A stretch of DNA of 32,010 nt. It comes from Klebsiella phage ST405-OXA48phi1.3. Location of the stretch: sequence record MK416008.1. One strand, written 5' to 3'. The notes beneath the pieces were generated by a model that saw only the letters and a list, made by a program, of their open reading frames with translations, was not told the DNA's origin and ran no database searches. The position numbers were made by a program, and so were the translations under genes. The stretch's first letter is position 1; each line of letters opens with the position of its first letter. This document shows, one piece after another, positions 1 through 32,010 of this stretch.

Positions 1-351
1 TTAAGTTGAAGGTTTTAGTTGATATTTCTCAAAATTCATAATTTTCTTCCCTAACCATTCATTAAGTCCTTCGGGTTGTTTTTGTTGAGTAATCAATCCG
101 TTACGTAAAAACTCGTAACTAGCGTTCTCCACATCCCCAACCCCCTCAACATTACTCGGCATAATTCCCATCATCTGAGGTGGCACACGATGAGCTGCCA
201 TCATGTCGTAACGGCTCACATTCTTAATGTTAAGGAACTCATCTTTTGCAGCCACTTCTGACATCGGAATAATTTGAATGCCGTCCTTCTTCCCGTTAGG
301 TGAGTACATAAACAGGTTACGGAAGTTGCCCGGTCTCTTGGCGCTTTTCAT
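1..351 (-). CDS. Hypothetical protein, possibly a fragment. The C-terminal segment resembles the C-terminus of P2/HK97-family phage portal proteins (RVPPQMMG...LNEWLG). No Shine-Dalgarno (SD) sequence precedes the listed Met, so this is likely a remnant of a larger gene.
   Basis: ORF track, 116 aa. The stop codon lies at window position 1-3. The region upstream of the first Met lacks an SD (taggccATG). It is AT-rich relative to its neighbours. Portal-like motifs are recalled from memory only. Confidence 0.3.
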   Translation of the reverse strand: MKSAKRPGNFRNLFMYSPNGKKDGIQIIPMSEVAAKDEFLNIKNVSRYDMMAAHRVPPQMMGIMPSNVEGVGDVENASYEFLRNGLITQQKQPEGLNEWLGKKIMNFEKYQLKPST

Positions 352-412
352 GGCCTAGCGGATATTGTTTACGCCCCCCGGCTCTACGCTGCGCCGATCA
401 TGTACATGATAA

Positions 413-436
413 AGCCCGCTTCGGCGGGTTTTTTAT
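413..436. terminator. Rho-independent terminator hairpin (CCCGC-TTCG-GCGGG plus T6).
   Basis: aaagCCCGCttcgGCGGGttttttatt read directly. A-rich on the 5' side and a T-run on the 3' side, so it could act in both directions. Confidence 0.7.
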
Positions 437-495
437 TATGGAAAAACATCAATCTAAACATAAGCATGGTGTTGGCAAAAAGTGCTGCAGAGGGG

Positions 496-522
496 TTGAA
501 CATTTCATGTAACCGGTATACT
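496..522 (+). promoter_or_regulatory. Putative sigma70 promoter of the dinI-like gene (-35 TTGAAC, about 15-nt spacer, -10 TATACT).
   Basis: Hexamers read directly. The -10 overlaps the LexA box. The spacer is slightly short. Confidence 0.4.
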
Positions 523-538
523 GTTTATTTATACAGTA
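519..538. promoter_or_regulatory. LexA (SOS) box: TACTGT-N8-ACAGTA.
   Basis: Perfect CTGT-N8-ACAG palindrome (TACTGTTTATTTATACAGTA) about 20 nt upstream of the dinI-like start, overlapping the -10. The E. coli SOS box consensus is CTGT-N8-ACAG. Confidence 0.85.
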
Positions 539-557
539 TCCGTGTGAGGTGCTAACC

Positions 558-791
558 ATGAAAGTTGAAGTCACAATTGATAAACATAAAAAACTCCCTG
601 ATGGCGCCATACCTGCGCTTGAGCAAGAATTGCTGCGCCGCTTGTCCCAGTCTTATGATGACTGCAAATTAACCATTCGACGCACAAGCAACGATGGACT
701 TAGCGTTTTGGGCGGCGCTGATGGCGATAAAAAGCGTGTAGAACAAATCCTGCAAGAGACGTGGGAAAGCGCAGACGACTGGTTTTACTGA
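558..791 (+). CDS. dinI: DinI-family DNA-damage-inducible protein (prophage dinI homologue).
   Basis: 77-aa product MKVEVTIDK...ILQETWESADDWFY matches the DinI family signature (MRIEVTI...EILQETWESADDWF). GAGGT SD 8 nt upstream of the ATG. LexA box upstream. Confidence 0.85.
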   Translation: MKVEVTIDKHKKLPDGAIPALEQELLRRLSQSYDDCKLTIRRTSNDGLSVLGGADGDKKRVEQILQETWESADDWFY

Positions 792-869
792 TTCGCCTTT
801 TGGTGGCTGGCATTTTCCCAAAGCATCGCAATAAGCGTGTCCCTTTGATGCTGTCGCCGGACTATATTT

Positions 870-1091
870 TTGCGTCTGTATGTCGCTCAGGGGGATGAAG
901 TGGAGCTGGATATCGCCGAAGTGGTGGACATAATCAGGCAAGGCGGGAAGTTTTTAATTTCGAGTGAGGAAGGAAAAATAACCGGGCTCGAAAAGGTAAG
1001 AAAAAACCAGTTTTTGCTGACTATTGAAGAGTTTAAAGAACTGGCTAATGATGCTGGTTGCATTGACGAAACCGAGAGTAAGCTGCGATAA
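870..1091 (+). CDS. Hypothetical small protein. Start uncertain: TTG at 870 or GTG at 900.
   Basis: ORF only. It sits between dinI and the DUF1367 gene. No recognisable family. Confidence 0.3.
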   Translation: MRLYVAQGDEVELDIAEVVDIIRQGGKFLISSEEGKITGLEKVRKNQFLLTIEEFKELANDAGCIDETESKLR

Positions 1092-1148
1092 TTTACCTGC
1101 CGCCTGAACAACGGCAACGGAGCATCTCAGCGCCACGGAGTGAAACCG

Positions 1149-1748
1149 ATGGCGCAACAATTACAACTGATAAAACAGACCCAAGGAATACTGATCCCCG
1201 CCACGCCGGAGACCAGCGATTTCTTGCAATCAAAATGCAAGCTCGGCGCCGTTCTGGAAGCCGACTTTAAGCTTGTCCGCAATCCGGCATTTCACCGCCG
1301 CTATTTCGCATTACTCAATCTGGGGTTCGAATACTGGGAACCTACCGGCGGAGCGATTTCGTCTAACGAGCGCAGACTTATCACCGGCTACGCCAAATAC
1401 CTGGCGGCATATGGTGGGAGTGAATCGGCGTTGCTTGATGCCGCCGGGCAATACCTCGACCGTATAGCCGAGAAGCGCGCAGGCAGCATCAGCATCTGCA
1501 AATCTTTCGACGCCTACCGGGCGTGGGTCATCGTTGAAGCCGGACACTATGACGCCATACAGCTGCCGGACGGCACACTGAAAAAACACCCTCGTAGCAT
1601 TTCTTTCGCCAGCATGGACGAATGCGAATTCCAGGAACTGTACAAAGCATCGCTCGATGTTCTCTGGCGGTGGATCCTCTCCCGCTCGTTCAACAGCCGG
1701 CAGGAAGCCGAGAACGCCGCAAACCAGCTTTTAAGCTTTGTGGGGTGA
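1149..1748 (+). CDS. Phage nin-region protein of the DUF1367 family.
   Basis: About 200-aa product. GGAG SD 9 nt upstream of ATG 1149. Recognised as DUF1367-like, a family common upstream of Q in lambdoid prophages. Recognition is from memory. Confidence 0.6.
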   Translation: MAQQLQLIKQTQGILIPATPETSDFLQSKCKLGAVLEADFKLVRNPAFHRRYFALLNLGFEYWEPTGGAISSNERRLITGYAKYLAAYGGSESALLDAAGQYLDRIAEKRAGSISICKSFDAYRAWVIVEAGHYDAIQLPDGTLKKHPRSISFASMDECEFQELYKASLDVLWRWILSRSFNSRQEAENAANQLLSFVG

Positions 1749-1954
1749 TGACTATGAAGAAATCATGGTTCGCCCATACCGAATGCACAACGCAGCAGGC
1801 CGAAGAATTGGTAGCGAGATACCGTCAGCGGGGGATTAAGGTTGAACGCAGCTTAAACCCTGACTTCCTTACCTGGACCGTCAGCGCGCAGCTGGTGGAG
1901 GACAAAAACCCGCCGCGGCCGGACTCCCGCTGGCGCAACAGGATATGGGGGTGA
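1748..1954 (+). CDS. Small hypothetical phage protein (68 aa).
   Basis: The ATG overlaps the preceding stop (TGATG). It is in an operon-like arrangement with its neighbours. Confidence 0.45.
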   Translation: MTMKKSWFAHTECTTQQAEELVARYRQRGIKVERSLNPDFLTWTVSAQLVEDKNPPRPDSRWRNRIWG

Positions 1955-1956
1955 GC

Positions 1957-2253
1957 ATGGCGAACCTACGTAAAGAGGCTCGCGGCCGCGAATGCACCGT
2001 CCGGATCCCCGGGTACTGCAACGGCAACCCGGAAACCAGCGTGCTGGCACATTACCGACTGGCTGGCACCTGTGGTACTGGATGCAAACCAGATGATACC
2101 CAGGCGGCTATAGCCTGCAACGGGTGCCATGACGTGATCGACGGCCGAACCAAAACCACCGATTTCACCCGCGACGAACTGCGCCTGATGCATGCCGAAG
2201 GCGTGCTCAGAACTTTGGCTATATGGAAACAAGAGGGGTTACTGAAAGCATGA
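1957..2253 (+). CDS. ybcO: YbcO-like (DUF1364) zinc-binding putative nuclease of lambdoid prophages.
   Basis: MANLRKEARGRECTVRIPGYCNGNPETSVLAHYRL...ACNGCHDVIDGR matches the YbcO/DUF1364 pattern from the DLP12 prophage. Its stop overlaps the Q start (ATGA). Confidence 0.8.
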   Translation: MANLRKEARGRECTVRIPGYCNGNPETSVLAHYRLAGTCGTGCKPDDTQAAIACNGCHDVIDGRTKTTDFTRDELRLMHAEGVLRTLAIWKQEGLLKA

Positions 2254-3065
2254 AACTCGAAGCATCCTTAAAACATTTCAGCCCTCAGGGTATGCACATC
2301 AGCGATGACGTGAAAAGCACAACACCAAATCGCCTGACCGGAACAGATGTTATGGCGGCTATCGGTACCACCAGCAGTCGTGCGCGCTTCGGCCTGGCCG
2401 CTTTCTTCGGAAAGGCTGGTATCAGCAAAACGGATGAACAGCTCGCAGTTCAGGCGCTGGCGCGGTATGCGATTGAAACTGCACCGAAGAACGTACGCAA
2501 AACAGCGGGTAAAGAGTTGGGTCGCTGCTGCCTGATTTTGGCGCAGTTTGCTTTTGCGGAATATTCCCGGTCCGCGGAAACAACGGGAGCCTGCAGGGTA
2601 TGCAATGGCACAGGACAGATTGAAACCACTACCACGGAACGCAAAGTTTCTAATCCCTGGGGCAAAGCACCATATTGGGCAAACAGGTCCCGTGCTGTCC
2701 GTCCTTCCGACTGGGATAAGTGGACTGAAGTAACAGCCATCATAAGCGCTAAGTGTGAAGCCTGTGACGGTAAGGGGAAAATAAACGCTCGCTGCCGCTG
2801 TGGTGGTTCTGGCCAGGTTCTGGACCGCAAAGCGACAAAAGAGCAGGGAGCACCGGTATATAAAATCTGTGAGCGCTGTTCGGGGAATGGCTTTTCAACG
2901 ATGCCGTCTACTGCTGCTTACAAAGCGATTCTGACGCTTGTCCCAGACCTGCACATCAGAACATGGACACGCAACTGGAAACCTTTCTGCGATGCGCTGG
3001 TGGACCTGTGCTGGAAGGAAGAGGAGAGGGCAGATAAAGAGTTTCAACGAGCAACAGCTGATTGA
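2250..3065 (+). CDS. Q: Late-gene antitermination protein Q (Phage_antitermQ-type, with a Zn finger).
   Basis: 271-aa product with CxxC...CxxC pairs (CRVCNGTG, CEACDGKG, CERCSGNG). It sits directly after ybcO and upstream of a promoter plus short terminated leader. AAGAGGGG SD. Confidence 0.75.
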   Translation: MKLEASLKHFSPQGMHISDDVKSTTPNRLTGTDVMAAIGTTSSRARFGLAAFFGKAGISKTDEQLAVQALARYAIETAPKNVRKTAGKELGRCCLILAQFAFAEYSRSAETTGACRVCNGTGQIETTTTERKVSNPWGKAPYWANRSRAVRPSDWDKWTEVTAIISAKCEACDGKGKINARCRCGGSGQVLDRKATKEQGAPVYKICERCSGNGFSTMPSTAAYKAILTLVPDLHIRTWTRNWKPFCDALVDLCWKEEERADKEFQRATAD

Positions 3066-3105
3066 GTAAATGGGCGCATTATTTTGCATTTTAAGCGCAC
3101 AATGC

Positions 3106-3135
3106 TTGATTTTGTCCGAAGTTGTCGTGTATATT
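3106..3135 (+). promoter_or_regulatory. PR'-like late promoter (-35 TTGATT, 18-nt spacer, -10 TATATT). The Q-utilisation (qut) region is presumed to lie here.
   Basis: Hexamers read directly, about 40 nt downstream of the Q stop. A terminator follows about 45 nt downstream of the predicted start. This is the lambda PR'/qut/tR' architecture. Confidence 0.5.
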
Positions 3136-3176
3136 TTAAATCGTGGAATAAAGTGCCTGAACGAAAACATTCATAT

Positions 3177-3208
3177 AAACCCTGCTACTGCAGGGTTTTA
3201 TGTTTTTG
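3177..3208 (+). terminator. tR'-like intrinsic terminator ending a short (about 60-65 nt) 6S-like leader RNA.
   Basis: aaACCCTGCtactGCAGGGTtttatgtttttg. Confidence 0.65.
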
Positions 3209-3317
3209 AAAACAAATGCCTGAAATCGGCTATAAAGTGTGATCTGCATCAAAATGCCATGCGCCAAACTTAAGGAATATTAAGGAACTGTAAATATTCT
3301 TTATAAGTGATGGTCTT

Positions 3318-3944
3318 ATGGCGTTAAAAGATATTTTTGTGCGTACCGAACCTCGCAGACGGCATTATGGCGTTGCATTGTTTGTCGGGCTTATTTCTGG
3401 GGTTGTTTCAGCATTTGTTAAATGGGGTGCTGAAGTACCATTACCACCGCGTAGTCCTGTCGATATGTTTACCAGTGCCTGTGGACCAGAGTCATTAATT
3501 CGAGCTGCCGGGCAAATTGATTGCTCCAGAAACTTCCTTAACCCTCCTTATATTTTTCTGCGTGATTGGTTAGGGCTGGTCGATCCAAATGCGGCTGTCT
3601 ATACCTTCGCCGGACATGTGTTTAACTGGGTAGGCGTAACACATATCATATTCTCGATCGTGTTCGCGGTTGGGTATTGTGTAGTTGCTGAGGTGTTTCC
3701 AAAAATCAAGCTGTGGCAGGGTTTGCTTGCAGGTGCACTCGCACAACTCTTTGTCCATATGATTTCGTTCCCGCTTATGGGCCTAACCCCACCGTTGATT
3801 GAGCTTCCATGGTATGAAAACGTTTCTGAAATATTTGGTCACCTGGTGTGGTTCTGGTCAATTGAGATAATTCGCCGGGATCTCAGAAACAGAATTACGC
3901 ACGAACCGGATGCTGAAGTTTCTCTGAATTCAGCATTCAGATAA
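3318..3944 (+). CDS. yagU: Inner membrane protein YagU (DUF1440), a prophage cargo gene.
   Basis: The 208-aa product is near-identical in pattern to E. coli YagU ([24 protein letters not shown]...[17 protein letters not shown]). It lies between tR' and the lysis genes. Confidence 0.85.
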
Positions 3945-3961
3945 TCTAAGCTGCAAAGTCA

Positions 3962-3990
3962 GAAACCCGCATAAAATGCGGGTTTTTTAT
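3962..3990 (+). terminator. Intrinsic terminator after yagU (CCCGCA-TAAAA-TGCGGG plus T7).
   Basis: Read directly. Confidence 0.75.
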
Positions 3991-4341
3991 GCCTGTGATT
4001 AGTCGCTCTTCGATAGCAATGTATGCAGAGTGTATTGACGCTAGCTATGTTTGCAGCATAACGTATTGATGTGGTGAATCCCCCTGTGCGGAGGGGCGAC
4101 CAGTCAGTTACAGAAACCTGTAAATGCAGCGCGGGCCATGCCGGCTGGGGCATGCTCACCGGGAGGCACCCGGCACCATATGCAATGCTACTAAGCTATT
4201 TGGTAGTGGGGTTGCCGTTTCGGCTTCTCCAACTATGTTTAAAAGGCAGTAACGGAATAATGAGCGCTCTCCTGGTAAATCGGTAGCTCGGACTATTAGG
4301 TGCGTATCGAACCGTTACAAAATCAGAATGCCTACCTTTCT

Positions 4342-4368
4342 GCCCGCCCGTTAGAGCGGGCTTTTTTT
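4342..4368 (+). terminator. Intrinsic terminator (GCCCGC-N8-GCGGGC plus T7) closing a 350-nt non-coding stretch.
   Basis: Read directly. No credible CDS upstream of it. Confidence 0.65.
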
Positions 4369-4534
4369 CGCCTGATCAAGGCACTTCAACTAACCAAAAA
4401 CATTTAAGGGCTGTGCTATTGCGCGGCCTTTTTCATTTCAGGCTCACGGGTGGCTCCGTTTAAGGCTTTTCGCTAAATCAGCCCGATGGGCCTGAACCTT
4501 TTCAAACACACAGCGCCATCCGTCATTAACGGAG

Positions 4535-4867
4535 GTGAGGCTTATGCGAATGCCCTACAAACAAGATTTCATCGCCGCTCTGCTGGCAGCTAAGGAGCAG
4601 GGTATCGGCGCAATACTGGCTTTCATCATGGCGTATTTGCGTGGCCGCTATAACGGTGGCGCCATGGCGAAGACGCTGATCGATGCTGTCATGTGCGCGA
4701 TGATCGCCTGGTTCGTCCGTGACCTTCTCGACTTCATTGGCCTGAGCAGCAATCTCGCCTACATCGCCAGTGTCTTCATTGGCTATATCGGTACTGACTC
4801 GATCGGGAGCTTGATTAAAAAAATCGCAGCCAGAAAGGCAGGAGTTGATGATGCTGGAGATCAATAA
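4535..4867 (+). CDS. S: Lambda-type class I holin S with the dual-start motif (Met1-Arg2-Met3).
   Basis: [27 protein letters not shown]...[25 protein letters not shown] matches lambda S ([27 protein letters not shown]...). GGAGGTGAGG SD. Confidence 0.9.
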
Positions 4868-5330
4868 ACAACGTAAAGCGTTTCTGGACATGCTCGCTTG
4901 GTCTGAAGGTACAGACAAAGCGGGGCAGCCGACAAAGAACCGAGGCTATGACGTCATTGTTGGTGGTTCACTCTTTACTGACTACAGCGATCATCCACGC
5001 AAGTTGGTTAACCTGCCAAAGCTGGGTATTAAATCCACCGCATCGGGCCGCTATCAGCTGCTGGCCAAGTGGTGGGATGCATACCGTAAGCAGCTGGGAC
5101 TGAAAGACTTCTCACCGGCGTCGCAGGACCAGGTGGCCCTGCAGCAAATTAAAGAGCGTGGAGCTTTGCCGCTCATTGACAACGGGCAGCTTCTTCAGGC
5201 CATCTACCGTTGCAGCAATATCTGGGCGTCTCTCCCCGGCGCGGGCTACGGCCAGTTTGAGCATAAGGCCAGTAACCTCATCGCAAAATTCAAAGCCGCT
5301 GGCGGCGTCGTAGCGGAAGTTAAACAATAA
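4851..5330 (+). CDS. R: Lambda R-type endolysin (lytic transglycosylase).
   Basis: [22 protein letters not shown]...[24 protein letters not shown]...[18 protein letters not shown] matches lambda R. Its start overlaps the 3' end of S. Alternative in-frame ATG at 4848. Confidence 0.9.
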
Positions 5331-5345
5331 AGCTGAAGGTAACTT

Positions 5346-5522
5346 ATGAACTATCTCATTAATCGGCTGAAAGAGCCGTCAACCTGGCGCGGCATCATCC
5401 TGGTCATTGCTGGCGTATTTGGTTATCAGATGCCTCCGGGCATTCAGGAAACCGTCATCGCTGGCGGTGTGGCGCTGGCTGGCGTTGTTGGTGCGGTGAT
5501 GCCGGACAGCGTTAAGAAGTAA
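5346..5522 (+). CDS. 58-aa small membrane protein with two glycine-rich hydrophobic segments. It occupies the position where Rz/Rz1 normally sit.
   Basis: Translated by hand: MNYLINRLKEPSTWRGIILVIAGVFGYQMPPGIQETVIAGGVALAGVVGAVMPDSVKK. GAAGGT SD 7 nt upstream. Below the 60-aa ORF-track cutoff. Confidence 0.45.
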   Translation: MNYLINRLKEPSTWRGIILVIAGVFGYQMPPGIQETVIAGGVALAGVVGAVMPDSVKK

Positions 5523-5543
5523 GCAGGCTAGTAACAGGCAGGG

Positions 5544-5726
5544 CTACAGAAACCCGCTTTCCTTCAGTTTCTTAGCCAATAAGTAATTGGTGATTACTCC
5601 AAGAGAAACCCCAACAATCCACGGCACAGATGAATCAAGCATTAGTGAGTTGTTCACGTTAATGCTGGCGGTGATGCAGGCATAGGTATTTGTAAAAGCA
5701 AACCATGTAAAAAGTATCTGTTTCAT
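5544..5726 (-). CDS. 60-aa two-TM small membrane protein, convergent with the 58-aa ORF.
   Basis: Internal Met of the 92-aa ORF-track entry (MKQILFTWFAFTNTYACITASINVNNSLMLDSSVPWIVGVSLGVITNYLLAKKLKESGFL). A strong GGAGAT SD lies 7 nt upstream on the minus strand. Confidence 0.45.
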   Translation of the reverse strand: MKQILFTWFAFTNTYACITASINVNNSLMLDSSVPWIVGVSLGVITNYLLAKKLKESGFL

Positions 5727-5876
5727 TTGGTTATCTCCATGCTTTCCATCCCAACAATATCCACCTACGAGCCGGTAAAAGCAAATTGGCGCACAACAAA
5801 GCAGTGCAGGCCAATTGCCCAAACATTACCCCCACCAAGGGATAAGACCAACAATATCCCCACAAAAGGATGAAAC

Positions 5877-6077
5877 ATGACTCCATTAGTTCTTACCGCA
5901 GAGCAAATTAAAGCTCTGGCAGATTTCGTGGAGCAGGACGGCCAACCCGCTTACACGATCTCTCAGGCCAGCATCCCGGAATTTGAAGCTGAAGACGGCA
6001 GCACTGTGCCTGGTTACGAGGGCCTTATCGCTTACTCAGAATCAGAAGAGCACGGCGTACTTCAGCTGGAAGATTAA
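5877..6077 (+). CDS. Small acidic hypothetical protein (66 aa).
   Basis: AAGGATGA SD. A conserved hairpin element follows it immediately. Confidence 0.5.
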   Translation: MTPLVLTAEQIKALADFVEQDGQPAYTISQASIPEFEAEDGSTVPGYEGLIAYSESEEHGVLQLED

Positions 6078-6114
6078 GCATTACAGGAGCCATTCACCGA
6101 GTGGCTTCGATAAT
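6078..6114. repeat. Copy 1 of a conserved hairpin element: GCATTACAGGAGCCA-N9-TGGCTTCGATAAT.
   Basis: Near-identical flanks and stem to the copy at 6389-6425. It starts 1 nt after a stop codon. No T-run follows. Confidence 0.55.
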
Positions 6115-6141
6115 GCTCCCCACATCGCACAGAGGTAAGAC

Positions 6142-6387
6142 ATGTCAGAGATCACCGCATCCGAGCAAATCCGCCTGGATATCATCAAGAAAGTTAACTA
6201 CGACACCGCAGCGGCCAAGCTGGCCATTGACTGGGTAGGCGACAGCTATCTGAAGTCTGAGCTATTTGCAGACTCTTTCGATCGTGTTTTCACGGAAAGC
6301 GAGATTGTCTCAAAGACCCGAAAGGCGATTCAGGAAGCGACTGAAGCGCTGGCGCTGTTTGATACCGGCGCTGAGCAGGCCAGCTAA
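6142..6387 (+). CDS. Small acidic hypothetical protein (81 aa).
   Basis: GAGGT SD. The second hairpin copy follows it. Confidence 0.5.
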   Translation: MSEITASEQIRLDIIKKVNYDTAAAKLAIDWVGDSYLKSELFADSFDRVFTESEIVSKTRKAIQEATEALALFDTGAEQAS

Positions 6388-6388
6388 G

Positions 6389-6425
6389 GCATTACAGAGC
6401 CACTTCAAGAGGTGGCTCGATAATA
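6389..6425. repeat. Copy 2 of the hairpin element: GCATTACAGAGCCAC-TTCAAGAG-GTGGCTCGATAAT, with a perfect 7-bp stem.
   Basis: Read directly. It lies between convergent gene ends. Confidence 0.55.
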
Positions 6426-6432
6426 ATTAATA

Positions 6433-6996
6433 CTATCGCCAAAATGATAGTAACCACAAAAATAATAAGCCAGATGCAGCGCTAATGCCTATCCAGGCTT
6501 TATCGATAGCCCCAGATTGCCATACCTTTGCCGCAAGCATAAAGAAACTTACAAGGCCCGCCAGCCATTTATATTTAGTAGTAGTTTTAATTAGTTGCTG
6601 GCTTTTTAATGTTAATCCAATGATGCAGGTTTGTAATAATCTTGGTAGTTTTCGATAAAGTCGCCCGAAACGCGTTACGCCATATAACTGCATCCAAGTG
6701 TGATCGCCAAATAACACCACTGGATGGATTTCATCTTTTATTACCTTAAGGGTAATAGCTAGTTCAAGTGATGCCTTAATCCTATATGAGCATGCTTGTA
6801 CGACCTGCTTTTCGAAATGAGTTACAGGATTATCGAGTGGTTCACATCCCATTATTTCAAATTTGTCATTTTCTAACCGGGTAGCATAGTTGAGCTTAGA
6901 CAGCTTTTGTTCTATTGCTATATCAATAAAGCGGTTTATTAGGTAACGCCTTATTTCAATTGTGAAATTTTCCTTCATGGTTCCCAAGGCCTTCAT
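6433..6996 (-). CDS. AT-rich moron: hypothetical protein with an N-terminal soluble domain of about 140 aa and two C-terminal TM helices.
   Basis: 187-aa ORF (possibly starting at Met7, 6978). Markedly lower GC than its flanks. C-terminal segments WLAGLVSFFMLAAKVW and AWIGISAASGLLFLWLLSFW. Opposite strand to the late operon. Confidence 0.55.
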   Translation of the reverse strand: MKALGTMKENFTIEIRRYLINRFIDIAIEQKLSKLNYATRLENDKFEIMGCEPLDNPVTHFEKQVVQACSYRIKASLELAITLKVIKDEIHPVVLFGDHTWMQLYGVTRFGRLYRKLPRLLQTCIIGLTLKSQQLIKTTTKYKWLAGLVSFFMLAAKVWQSGAIDKAWIGISAASGLLFLWLLSFWR

Positions 6997-7146
6997 GTCA
7001 GGGCGTTTCTATTGGGTACTTTCCCATTAGCTTAACCCAAGGTAAACATGGCACTCACCGACAAACAACAAATGTGTTGTCGCGAGTACATCATCGATTC
7101 GATTCAATAATATCTACCTTCAAGCGGATAAAAACCAGAGGAATTC

Positions 7147-8151
7147 ATGGCAAAACCGGACTGGGGCGAGCTTCAGCAACGGTTCCTGTCCGATCATGCC
7201 GCAACCGGCGTATCACCGAAGGATTGGTGTGAAGCGCAGGGACTGAATTACGCTACTGCCCGCCGATACATCAAGAAACCCACTGCGCAAACTGCGCAAA
7301 AACCTGCGCAGAAGAAATTGCGCACTGCGCAAAAGGAAAAGTGCGCAGAAGAGCTGGTGGATGATGATGGCCTCACCGATCAGCAACGTTTATTTGTCGC
7401 AGAATACCTGAAGGACAACAACGCCACGCAGGCCGCTATCCGTGCCGGGTACAGCAAGAAAACTGCTGAACAAATTGGCTATCAGCTGCTTCAGAAAACT
7501 TCAGTTGCGCAGGCCATTGCGCAGCAGCAGAAAGCATCAATTGTGCGCACGCTCGGAAGTGCCGATGAAGTGCTTGAGCAGATGTGGCGCCTGGCCACCT
7601 TCGACGCCAACCAGCTATCACAGTATCGCCGCGGGAGTTGCCGCTATTGCTGGGGCTTCGGTCACCAGTACCAATGGCGTGATGCTGTTGAGTACGAAGA
7701 GAAGCGACTCGAAGCGCTTGAGCGAAAACGTCGCGAGCCCGTCGATGTTGGTGGCTACGGTTACGACCACACCAGCGCACCTAACCCGGAATGCCCTCGC
7801 TGTAATGGCGATGGCATAGGTCAGACTTTCTTCGCCGATACACGCAAGCTGGCGCCGGATGCTGCGCTTGCCTTTTCCGGCGTTAAGCTCGGAAAGAACA
7901 GTGTGGAGATAACCGCTATCAGCCGCGAGCGAATGTTCGAGGCGGTGATGAAACGGCTCGGCCTGGCTGATAGCGAGTTCGCCCAGCGTCTGCAGCTGAT
8001 TGAAATTGAGCGCCGGCAGCTGGAGGTTGAAAAATTACGCAAAGAGCTGGCTGCTGATCCGGAGGATGACGAACCAACGCCAGTTGCAATCAATATCAGC
8101 GTAGTCGATGCACGAGTGAGGGAAGATGATGGCGATAGCACCGACGCTTAA
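7147..8151 (+). CDS. terS: Terminase small subunit (P27/Terminase_2 family) with C-terminal zinc-ribbon-like CxxC pairs.
   Basis: LTDQQRLFVAEYLKDNNATQAAIRAGYSKKTAEQIGYQLLQKTSVAQAI is the Terminase_2 HTH signature. CRYCWGFGH...CPRCNGDG. AGAGGAA SD. Confidence 0.8.
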   Translation: MAKPDWGELQQRFLSDHAATGVSPKDWCEAQGLNYATARRYIKKPTAQTAQKPAQKKLRTAQKEKCAEELVDDDGLTDQQRLFVAEYLKDNNATQAAIRAGYSKKTAEQIGYQLLQKTSVAQAIAQQQKASIVRTLGSADEVLEQMWRLATFDANQLSQYRRGSCRYCWGFGHQYQWRDAVEYEEKRLEALERKRREPVDVGGYGYDHTSAPNPECPRCNGDGIGQTFFADTRKLAPDAALAFSGVKLGKNSVEITAISRERMFEAVMKRLGLADSEFAQRLQLIEIERRQLEVEKLRKELAADPEDDEPTPVAINISVVDARVREDDGDSTDA

Positions 8152-9433
8152 CATCCCTCAGGCCCGATTCCTCGCAATGGAGCACAAATTTAAAGCCTAC
8201 GTCGCCGGCTTCGGTTCTGGCAAGACGTGGGTCGGCTGCGGTGGTATCTGCAAAGGGATGTGGGAACACCCCAAAATCAACCAGGGTTACTTTGCGCCAA
8301 CGTATCCGCAGATCCGTGACATCTTTTATCCCACTGTTGAGGAGGTGGCCCACGACTGGGGGCTGCATGTCAAAATCAACGAGGGAAACAAAGAGGTTCA
8401 CTTCTACGCCGGGCGCCAGTACCGAGGAACGACGATTTGCCGCTCGATGGAGAAACCGCAAACCATCGTTGGTTTTAAAATCGGTAATGCGCTGATTGAT
8501 GAGCTGGACGTAATGCCCGCCAAAAAGGCGCAGTTAGCCTGGCGAAAAATCATTGCTCGTATGCGTTACAACGTGGCCGGTCTTCGTAACGGGATCGACG
8601 TCACCACGACGCCGGAAGGGTTTAAATTCGTTTATCAGCAGTTCGCAAAGGCTGTACGCGATAAGCCTTCGCTCTCAACGCTCTACGGCCTGGTGCAGGC
8701 CTCGACGTTCGACAACGAAAAGAATCTGCCGCCGGACTATATCCCGTCGCTGATGGAGTCATACCCGCCGGAGCTGATCAAGGCTTATCTCCGTGGCCAG
8801 TTCACCAACCTTACCAGCGGGACGATTTACCATCAGTTTGACCGTAAGCTGAATAACTGTCGGGAGGAAGAGCAACCAGGTGAGCCGCTGTATATCGGTA
8901 TGGATTTCAACGTCGGGAAGATGGCCGGGGTTGTTCATGTATTACGTCTGGGGCTTCCGTTTGCGGTTAATGAAATCGTGAAGGCTTACGACACCCCTGA
9001 CATGATCCGCATCATAAAAGAACGGTTCTGGCTGTACGACGGCAACGATTATCGCAAGGTGCGGGAAATCTATATTTACCCGGACGCTTCCGGCGATTCC
9101 CGCAAATCCAGCAATGCCAGCGCCACGGATATCGCTCAGCTTAAGCAGGCTGGCTTCAATGTGGTTGTTAATGCATCAAACCCGCCAGTGAAAGACCGCA
9201 TCAACGCGATGAATGCCATGTTCTGCAATGGTAACGGTGAACGTCGCTACAAAGTGAATGTAAAGCGGTGCCCGGTGTACACCGAATCGCTTGAGCAACA
9301 GGTTTGGGGCGAAAACGGTGAGCCGGATAAAACGGCGGATAACGATCACCCCAACGATGCCGGTGGGTATTTCATTGTGAAGCAATTCCCGATTATCAAA
9401 CCGACTGGAAAAGTCACCCAACTGCGGATGTAA
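8126..9433 (+). CDS. terL: Terminase large subunit.
   Basis: Walker A GFGSGKT near the N-terminus. Overlaps the terS 3' end. Position in the packaging module. Confidence 0.8.
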   Translation: MMAIAPTLNIPQARFLAMEHKFKAYVAGFGSGKTWVGCGGICKGMWEHPKINQGYFAPTYPQIRDIFYPTVEEVAHDWGLHVKINEGNKEVHFYAGRQYRGTTICRSMEKPQTIVGFKIGNALIDELDVMPAKKAQLAWRKIIARMRYNVAGLRNGIDVTTTPEGFKFVYQQFAKAVRDKPSLSTLYGLVQASTFDNEKNLPPDYIPSLMESYPPELIKAYLRGQFTNLTSGTIYHQFDRKLNNCREEEQPGEPLYIGMDFNVGKMAGVVHVLRLGLPFAVNEIVKAYDTPDMIRIIKERFWLYDGNDYRKVREIYIYPDASGDSRKSSNASATDIAQLKQAGFNVVVNASNPPVKDRINAMNAMFCNGNGERRYKVNVKRCPVYTESLEQQVWGENGEPDKTADNDHPNDAGGYFIVKQFPIIKPTGKVTQLRM

Positions 9434-9437
9434 AACC

Positions 9438-10862
9438 ATGCCTGATATTTCAACGCCCAACCTCGACTATAACGACATGGTTGAGGCATGGGATATTAAT
9501 GATGCGCTGATGGGCGGCACGCTGGAAATGCGCCGGCAGGGCAAGAAGTATCTCCCGAAATGGCCGAACGAAGATCCTGAAAGTTATAAGGAGCGTTTGG
9601 CTTCGGCAACGTTACTACCTGCCTATGAAGAGGCCATTAAACAAAACATCGGGCGAGTGTTTGCTGAGCCGACGGTATTGAGTGAGGACTCTCCTGAACA
9701 AATACGGGAGCTGTCGCCAGATATTGATATGGAAGGAAACCGGCTCGATGTCTGGGCACAGCAATTTTTCAGCATTGGATTCCAATATGGTCTGGTACAT
9801 GCGCTGGTGGATTTTCCGAAAATTGACCCGGAGGCAGTAAAAACTAAAGCCGACGAAAAAGCCGCAGGATCTCGCCCGTATGCCACGATGCTTAATCCTC
9901 GCCAGGTCATCGGCTGGAAATCGAAAGTGGTTAAAGGGAAAGTGGTGTTGACCGATCTGCGTATCAGAGAGGTCATCATTATTGATGGCGATGATTACGG
10001 GCAAACGAAAGTTGAGCAAATACGCCATATCATGCCGGGCAAGGTTGAAATTTATCGCCGAAATAAAGGTGATAACGGCGAAAGCCAGTGGAAGATTCAC
10101 GACGAGTGGGTAACCAGTCGAGATGATATTCCCCTGGTGACGCTTTACACGAAACGCACAGGCTTTATGCGCGGTTCACCGCCACTGCTTAATCTCGCCT
10201 TACTGAATATCAAGCACTGGCAGAGTCAGAGTGAACAGGACAACATCCTTCATGTCGCTCGTGTGCCGTTGCTGGTGGCTTACGGTCTGGCTGATGGCGA
10301 AACGTTGACGATAGGTTCTTCCTCTGCGACTCGTTTCGATGACCGTCAGCGGCAGGGACTGGAATATGTCGAGCATACCGGGGCTGCGATTGAAGCCGGT
10401 AAGATTTCCCTTGAGGATCTGGAAAACCAGATGCGTCAGGCCGGCGCAAAACTGCTGCGCGCGGAAAACACATCGACTAAATCCCTAGACCAGACTCACG
10501 AAGAGCGGATGCAGGAGAATTCACCTCTCTACACCATGGCAAGCTCGCTTGAGGATGCGCTCGATAATATCCTGCAGTTTATGGCGGAATGGCTGGGCGA
10601 GAAAGAAGGCGGCAATGTCGATGTACGCACCGAACTGGATGTTTCAGCCCAGACGTTTGATGCCGCAGCTGCAACAGCTGTTCAGTCGCTCCGTCAGGGT
10701 GGTGATATACGTCAGGTCGATGCTGTTCGCGTTTTGCAGGCCCTCAAATTTATCGATCCGGACGCGAAGCCCGAAGAGGTAATCGACGAGTTGCGGAATC
10801 AGCAGGTCACGCTGGCCGGCGGACTGAGTAACCCGGGTGGTGCAAATGGCAACGGCGAATGA
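9438..10862 (+). CDS. Portal protein.
   Basis: 474 aa, immediately after terL and before a MuF-like gene. Called from synteny and size. Confidence 0.7.
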   Translation: MPDISTPNLDYNDMVEAWDINDALMGGTLEMRRQGKKYLPKWPNEDPESYKERLASATLLPAYEEAIKQNIGRVFAEPTVLSEDSPEQIRELSPDIDMEGNRLDVWAQQFFSIGFQYGLVHALVDFPKIDPEAVKTKADEKAAGSRPYATMLNPRQVIGWKSKVVKGKVVLTDLRIREVIIIDGDDYGQTKVEQIRHIMPGKVEIYRRNKGDNGESQWKIHDEWVTSRDDIPLVTLYTKRTGFMRGSPPLLNLALLNIKHWQSQSEQDNILHVARVPLLVAYGLADGETLTIGSSSATRFDDRQRQGLEYVEHTGAAIEAGKISLEDLENQMRQAGAKLLRAENTSTKSLDQTHEERMQENSPLYTMASSLEDALDNILQFMAEWLGEKEGGNVDVRTELDVSAQTFDAAAATAVQSLRQGGDIRQVDAVRVLQALKFIDPDAKPEEVIDELRNQQVTLAGGLSNPGGANGNGE

Positions 10863-11958
10863 CAAGCTTCAGGATGAATCGATAGCGCATGCGATATGGA
10901 TAGCGCGGTACAGCACCAGCGTTGCAAACAGGATGATAAAAATCCTGAATGACAGCGATGCGGAACTGACAGCCAGATTGCTGGTGGCGATGGATAGCCT
11001 GGATGCTGACAGCTTTACCGTGTCGCGACTGGAAGCGCTGCTCGTTAGTGTCAGAGCTCTCAATCGCGAGGCTGTGCAGTCAATGTACGCGGGTCTATCT
11101 GATGAGCTGCAGCAACTCGCTCAGCACGAAGCAGGCTTTCAGCTGAGCCTGTTCCAGTTTGCGATTCCTGATGATGTGCTATCGCTTCACCCGCTGGTGG
11201 GCATTTCACCGGATGCCGTTTACGCAACTGCGATGGCACAACCGTTTCAGGGGCGCCTGCTTTCGGAGTGGGCAGATAACCTTGAAGCTGACAGGATGGC
11301 AAGAATTTCCAATACAGTGCGGCAGGGTTTTCTCCTGGGCGATACGCATGAGCAAATCGCCAGAAAGGTCCGGGGTCATGCTAACCGTGGCTATCAGGAT
11401 GGCGCGCTGCAGATGAGCCGCACCAATGCTGGCAGTATTGCAAAAACGGCTGTGGGGCATCTTGCTTCTACGGCCAGGAAAAGCTTTGCAGATGCGAACG
11501 ATGACATTTTGAAGGGTAAGCAGTGGTTATCCACTTTGGATAACCGTACATCAAAAGACTGTCGGATTCGCGACCGCCTCAAGTACACACTGGATAACAA
11601 GCCGATCGGCCATAAGGTGCCGTATCTGCAGGGACCCGGGAAAATCCATTTCTGCTGTCGCAGCGTCGAAACCTACATCCTGAAATCGTCTGATGAGCTG
11701 GGTATTGCTGTTGGGCAAATATCAGATAGCTCACGTGCCAGCATGGACGGGCAGGTGCCTTCGGATACCGATTATCAGGGCTGGTTCTCGCGCCAGTCGT
11801 TCACGCGACAGTCCCAGATCGTTGGCGTAACCCGGGCCCGGCTGATTCGTGACGGCGGCATGTCGCCCGATGATTTCTACAACGACAAGGGCGAATGGCT
11901 GACTCTGGAGCAACTTCGTAACCTGGATGCTCAGGCGTTCAGCAACGCCAGACTTTAA
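10846..11958 (+). CDS. Minor head / head morphogenesis protein (Mu F / SPP1 gp7-like).
   Basis: Position after the portal and about 370 aa. Recollection of the family pattern. A GTG at 10837 is an alternative start. Confidence 0.6.
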   Translation: MATANDKLQDESIAHAIWIARYSTSVANRMIKILNDSDAELTARLLVAMDSLDADSFTVSRLEALLVSVRALNREAVQSMYAGLSDELQQLAQHEAGFQLSLFQFAIPDDVLSLHPLVGISPDAVYATAMAQPFQGRLLSEWADNLEADRMARISNTVRQGFLLGDTHEQIARKVRGHANRGYQDGALQMSRTNAGSIAKTAVGHLASTARKSFADANDDILKGKQWLSTLDNRTSKDCRIRDRLKYTLDNKPIGHKVPYLQGPGKIHFCCRSVETYILKSSDELGIAVGQISDSSRASMDGQVPSDTDYQGWFSRQSFTRQSQIVGVTRARLIRDGGMSPDDFYNDKGEWLTLEQLRNLDAQAFSNARL

Positions 11959-11979
11959 AGCTTTTTAAGTCTTCAATCA

Positions 11980-12006
11980 GGCTGCCTCCGGGCGGCCTTT
12001 TTTATT
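11980..12006 (+). terminator. Intrinsic terminator (GGCTGCC-TCCG-GGCGGCC plus T6ATT).
   Basis: Read directly. One G-U pair in the stem. Confidence 0.55.
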
Positions 12007-12064
12007 GCCGTGATCCGGATGGTGAGCGGTGCAACGGTCGGATGACCACCGAAAAGGTAACCAC

Positions 12065-12829
12065 ATGAAACTGAAAACAGTCGAAGTTAACGGCAAAAGC
12101 TATGCAGAAGTCGATTCCAGCGGTTTACCCGTCTACGTCCACGATGACGGCCAGGAAGTTGGTTTTGATGCTGTGCAGGCCGTTGGGAAAATCTCTTCTC
12201 TGAATGGCGAGGCGAAATCTCATCGTGAAGCCAAAGAAGCAGCTGAAGCCAGTCTGGCTAAGTTTGCCAAAATCGGTGATCCGGCAAAGGCGCTCGAAGC
12301 GCTGGAGATGATGACTAAAATCGACCAGAAAAAACTGATCGACGCAGGCGCTGTTGATCAGGTTAAAGCAGATATCACCAAATCCTTCCAGGCCCAGCTT
12401 GATGAAGCTACTCAGCGTGCGACGACCCTTGAAGGCCAGCTTTATCAGGAAATGATCGGCGGTCGGTTCTCTGGCTCGAAATTCATCGCAGATAAAGTAG
12501 CAATTCCGGCAGATATGCTTCAGGCGCGGTTCGGTCAGTCCTTCAAAGTCGAGGACGGCAAAGTCGTTGCCTATGATGGCTCTGGCAACAAAATTTATTC
12601 CCGCTCGAAGCCGGGCGAACTGGCGGCCTTTGATGAGGCGCTGGAGTTCCTGGTGGAGCAGTACCCACAGAAAGACCACATTCTGAAGGCCAGCGGCAAC
12701 CAGGGAGGCGGCTCACGGCAGTCTCAGCATTCACTCGGGCAGAAAACGATGAAACGCGATGCGTTTACCAGTTTGAGCCCGACAGATCAGCAATCAACTC
12801 TCAAAGACGGTATCACCATCGTCGATTAA
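12065..12829 (+). CDS. Scaffolding protein (helical, charged, immediately upstream of the major capsid gene).
   Basis: AAAAGGTAA SD. Composition and position. Confidence 0.6.
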   Translation: MKLKTVEVNGKSYAEVDSSGLPVYVHDDGQEVGFDAVQAVGKISSLNGEAKSHREAKEAAEASLAKFAKIGDPAKALEALEMMTKIDQKKLIDAGAVDQVKADITKSFQAQLDEATQRATTLEGQLYQEMIGGRFSGSKFIADKVAIPADMLQARFGQSFKVEDGKVVAYDGSGNKIYSRSKPGELAAFDEALEFLVEQYPQKDHILKASGNQGGGSRQSQHSLGQKTMKRDAFTSLSPTDQQSTLKDGITIVD

Positions 12830-12916
12830 TTCTTTGCCAGCCGCCGGATGGCTGCTGGTGCCGGAGCTGGATAGCTCAACCAACCCTATATTTTAATCTC
12901 CAAGGAATCCATACAC

Positions 12917-14053
12917 ATGGCTAATACGCTTACCGGGTTGATCCCGACTATCTTCACGGCTCTGGATACCGTATCTCGCGAACAGGTCGGTTTTATCCCG
13001 GCTGTATCGCGTAATGCTAAAGCTGATGCGGCGGCGAAGGACCAGACTGTTACTGCGCCGGTTGCGCCACCGGCAACCACTGTTGATATTACCCCGGGGG
13101 CTACTGCGCCAAATGACGGCGACCAGACGATCGGCACCGTTGATGTCAAAATCACCAAATCCAAAATGGCCCCGGTCAAATGGAACGGTGAGGAACAACT
13201 GGCGCTGGGGCCCGCAGGGACATACAACACCATTCTTGCTGATCAGTTTAAGCAGGCTTTTCGCGCGCTGGCTAATGAGATGGATGCAGATCTCGCGGCT
13301 CTGTATTTCGCATCCTCTCGTGCTGTTGGTACGGCCGGCACCGCTCCTTTCGGTATTGCAGGTGATTTGTCGGATGCGGCCAATGCGCGCCAGGTTCTCT
13401 CTGACAATGGTTCGCCAACAACTGATCTGCAGATGGTTCTCGGTTCTTCGGCTATCGCAAACCTCCGCGGTAAACAGTCTGTTCTGTTCAAAGTAAACGA
13501 ATCCGGTACTGATGCGCTTCTGCGCGAAGGTATCGTGGGGCGACTGGAAGGTTTCAATATCCACGAATCCGCACATGTTAAGAAACGCGCTGCATCTCCG
13601 GCTGCCGGATACCTGGTGAATGGAGCAAAAGCTGAAGGCGATATTCTGATTGCCATTGATACCGGCACAGGTGCTTTTGCAGCGGGCGACATCGTGACGT
13701 TTGACGGGGACAGCAATAAATACCTTGTTGCTGCTGCGACGGCCACAGCAATCACCCTGGCTGCTCCTGGCTTACGTCAGGCACTGGCCGACAACACCGC
13801 TATTACCGCTGGTGGCGCCTACACTGCAAACATGGCGTTTGATCGCAATGCATTCCTGCTTGCATCCCGAACCCCGGCAATGCCGCAGGGCGGCGATACT
13901 GCGGATGATGTGATGAACGTTACTGACCCGGTATCTGGCATCACTTACCAGGTAGCACTGTACCGCCAGTATCGCCAGGTGCGTTACGAAGTCGGTTTGT
14001 CCTGGGGCGTAGCGGCAGTTAAGTCGGCGCACTCAGCGTTGTTGCTGGGCTGA
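12917..14053 (+). CDS. Major capsid (coat) protein.
   Basis: 378 aa. AAGGAA SD. Strong terminator directly downstream. Position after the scaffold. Confidence 0.75.
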   Translation: MANTLTGLIPTIFTALDTVSREQVGFIPAVSRNAKADAAAKDQTVTAPVAPPATTVDITPGATAPNDGDQTIGTVDVKITKSKMAPVKWNGEEQLALGPAGTYNTILADQFKQAFRALANEMDADLAALYFASSRAVGTAGTAPFGIAGDLSDAANARQVLSDNGSPTTDLQMVLGSSAIANLRGKQSVLFKVNESGTDALLREGIVGRLEGFNIHESAHVKKRAASPAAGYLVNGAKAEGDILIAIDTGTGAFAAGDIVTFDGDSNKYLVAAATATAITLAAPGLRQALADNTAITAGGAYTANMAFDRNAFLLASRTPAMPQGGDTADDVMNVTDPVSGITYQVALYRQYRQVRYEVGLSWGVAAVKSAHSALLLG

Positions 14054-14058
14054 TAAAC

Positions 14059-14081
14059 AGGGGCTTCGGCCCCTTTTTTTA
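14059..14081 (+). terminator. Strong intrinsic terminator (AGGGGC-TTCG-GCCCCT plus T7).
   Basis: Read directly after the capsid gene. Confidence 0.85.
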
Positions 14082-14092
14082 GTGGAGGGCTA

Positions 14093-14305
14093 ATGGCCGG
14101 ATTAACAAAAGAGCAGCGCGCCCAACGAGCTGCTGAGCAAACTGCGTCTACGCAGGCGGATAACAACGAACCCGTATCGACCACATCGCAGCTGGTGGCG
14201 ATGGTTACCGATTTCCCGGCATTCCCGGGTGCGCCCAATACCGCCAACGTTCACCCTGATGAAGTGGAGAACTGGAAGGCGCACGGCTGGAAAGAAATGG
14301 AGTGA
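14093..14305 (+). CDS. Small hypothetical head-module protein (70 aa).
   Basis: GGAGGG SD. Confidence 0.5.
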   Translation: MAGLTKEQRAQRAAEQTASTQADNNEPVSTTSQLVAMVTDFPAFPGAPNTANVHPDEVENWKAHGWKEME

Positions 14306-14308
14306 TGC

Positions 14309-14719
14309 ATGATCACTTTCATCACCGTTGAAGACGTCAATTCGATTCTCGGTGCCACCTGGACAGATGAAAGCAAAAAAGCCAAATCTGTGCTGATGGC
14401 TAATACCTGGATGAATGGACTTAACCTGAAAATGCCGTGCGATAAGGCAACTCACGAAATCATCATTCCTTACGATGTGAAGCAGGCTGGCGCCTATGCA
14501 GCGCTAGCGGCCTCGAATGGTGGCCTTTATCAGCAGAAAACTGATTCTGGTGTGTTGCTGAGTAAGACGGTAGATGCCGATGATGTCAGCGTTTCAAAGA
14601 CCTTCGCGGAACTCGCTACCAACAGCTCGGCATTGCTTGATTCTGATCTGCAGCTGGCGCTTGCAATGCTAAAGCCCTATGGCGTTAGTCAGTCTCAGGT
14701 ACGGCTGGTAAGGGGGTGA
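14309..14719 (+). CDS. Putative head-tail connector / DNA-packaging (gp6-like) protein.
   Basis: Position and size (136 aa). N-terminus MITFITVEDV resembles connector proteins. Confidence 0.45.
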   Translation: MITFITVEDVNSILGATWTDESKKAKSVLMANTWMNGLNLKMPCDKATHEIIIPYDVKQAGAYAALAASNGGLYQQKTDSGVLLSKTVDADDVSVSKTFAELATNSSALLDSDLQLALAMLKPYGVSQSQVRLVRG

Positions 14720-14720
14720 T

Positions 14721-14954
14721 ATGCAAAACACTGATGTGCATTATGCCGGTGACGGGCTCGGCCCTCGCGATGTGTTTGTGAATGGAAACCCGATCAATTA
14801 TGTCGTTTACGCAAACCCGGCAAAGGGTGTTGTAGAGTTTGCTCCGCTCCCGCTGCGGGTTAAGCGCAACGGCGAAATTTATACCCGCAAACTCCACGGT
14901 ACTGTGATCGTTAAACCTCAGCAGCGTATTGGTGGGTGCAATGGGCATTCGTGA
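14721..14954 (+). CDS. Small hypothetical protein (77 aa).
   Basis: ORF in the operon. Overlaps the next gene. Confidence 0.4.
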   Translation: MQNTDVHYAGDGLGPRDVFVNGNPINYVVYANPAKGVVEFAPLPLRVKRNGEIYTRKLHGTVIVKPQQRIGGCNGHS

Positions 14955-15324
14955 CGAACTGCAAGATGAGGTCGCCGCAGCCTTCGATACCGACCTGCAG
15001 GATGCCGTTAAGGATTTCACTGGGTCATACACCGTTCGGGGTGCCTGGGACCCGGTAACGGAAACCGGCACTGAAGCGCTGGTGACTTACTCGGGGCGTG
15101 GAGTGCTGGCGCGCTATAAACTGCGCCGTATCGATGGCGTTAACATTCTGCATGGTGATGTGAAGCTAACCGCCCTGGTTAACGAGGTGACTGATAAGCC
15201 GGCCGTCGGGCATATCATCACCGCACCGGAACCGATTACGGGTGCGCTTCAGCGTTACGACATCATAACCGCTTCTGCCGACTCTGCTGGTGCTGCGTAC
15301 TCAATTCAACTGCGGAGGGCGTGA
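14941..15324 (+). CDS. Putative head-tail adaptor / head closure protein.
   Basis: Synteny only. Confidence 0.4.
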   Translation: MGIRDELQDEVAAAFDTDLQDAVKDFTGSYTVRGAWDPVTETGTEALVTYSGRGVLARYKLRRIDGVNILHGDVKLTALVNEVTDKPAVGHIITAPEPITGALQRYDIITASADSAGAAYSIQLRRA

Positions 15325-15325
15325 T

Positions 15326-15877
15326 ATGGCTAAGGGCTGGAACATTGATCCGGCGGCATTCGCCGGGCTGGTGGCTGAAGATGTCAAACTACGCCAGCGG
15401 ACAATCGCCATTCAACTGCTGAATGAAATTGTTCAACGGTCGCCGGTAGGAAACCCGGAACTGTGGGCCATCAACGCGACCGCGGTTCAATACAACAAAG
15501 CGGTAGGTGAATGGAACGAATCTCTTTATGCCGATCCTGCTAACCTGACCAAAACCGGAAGGCTCAGGAAAAAAGTCCGTGTTAATGACAGCATGGATAT
15601 CAGGCGGCCGGCTGAGTATCGCGCAGGAACCTTCAGGGCATCGCATTTTGTCAGCATCGGCGAACCCGATCACTCCGTCCCGACCGAACCGGATCCGCGT
15701 GGAACAATGACGTTTCTTAATGGCAAAAATATCATTGACCAGGCGCCAGCCTACTCGGTGATTTACATCCAGTCGAACCTGCCTTACTCCGTGCCTCTGG
15801 AGAATGGTCACTCAACGCAGGCGCCAACAGGCGTCTATGCCGTCTCGTTTAATGGTGTGATTCAGGCCTACAAATGA
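15326..15877 (+). CDS. Putative tail completion / HK97 gp10-like protein.
   Basis: GGAGGG SD. Synteny. Confidence 0.45.
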   Translation: MAKGWNIDPAAFAGLVAEDVKLRQRTIAIQLLNEIVQRSPVGNPELWAINATAVQYNKAVGEWNESLYADPANLTKTGRLRKKVRVNDSMDIRRPAEYRAGTFRASHFVSIGEPDHSVPTEPDPRGTMTFLNGKNIIDQAPAYSVIYIQSNLPYSVPLENGHSTQAPTGVYAVSFNGVIQAYK

Positions 15878-16266
15878 CCCTTACAGAAATCAGAAACGCT
15901 GTCATTTCCCGAATGGCGGCACAGACCGCTATTGCCTCTGATGCAGTGGATTATCCCAATGGTCCGGTGTTTGACCACGGCGGCCGCGATATCTGGGCCC
16001 GCCTCACCAACATTGCAGGGCAGGCAGGCGCAATTGAGATCGGGAATGGGCCGGTCGTGCACAGGACAGGTTTACTCATCATTCAGCTGTTTGTTCCGGT
16101 CGGCGCCGGGACGCTGCTTATCTCCCGGACGGCCGATCAGCTAACGGAGCTATTTGAGTTCAAGGACGACGGAAAACTGAGTTATTTCGCCGTTTCTGCT
16201 GTGCCGGCAGGCGAGACCGATGGCTGGTTACAGCTCAATCTTCAAATTCCTTATCGCGCTCTGTAG
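15874..16266 (+). CDS. Putative tail terminator (gpU-like, DUF3168-like).
   Basis: ATGA overlap with the previous gene. 130 aa, sitting before the major tail gene. N-terminal pattern MTLTEIRNAV resembles gpU. Confidence 0.5.
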   Translation: MTLTEIRNAVISRMAAQTAIASDAVDYPNGPVFDHGGRDIWARLTNIAGQAGAIEIGNGPVVHRTGLLIIQLFVPVGAGTLLISRTADQLTELFEFKDDGKLSYFAVSAVPAGETDGWLQLNLQIPYRAL

Positions 16267-16289
16267 CGCACAATAAACAGGAGGCTCCT

Positions 16290-17222
16290 GTGAGCTCAGG
16301 TGCAAAAGTAGTAGCCGCGTTTATTCGCGAGACAACGCCAGGAATCACGCCAACAGCAGGGGCATGGAACCTGCTGCGGCGTTCTTCATTTGGTCTGAAA
16401 CCAACGCAGAACACCAACGACAATGACGAAATCGCTGGTGACCGCATGGCGCAGGGTGTTTCACGCGGCACAGTGGATGTCGGCGGTGATGTCGGCACGC
16501 GGTTTCGCTGGAATCAGCATGACGATTTTCTTGCCAGCTGTTTCGGCGCCGAATGGCTAAATAACGTGCTGACGATGGGTAATGGTCGTATTACGTTCTC
16601 CGTGGCGACTTTTGCCAGTGATGTGGGGATTGCCCAGATTGCCCGCGGTTGCCAGGTTGGCACCTTCCAGATGGAAATCCCGGCCGATGGTGATATCACT
16701 GCAACCATCACGTTTGCAGGGCTGGACTGGGAGACGAAAGGGGACGATACCAGCTATTTCACCTCGCCGGTGGATTTAGCGGGGGCGCTGCGTTACTCCT
16801 TCAAAGAGGTCACGAACATCCGGCTAAATGGTGTTGATGGCGGGACAGGTTTCTGCGTCGACACCTTCAACATCCAGTTCAACAACAATATGCAGACTCA
16901 GCGCTGCATCGGTACCGGTTCGGCATTCGCCGGCGCAAACATTCCGACAACCTTTACCCCGTCAGGTCAAATCACGCTGTCATGGTCAAAGGCTGCCTGG
17001 GAGGTTTACAAAAAAACGTTCACCGGCGAAACGGTGCCGTTTAGCTTCACGCTGGAGAATGATGAAGGCGCCTATACCTTCGATTTCCCGGAAGTGCAGA
17101 TCTCCGGCGACTGGCCGGATGCGGGGAGCACTGACATTGTTCAGGTTCAGCTGGATATCACCGCGGCCAATACTCCGCCAACTATTACCCGCGTTCCTGC
17201 CACTACTGGCGGTGGTGATTAA
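16290..17222 (+). CDS. Major tail (tube) protein.
   Basis: GTG start with AGGAGG SD. 310 aa. Terminator downstream and the G/GT chaperone next. Confidence 0.75.
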   Translation: MSSGAKVVAAFIRETTPGITPTAGAWNLLRRSSFGLKPTQNTNDNDEIAGDRMAQGVSRGTVDVGGDVGTRFRWNQHDDFLASCFGAEWLNNVLTMGNGRITFSVATFASDVGIAQIARGCQVGTFQMEIPADGDITATITFAGLDWETKGDDTSYFTSPVDLAGALRYSFKEVTNIRLNGVDGGTGFCVDTFNIQFNNNMQTQRCIGTGSAFAGANIPTTFTPSGQITLSWSKAAWEVYKKTFTGETVPFSFTLENDEGAYTFDFPEVQISGDWPDAGSTDIVQVQLDITAANTPPTITRVPATTGGGD

Positions 17223-17228
17223 CATTGG

Positions 17229-17250
17229 CCCTCTTTGGAGGGTTTTTTTA
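17229..17250 (+). terminator. Intrinsic terminator/attenuator (CCCTC-TTTG-GAGGG plus T7).
   Basis: Read directly after the major tail gene. Confidence 0.7.
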
Positions 17251-17260
17251 TGGAGTTTTT

Positions 17261-17743
17261 ATGCTGATTGTTACCCCGAAAATTGATTTAAATGGCGAGC
17301 GCTGGTTTTATCCCTACAAAAAGCCAGAAGGCAGCAAAAAGGAATTCTCGCCGGAAGAAGAATCGCTGTTCAAACTTCGCCTGCTGGTGGCCAGCAGCGA
17401 GAATCCGCAATATCGCTCTCGTAACGCGCTGGTGCGCCGCCACATCGATAAGATGGACGCAGGTTATAAGGTGGGGACAACGGATTTTAATCTCGCCAGC
17501 GTGGACGATATCGACTCTGTTGATGACCTGCTGATCGATAACGCCGCTCGGTTCCTGCTTAAAGGCTGGGAGGGAGTTGGTCAGTTAGTCGACGGCATAG
17601 AGGTTGCTCTCGACTACACCCCAGAACTTGGGGCCGCCATGCTGAAACAGCACCCGGCGCTATACTGGCTGATACTGGCTGAGGCGGCAAACATTGCTCA
17701 GGGTAAGGAGCAGCAGACTCAGGAAACCGTAAAAAAGCCATAG
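17261..17743 (+). CDS. G: Tail assembly chaperone G.
   Basis: Lies between the major tail and tape measure genes. GGAG SD. It ends 6 nt after an A_AAA_AAG slippery site. Confidence 0.7.
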   Translation: MLIVTPKIDLNGERWFYPYKKPEGSKKEFSPEEESLFKLRLLVASSENPQYRSRNALVRRHIDKMDAGYKVGTTDFNLASVDDIDSVDDLLIDNAARFLLKGWEGVGQLVDGIEVALDYTPELGAAMLKQHPALYWLILAEAANIAQGKEQQTQETVKKP

Positions 17744-18078
17744 AGGCCCAAAAGTGGCTAAAGGAATTCGCCGGCGAACAGGGTGACAAAGCAAAGTGGC
17801 GTAGGGAGAAGCTAAATCTCCCGCCCATTCCAGAGCCTGAAATCGATGCAGTCACTGGGGAGATCCTCAACGCTTACGCCATGATATCGCGCGGCAGGAA
17901 GTATGCCGGCATGGCCGGAGTGCCGCTCCCTCTATCCCTGAATGATATTGAGCTTTATCTGGCATCGCGCACCATCCTGATTGACCGCACTGAGTTTGAT
18001 GCAACAATACTTGCCCTTGATGATGTCTGGAGGGAAGGGTGGGCAGAGGCGCAGAAGAGGGCTAGTAATAAAAAATGA
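17261..18078 (+). CDS. GT: Tail assembly chaperone GT, produced by a programmed -1 frameshift at 17731-17737 (G frame to about 17737, then the -1 frame from 17737 to the stop at 18078, about 272 aa).
   Basis: The -1 frame is open from the heptamer through the 65-aa ORF-track entry 17881-18078. The frame arithmetic is consistent: start coordinates 17225 ≡ 2 and 17881 ≡ 1 (mod 3). Confidence 0.6.
17731..17737 (+). other. Slippery heptamer A_AAA_AAG for a -1 programmed ribosomal frameshift.
   Basis: G-frame codons gtA AAA AAG cca tag. Identical to the dnaX-type heptamer. Confidence 0.75.
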
Positions 18079-18309
18079 GCCTCGGCATCTTCCAGTGACG
18101 GTAAGTAAACTTCAGCGTTATAAAGTGAAAGATACTAACATGTACTTCCGAGCTACTGACTTCTTCATGGCGTACCACAATGATTATGGCTTCACGTGCG
18201 AAGTTCATTCAGCCGTGACTGCAGCACAATTTGTAGGCAGGTTCAGGTTGACTAATCTGAACCAAAGTACATAGAATTCTAGACCCACGTGATAAAGGCG
18301 AAAGTTGGA

Positions 18310-19092
18310 ATGGCTGCAGGCATACCAAAGGAAAAATCTGTTGAGTACATTGAGATGTTCGCAGAAATGCTCAGCACTGGGGCAACTCTCGACGATATCT
18401 CATATCGTCGATTTCTGCGTGAAATTGAACAGATTACATCTCCTTTTTCTGCAACCGCCTTGGGGTTGTTATATGCAGTCGCAGGCAAATTCGAAAAATC
18501 AAATGCTGCTTTCGAAGAAGCAAGTAAAGAGTACGATGATGTTTCTATACCTTACAATCATTTAGTAACTCTACGCTTAACTTGGCAGGACCACTTACTG
18601 AAAGATAGATCATATGAATATGCGGATCGATATGAGTCAAAAAGACTGACATCTCTCGCGTTTTCTTATGCTTACCGATTCGGAGATCGAGATGGTCTTG
18701 TGCGCTATATGGACCGTCATATCAGGCTGCTATCCAATGAGGAGGGCAGGGAATTGGCTGAAAAACATAAAGAAGAATTGCTTTTAGAGTTAGATGACGC
18801 TTACCGCTCTTCAGGTTGTACGCAACAACAATTTGAAACACTAGCCTTGATTATAGGACGCATAGCAAAAGAATTTAATGCTGAGTTAGGGTTGGTTGAG
18901 GTGAGTAGAAGAGGCAATTCTTGCTATGTTGCCGATATTAAAAACAAAGACCCTAGAACGATTGCAGAAATGAATTATGCTTTGGCAGAAGCTGTTTGTG
19001 ATGAGCCACTGCTTGATGATTGTAACCTTATTGGCCGATTCTCTCCTCAACGAGAGTTACACGTGGGAATGACCTATGTCTATCAACAGTGA
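18310..19092 (+). CDS. Hypothetical all-helical protein (about 260 aa), first gene of an AT-rich two-gene operon.
   Basis: ORF-track entry 18289-19092 (GTG). ATG at 18310. Its 3' end overlaps the next gene by 17 nt. No nucleotidyltransferase GSx motif was found. Confidence 0.5.
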   Translation: MAAGIPKEKSVEYIEMFAEMLSTGATLDDISYRRFLREIEQITSPFSATALGLLYAVAGKFEKSNAAFEEASKEYDDVSIPYNHLVTLRLTWQDHLLKDRSYEYADRYESKRLTSLAFSYAYRFGDRDGLVRYMDRHIRLLSNEEGRELAEKHKEELLLELDDAYRSSGCTQQQFETLALIIGRIAKEFNAELGLVEVSRRGNSCYVADIKNKDPRTIAEMNYALAEAVCDEPLLDDCNLIGRFSPQRELHVGMTYVYQQ

Positions 19093-19471
19093 GGATTTCA
19101 TTAGTTCGGCAAAATTCTGCCTCAGCCATGAAAATGAAGTGGGTTACAGAAGTTGCATATCTCGTGCATACTATGGGATGTTTCATGAGGCTATGGCTTC
19201 TCTCACAAATGTCCCTGCTTTTAGTAGCAATCACCATGGCAATCTCATTGGCTATATGACGAATGCTGCAGAATGCAAATCTGAACCTTATGACAAGCGC
19301 AAGTTGAAGGCTATGGGTTATAGCTTAAAACAAATGCGAGACTCAAGAAATGAAGCGGACTATCACATTACTGAAATCACAATAACTAAGGAAATTGCTG
19401 ATGCCGCGATTTTCTCAGCCGAATTGTTTTTTAGTAAATGGACAGCACTAAAAGAAGTTAAAGCATCATAA
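19076..19471 (+). CDS. HEPN-like domain protein (131 aa), a putative RNase toxin or abortive-infection effector.
   Basis: R91-NEADY-H97 (R-x5-H) in the context LKQMRDSRNEADYH, plus an N-terminal ISRAYYGMFHEAMASL helix. Both are characteristic of HEPN (Rx4-6H). Translationally coupled to the upstream gene. Confidence 0.5.
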   Translation: MSINSEDFISSAKFCLSHENEVGYRSCISRAYYGMFHEAMASLTNVPAFSSNHHGNLIGYMTNAAECKSEPYDKRKLKAMGYSLKQMRDSRNEADYHITEITITKEIADAAIFSAELFFSKWTALKEVKAS

Positions 19472-19489
19472 TTGACGTGACTGCGTTTT

Positions 19490-19515
19490 ACCCGCCCCCG
19501 GCGGGTTTTTGCTTT
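19490..19515. terminator. Terminator shared by convergent genes (ACCCGCC-CCC-GGCGGGT plus T5GCTTTT).
   Basis: Read directly between the 19076-19471 (+) and 19527-19997 (-) genes. Confidence 0.7.
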
Positions 19516-19526
19516 TCTGTTTCTTG

Positions 19527-19997
19527 TCATTTTCCAAATAATACGGACAATCCTGCAGTCGTCGCGGTTTGCACCACTGTTTTAAGAGCCTCAGTTGATA
19601 GTTCGCCGAGTGTGGATTTAGCCTTTTCCTTTTGCTCGTCGTTCATGTTGGACATTGCAATAAGGTCTTCGAGGACTACGATAGCTTCTCGATGGAATTT
19701 GATGGTTTGAACGTTCAATATTGCACTAAGCCCACCATCATCCCGAATAAAGTCAATTCCTTTATTCGTTATTTTAGTGTTACCGAGCATAACAATATAA
19801 GCTCCGGACATGACTTGCTCTAAATGACAGTCTATCAACCCATGGTCACGAAGGTAGATAAGGTTTGCTACTAGGTTATCCTCGCTACCAAATGCTGATT
19901 TATAGTGACCTTCTCGCTCATGGTTAATACCATACGGTGATGTTTCATATAGTTCTTTCAGCAGTTCACGCTGTACATTTCTGTCGAACTTATCCAT
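19527..19997 (-). CDS. Hypothetical protein with a DUF2513-like winged-helix N-terminal region.
   Basis: AAGGAA SD on the minus strand. Pattern NLIYLRDHGLID...ITNKGIDFIRDDGG is reminiscent of DUF2513. AT-rich. Confidence 0.45.
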   Translation of the reverse strand: MDKFDRNVQRELLKELYETSPYGINHEREGHYKSAFGSEDNLVANLIYLRDHGLIDCHLEQVMSGAYIVMLGNTKITNKGIDFIRDDGGLSAILNVQTIKFHREAIVVLEDLIAMSNMNDEQKEKAKSTLGELSTEALKTVVQTATTAGLSVLFGK

Positions 19998-20072
19998 GGT
20001 AATTCCTTTGTTGGGGTTTACTCTCTAAGTTACACTGATACAGACGGGGCGAACATCCTGATAAACGATCAG

Positions 20073-20570
20073 GTGATTTTACCACATACGAGTATCGCTG
20101 TTACTCTGAGTGCAAGTATTCATTATGGAGATATGGATGTGAAGATTATCGGATATATAGCTATCGCAATTGGCATTATCTTCGCTGTGTCAGCCTTGTT
20201 TATGGATGTGACAGTGGTTGCTGGTGATGGCTACAGAGTTAACAACCTTGGTTTAATGTCTTCACGACAAAATTACATGATATTTGGCGGGTTCGTAGCG
20301 ATTGCAGGAATCATCATCGCTTTGGTCGGCGAGACGTTCAAACCATCCGCAAGCTCAGTCAAATGTCCATACTGCGCAGAGTTAATAAGCGCTGAAGCGG
20401 TGAAGTGCAAGCATTGCGGAAGTGACGTTACCCCTTTGAAGACAATAGTTCGCGCTGACGAGACTGAGGCCAGTGATAGGCTGGCTGAAGTCAATGTAAA
20501 ATTGATCGCAGGGATTGTGCTGTCGGTCTTTGCGGCGATTATCGGCGCAATAATTTTTCACCGCCAATGA
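20073..20570 (+). CDS. 3-TM membrane protein with a CPYC...CKHC zinc ribbon between TM2 and TM3.
   Basis: ORF track. The likely start is an internal ATG/GTG about 60-66 nt in, preceded by GGAG. Hydrophobic segments IIGYIAIAIGIIFAVSALFM, MIFGGFVAIAGIIIALVG and LIAGIVLSVFAAIIGAIIF. Confidence 0.5.
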   Translation: MILPHTSIAVTLSASIHYGDMDVKIIGYIAIAIGIIFAVSALFMDVTVVAGDGYRVNNLGLMSSRQNYMIFGGFVAIAGIIIALVGETFKPSASSVKCPYCAELISAEAVKCKHCGSDVTPLKTIVRADETEASDRLAEVNVKLIAGIVLSVFAAIIGAIIFHRQ

Positions 20571-20601
20571 ATTAAAAGCCTAACAGTTTCTAAAGCTCTA
20601 A

Positions 20602-20625
20602 CCTCGCTCCGGCGGGGTTTTTTAT
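20602..20625 (+). terminator. Terminator-like hairpin (CCTCGC-TCCG-GCGGGG plus T6) before the tape measure gene.
   Basis: Read directly. One G-U pair. Confidence 0.45.
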
Positions 20626-20642
20626 TGCCTGGAGAAAGGTAA

Positions 20643-23600
20643 ATGGCAGAACAAGAATCACGGCTAGCGATACGCCTGGACAGCTCCGGGGCAGAGAAGC
20701 AGGCTGACAGCCTTACTGTTGCGCTTGATAAGATGACTCAGTCTGGTGATAAGGCTGTAACCAGCATATTCAAAGTGACAAAAGCGACTGACGATGAAAA
20801 AGATGCTCTCAATAAATTACGAGCAGCCATTGATCCGGTTGGTACTGCAATTGATACAGTCGGTCGCCGCTATAGTAAGCTAAAAAAATACTTCGATAAG
20901 GGTCTAATTGACGAGGAAGAGTTTCGTTCGCTGTCTAAGATGCTGAATGACACCACTGAGGAACTAAGTGGTGTTGCACAAGCTCAACGAGAAGCAGAGA
21001 AGGCCAGCAAACTGGCTGCTGTGCAGCAGGAGGCGCAGGCTGATGCATTCCAGAGAATGCTCGATAAAATCGACCCTCTGGCAGCTGCTCTTCGCAATCT
21101 TGAAAAACAACAAAGTGAACTGAATACTGCCTTTAAATCGGGCGCAATTAATACTTCCCAATATGATGTATACAGCAAAAAACTGCAGGAGACTCGTCGG
21201 GAAGTCACTGGCGAAGCGCAAGCCGAGCGCGAGGCTGTAAAAGCACATGATGAGCAGGTAAATGCACTGCGTCGTCTTGAGGCCCAAATAGATCCCGTAG
21301 GTGAAGCATTCCGTCGCCTTAACGAGCAGCAGCGCCAGCTGGATACAGCTAAAACATCCGGGATGCTGTCGCCCCTGGCTTACGATCGCCTCAACAGTAA
21401 ACTTGCAGAATCCCGCGATGCTCTGGAGAAAACCCAGGCGCAATTGGGTAAAACAAGCCAATCTGCAGCTCAGACTGCCAACGCTATGCGCATGATCCCT
21501 GCTCAGATGACCGATATCGTTGTCGGTCTTTCTACCGGGCAGTCACCGTTTATGGTTCTTATGCAGCAGGGCGGTCAGCTCAAAGATATGTTTGGCGGCA
21601 TTGGGCCAGCGATTAAGGGCGTTGGCACATATGTCATGGGTCTGGTTAATCCCTATAGCGTAGCAGCTGCTTCAGTTGGGTTGCTAACTTATGCCGTCTA
21701 TCAGAACCGACAGGAAATTGATGCTGCGACAAAAATAGCCACAACGTCTCTTGGCGCTAACGGAGATGCTGCAGAACGGCTGGCGCTTAATCTGGTTGCC
21801 ATATCTGACAAGACTGGTCAGGCGATTGATGAAGTCAGTAGTATGTTTATAACGACTAATGACGGTGCGAGCGAAGCAATAAATAAGCTTATCGACGTTG
21901 GTTTTAGTTATGACGAGGCAAGGACAAAGGTAGCCCAATACAAGGACTCTGCTAATTTCACCGCCTTGAATGCTGATATTGATAAGCATCGACGGGAGAT
22001 CCTGAAAATAGGTGATTCGTGGACAGCTGCAGCTATTGAGGTCAAAAATTATTACACAGCAGCGGATAAGGGTAGGCAAAACGTAGCGCTTGGTGGCGCA
22101 ATTGACCCTACGATGAGGTTTATCGGCCAGGCATTAGATCTGCAAACCACGATGAACACACTTACCATTGAAGGTAATAAGGCGGTAAAAAATTCCGTTG
22201 ACTGGATTAATAAGGAGTATCTGGCGGCAGACAGGGTTGCCGGTGCAGAAGCTCGGTTAAAGGAGGCAAGAGCACAGTCCAGAAAAATTGCTTTCTCAGG
22301 AAATAAAGAAGCAATCGAACAGGCCAATGCGCTAATTGCTGTAAGAGAAAAGGAACTTGAGCAGGCCAAAAAAGCTGGGCAGCCTAAGACCCACAAAGAA
22401 AAAGCCTATACAGAGGACGCAGCAACCCGGCTGCTTGATCAGATAAACCAGCAGACTGCTGCCATGCAGTCCCAGCTGGATGCCAGTGACAAGCTTAATA
22501 GCGCGACACAGGCTCGGATCAAGTTCGAGCAGCAGATTGCTGACCTCAAATCTAAAACGCAGCTCACCGCTGACCAGAAGTCGATCCTTTCCCGTTCAGA
22601 TGAAATCCTCCAGGCGTATAAGCAGCAGGAGGCACTGCAAAATTCCGTAAAAACCCTGGACGATTATCGGAAGATGCAGGAACAGGTAAAGACGAAGGAT
22701 GAGCGGACCAACGATCTGCTTAAAACCCGTCTTGAACTGCTGGAGAAGGCCAAAGCAACCGGGCAACTAAAACCCGGTGAATATGAAAAAACGCGGGCAG
22801 ATATTTATCAAAACACCGATATGCAACTGCCCTCGACGGTTCGTAATGTTGTAGGAAACCTGACACCCACAGGAGGGCGACTCGCAGGAACTTTTGAGGG
22901 GATGCAGGGGCAAATCAACGAATATGGACAGGCTCAGCAAGAGCTCCAGCGCTGGCTGGCAGCTCAGGAGGAAGCTTATGCGAAGGCCGGTGAAATAACT
23001 GCCGAGGGTGAGGCCAGAATGACCTCTATTCGTCAGCGTGCAGCGGATGCAAATCAGGTCATAGAGGCTCAGAAAAACACCATCATATCTGCGGCCACGC
23101 AGTCCTTGTTTGATAGCACCGCTGAAATCATGCGAACGGGGTTTGGTGAGCAATCGGCAATCTACAAGGTTGCTTTTGCTGCGAGTAAGGCATTCGCTAT
23201 CGCTGACTCGATGGTGAAAATCCAGCAGGCTATAGCAAGCGGTGCAGTAAGCGCGCCTTATCCGGCCAACATCATCGCTATGGCCTCAATCGCTGCACAG
23301 ACTGCCAGTATCGTCTCAAATATCCAGGCTGTGTCAGGAGTTGGCTTCTCCTCCGGCGGTTACACCGGCCCCGGTGGTAAGTATCAGCCCGCGGGTATTG
23401 TTCACAAAGGAGAGTACGTCTTCGACCAGGCGTCAACGAACCGGATCGGCGTGTCTCAGCTTGAGGCACTTCGAAATGGCCAACCGCTTGATGCAACTCT
23501 GGGGCGTACAGGGTTTGGTACTGGTGTTCAGAACGTTAACAGCGATAACCGTAGGCAAACAACTGTACACGCGCCGATTAATCAGGAGTTTCATCTCCAG

Positions 23601-23756
23601 GGTATTACTCCGGAGCAGCTGAGCGCTACACTCAATCAGAATAATCGACAGCTTTCCAGGCAGTTAAAAGGTGAACTCACAAAGGAGGTTACCATGCCAC
23701 AAGGAGCTTTTGGCAACGCTCTAAAAGGAAACTATACACGACACGGTCCTAGGTAA
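20643..23756 (+). CDS. Tail tape measure protein.
   Basis: 1037 aa. Long coiled-coil repeats. GGAGAAAGG SD. Position in the tail module. Confidence 0.9.
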
Positions 23757-23839
23757 GCTAAACTGAATTAGCTGAGACTTGATTAGGTAGGTAAGTCTAA
23801 CAATCTGAGTAGGTGCAAGAAAACACAAGGATCTTATTA

Positions 23840-24175
23840 ATGGAAGCGTTGTTAACATTTACATTTAAAGACTTTATAGCTTTTATGATTCCTCTTTTTA
23901 TTGGCGGACTTATCTTCAATAGGAGACGTAAACGTAAGGAGGTCCGAGTGAAGTTTTCATTTCTTTGGCTTGTTTTGATAGTCGGTGGAATTCTTGAAAT
24001 ATGCGATGATATCTACACAACTTATTCCTATAGGCATAATCATTTATATAATAATGATACGCTTACAACCGTGTTTAACTATGATTTTGCAAAAATTGTT
24101 TTTTGTGGGGTTTTGATCTTTGTTTCTATTGCGCTTCTTCTTCAGGAGTTGCTTTTAAACAAGCAGTCAAATTGA
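23840..24175 (+). CDS. AT-rich moron: 111-aa membrane protein with 3 TM segments and a basic RRRKRK loop.
   Basis: Internal Met of the 120-aa ORF with AAGGAT SD. Very low GC. Own terminator downstream. Confidence 0.5.
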   Translation: MEALLTFTFKDFIAFMIPLFIGGLIFNRRRKRKEVRVKFSFLWLVLIVGGILEICDDIYTTYSYRHNHLYNNDTLTTVFNYDFAKIVFCGVLIFVSIALLLQELLLNKQSN

Positions 24176-24190
24176 CGTATCTTGCCTGTC

Positions 24191-24213
24191 GGCGCATCGC
24201 CATTTTTTATTTT
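24191..24213 (+). terminator. Small terminator (GGCG-CAT-CGCC plus T6AT4).
   Basis: Read directly after the membrane-protein moron. Confidence 0.4.
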
Positions 24214-24233
24214 GACATGGGGCTGTGCCGAAA

Positions 24234-24251
24234 CAATGTAAGCTTACATTG
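24234..24251. promoter_or_regulatory. Perfect 18-bp palindrome CAATGTAAGCTTACATTG, a candidate operator. It lies 17 nt downstream of a perfect TTGACA.
   Basis: Read directly in the AT-rich 315-bp gap upstream of the M-like tail gene. Confidence 0.4.
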
Positions 24252-24489
24252 AAGTCAATAAAATTAATATATTGATAATGCTGTTTTTTTTTATTTCTTT
24301 TAGCTCTTGAGGTGAGTTGGTAAATATATCGCCTTGTGTGTTTTTTTCGATTTAATAAGATTTTTATCTTCGTTAATTTGAACCAAAAAATCAGAGATTT
24401 CTTCGATTCCATCGTGCTTTATTCTGAAATGAATACCCTCCTGAGGTTAATGGTGAAATTTTATTCGAGATACTTTACCGGGAGACTGC

Positions 24490-24963
24490 ATGACTGATAT
24501 CTACTACCCACATGACAGCCTCCCTATGCCATTACAGGAAGGATACGGATTTCAGCCTGTGAGCCCGTTAAAACGAACCCAGTTAACCACCGGTCGCGCG
24601 AGGCAAAGGCGAGCTTTTACGTCCACGCCGACGCAGGCCAGCATCACCTGGTTTATGGAAACCGATGCGCAGGGACTGGCGTTTGAGTCCTGGTTCCGTG
24701 ATGCGTTATCTGACGGGGCTGCATGGTTCATGATGAAACTGCAGACGCCGGCAGGCATTAAGTTTTACAAATGCCGCTTCACAGATATTTATCAGGGACC
24801 GGTGCTGGTGGCCCCGATTTACTGGAAGTACACGGCGACGCTTGAATTATGGGAACGCCCCCTTGCTCCTGCCCCATGGGGTAATTACCCGGAATGGATC
24901 GTCGGCAGCTCACTGCTGGATATTGCGCTGAATAAGGAGTGGCCGAAGCATGACGCAGATTAA
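24490..24963 (+). CDS. Minor tail protein (M-like, position-based).
   Basis: First gene after the tape measure, 157 aa. Overlaps the next gene. Confidence 0.5.
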   Translation: MTDIYYPHDSLPMPLQEGYGFQPVSPLKRTQLTTGRARQRRAFTSTPTQASITWFMETDAQGLAFESWFRDALSDGAAWFMMKLQTPAGIKFYKCRFTDIYQGPVLVAPIYWKYTATLELWERPLAPAPWGNYPEWIVGSSLLDIALNKEWPKHDAD

Positions 24964-25426
24964 ACGCCTCTACGCCAGCTGTGGGCCGGAGGTGATCATT
25001 GAAACGCTGCAGATCACCATTGGTTCTGACGTCCATTATCTTTGCCAGGGTTACGAGAACATCACGGCAACGACGGAGAACAGCGATACCGTAACGTTTA
25101 CCGCCTGCGCAATAGACATTGCGCTGCCGGCGCGCAATGCGGACGGTACGCAAGATTTGAAATTTGCCCTGTGCAATATCGATGGTGTTGTGTCCACGGC
25201 GATCCGCAATGCCCTGGCTAACAGATTGCCTGCATCGCTGACGTACCGGCGTTATATCTCCACGGATTTAGCGGCCCCTGCGGAAGTGCCGTATACGCTG
25301 AAAATCAAGTCGGGCTCCTGGACAGCGACAGAGGTGCAGATCACCGCGGGCTATATGAATGTCCTCGATATGGCCTGGCCGCGTTACCGCTACACGCTCC
25401 CTGTATTCCCCGGACTGCGTTATTAG
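24950..25426 (+). CDS. Minor tail protein (L-like, position-based).
   Basis: 158 aa. Synteny. Confidence 0.5.
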   Translation: MTQIKRLYASCGPEVIIETLQITIGSDVHYLCQGYENITATTENSDTVTFTACAIDIALPARNADGTQDLKFALCNIDGVVSTAIRNALANRLPASLTYRRYISTDLAAPAEVPYTLKIKSGSWTATEVQITAGYMNVLDMAWPRYRYTLPVFPGLRY

Positions 25427-25443
25427 TCTTAACCGGAGGTGGT

Positions 25444-25677
25444 ATGACTGAAGAAAGGATAAAAAGACTTGAATCTGAACTATTACAAGTTCGCTATGAA
25501 ATTGCCGTAATAAAAAAACTACTAATTCCAGATAAAACTCCGGCATGGGCTTTACTTGCGAAAGATATTGCCTATTCTGAGGGGCTAAGACCCTCACCCT
25601 ACGGTGAGGGATACGATATGTGTCGTCTGCTCGAATTACTTTGTAAAATTGGGGTTTTATCGGAGGAGGGTCACTAA
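25444..25677 (+). CDS. Small coiled-coil protein (77 aa) whose 3' end overlaps the 3' end of the TIR gene convergently by 21 nt.
   Basis: Strong GGAGGTGG SD 3 nt upstream of the ATG. AT-rich like the TIR gene. Confidence 0.45.
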   Translation: MTEERIKRLESELLQVRYEIAVIKKLLIPDKTPAWALLAKDIAYSEGLRPSPYGEGYDMCRLLELLCKIGVLSEEGH

Positions 25678-26535
25678 CTGATCCGCTATTTCCTCATATG
25701 TCTGTATTGCGGTATTCATTGCTACCTTATCAGCTAAAGATGGACTAAATTTGATGACTTCTGATTTGGATATTTCGTGCCAGATTGGCAATACCCTTTT
25801 TGTCCCTTCAATTTCAGATGCGATTAATCCGTTTAGTTCATATTCTGTCCATTGTTTTTTAATGAAATTTTTAGATATAACAACTATTCCGAAACGTGAA
25901 TTCGCAAGTCCTTTGTCGATTTTCTTTCTGAGACTGTCGCCCCATGCGAGAGAGAATTCGTCGTACCAGACCTTCACGCCCTGAGATTTCAGGTACTCCG
26001 CAAATGGCCTTACGAACAAGTCTTTATCTTCACTGGCGTGAGAAATAAAAACATCATATTGCGGAGATTCATCTTCATCATTAATGGCATCGTGGATACC
26101 AGTTTTACTGGAGAGCATACGACTATGAAGGGTCCGTATTTGTGAGTCCATTTCTTCTTTAATTTTTTTTTGTAAATCCTGTTGTTCTTTTTCACGTTTT
26201 TTTTGCGCAATTTCCAGCTTTTTGCGCTCGGACTCTTCATCTTTAGTCAATTGTGTCTCATAACGATGAAGTTCAGCAGTTTTATCAGCAATTTTTTTTG
26301 ATAACTCGGCGTTTTTTGCATTGCATTTGGATATGTCGCTTGTATTTCGGGCTATTTGAGACATTTTGGAGGAAACAGTCGATGGGGAAGTTGAACTGGT
26401 GATACTTCTCTGTAACTGGTTAATACTGCTTAGTAGTTGTGCTTCCTTTTTGCTTTCATCCGCTATTTTTTTTCGCAGATCAGCCAGTTCTCTTTGAATC
26501 CTGCTTATCGCTGTCCTGTTTGAGCTGATTGACAT
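25657..26535 (-). CDS. Coiled-coil plus TIR-domain protein (292 aa).
   Basis: C-terminal YDVFISHASEDKDLFVRPFAEYL...SRFGIVVISKNFIKKQWTEYELNGL is a classic bacterial TIR (DVFISH...ED, the IVVxS block, W-x-E-x-EL). The N-terminal ~150 aa are K/E/Q-rich coiled coil. AAAGGAAC SD. AT-rich, on the opposite strand, inside the tail-tip operon. Confidence 0.8.
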   Translation of the reverse strand: MSISSNRTAISRIQRELADLRKKIADESKKEAQLLSSINQLQRSITSSTSPSTVSSKMSQIARNTSDISKCNAKNAELSKKIADKTAELHRYETQLTKDEESERKKLEIAQKKREKEQQDLQKKIKEEMDSQIRTLHSRMLSSKTGIHDAINDEDESPQYDVFISHASEDKDLFVRPFAEYLKSQGVKVWYDEFSLAWGDSLRKKIDKGLANSRFGIVVISKNFIKKQWTEYELNGLIASEIEGTKRVLPIWHEISKSEVIKFSPSLADKVAMNTAIQTYEEIADQLVTLLR

Positions 26536-26649
26536 TTATTGTTCCTTTTAGAGGTATCGCTGTGCTCTGAAAAGAGTACACCAATCAGTAACATCGGAAA
26601 ACCTGGAAGCATCAACAGGGTATTGATTTCGCATCAACGAGGTAATTAC

Positions 26650-27030
26650 ATGTTTCAACCTGAAAAGTACCTTTCGGTCATCTGGCTGAAGGGCGGTCGC
26701 TCTTTTCCAAAACTTGACTGCTTTGGCATTGTGAACGAGATACGCAGCGATTTGGGCTTGCCTCTCTGGCCTGATTTTGCCGGGGTCACGAAAGACGATG
26801 GTGGCCTCGATCGGGAAGCGCGCCGGATGATGCTCACTCTTGAACATTGCGAACCTTGCGAGGGTGCCGGGGTTGCCTGCTATTCCGGGTCAACCGTCAC
26901 ACATGTCGGGATCGTCGTCAACATCGATGGCCTGCTGCATGTGGCGGAATGCAATCCGGGAACGAACGTCACCTTTCTGCCGTTGTCGCGGTTTAAGCGG
27001 CGATTTGTCAAAGTGGAGTTCTGGCAATGA
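26650..27030 (+). CDS. NlpC/P60 (C40 peptidase) tail-tip protein (K-like, with no MPN/JAB domain).
   Basis: Cys/His triad candidates in LDCFGIVNEI / VTHVGIVV / LHVAEC. GAGGT SD. ATGA overlap with the next gene. Confidence 0.65.
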   Translation: MFQPEKYLSVIWLKGGRSFPKLDCFGIVNEIRSDLGLPLWPDFAGVTKDDGGLDREARRMMLTLEHCEPCEGAGVACYSGSTVTHVGIVVNIDGLLHVAECNPGTNVTFLPLSRFKRRFVKVEFWQ

Positions 27031-30000
27031 CCATTCGTTTTTACCCGTCGCGGCTGCCCGGTGAACCACTGGAAACGCATGAAAATGGCGTTACCACCAT
27101 TCGCAGCTGGCTGGTGGCAAATGTTGAAGGCTACGAAGATCGGGATGTTCCACCGTTGACCGTTGAGGTTGAGGGGCTGTCAATTCCGCCTGGCGAATGG
27201 GCTACTTGCGTGATCCATCCTGATAGTGATGTCCGGCTTTATCCGGTGCCTTTCGGGCTTGAGGCTGCTACGATCGCCTGGATAGGCGTCGGTATCTCCG
27301 TTGCCGCTGCAGCCTATTCGCTGTTTATGATGAGCACCATTGATACGGGCGGCTATACCTCATCCACAGGGCGGAGTCTCGACCTGAACCCGGCGCGGGC
27401 CAACACCGCAAAACTCGGTGATGCCATTCGTGAGGTGTTTGGCCGGGTGCGTATCTACCCAGATTATGTGGTGCAGCCGGTTACCCGGTTCGATGCCGCC
27501 GATCCTACGAAAATGCGCGTCCAGATGCTGCTGTGTCTCGGTGTCGGTGATCTGATTTATACCAATGGCGATATCAGGGTTGGCAGTACGCCAGCTTCAA
27601 CGCTGCCGGGTTTCAGCAGCATCCATTACCCGCCAGGAGCGGACGTTTCCGGCGATGAGCGCAGTGAAAACTGGGTCAACAGTACGGAGGTCGGCGGGAC
27701 ATCATCCGGTACCGGACTGGATATGGCCCAGACGTCGCCGGACGCAGACGACATTATCGCAGACAGCATGACCGTCTCCGGATCGAGCGTGACGTTTACC
27801 GGGCTGGATACGGATGATGATGACGATAATGGCGAGAACGATAACGCGCTGCCGCCCAGCTGGGTCGCTGGCGCCGTGGTCGAACTGAAAGCCCCGGCGA
27901 ACTACCAGATCACCACGGCGGCCGGATACAGTGTTATCGCCAGCCCGCTGCTGACGGAGATCGCGCCGGTAGTAGGTATGCCGGTGACGCTGGGGTTTAA
28001 CTCTGTCGATTACGATCTGTTTATCGCGTCATATACCCCCGGTCAGGCTGCAGTGCCCGGCACCGGGGGGAGTGCGGCAAAACTCCAGGCCAGTGCGGCC
28101 CCGACCACCTACGATTTTTCGACCAGCTCCAGCACGTTCACGATCACCTGGCAGGGGGTTACCTATCCGGTGTCGCTGGTGGCTAACTACGTCTCGATGT
28201 CGGGACTGCTGGCGGCAATCACCGAGGGACTCACTGGCTCCGGCCTGATTGCGCAGGACAACGGCGGCACCGTACTGATAACCGAGTCGGCCAGTCCGTT
28301 CACGGGTGGAGCGATCACCTCCTCTTCGCTGCCTGCAGCTGTTTTCGGTGATGCCCCGGTTTACACCTCCGGCACGGCATCAACCGGCGGCAGCCCGGCG
28401 GTAACGGCGAATGTGACGCTTGCCTATAACAGCGCCACGGGAACAGCCTTTTCCGGCATGCCGGAGGGGGTGCAACGGCTTTCACTTGCTCACCGCGGGA
28501 ATGAGTACCGCATTGTCTCGACCGACGGCACAACGGCGACGGTGGCGCGCCTGGTTAATGGTGCAGTTGATGAGTCATGGCCGGGATTCACCGCCCGGAC
28601 GATGATCGATTATGAGGCCACTGGCCTTAACGACACGCTGAGCTGGCTTGGGCCGTTCCTGGTTTGCCCTGAAAATGAGACCGTGGATATGTTCGAGGTG
28701 AATTTCTCTTTCCCGAACGGTATTTGCGGCTTTGACAGTAAGGGCAAAAAACGGATCCGCCACGTTGAGTGGGAGATACAGTATCGCGTCTACGGTTCCG
28801 GATCGGGGTGGGTGAGTCACCAGGGAGAGTACGCGCTTAAAAACATCAACGGGTTAGGTCTCACTGAGCGGATCACCCTCAGCTCTCCGGGACTGGTAGA
28901 GGTTCGCTGCCGTCGGCGCAATGAGCAGGGCTCAAACAACGCCAGGGATTCGATGTACTGGCAGGCACTACGCGGGCGACTGCTGACGCGTCCTTCATCC
29001 TATCCCGGCGTGTCGCTGATGGCGGTGACCGTTGAGACGGGGGGCAAATTGGCGGCTCAGTCGGACCGCCGCGTAAACGTTGTGGCCACGCGGGCCTATG
29101 ACTCAGGAACGGCCAGAACCATTTCTGGGGCGCTGCTGCATGTCGGGAACTCGCTGGGACTGGAGATGGATGTCGACACCATCAACGCGCTGGAGTCTGC
29201 ATACTGGACGCCACGCGGCGAGTATTTCGACTTTGCTACCGGCGACAGTATCTCAGCGCTGGAAATGCTGCAGAAGATAGCCAATGCCGGGAAGTCACGT
29301 TTTCTGCTGAGTGATGGCCTGGCGACGGTCAACCGTGAGGGGATTAAGCCATGGACGGGGATCATTACGCCACATGAGATGGTGGAGGAGCTGCAGAGCG
29401 CTTTTACCGTGCCCTCAGATGATGATTTTGATGGTGTCGACGTGACGTACATCAACGGGACTACCTGGGCAGAGGAGACCGTTAAATGCCGGACGCCGGA
29501 CAATCCCACGCCGGTGAAAATCGAGAACTACAAACTCGATGGGGTACTGAATCAGGATCACGCCTACCAGATCGGCATGCGTCGCCTGATGAAATACCTG
29601 CAGCAGCGGGTGACGTTCCAGACCACTACCGAGCTGGACGCGCTGTGCTACAACCTGGGCGATCGCATTGTGCTCACGGATGATATTCCGGGTAACAACA
29701 CGATTTCCTGTCTGGTGGAGGCGATGACAACGGCTGGTGGCGTGACAACGTTCACCGTTACGGAGCCGCTGGACTGGTCTTTCGAAAATCCCCGAGCGCT
29801 GATCCGCTATCAGGATGGCTCTGCATCCGGGCTGATGGTGGCGAGCAGGGTGGGTGATTTTCAGCTGTCAGTCCCGCACCTGAGCGAGTTTGATGACCCG
29901 ATGAAGGTTGACCTGTCGTCGGCAACCATCGAGCCGATCCGCCTGGTGTTCTGCGGCTCAACGCGCCACGTCTACGACGCCATTGTAGAGGAGATCGCTC

Positions 30001-30095
30001 CGCAGTCAGACGGAACCTGTCAGGTCACCGCTAAAGAATACCTCGAATCATTCTACCAGTACGACGACGCCACATACCCCGGCGACGCTGCTTAA
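27027..30095 (+). CDS. Tail tip / host-specificity protein (J-like, 1022 aa) with a gpI-like N-terminus.
   Basis: The N-terminal ~110 aa ends in the hydrophobic GLEAATIAWIGVGISVAAAAYSLF, resembling lambda gpI. Size and position match the central tail fibre. Confidence 0.7.
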   Translation: MTIRFYPSRLPGEPLETHENGVTTIRSWLVANVEGYEDRDVPPLTVEVEGLSIPPGEWATCVIHPDSDVRLYPVPFGLEAATIAWIGVGISVAAAAYSLFMMSTIDTGGYTSSTGRSLDLNPARANTAKLGDAIREVFGRVRIYPDYVVQPVTRFDAADPTKMRVQMLLCLGVGDLIYTNGDIRVGSTPASTLPGFSSIHYPPGADVSGDERSENWVNSTEVGGTSSGTGLDMAQTSPDADDIIADSMTVSGSSVTFTGLDTDDDDDNGENDNALPPSWVAGAVVELKAPANYQITTAAGYSVIASPLLTEIAPVVGMPVTLGFNSVDYDLFIASYTPGQAAVPGTGGSAAKLQASAAPTTYDFSTSSSTFTITWQGVTYPVSLVANYVSMSGLLAAITEGLTGSGLIAQDNGGTVLITESASPFTGGAITSSSLPAAVFGDAPVYTSGTASTGGSPAVTANVTLAYNSATGTAFSGMPEGVQRLSLAHRGNEYRIVSTDGTTATVARLVNGAVDESWPGFTARTMIDYEATGLNDTLSWLGPFLVCPENETVDMFEVNFSFPNGICGFDSKGKKRIRHVEWEIQYRVYGSGSGWVSHQGEYALKNINGLGLTERITLSSPGLVEVRCRRRNEQGSNNARDSMYWQALRGRLLTRPSSYPGVSLMAVTVETGGKLAAQSDRRVNVVATRAYDSGTARTISGALLHVGNSLGLEMDVDTINALESAYWTPRGEYFDFATGDSISALEMLQKIANAGKSRFLLSDGLATVNREGIKPWTGIITPHEMVEELQSAFTVPSDDDFDGVDVTYINGTTWAEETVKCRTPDNPTPVKIENYKLDGVLNQDHAYQIGMRRLMKYLQQRVTFQTTTELDALCYNLGDRIVLTDDIPGNNTISCLVEAMTTAGGVTTFTVTEPLDWSFENPRALIRYQDGSASGLMVASRVGDFQLSVPHLSEFDDPMKVDLSSATIEPIRLVFCGSTRHVYDAIVEEIAPQSDGTCQVTAKEYLESFYQYDDATYPGDAA

Positions 30096-30171
30096 TACCA
30101 AAAAAATCCCTTTCAACTTTTCTTTCGCTCAAACCCTCGTTTGCGCGAAGCCTCTTTTTTGGAGCAAAAAC

Positions 30172-32010
30172 ATGGCCGAACTTAACCCGCCTTTGGGAAC
30201 AACGACGCCTGAAATCTTCCTGGATAACGTCAAGCGCGCTGACGAGCTGGTTAACGGTCCGGCAGGAACGGTTAACGACCGCGGCGGTGAACCGCTCGAT
30301 ACCTGGCGCCAGATGATGGCGAAAAACGATGAGATCAGGCAGAACCTGATCCCGCTTAGTAAACAGTATGCGACGCTGGCTGCGGCACAGGCGGACATTG
30401 CTAATATCCCGGTGGGCTCGACCACGTATTACCGTAGCCCTGATGACAGCGCTCTTGCGGTTGAGGTTATTAACAACGCCGGGACGCTGCAGCCTACCGG
30501 GCGCCAGATGCCATCCATGTTTACCTTCGCAGGTGTCAGGTTTCTCAGAGGATATGGGACTGATGAATTTGTCATTATTGGTACTGATTATCAGGTCCTT
30601 GAATATGGTGCCGACAGTGACAGGCTGCGCGATGCTGGAGCCGATATTAAATACGGTTATGGCTTACCGGGAAAACCACTGGCTGTCATCGGTACAGACG
30701 GCGAGATGACGTCATTTCTCACATCTGATTCTTTACAGGATGCCGGAGTATCAATTCTCAGAGGATACGCCTCGTCACCGTTCGCCGTGCTTGGAGCTGA
30801 CAATCAACTGCTGTTGATGGGTTCTGGTGAGTCGTCAGCTGCGACAGCTTTGCCGGAGACAGGCCTGCTTAATTATCTCATCGCCATGCAGGAACGGGCG
30901 TACACCGGGGGATACCTGGTCATTATGTGCGGGCCGGGTGATTCTCTTACCGCAGGCACTGACGGCCTGAGCGCCATTGACGCTATGTATAGCCTTTTTG
31001 CCGCTAACTTGGGACACGGTGGTATAGGCTACTTCGCCCCATCAAATGACAATACAGCAAGTCGCGACTTGCTGAACATGGAATTGGCTTACACCGGCTG
31101 GGTGGATAACCAGACCTACGGCAAAAAATGTGGCCCGCTAAATTTTGCTCTTGTTCCGTGGTCAGGTCGTACTAATTTGTTTTTCCGGGTAAAAGATGCG
31201 TCCCGCAGCAACCCCATTTACCAGCATGACGTGGTGGAGGTCGGGTTTACCGGGACGGGTGACGTGGGAACCTTCAGCCAGTTCCGGTTCCGTGCAACCG
31301 ACCGGAATGACGATGGGGCCATTGGCCCAGCAGGCTCCGGGGAATGGCAGACGGCTACCATCACAAACCAACCCGAGGGTTCAGAAGAAATCCAGATAGT
31401 GCGTGTTGAGGGGCTAGGACCCGCTTCGGGCCGTTTCTCTCTGGAGATAGAGCCGCCCGCATCAGGTCAGGCCGGGTATCCTGCGATTGTCAGCTTCAAC
31501 TGCATCAACTCTGCTGGCGGCGTTCGCGTTATTCGGTACGCTCGGGGCGGCGCGACTGCGGCATATCACCTGAACCAGACGGCCTCGTACCAGAAATACT
31601 GGATGCAGTATTTTGCTCCTGACCTGGTGTTTATCAATCTCGGCGAGAATGATTATGCACTGACCGATTCGGAATTTATGAGCGGGTACAGCGCCATTGT
31701 TGAGCGGGTACAGGATGCGCTGCCGGGTGTACCTGTTATTCTGGAGCGCTGGTACAGCGACAACCACATTAAGCGTGATGCGGTTTTTGACGTCATTCAG
31801 GCTAAATATGGAATGCTGGGATTTAACGTTCGTGACCTTATCCGCAACTCAAATTTTGCGTTCCAGAACGGCTACGCCTATTCCACCACCAACCCGGCAG
31901 ACCCGCACCCCAACGCACGCGGAGCCAGAATTATTGGCGCGTATCAGGCGAAACGCGCACTCCTGAACTACGCCGTACAATCTCTCAGAAAGGAACAACA
32001 AAATGGCTAA
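30172..32010 (+). CDS. Tail fibre / tailspike with an SGNH (GDSL) esterase domain.
   Basis: SGNH blocks GDSLTAG (block I), GENDY (block III) and DPHPN (Asp-x-x-His catalytic dyad, block V). The N-terminal conserved fibre-attachment region follows the J-like gene. GGAG SD. Confidence 0.7.
   Translation: MAELNPPLGTTTPEIFLDNVKRADELVNGPAGTVNDRGGEPLDTWRQMMAKNDEIRQNLIPLSKQYATLAAAQADIANIPVGSTTYYRSPDDSALAVEVINNAGTLQPTGRQMPSMFTFAGVRFLRGYGTDEFVIIGTDYQVLEYGADSDRLRDAGADIKYGYGLPGKPLAVIGTDGEMTSFLTSDSLQDAGVSILRGYASSPFAVLGADNQLLLMGSGESSAATALPETGLLNYLIAMQERAYTGGYLVIMCGPGDSLTAGTDGLSAIDAMYSLFAANLGHGGIGYFAPSNDNTASRDLLNMELAYTGWVDNQTYGKKCGPLNFALVPWSGRTNLFFRVKDASRSNPIYQHDVVEVGFTGTGDVGTFSQFRFRATDRNDDGAIGPAGSGEWQTATITNQPEGSEEIQIVRVEGLGPASGRFSLEIEPPASGQAGYPAIVSFNCINSAGGVRVIRYARGGATAAYHLNQTASYQKYWMQYFAPDLVFINLGENDYALTDSEFMSGYSAIVERVQDALPGVPVILERWYSDNHIKRDAVFDVIQAKYGMLGFNVRDLIRNSNFAFQNGYAYSTTNPADPHPNARGARIIGAYQAKRALLNYAVQSLRKEQQNG

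Follow-up and report, generated by a model that had tools for sequence, protein, structure and literature searches.

A 58-residue membrane protein occupies the spanin slot of lambda-type lysis cassettes in Klebsiella-group prophages

Introduction

What takes the place of Rz/Rz1 behind the lambda S- and R-like genes of Klebsiella phage ST405-OXA48phi1.3, and what might it do there? We analyzed a stretch of 32,010 nucleotides from this prophage (MK416008.1; hereafter, the window), in which an earlier sequence-only reading had noted that Rz/Rz1 are missing after the lambda-type holin and endolysin genes, and that two small membrane proteins, here called ORF58 and ORF60, are encoded at this place in convergent orientation. 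ORF58 bears on the question of how spanin-less phages of Gram-negative hosts pass the outer membrane. In a census of spanins, none were found in 91 of 677 genomes (Kongari et al. 2018, PMC6139136), and the only alternative to spanins in the literature that we searched was the disruptin of coliphage phiKT, gp28, which is described as a cationic antimicrobial peptide (Holt et al., bioRxiv 10.1101/515445).

Results and Discussion

The lysis cassette and ORF58

The features of the region are listed in Table 1. The holin carries a dual-start M-R-M motif, as read from its sequence, and the endolysin, which lacks an N-terminal signal-anchor, is 89% identical at the DNA level to that of Klebsiella phage vB_VIPKPNMC05. 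Upstream of the holin lie two hairpins, with stems at 4342-4361 and 4406-4431 and a T run after each. Given the organization of the lambda late operon, these hairpins would be the tR'-type site at which Q antiterminates a late transcript of S, R and ORF58, and a scan of the + strand found no terminator-like site from 4431 to 6989.

Table 1. Features of the lysis region, with positions counted in the window
Feature	Position	Strand	Matches and signals
Two intrinsic-terminator-like hairpins, upstream of holin	4342..4431	+	stems and T runs (see text)
Holin, lambda-S-family, first gene of the late lysis cassette	4547..4867	+	PF05106 (E 1.3e-29), phrog_126 (E 2e-38)
Endolysin, lambda-R-like	4851..5330	+	phrog_90 (E 8.5e-60)
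ORF58, 58-aa helical-hairpin membrane protein, third and last cassette gene, in the Rz/Rz1 slot	5346..5522	+	phrog_8494, SD GAAGG
ORF60, 60-aa small membrane protein, convergent with the late operon	5544..5726	-	phrog_20061, SD GGAGAT
Weak candidate promoter of ORF60, inferred from sequence	5756..5784	-	TTGCTT, 17 nt, GATATT

The sequence-only reading had proposed a 58-aa ORF with a Shine-Dalgarno (SD) sequence and two hydrophobic segments at the third position, and this ORF proved sound. Its SD lies at 5335-5339, 6 nt 5' of the ATG, the distance from the endolysin stop to the start is 16 nt, and the product matches PHROG 8494, a family of unknown function, with E 8.8e-26 (residues 1-58 on profile positions 1-59 of 68). 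Among relatives with 36 distinct DNA versions, pS was 0.30 and pN 0.014, a ratio of 0.046 (about 0.05), and ORF58 is a real gene under strong purifying selection.

ORF58 has two uncharged, Gly/Ala-rich segments (residues 16-27 and 36-52), and its AlphaFold model is a helical hairpin (H11-27 and H31-51, mean pLDDT 85.5) in which Gly, Ala, Ser and Thr make up 53% of helix 2. Only six residues (PDSVKK) follow helix 2, there is no periplasmic domain, and the net charge is +2 with no cationic amphipathic character. Scans against Pfam and NCBIfam, including their holin and toxin families, gave no match, and neither did comparison with the spanin families of PHROGs and Pfam. The sole holin-family match was a weak one to the holin PHROG phrog_34682 (E 0.042). 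A Foldseek search of the model against viral predicted structures returned nothing below E 0.7, a two-helix hairpin being too generic.

Rz/Rz1 and ORF58 alternate in one slot

The absence of Rz/Rz1 behind S and R was borne out. No plausible lipobox ORF was found in the 32-kb window, outside which the early region of the prophage lies; the lipobox pattern matched only antisense or out-of-frame ORFs within larger genes, and six spanin proteins of relatives gave only chance matches to the window in tblastn (E at least 0.27). The same endolysin-ORF58-ORF60 block is found in vB_VIPKPNMC05, and here too, neither a spanin homologue nor a plausible lipobox ORF turned up in the complete 34.5-kb genome. 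In addition, there was no lipobox ORF near ORF58 in 51 close loci, and no spanin was annotated in the E. coli prophages with ORF58.

Comparison of the cassette with related prophages, which the sequence-only reading had suggested, placed the replacement of Rz/Rz1 at exactly the site of ORF58. Specifically, taking ORF60 as the anchor gave 69 loci, and in the slot that separates the endolysin from ORF60 these had ORF58 (41 loci) or a two-component spanin (28 loci), and never both or neither. Note that the family gene was forced into the gene calls of ORF58 loci, despite longer antisense ORFs. One of the relatives, L089, combines holin S (96%) and endolysin R (92%) with Rz, its embedded Rz1 and ORF60 (98%), and the last 24 nt of ORF58 are still present there. 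Thus, in Klebsiella-group lambdoid prophages, the cassette has either Rz/Rz1 or ORF58 as the occupant of its spanin slot. Like lambda Rz/Rz1 (PMC6139136), ORF58 holds the last-gene slot of a holin-endolysin cassette, and the two are interchangeable alleles of otherwise near-identical lambda-type S-R cassettes, which amounts to a natural swap experiment.

Genes at least 97% identical to ORF58 lie directly 3' of four unrelated endolysin families (phrog_181, 7, 315 and 90), in cassettes with three holin families (phrog_217, 785 and 126). In its close loci ORF58 is the last lysis gene of a spanin-less cassette, with terminase or other non-lysis genes directly next, and its overlap with the endolysin stop is 4 nt in one group of loci (L029-type) and 17 nt in E. 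coli p10A. Because the cassette carries either Rz/Rz1 or ORF58, we propose that ORF58 belongs to the post-endolysin step of lysis, and infer that it acts at the outer-membrane step. An exception was a distant relative, L071, in which the gene of an Rz-like i-spanin (phrog_1403, E 5e-31) directly follows the ORF58-like gene; since this locus has both, an ORF58-like gene and a spanin are not always alternatives.

A widespread family with long, spanin-like members

The ORF58 family comprises 1,978 clusters at 50% identity (E<=1e-3), and 38 of 40 diverse relatives matched PHROG 8494. Neither Pfam nor NCBIfam has a model for it, and no source has given it a name. Its members occur in phages of many diderm lineages and span many phyla; the genomic context of a Magnetococcales homologue was uninformative. 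They share the invariant motif R-L-x-E-x-S-T-W-R-G, and most are short forms, with tandem proteins of two to three copies also included. An endolysin of one of at least 8 families was found within three genes on either side in roughly two thirds of 85 divergent loci, and in at least 26 environmental loci the ORF58-like gene lies immediately 5' of the endolysin. When 50,697 phage records were searched with ORF58 and ORF60 by tblastn, essentially one cultured phage was found, and family consensus queries found 12 phage records, in all of which the gene is annotated as hypothetical. The C-terminal TMD of LysAP of Acidovorax phage AP1 was considered as a fused ORF58 domain and dropped, as the family queries matched no Acidovorax phage.

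About 25 of 28 long family members (80-153 aa) have a lipoprotein ORF in the +1 frame that overlaps their 3' half. These ORFs show a signal peptide, a lipobox Cys, CxP and a C-terminal C-x-W-x-Y/F, and their mature products are about 29-43 aa with conserved cysteines. With strict criteria, the scan for lipoprotein ORFs at the 28 long members was positive for 10 on the coding strand and for none on the opposite strand; only a position-restricted test was used, because the unrestricted lipobox pattern had a high background within 1.8 kb on either side (29 loci on the + strand vs 20 on the - strand). Judged by sequence, the long members with their overlapped lipoprotein ORFs have the gene architecture of Rz/Rz1, in which the lipoprotein gene overlaps the 3' half in another frame. 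Separate holin-like genes are also present in their cassettes. Furthermore, some short members (L213 and L221, 61-62 aa; L070, 57 aa) have a small lipoprotein gene at their stop codon or within ~90 nt. The family thereby links ORF58 to unannotated spanin-like gene pairs of environmental phages, and is hypothetical throughout PHROGs, Pfam, NCBIfam and RefSeq.

The sequence-only reading had concluded that the two small proteins are not spanins. This holds in so far as neither fits the definition of a spanin. An i-spanin combines an N-terminal anchor with a long periplasmic domain, which ORF58 with its 58 aa does not, and an o-spanin is a small outer-membrane lipoprotein, with signal peptide and lipobox Cys, encoded by an embedded, overlapping or adjacent gene, which is absent at ORF58 and present at most long members. 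ORF58 has no sequence similarity to known spanin families, and only its position in the cassette, right after the endolysin, is that of a spanin. Unlike Rz/Rz1, it has no periplasmic domain, coiled coil or lipoprotein partner, and in the membrane it has, instead of one generic TMD, a conserved hairpin of two helices that carries an invariant motif. The statement was nevertheless too strong for ORF58, because longer proteins with an overlapped lipoprotein gene have a membrane domain to which ORF58 is homologous.

This homology to the N-terminal domain of the long members also raises the reading that ORF58 is a remnant or minimal hairpin-anchored i-spanin, which would need an unrecognized outer-membrane partner from host or phage in a cryptic two-component system. 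The lipoprotein genes at or near the stop codons of the short members named above agree with it, and the invariant motif suggests a specific interaction. We consider it improbable, since ORF58 has no lipobox ORF close by in the window or in the 51 close loci, and none in the whole vB_VIPKPNMC05 genome, since the six residues past helix 2 cannot reach a partner across the periplasm, and since short forms are the majority of the family, which makes the status of a remnant unlikely.

Candidate roles of ORF58 in lysis

Our preferred reading, held tentatively and at somewhat less than an even chance, is that ORF58, as a late lysis protein, may take over the step that spanins otherwise perform. It is suggested because ORF58 follows unrelated endolysins, excludes spanins and comes without a spanin elsewhere, and because it shares homology with the membrane domain of the long, spanin-like members. 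ORF58 would be co-transcribed and closely coupled with the endolysin, would lie in the inner membrane as a glycine-zipper helical hairpin of ~55 residues, and would supply the final, post-endolysin step, in which the outer membrane is passed without a periplasm-spanning complex. More speculatively, once the wall is gone, turgor could push the inner membrane onto the outer membrane, and oligomers of the Gly/Ala-rich hairpin might destabilize or fuse the apposed bilayers.

Of the outer-membrane routes known so far, none applies to a protein that has no periplasmic domain, no lipoprotein partner and no cationic amphipathic character, and this speaks against a spanin substitute. Under some laboratory conditions, lambda lacking spanins can still lyse, so that the loss of Rz/Rz1 need not be compensated. 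ORF58 has in common with phiKT gp28 that one small protein, encoded where the lysis genes include no spanin, is proposed to replace spanins. As gp28 is described, however, the two are set apart: a disruptin has the character of a cationic antimicrobial peptide, and ORF58 is a hydrophobic hairpin of two uncharged helices with a net charge of +2.

The sequence-only reading had also offered a lysis-timing regulator, and this option is kept as the main rival for ORF58, without being the reading we prefer. ORF58 would then act at the holin level, as a class-II or pinholin-like second holin, an antiholin or a hole-timing factor, in prophages without a dedicated outer-membrane step. Its small size, two helices and membrane location, the weak match to phrog_34682 and the tandem proteins, which suggest self-association, fit such a role. 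Three further points fit it and at the same time weigh against a spanin substitute: the Gly/Ala-rich helix 2 resembles SAR and pinholin helices, the ORF58-like gene of environmental cassettes often lies upstream of the endolysin, in the classic position of a holin, and L071 holds both ORF58-like and Rz-like genes. However, the cassettes already have a complete canonical holin, which in the window is S-type with a dual start; because this holin has its own dual-start antiholin motif, a partner is not obviously needed. ORF58 also does not end in a long charged tail, as holins typically do, and matches no Pfam holin family, the long relatives with overlapped lipoprotein genes stand beside other holin-like genes, and the strict exclusion between ORF58 and Rz/Rz1 would be left unexplained. 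On balance, we regard an action at the holin level as unlikely, though to be taken seriously.

Class II holins such as pinholin S21-68 are like ORF58 in having about 60-70 aa and two helices, one of them Gly/Ala-rich, and in being encoded beside the endolysin. Unlike them, ORF58 coexists with a complete lambda-type holin and follows the endolysin instead of preceding it, in addition to the differences in tail and Pfam match noted above. A precedent for a small membrane lysis factor in a lambda-like prophage is Lcc6 of Shewanella prophage LambdaSo, a 65-aa membrane protein that was unexpectedly required for lysis and acts at the holin level (bioRxiv 10.1101/2024.01.23.576932). Lcc6 was rejected as a relative of ORF58, since it has one N-terminal TMD with a 43-aa cytoplasmic tail and is encoded far from the lysis genes, and since LambdaSo has nested Rz/Rz1 (bioRxiv 10.1101/2024.01.23.576932). 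Even with a role at the holin level, ORF58 would define a widespread unnamed lysis-gene family.

Returning to the substitution of spanins, a wider and more doubtful proposal is that the whole family might form a new class of envelope-disruption protein, in which short members would be stand-alone hairpins that complete lysis by themselves and long members the anchors of an unrecognized type of two-component spanin. The long form would then consist of a hairpin anchor, a disordered periplasmic arm and the overlapped cysteine-rich lipoprotein. If this were true, the short form would explain part of the roughly 13-15% of phages that infect Gram-negative hosts and appear spanin-less.

ORF60 as an independent neighbor

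The 60-aa membrane protein that had been noted on the opposite strand was likewise found to be genuine. Its SD lies at 5738-5733, with 8 nt from GGAG to the ATG, a spacer of 21 nt (5523-5543) separates its stop from that of ORF58, and it matches PHROG 20061, a family of unknown function, over residues 1-60 of 60 (E 3.4e-45). In relatives, pS was 0.13 and pN 0.039, a ratio of 0.30, and ORF60 is a real gene under purifying selection. The N-terminus of the protein is hydrophobic, and its C-terminal TMD is followed by the residues KKLK; no Pfam or NCBIfam model matched it, and its family is found in Klebsiella, Enterobacter and Kluyvera only. The conserved Cys17 lies in NT[YF]AC, which is not a canonical lipobox because of Asn at -4 and an aromatic residue at -2. 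A TTG-start extension to 92 aa (5544-5822) was rejected, as homologues and the SD favor the 60-aa ATG start. A unimolecular spanin like T1 gp11 was also rejected, on length, on the opposite strand and on co-occurrence with Rz/Rz1-type spanins in 28 loci; ORF60 has the C-terminal TMD of such proteins, without a canonical lipobox and with only ~20 residues from Cys17 to the TMD.

The convergent arrangement had led the sequence-only reading to propose a functional pair, either a type-I-toxin-like peptide under antisense control or a superinfection exclusion pair, unrelated to the mechanics of lysis. The two genes are indeed convergent, with closely spaced stops, both products are small and hydrophobic, and ORF60 is necessarily crossed antisense by the late transcript. 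However, the genes assort independently: of the 69 loci, 28 have an Rz/Rz1-type spanin and no ORF58 beside ORF60, and ORF60 is missing from about half of the close loci of ORF58 and from all of its distant ones. Their family ranges also differ (three genera for ORF60, many phyla for ORF58), and on the late strand, endolysins and ORF58 are coupled. No Rfam RNA family was found in 5300-5900 and no toxin family of Pfam or NCBIfam was matched, which argues against the toxin variant in particular. A functional pair is therefore very improbable.

Instead, ORF60 is a self-contained moron, an unrelated add-on and not a partner of ORF58, since it assorts freely and has its own conserved block that includes upstream sequence. 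Its position recalls that of bor, a lysogenic-conversion gene of lambda that comes directly behind the lysis cassette on the other strand and runs antisense to the late transcript. The likeness is one of position only, as Bor is a 97-aa lipoprotein and ORF60 has no canonical lipobox. ORF60 is most likely expressed from the prophage, and probably has its own weak promoter. The candidate in Table 1 agrees with the consensus at 7 of 12 positions and falls below the threshold of our consensus promoter scan, which reported none for ORF60. The homology block common to ORF60 and the Rz-bearing relatives (5499/5541-5785) includes 59 nt 5' of the ORF60 ATG, and its end at 5785 lies just outside the candidate -35 hexamer.

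Lysis region and absence of spanin genes

The late region of the window is of the lambdoid type, and its features are listed in the table below. ORF58, a 58-aa membrane-hairpin gene, and ORF60, which encodes a 60-aa small membrane protein, are convergent with 21 nt between their stop codons; the sequence-only reading had located and described both ORFs correctly.

Features of the lysis region and its surroundings
Feature	Position	Strand	Matches and signals
DUF1440 membrane protein gene, 208 aa	3318-3944	+	phrog_25162, E 1e-129; just 5' of the late promoter region
STnc100 match	4040-4207	+	Rfam; 77.4 bits (gathering score 47), full-length
Two terminator-like hairpins	4342-4361 and 4406-4431		5' of the holin gene
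Lambda-S-family holin	4547-4867	+	PF05106, E 1e-29; phrog_126; M-R-M dual start
Lambda-R-like endolysin	4851-5330	+	phrog_90, E 9e-60
ORF58	5346-5522	+	GAAGG 6 nt 5' of ATG; start 16 nt past the endolysin stop
ORF60	5544-5726	-	GGAGAT 5' of ATG; GGAG-to-ATG spacing 8 nt
Small conserved phage gene	5877-6077		phrog_9518; downstream of ORF60
Small conserved phage gene	6142-6387		DUF2560; downstream of ORF60
187-aa ORF, hydrophobic C-terminus	6433-6996	-	no match in PHROG, Pfam or NCBIfam
334-aa ORF	7147-8151		conserved in relatives; served as the presumed terminase-small-subunit marker

Both ORFs are genuine genes. They match PHROG families of unknown function (ORF58, phrog_8494, E 8.8e-26; ORF60, phrog_20061, E 3.4e-45), and Pfam and NCBIfam scans gave no match for either. 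The 36 distinct DNA versions among 52 close copies of ORF58 encode just 13 protein versions, and pS and pN among the close copies were 0.30 and 0.014 (ratio 0.046); the values for ORF60 were 0.13 and 0.039 (ratio 0.30). That ORF58 is a constrained late gene is solid. The AlphaFold2 model of ORF58, based on a 104-sequence alignment (mean pLDDT 85.5), has a short N-terminal helix followed by a helical hairpin (residues 11-27 and 31-51). Uncharged segments span residues 16-27 and 36-52, the latter being 53% Gly/Ala/Ser/Thr, and the protein has a net charge of +2 and no cysteines.

We searched the window for spanins, the Rz/Rz1-type genes of the outer-membrane step of lysis. A lipobox scan that covered every start codon of the 32-kb window, on either strand, returned just antisense or out-of-frame ORFs within larger genes, and tblastn with six spanin proteins from relatives gave chance matches only. 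Klebsiella phage vB_VIPKPNMC05 (complete 34.5-kb record) has the same endolysin-ORF58-ORF60 block with different holins, and its genome likewise has no spanin annotation and no candidates from lipobox or tblastn scans. In Klebsiella phage KO-TP1, whose holin and endolysin are related (82% DNA identity), the exact place of ORF58 is taken by an Rz-like spanin.

Note that the DUF1440 gene, 93-100% conserved across many related prophage loci, looks like a moron. The match to STnc100, a gammaproteobacterial sRNA, sits between this gene and the late-operon terminators.

ORF58 alternates with spanins and is independent of ORF60

We fetched 69 viral-contig loci via ORF60 and checked the endolysin-to-ORF60 interval of each for its occupant. 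ORF58 was present in 41 loci, an Rz of the KO-TP1 type in 27, and another overlapped i-/o-spanin (Rz-like/Rz1-like) pair in one; no locus had both ORF58 and a spanin, and none had neither. The cassette comparison with related prophages that the sequence-only reading had proposed thus revealed a swap of Rz/Rz1 and ORF58 at the same slot (41 loci with ORF58 versus 28 with spanins), exemplified by KO-TP1 and the relative L089. The single other pair (L125, reverse complement 1969-2437), a second and unrelated one in this slot, combines an 80-aa lipoprotein, whose lipobox is LCSC, with a 116-aa i-spanin-like protein that has a TMD at its N-terminus.

Gene order in L089 runs from holin S (96%) and endolysin R (92%) through Rz, in which Rz1 is embedded, and an 89-aa ORF to ORF60 (98%). 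Homology to the window breaks at the endolysin end (5331) and restarts at 5499, within the last eight codons of ORF58, leaving a remnant of ~24 nt ('...MPDSVKK') beside ORF60 in L089 (reverse complement 2452-2500) and also in L091 and L102. Since these Rz/Rz1-bearing relatives keep the end of ORF58, the recombination junction lies inside it, and in the L089 lineage most of ORF58 was replaced by the Rz/Rz1 block.

ORF58 with at least 97% protein identity was also found 3' of four unrelated endolysin families, phrog_181 (GH19-like), phrog_7, phrog_315 and phrog_90, in cassettes with three holin families (phrog_217, 785 and 126). There it always lay directly 3' of the endolysin, its start codon in some cases overlapping the endolysin stop, and a spanin was never seen beside it. 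Among 5,426 complete E. coli genomes, three carry ORF58 (RefSeq WP_014837649.1 and WP_012967894.1, both 'hypothetical protein'), for example p10A and EC7 (at 2502-2678 in each fetched locus, L255 and L256). The E. coli copies follow a lambda-family holin plus either a lysozyme or a GH19 enzyme; no spanin is annotated there, and ORF60 is absent in p10A. The alternation of ORF58 with spanins is solid.

The two genes had previously been suggested as a possible functional pair, a view contradicted by the 28 of 69 ORF60 loci with a spanin instead and by the absence of ORF60 from about half of 51 close loci fetched via ORF58, where terminase or other genes are directly 3' of ORF58. The ORF60 family has a narrow host range (Klebsiella, Enterobacter and Kluyvera). 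Because the slot occupants vary, ORF58 occurs without ORF60 and the ORF60 family is narrow, ORF60 is an independent module, and we regard its being unrelated to ORF58 as solid. Relatives that carry Rz share with the window a homology block around ORF60, from 5499/5541 to 5785, that takes in 59 nt 5' of the ATG; in this 59-nt stretch a candidate weak promoter (TTGCTT-17-GATATT) was read by eye, under the scan threshold. In position, ORF60 resembles lambda bor: it follows the lysis genes, is encoded on the other strand and is antisense to the late transcript.

The ORF58 family is large and linked to endolysin genes

When 1.84 billion representatives were searched with a profile, 1,978 clusters passed E<=1e-3 and 424 passed E<=1e-10, with an invariant core of R-L-x-E-x-S-T-W-R-G and small residues in helix 2. 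No family member was named in the sources checked. Just ~12 of 50,697 phage records had members, every one annotated hypothetical, from phages of Klebsiella, Brevundimonas, Rhizobium, Synechococcus and Microcystis; a T7-like Rhizobium phage has its member at the gp3.5 position, 3' of the lysozyme. Genome matches were from diderm lineages (Proteobacteria, Nitrospiraceae, Desulfobulbaceae and Phycisphaerales) and one Patescibacteria bin.

Linkage was sampled in 85 divergent viral loci whose family proteins differ from one another. An endolysin from five large clusters (phrog_315, 7, 938, 894 and 465) was within three genes on either side in 46 loci, directly adjacent in 38 of them; with other endolysin families in remaining loci (phrog_1493, 181, 90, amidase and others), about two thirds of the 85 were linked. 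The linkage of ORF58 to endolysins is solid. A frequent cassette consists of a 73-aa protein with an N-terminal TMD and coiled coil, a ~56-aa ORF58-like gene and a GH108-type endolysin.

Directly 5' of short ORF58-like genes, one of two protein types occurs (L069 3777-3998, L208 2761-2982, L060 3749-3982 and ~25 similar cases): a protein of 73-87 aa (phrog_462, labelled 'lipoprotein') in which an N-terminal TMD is combined with a charged coiled coil, or one of 67-79 aa that is a coiled coil and has its TMD at the C-terminus. The upstream protein may be a holin or a short i-spanin-like partner.

Long family members and overlapped lipoprotein ORFs

Members of 80-153 aa consist of the hairpin and an extension that opens with 'LPPIELQG.S', passes through variable low-complexity sequence and has 'G[FW][NG]D' at its end. 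A small conserved +1-frame ORF overlaps the 3' half of their genes (L155, L158, L168, L171-L173, L175, L176, L179 and L193, among others) and ends 13-34 nt past their stop. Its product has a signal peptide, a lipobox (e.g. L-[TSL]-[GSA]-C), another Cys within C-[HRK]-P and a C-terminal C-x-W-x-[YF]; the mature form, ~29-43 aa long, reads C..C[HRK]P...C.W.[YF]. With a strict pattern, 10 of the 28 loci had this ORF on the coding strand and none had it on the opposite one. A looser pattern detected it in 20, and frames read by eye added L157, L162, L163, L164 and L181, bringing the count to ~25 of 28. As worked by hand from codons, one DNA stretch can encode both the frame-0 end 'GFGDRD*' and the +1-frame 'GSGIGIEC'; if the same DNA does write both terminal motifs, selection would be needed on just one.

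Overlapped i-/o-spanin architecture is how two-component spanins are recognised (PMC6139136), and the long genes share it. No library checked has a spanin annotation for them. The long genes with their overlapped ORFs are unannotated spanin-like gene pairs of environmental phages, and the homology of ORF58 to the anchor of these spanin-like proteins is solid. Three short members (L213 and L221, 61-62 aa; L070, 57 aa) also have a small lipoprotein gene that starts at or just past their stop.

In the long-member cassettes the endolysin is just 5' and separate holin-like genes are 3'. Two recurrent membrane proteins without PHROG match, of ~85 aa (N-terminal TMD) and ~142-153 aa (several TMDs), follow the long gene in L172, L173 and L176 and are probably the holins of these cassettes; lipoproteins of 126-147 aa also recur nearby.

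Possible function of ORF58

Holin/antiholin function is already complete in the ORF58 cassette, and its endolysin is soluble. The outer-membrane step is the sole function missing relative to the Rz/Rz1-bearing twins, and we therefore rank first, tentatively, the reading that ORF58 substitutes for the spanin step. Its hairpin cannot reach across the periplasm; in this speculative mechanism it would need to come into play once the wall has been degraded and the inner membrane is pressed against the outer one. Metagenomic proteins P0035, P0037, P0039 and P0042 have two or three tandem ORF58-domain copies, implying that each copy crosses the membrane an even number of times and that the domain self-associates; this argues for N- and C-termini that face the same side. 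The side matters for the long forms: if their C-terminal arm meets the lipoprotein, it should lie in the periplasm.

The main rival, a role at the holin level, seems to us somewhat less likely. It would fit environmental cassettes that place the ORF58-like gene before the endolysin, the SAR-like second helix, a weak match to a holin PHROG, and L071, in which an Rz-like gene comes after the ORF58-like gene.

We found no description of the ORF58 family in the literature searched. Conceptually, spanins, the phiKT disruptin and Lcc6 of LambdaSo come closest to ORF58, which does not fit any of the three. We file it as a variant, not seen before, within phage lysis systems, with a modest but real possibility that it represents a new class of outer-membrane-step protein.

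Follow-up and report, generated by a model that had tools for sequence, protein, structure and literature searches.

A coiled-coil-TIR gene and a convergent small partner gene form a foreign cassette in the tail operon of a Klebsiella prophage

Background

Coiled-coil-TIR proteins of bacteria, among them AbTir, TcpB, TcpC and TlpA, have solved structures and a known chemistry, and their role is disputed between virulence mimicry and immunity. The Tcp proteins (TcpB/BtpA of Brucella, PdTIR/PdTLP of Paracoccus, TcpC of UPEC and TlpA/TcpS of Salmonella) are described as effectors on animal TLR signalling and are found in genomic islands; TcpB, TcpC and TlpA/TcpS have been reported as virulence factors. 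To our knowledge no biological role of AbTir has been established, and we likewise know of no trigger or regulator of coiled-coil-TIR proteins.

TIR enzymes and prophage defences of other kinds provide further points of comparison. SpbK, encoded by ICEBs1, joins an N-terminal helical domain to a TIR NADase that is activated by clustering on the phage portal (PMC12847820), and the phage protein Nip binds and inhibits the SpbK TIR domain (PMC11984713). BstA is a prophage abortive-infection protein with cognate self-immunity (PMC8585504).

Here we analyse a gene that shares the layout of the Tcp proteins, a coiled-coil or helical N-terminus followed by a TIR domain, but lies in a phage late operon. 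The window, i.e., the whole stretch of DNA that was analysed, comprises 32,010 nucleotides of Klebsiella phage ST405-OXA48phi1.3 (MK416008.1).

Results

A foreign insert between two tail genes

The tail genes of this Klebsiella-type prophage are interrupted by a foreign, low-GC insert of 1226 bp (25424-26649), a moron cassette of two genes located between the stop codon of a DUF1833 tail gene and the start codon of a 126-aa tail gene. In a pairwise blastn comparison with Klebsiella phage ST846-OXA48phi9.2, the alignment (93% identity) breaks off at 25423 and starts again at 26650, and the latter phage has 18 bp in place of the insert. Related Klebsiella and E. coli prophages thus carry 18 bp where the window has the cassette. 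The span singled out in the initial annotation (25430-26650) coincides almost exactly with these boundaries. The GC content of the insert is 0.37-0.41, compared to about 0.55 in the flanks.

The flanking tail genes occur without the insert in 16 phage records and 33 E. coli genomes, so the cassette is a foreign element missing from relatives and not a structural component conserved in all of them. The upstream flank (24950-25426, plus strand) matches Pfam DUF1833 (1.2e-38) and phrog_396 "minor tail protein". The downstream flank, the 126-aa gene (26650-27030, plus strand; "K-like" in the initial annotation), starts at a codon that agrees with its annotated homologues in two other loci (L001 and L002) and is followed by a TipJ-like gene at 27027-30095. 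The tail-gene setting first proposed is thus correct, while the label "L-like" for the upstream neighbour has to be replaced by DUF1833 minor tail protein. We also dropped the assignment of the 126-aa gene to NlpC/P60, which Pfam and PDB sequence searches do not support; its sole match is to PHROG 329 "minor tail protein" (1.9e-13). Pfam and PADLOC scans of the ORFs in the window revealed no other defence genes.

The coiled-coil-TIR protein

The larger gene of the cassette (25657-26535, minus strand) is antisense to the tail operon and encodes 292 aa. In the AlphaFold2 model, helices (residues 3-44 and 51-143) lead through a disordered linker (143-156) into a TIR fold that spans residues 160-291. 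The N-terminal helical, coiled-coil region (residues 3-143; 26107-26529, minus strand) is conserved across the family, and its helices have a pLDDT of 89-97 with a hairpin break at residues 45-50 (STSPST). The TIR domain (residues 158-292; 25660-26064, minus strand) was delimited by residue-by-residue alignment with AbTir chains 7uwg and 8g83 and displays the beta-alpha TIR fold in the AlphaFold2 model. Residues 159-272 match the Pfam profiles TIR_2 (E=1.3e-21, 77.8 bits, cut-off 28) and TIR (6e-13, 49.4 bits, cut-off 21.3). Both Pfam and AlphaFold2 therefore bear out the combination of a coiled coil and a canonical TIR domain in one minus-strand protein, and the alignment to PF13676 and PF01582 is the test that the initial annotation had set for itself.

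This architecture is not an orphan one. The protein matches PADLOC PDC-S66 end to end (E=1.5e-115, residues 1-291 versus profile positions 1-280 of 282) as well as phrog_15646 (E=1.3e-136, residues 1-292 versus 1-293). The closest PDB matches of the TIR domain are AbTir (3.1e-53 over 133 residues) and the BtTir-type structure 7UXR (5.2e-53), with TcpB (4LZP, 4LQC, 4C7M; 4.6e-48 to 1.8e-45) and PdTIR (3H16; 2.4e-45) likewise matched. Identity over the full length is 51% to an Acinetobacter AbTir orthologue and 58% to a Salmonella homologue cluster (P0027), and a full-length alignment of the window protein with 19 homologues (20 sequences) has a mean column identity of 64%. Judged from these comparisons, the 292-aa protein is a full-length member of the known AbTir, TcpB/BtpA and PdTIR coiled-coil-TIR family and no new kind of protein. 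PDC-S66 itself is a single-gene, unvalidated candidate whose model does not comprise the partner family described below. The papers found to mention PDC-S66 do no more than list it, and literature searches turned up neither a defence assay of the family nor a description of a TIR/partner pair.

Thoeris profiles were compared as well. ThsB1 profiles match the TIR domain only (PDLC00417, 3.1e-42, residues 148-288; another at 6.5e-21), whereas the match to PDC-S66 is far better and covers the full length, and the best-matching ThsB models lack the N-terminal coiled coil of the window protein. A ThsA-type gene (SIR2/SLOG, macro or TM) was not detected among the window ORFs scanned with Pfam and PADLOC, as the initial annotation had stated; the neighbours are tail genes and the 77-aa gene. 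AbTir-type TIR domains are also structurally nearer to TcpB and PdTIR than to BcThsB (Manik et al.). A cADPR-isomer product is nevertheless predicted for the window TIR as for Thoeris.

All residues expected for NAD+ cleavage are intact in the alignment to AbTir, with E233 as the catalytic Glu, W229 as the cyclisation Trp and a BB loop that reads G199-D-S-L202. W229, E233, G199 and S201 align to AbTir W204, E208, G174 and S176. The catalytic Glu anticipated in the initial annotation is found in a W-x-x-x-E context, encoded by the W229-T230-E231-Y232-E233 codons at 25837-25851 (minus strand; AbTir W204, T205 and E208). The 20-sequence alignment shows no variation at E233, W229 and G199, and at least 90% of its sequences retain S201. 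Among AbTir mutants, E208A has no activity, G174A and S176A have none or almost none left, and W204A makes less 2'cADPR (bioRxiv 10.1101/2022.05.07.491051). The 292-aa protein is consequently a putative NADase, and because of the alignment with AbTir and the conserved catalytic Glu, Trp and BB-loop Gly/Ser its predicted reaction converts NAD+ to 2'cADPR and nicotinamide.

The 77-aa partner and the convergent junction

The new element of the cassette is the partner gene rather than the TIR protein. It encodes 77 aa (25444-25677, plus strand), is co-directional with the tail operon, starts 17 nt past the DUF1833 stop codon and is preceded by the Shine-Dalgarno sequence GGAGGTGG (25435-25442, plus strand). 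The protein has a coiled-coil helix at the N-terminus followed by a two-helix globular part with the motif GLRPSPYGEGYD..RLLELL; AlphaFold2 places helices at residues 3-27, 34-45 and 57-68 with a mean pLDDT of 91.4. The dN/dS of the small gene is 0.07-0.43 (6 loci). Together with the recurrent pairing reported below, these values establish the ORF as a real gene and a conserved partner, in line with the initial annotation, which saw it as well initiated.

An exhaustive HMM search yielded 14 representative clusters of the partner family, to which phrog_23021 (5e-40) corresponds. Members have 72-86 aa, an N-terminal LExE..LKYE helix, the motif P.WA...A...G(L/V)..SP.G.S.D.YR...L and a position convergent to a coiled-coil-TIR gene, and the window protein displays these traits. 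Searches of the PDB by fold and by sequence, including the small-protein profile, gave no match, tblastn of the small protein against deposited phage genomes likewise gave none, and no Pfam, NCBIfam or PADLOC family reached E<=0.01. Regarding anti-Thoeris sponges, the protein has no match to the Tad2/DUF2829 profile, and for Tad1 we rely on the absence of any match; similarity to Nip or to the anti-Thoeris families listed in Pfam was not found. The 77-aa protein is, however, homologous to the tandem C-terminal module of a glucosaminidase endolysin (P0132; hhalign probability 98.3%), a module of endolysins from Gram-positive phages, and among viral folds it best matches the C-terminus of a "PGRP" endolysin. 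The small-protein profile also matches P0124 (979 aa), a low-complexity repeat protein that we discarded as a false positive.

The 3' ends of the two genes overlap convergently by 21 nt (25657-25677), in the geometry first described, and this overlap leaves no room for a terminator between them. At the other end of the TIR gene, a spacer of 114 bp (26536-26649) must hold the TIR promoter and ribosome binding site on the minus strand and the ribosome binding site of the downstream tail gene on the plus strand. AAGGA is present on the minus strand 7 nt ahead of the TIR ATG. A promoter scan revealed no consensus sigma-70 site in the spacer or in 25300-26800, and the two terminator-like sites found in the latter region by a terminator scan correspond to the chance level. 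An alignment of the regions upstream of TIR genes indicates conservation of the spacer among close relatives only.

Recurrence and distribution of the pair

The convergent junction is present in all of the 19 TIR/partner loci examined, which range from Klebsiella to Bacillus, with an overlap of 0-30 nt or a gap of at most 7 nt. The junction persists although the small protein diverges down to 31% identity and the TIR protein down to 40%. In every locus with a readable context the partner is co-directional with the phage late genes, either tail or lysis genes. The insertion sites differ: many loci share the position between the DUF1833 and 126-aa tail genes, and others lie between the tape-measure gene and a 157-aa gene (L115), after holin and endolysin (L101, L123), after the spanin (L112, L138), after a tail fibre gene (L125) or at a prophage end beside recombinase and repressor genes (L153).

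Small-protein clusters were also collected without reference to TIR and their neighbours subsequently checked. Four of five adjoin a TIR gene (P0125, P0127, P0134 and P0138); the fifth, P0130 (L156), follows a lysis cassette beside a membrane protein gene and a lipase-like gene and has no TIR. Conversely, the partner is present at 17 of about 32 full-length phage-borne TIR loci in IMG/VR, and in only two of 80 species-representative genomes, where both copies are inside prophage late regions. The conserved convergent pairing is thus restricted to phage late regions. Partner-less phage copies include L116, whose 97-aa ORF is a candidate for a small convergent gene of other descent, and L124, in which an endolysin gene is directly convergent with the TIR gene, and the copies of the TIR gene in E. 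coli islands likewise lack the partner. At least 582 coiled-coil-TIR loci exist in genomes as a whole. Relaxed HMM scoring of every small convergent ORF beside the 80 genomic TIR genes revealed no hidden partners, and a locus search of species-representative genomes with the close small-protein subset found nothing. Since the partner is found with approximately half of the TIR genes in phages and with hardly any on chromosomes, it is an accessory that is not required for TIR function.

The TIR protein has full-length orthologues (40-55% identity) among marine, soil, rumen and thermophilic bacteria, as well as one archaeal MAG, and also in the phages of such organisms. The family reaches far beyond pathogens. 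The window TIR domain shares its key residues (catalytic Glu, cyclisation Trp, Gly and Ser of the BB loop) with AbTir (PDB 7UWG, 7UXU, 8G83) and BtTir. The AbTir-type genes of the Acinetobacter loci examined (L036, L038, L040, L042, L068, L100) are, however, chromosomal and have no small convergent partner, in contrast to the window gene, which is antisense in a prophage tail operon and has a conserved one.

Discussion

We tentatively favour, with slightly less than even confidence, the reading that the cassette encodes a lysogen-expressed abortive-infection NADase together with a modulator coupled to the late operon, most likely an antidote. It would represent a prophage moron with two coupled genes. 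The TIR gene, which lies antisense to the tail operon, would have a promoter of its own, and for this reason we propose that lysogens produce the protein. If it resembles SpbK and other single-gene TIR defences, the helical N-terminal domain may keep the protein as an inactive dimer until a product of an invading phage clusters the TIR domains, which would then cleave NAD+, probably to 2'cADPR and nicotinamide, and abort the infection. The 77-aa protein would be translated only from the late (tail) transcript. During lytic growth of the prophage itself it would most likely turn the TIR off, either by binding the TIR or by sequestering its product. To include the tail genes further downstream, the late transcript has to cross the entire TIR gene in antisense; it would silence the TIR mRNA too, and the outcome would be self-immunity of the phage against its own weapon. 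We infer the NADase activity, the anti-phage role, the timing of expression and the inhibitory direction of the partner.

Several observations count against this reading. PDC-S66 is only a candidate, and the homology of the partner to an endolysin module hints at a lysis-related ancestry or role. Counted on the same side are the partner-less phage TIRs (about half), the TIR-less P0130, the dissimilarity of the partner to Nip and to the anti-Thoeris families in Pfam, the failure to find a sigma-70 promoter and the virulence reports on relatives. The lack of the partner in about half of the phage-borne coiled-coil-TIR genes also implies that an antidote would not be obligatory. A more specific proposal, which we consider conceivable but doubtful, sees in the 77-aa protein the first member of a new regulator family that phages encode for TIR NADases of the AbTir/Tcp type, namely an antidote derived from an endolysin C-terminal module and wired into the late operon.

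The endolysin relationship leads to an alternative in which the TIR protein is a lysogen NADase defence and the 77-aa protein is functionally separate from it, i.e., a late or lysis accessory and free-standing endolysin module that is the last late gene at a favoured moron insertion point and was carried along. The family homology to the tandem modules of P0132, the "PGRP" endolysin C-terminus as top viral fold match, the position directly after holin and endolysin genes in Gram-positive prophages, and the occurrence of P0130 without TIR and of many coiled-coil-TIR genes without partner are all consistent with it. In enterobacterial prophages, however, both genes have entered tail operons jointly, as a 1.2-kb unit that is found at two different sites, and relatives without the TIR also lack the small gene. 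The tight convergent junction is moreover kept through deep divergence in Gram-negative and Gram-positive hosts, and the 77-aa protein has no signal peptide, while binding to the cell wall would make no sense in the cytoplasm of Klebsiella. We consider a separate partner unlikely. The late-operon coupling and the phage-restricted distribution would also fit with a partner that acts as an activator or trigger, so that late expression turns the TIR on during the phage's own lytic cycle and to its benefit. Oligomeric partners activate TIR NADases by clustering them (PMC12847820), and the N-terminal coiled coil of the partner could oligomerise. Conceivable benefits are the shutdown of NAD-dependent host functions or of competing elements, 2'cADPR signalling, and NAD-RNA decapping, an activity that AbTir-type TIRs also possess (PMC10937652). 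Yet one would expect a gene that serves lytic growth to be read in the same direction as the late operon, whereas the TIR gene is antisense and exposed to collision with late transcription; NAD+ depletion during the phage's own replication normally harms the phage, and most members of the TIR family work without the 77-aa protein. An activating role thus appears quite improbable.

More improbable still is a Tcp-type virulence role, in which the prophage would confer the TIR gene on Klebsiella by lysogenic conversion to dampen TLR/MyD88 signalling of an animal host, and the small protein would be unrelated or a chaperone. The architecture is the same, the TIR domain is strongly similar to that of TcpB, the Salmonella and E. 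coli homologues lie in integrase/MobQ islands of the type that carries Tcp genes, and both the pathogenic host genus and the existing Tcp literature are in line with such a role. However, full-length orthologues (40-55%) also belong to environmental bacteria, an archaeal MAG and phages of these organisms, where there is no animal host to act on, and all catalytic residues for NAD+ cleavage are strictly conserved. A signal peptide or recognisable secretion signal was not evident by eye in the TIR protein, and the route by which Tcp proteins enter host cells is itself unresolved in the literature.

For the favoured reading of a lysogen-expressed NADase with a late antidote, SpbK serves as the mechanistic template, as it is also a single protein of a mobile element with a helical N-terminus, a linker and a TIR domain, and with YonE as its trigger. 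Outside the TIR fold the window protein is not homologous to SpbK: its match to the PADLOC spbK model is confined to a coiled-coil stretch (residues 117-188) and reaches no more than E=0.0013, and the SpbK N-terminal domain is a four-helix bundle of 94 residues. Nip has predicted SH3-like and HU-like domains, in contrast to the three helices of the small protein, which is not homologous to it. Moreover, Nip is encoded by the attacking phage, whereas the putative inhibitor of the window is encoded by the same element as the TIR.

With BstA-aba (PMC8585504) the proposal shares the concept of a prophage abortive-infection defence that needs a built-in sparing of its own lytic cycle. BstA, which is no TIR protein, owes its immunity to a DNA element located in the gene itself; for the window we propose a separate late-expressed protein, perhaps in addition to antisense transcription. 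A type II toxin-antitoxin pair would be expected in one co-transcribed operon, but here the genes are convergent with overlapping 3' ends, an arrangement that recurs as a convergent junction in 19 of 19 loci, and we do not assign the pair to this class.

The locus lends the coiled-coil-TIR family a genomic logic, namely that of a mobile cargo gene that runs counter to a prophage late operon and is combined with a small partner, conserved and specific to phages, whose expression would be coupled to lytic growth. The pairing recurs in distant prophages and may keep the defence weapon of a phage from firing during its own growth. If the antidote reading is true, the disputed "bacterial Tcp virulence factors" would be primarily anti-phage enzymes, and the partner would be a ready-made natural inhibitor of this TIR class and a candidate tool against TIR NADases.

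Some minor observations concern the two protein families themselves. The family phrog_23021 carries the wrong label "ATPase". The globular part of the partner gives an SLH-domain hint in Pfam (E=0.007 and 0.18), which in both cases is below the cut-off and is not claimed here. Among the TIR homologues, L016 is a recombinant, in which residues 1-117 are 96.6% identical to the window protein and the rest resembles L015.

A foreign cassette in the tail operon

The 292-aa TIR ORF (25657-26535, minus strand) and the 77-aa ORF (25444-25677, plus strand) are convergent and share 21 nt at their 3' ends, an arrangement that the initial annotation had described and the ORF map reproduces. The smaller ORF opens 17 nt beyond the stop codon of the tail gene before it and has GGAGGTGG ahead of its start. 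When the window is aligned with Klebsiella phage ST846-OXA48phi9.2, the boundaries of the insert fall at 25423/25424 and 26649/26650, close to the limits first proposed for the feature, so that 1226 bp in the window replace 18 bp located precisely at the junction of the DUF1833 tail gene and the tail gene after it. The GC content of the cassette is 0.37-0.41, compared with ~0.55 in the flanking tail genes. Conservation of the TIR gene as a structural component in all relatives would, according to the initial annotation, have spoken against its reading; in related Klebsiella/E. coli prophages (16 phage records, 33 E. coli genomes) the insert is missing and the flanks are retained at ~90-93% identity. 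The cassette is a real, well-delimited feature, and the TIR gene is no conserved structural component but a foreign cassette gene antisense to the tail operon.

That the 77-aa ORF is a real gene, as had been supposed, is borne out by its retention at the same place with an identical 21-nt overlap in 7 loci (TIR proteins 69-100% identical to that of the window), by pairwise dN/dS values of 0.07-0.43 with numerous synonymous changes, and by a confident three-helix AlphaFold2 model (pLDDT 91). The gene is under selection and translationally embedded in the tail operon. Its product lacks a signal peptide. It matches phrog_23021 (5e-40), although nothing supports the "ATPase" label of that entry; comparison with solved structures returned no match by fold or sequence.

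The TIR protein

The 292-aa protein is a further member of a known, biochemically characterised family and not a new type of TIR protein. Matches to the two Pfam profiles TIR_2 (E=1.3e-21) and TIR (6e-13) exceed the respective cut-offs, and the PADLOC single-gene candidate PDC-S66 (1.5e-115, end to end) and phrog_15646 (1.3e-136) cover the whole protein. Among solved structures the TIR domain is matched by AbTir (3e-53, ~133 residues aligned), a BtTir-type domain (5e-53), Brucella TcpB/BtpA (~5e-48 to 2e-45) and Paracoccus PdTIR (2e-45). In the AlphaFold2 model two long helices (residues 3-44 and 51-143) are followed by a disordered linker and then by a TIR fold, and the N-terminal helical part is likewise conserved throughout the coiled-coil-TIR family. 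This family is widespread, with matches in at least 582 species-representative genomes; full-length identity to the window protein is 51% in the Acinetobacter AbTir orthologue, 58% in Salmonella and E. coli homologues and about 50% in Bacillus and Paenibacillus members.

Mutagenesis of AbTir identified E208 as catalytic and W204 as determining cyclisation to 2'cADPR, while T205 and the BB-loop residues G174/S176 also matter (bioRxiv 10.1101/2022.05.07.491051). The aligned residues E233, W229, T230 and G199/S201 are all present in the window protein; in a 20-member full-length alignment E233, W229 and G199 are invariant and S201 occurs in at least 90% of sequences. The catalytic glutamate that the initial annotation had looked for is thus in place, and by its residues the gene appears to be an intact AbTir-type NADase gene. 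Neither ThsA, whose absence had been remarked on before, nor any other defence partner was found within the window.

A small partner in phage late regions

An exhaustive search of 1.84 billion representatives with the small-protein profile recovered 14 clusters of 72-83 aa and one endolysin; one further match, a low-complexity protein, was discarded as a false positive. Five clusters (P0125, P0127, P0134, P0138 and P0130) were found without use of the TIR gene and their loci inspected afterwards: the first four are each convergent to a ~290-aa TIR gene, P0130 is not. Identity to the window small protein is 37% for P0125 and 33% for P0138. The two genes converge in 19/19 tabulated loci, with a 3' overlap of 0-30 nt or a 7-nt gap, over a divergence down to 31% identity for the small protein and 40% for the TIR protein. 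The small protein is a real partner of the TIR gene. The TIR genes of two loci are recombinant: L016 (156-1034) shares 96.6% identity with the window protein over residues 1-117, but its remainder and the small partner resemble locus L015, and L113 (5001-5879) is window-like in residues 118-292 only. The N-terminal coiled coil is therefore exchanged independently of the TIR domain and the partner.

As a raw count that ignores kinship, only 2 of 80 species-representative genomes with a family member carry the partner: Sodalis sp. RH21, at the same tail-operon site as the window, and Bacillus sp. JCM 19034, 3' of prophage holin and endolysin genes. Relaxed scoring revealed no hidden partners in these 80 genomes, and the partner is absent at the E. 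coli TIR copies in integrase/MobQ islands. On IMG/VR viral contigs it accompanies 17 of ~32 full-length members (kinship again ignored), representing about nine distinct lineages. The pair occupies the interval between the DUF1833 and 126-aa tail genes in many loci, and elsewhere lies between the tape measure and 157-aa genes (L115), 3' of holin-endolysin (L101, L123), downstream of a spanin (L112, L138), 3' of a tail fibre (L125), near a tape measure (L126), or at a prophage end by a serine recombinase and an ImmA/repressor pair (L153). In all interpretable loci the small gene runs with the late genes and the TIR gene against them. This late-operon coupling is conserved and confined to phage late regions.

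Phages can also carry the TIR gene without the partner. In L124 it is missing and the endolysin itself is directly convergent with the TIR gene; in L116 an unrelated 97-aa ORF (6110-6403), matching neither PHROG nor Pfam, lies in the equivalent convergent, late-operon-sense position 3' of a tail-fibre gene and could be a non-homologous analogue. None of the deposited phage genomes holds a small-partner homologue. Geobacillus/Thermus phage phiOH2 encodes a coiled-coil-TIR family member (35456-36295), and in Enterococcus phage EFC-1 a TIR match (~37410-38027) overlaps an annotated endolysin (L-alanyl-D-glutamate peptidase) feature. E. coli homologues (L003, L004, L005) lie beside tyrosine integrases, inside MobQ/TraD mobilisable islands that occupy tRNA/tmRNA-type sites, the L005 gene being cut off by an IS3 element.

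Origin of the small protein

The small-protein module probably derives from Gram-positive phage lysis genes. The metagenomic protein P0132 (345 aa) is a glucosaminidase endolysin with two tandem C-terminal small-protein modules, each of which can be aligned with the family from end to end (hhalign probability 98.3%, E=1.4e-14). Among viral structures (BFVD), the small protein is closest in fold to the C-terminal region of a "PGRP" endolysin (probability 0.97, although E=0.038). P0130 (L156, 4001-7515), the sole member lacking a TIR gene among the clusters looked up, ends a Paenibacillus-type prophage lysis cassette (XkdX, XhlA, SLH-endolysin, holin) and faces a 190-aa multi-TM membrane protein and an 865-aa lipase/LCAT-like protein, which may be other cargo at the same type of junction. 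SLH matches of the small protein are sub-threshold and only a hint. The Klebsiella protein cannot itself act on the cell wall.

Possible function

SpbK is a single-gene TIR defence whose helical N-terminal domain binds an oligomeric phage protein and whose TIR domains, once clustered, begin to cleave NAD+ (PMC12847820); defences of this type are a model for the window protein. The TIR gene would be transcribed in the lysogen from a putative promoter in the 114-bp spacer, and its product, behaving like SpbK, would consequently abort infections by other phages. A prophage so armed would need to survive its own induction. The small protein would be produced only together with the late genes, the late transcript would cross the whole TIR gene in antisense en route to the downstream tail genes, and both would switch TIR off during late expression. 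This reading would account for the absence of the partner from island and chromosomal copies. A phage protein, Nip, that inhibits by binding a TIR domain (PMC11984713) and the self-immunity of BstA (PMC8585504) provide precedents. We hold this full reading tentatively, as possible and a little short of probable; the narrower claim of an active NADase with an anti-phage role is more likely.

The small gene could instead be a lysis-related passenger, as its ancestry and the TIR-less P0130 would suggest, but it and TIR have entered the tail operons of Gram-negative hosts together, at two different sites, and relatives without TIR are also without it. It could also encode an activator of TIR, against which speak the antisense layout of the TIR gene and the price that the phage would pay for losing NAD+. 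The TIR protein could be a Tcp-type virulence factor, which its homology supports; the family, however, also reaches marine, soil, rumen and thermophile genomes as well as phages, and its catalytic residues are strictly conserved.

PADLOC, which models PDC-S66 as a single gene, and PHROGs already include the TIR protein, and proteins of solved structure are among its homologues. The profile libraries and literature searched yielded no account of the conserved convergent partner, of its coupling to the late operon or of its phage-restricted distribution; new here is a coiled-coil-TIR with a cognate small late-gene partner. The cassette makes the function of AbTir/Tcp proteins directly testable.

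Other cargo and tail genes

A second low-GC island (23757-24489, 0.32-0.35), common to the window and ST846-OXA48phi9.2, separates the tape-measure gene from the 157-aa tail gene and contains a 120-aa hydrophobic ORF (23813-24175, plus strand) with a sub-threshold Acyl_transf_3 match. The L115 pair sits in the corresponding intergenic site, and the tail module therefore has at least two cargo hotspots. Further low-GC patches (0.39-0.42) in the structural region, at 6433-6996 (minus strand) and 18000-20570, include a 187-aa ORF (6433-6996, minus), a 156-aa ORF (19527-19997, minus) and a zinc-ribbon ORF (20073-20570); neither minus-strand ORF matched Pfam or PADLOC, and both may be extra cargo genes. 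After the TipJ-like gene, an ORF at 30172-32010 that extends beyond the window end encodes a GDSL/SGNH esterase domain at its C-terminus (Pfam 4.6e-09), as would fit a tail fibre or spike deacetylating surface polysaccharide.
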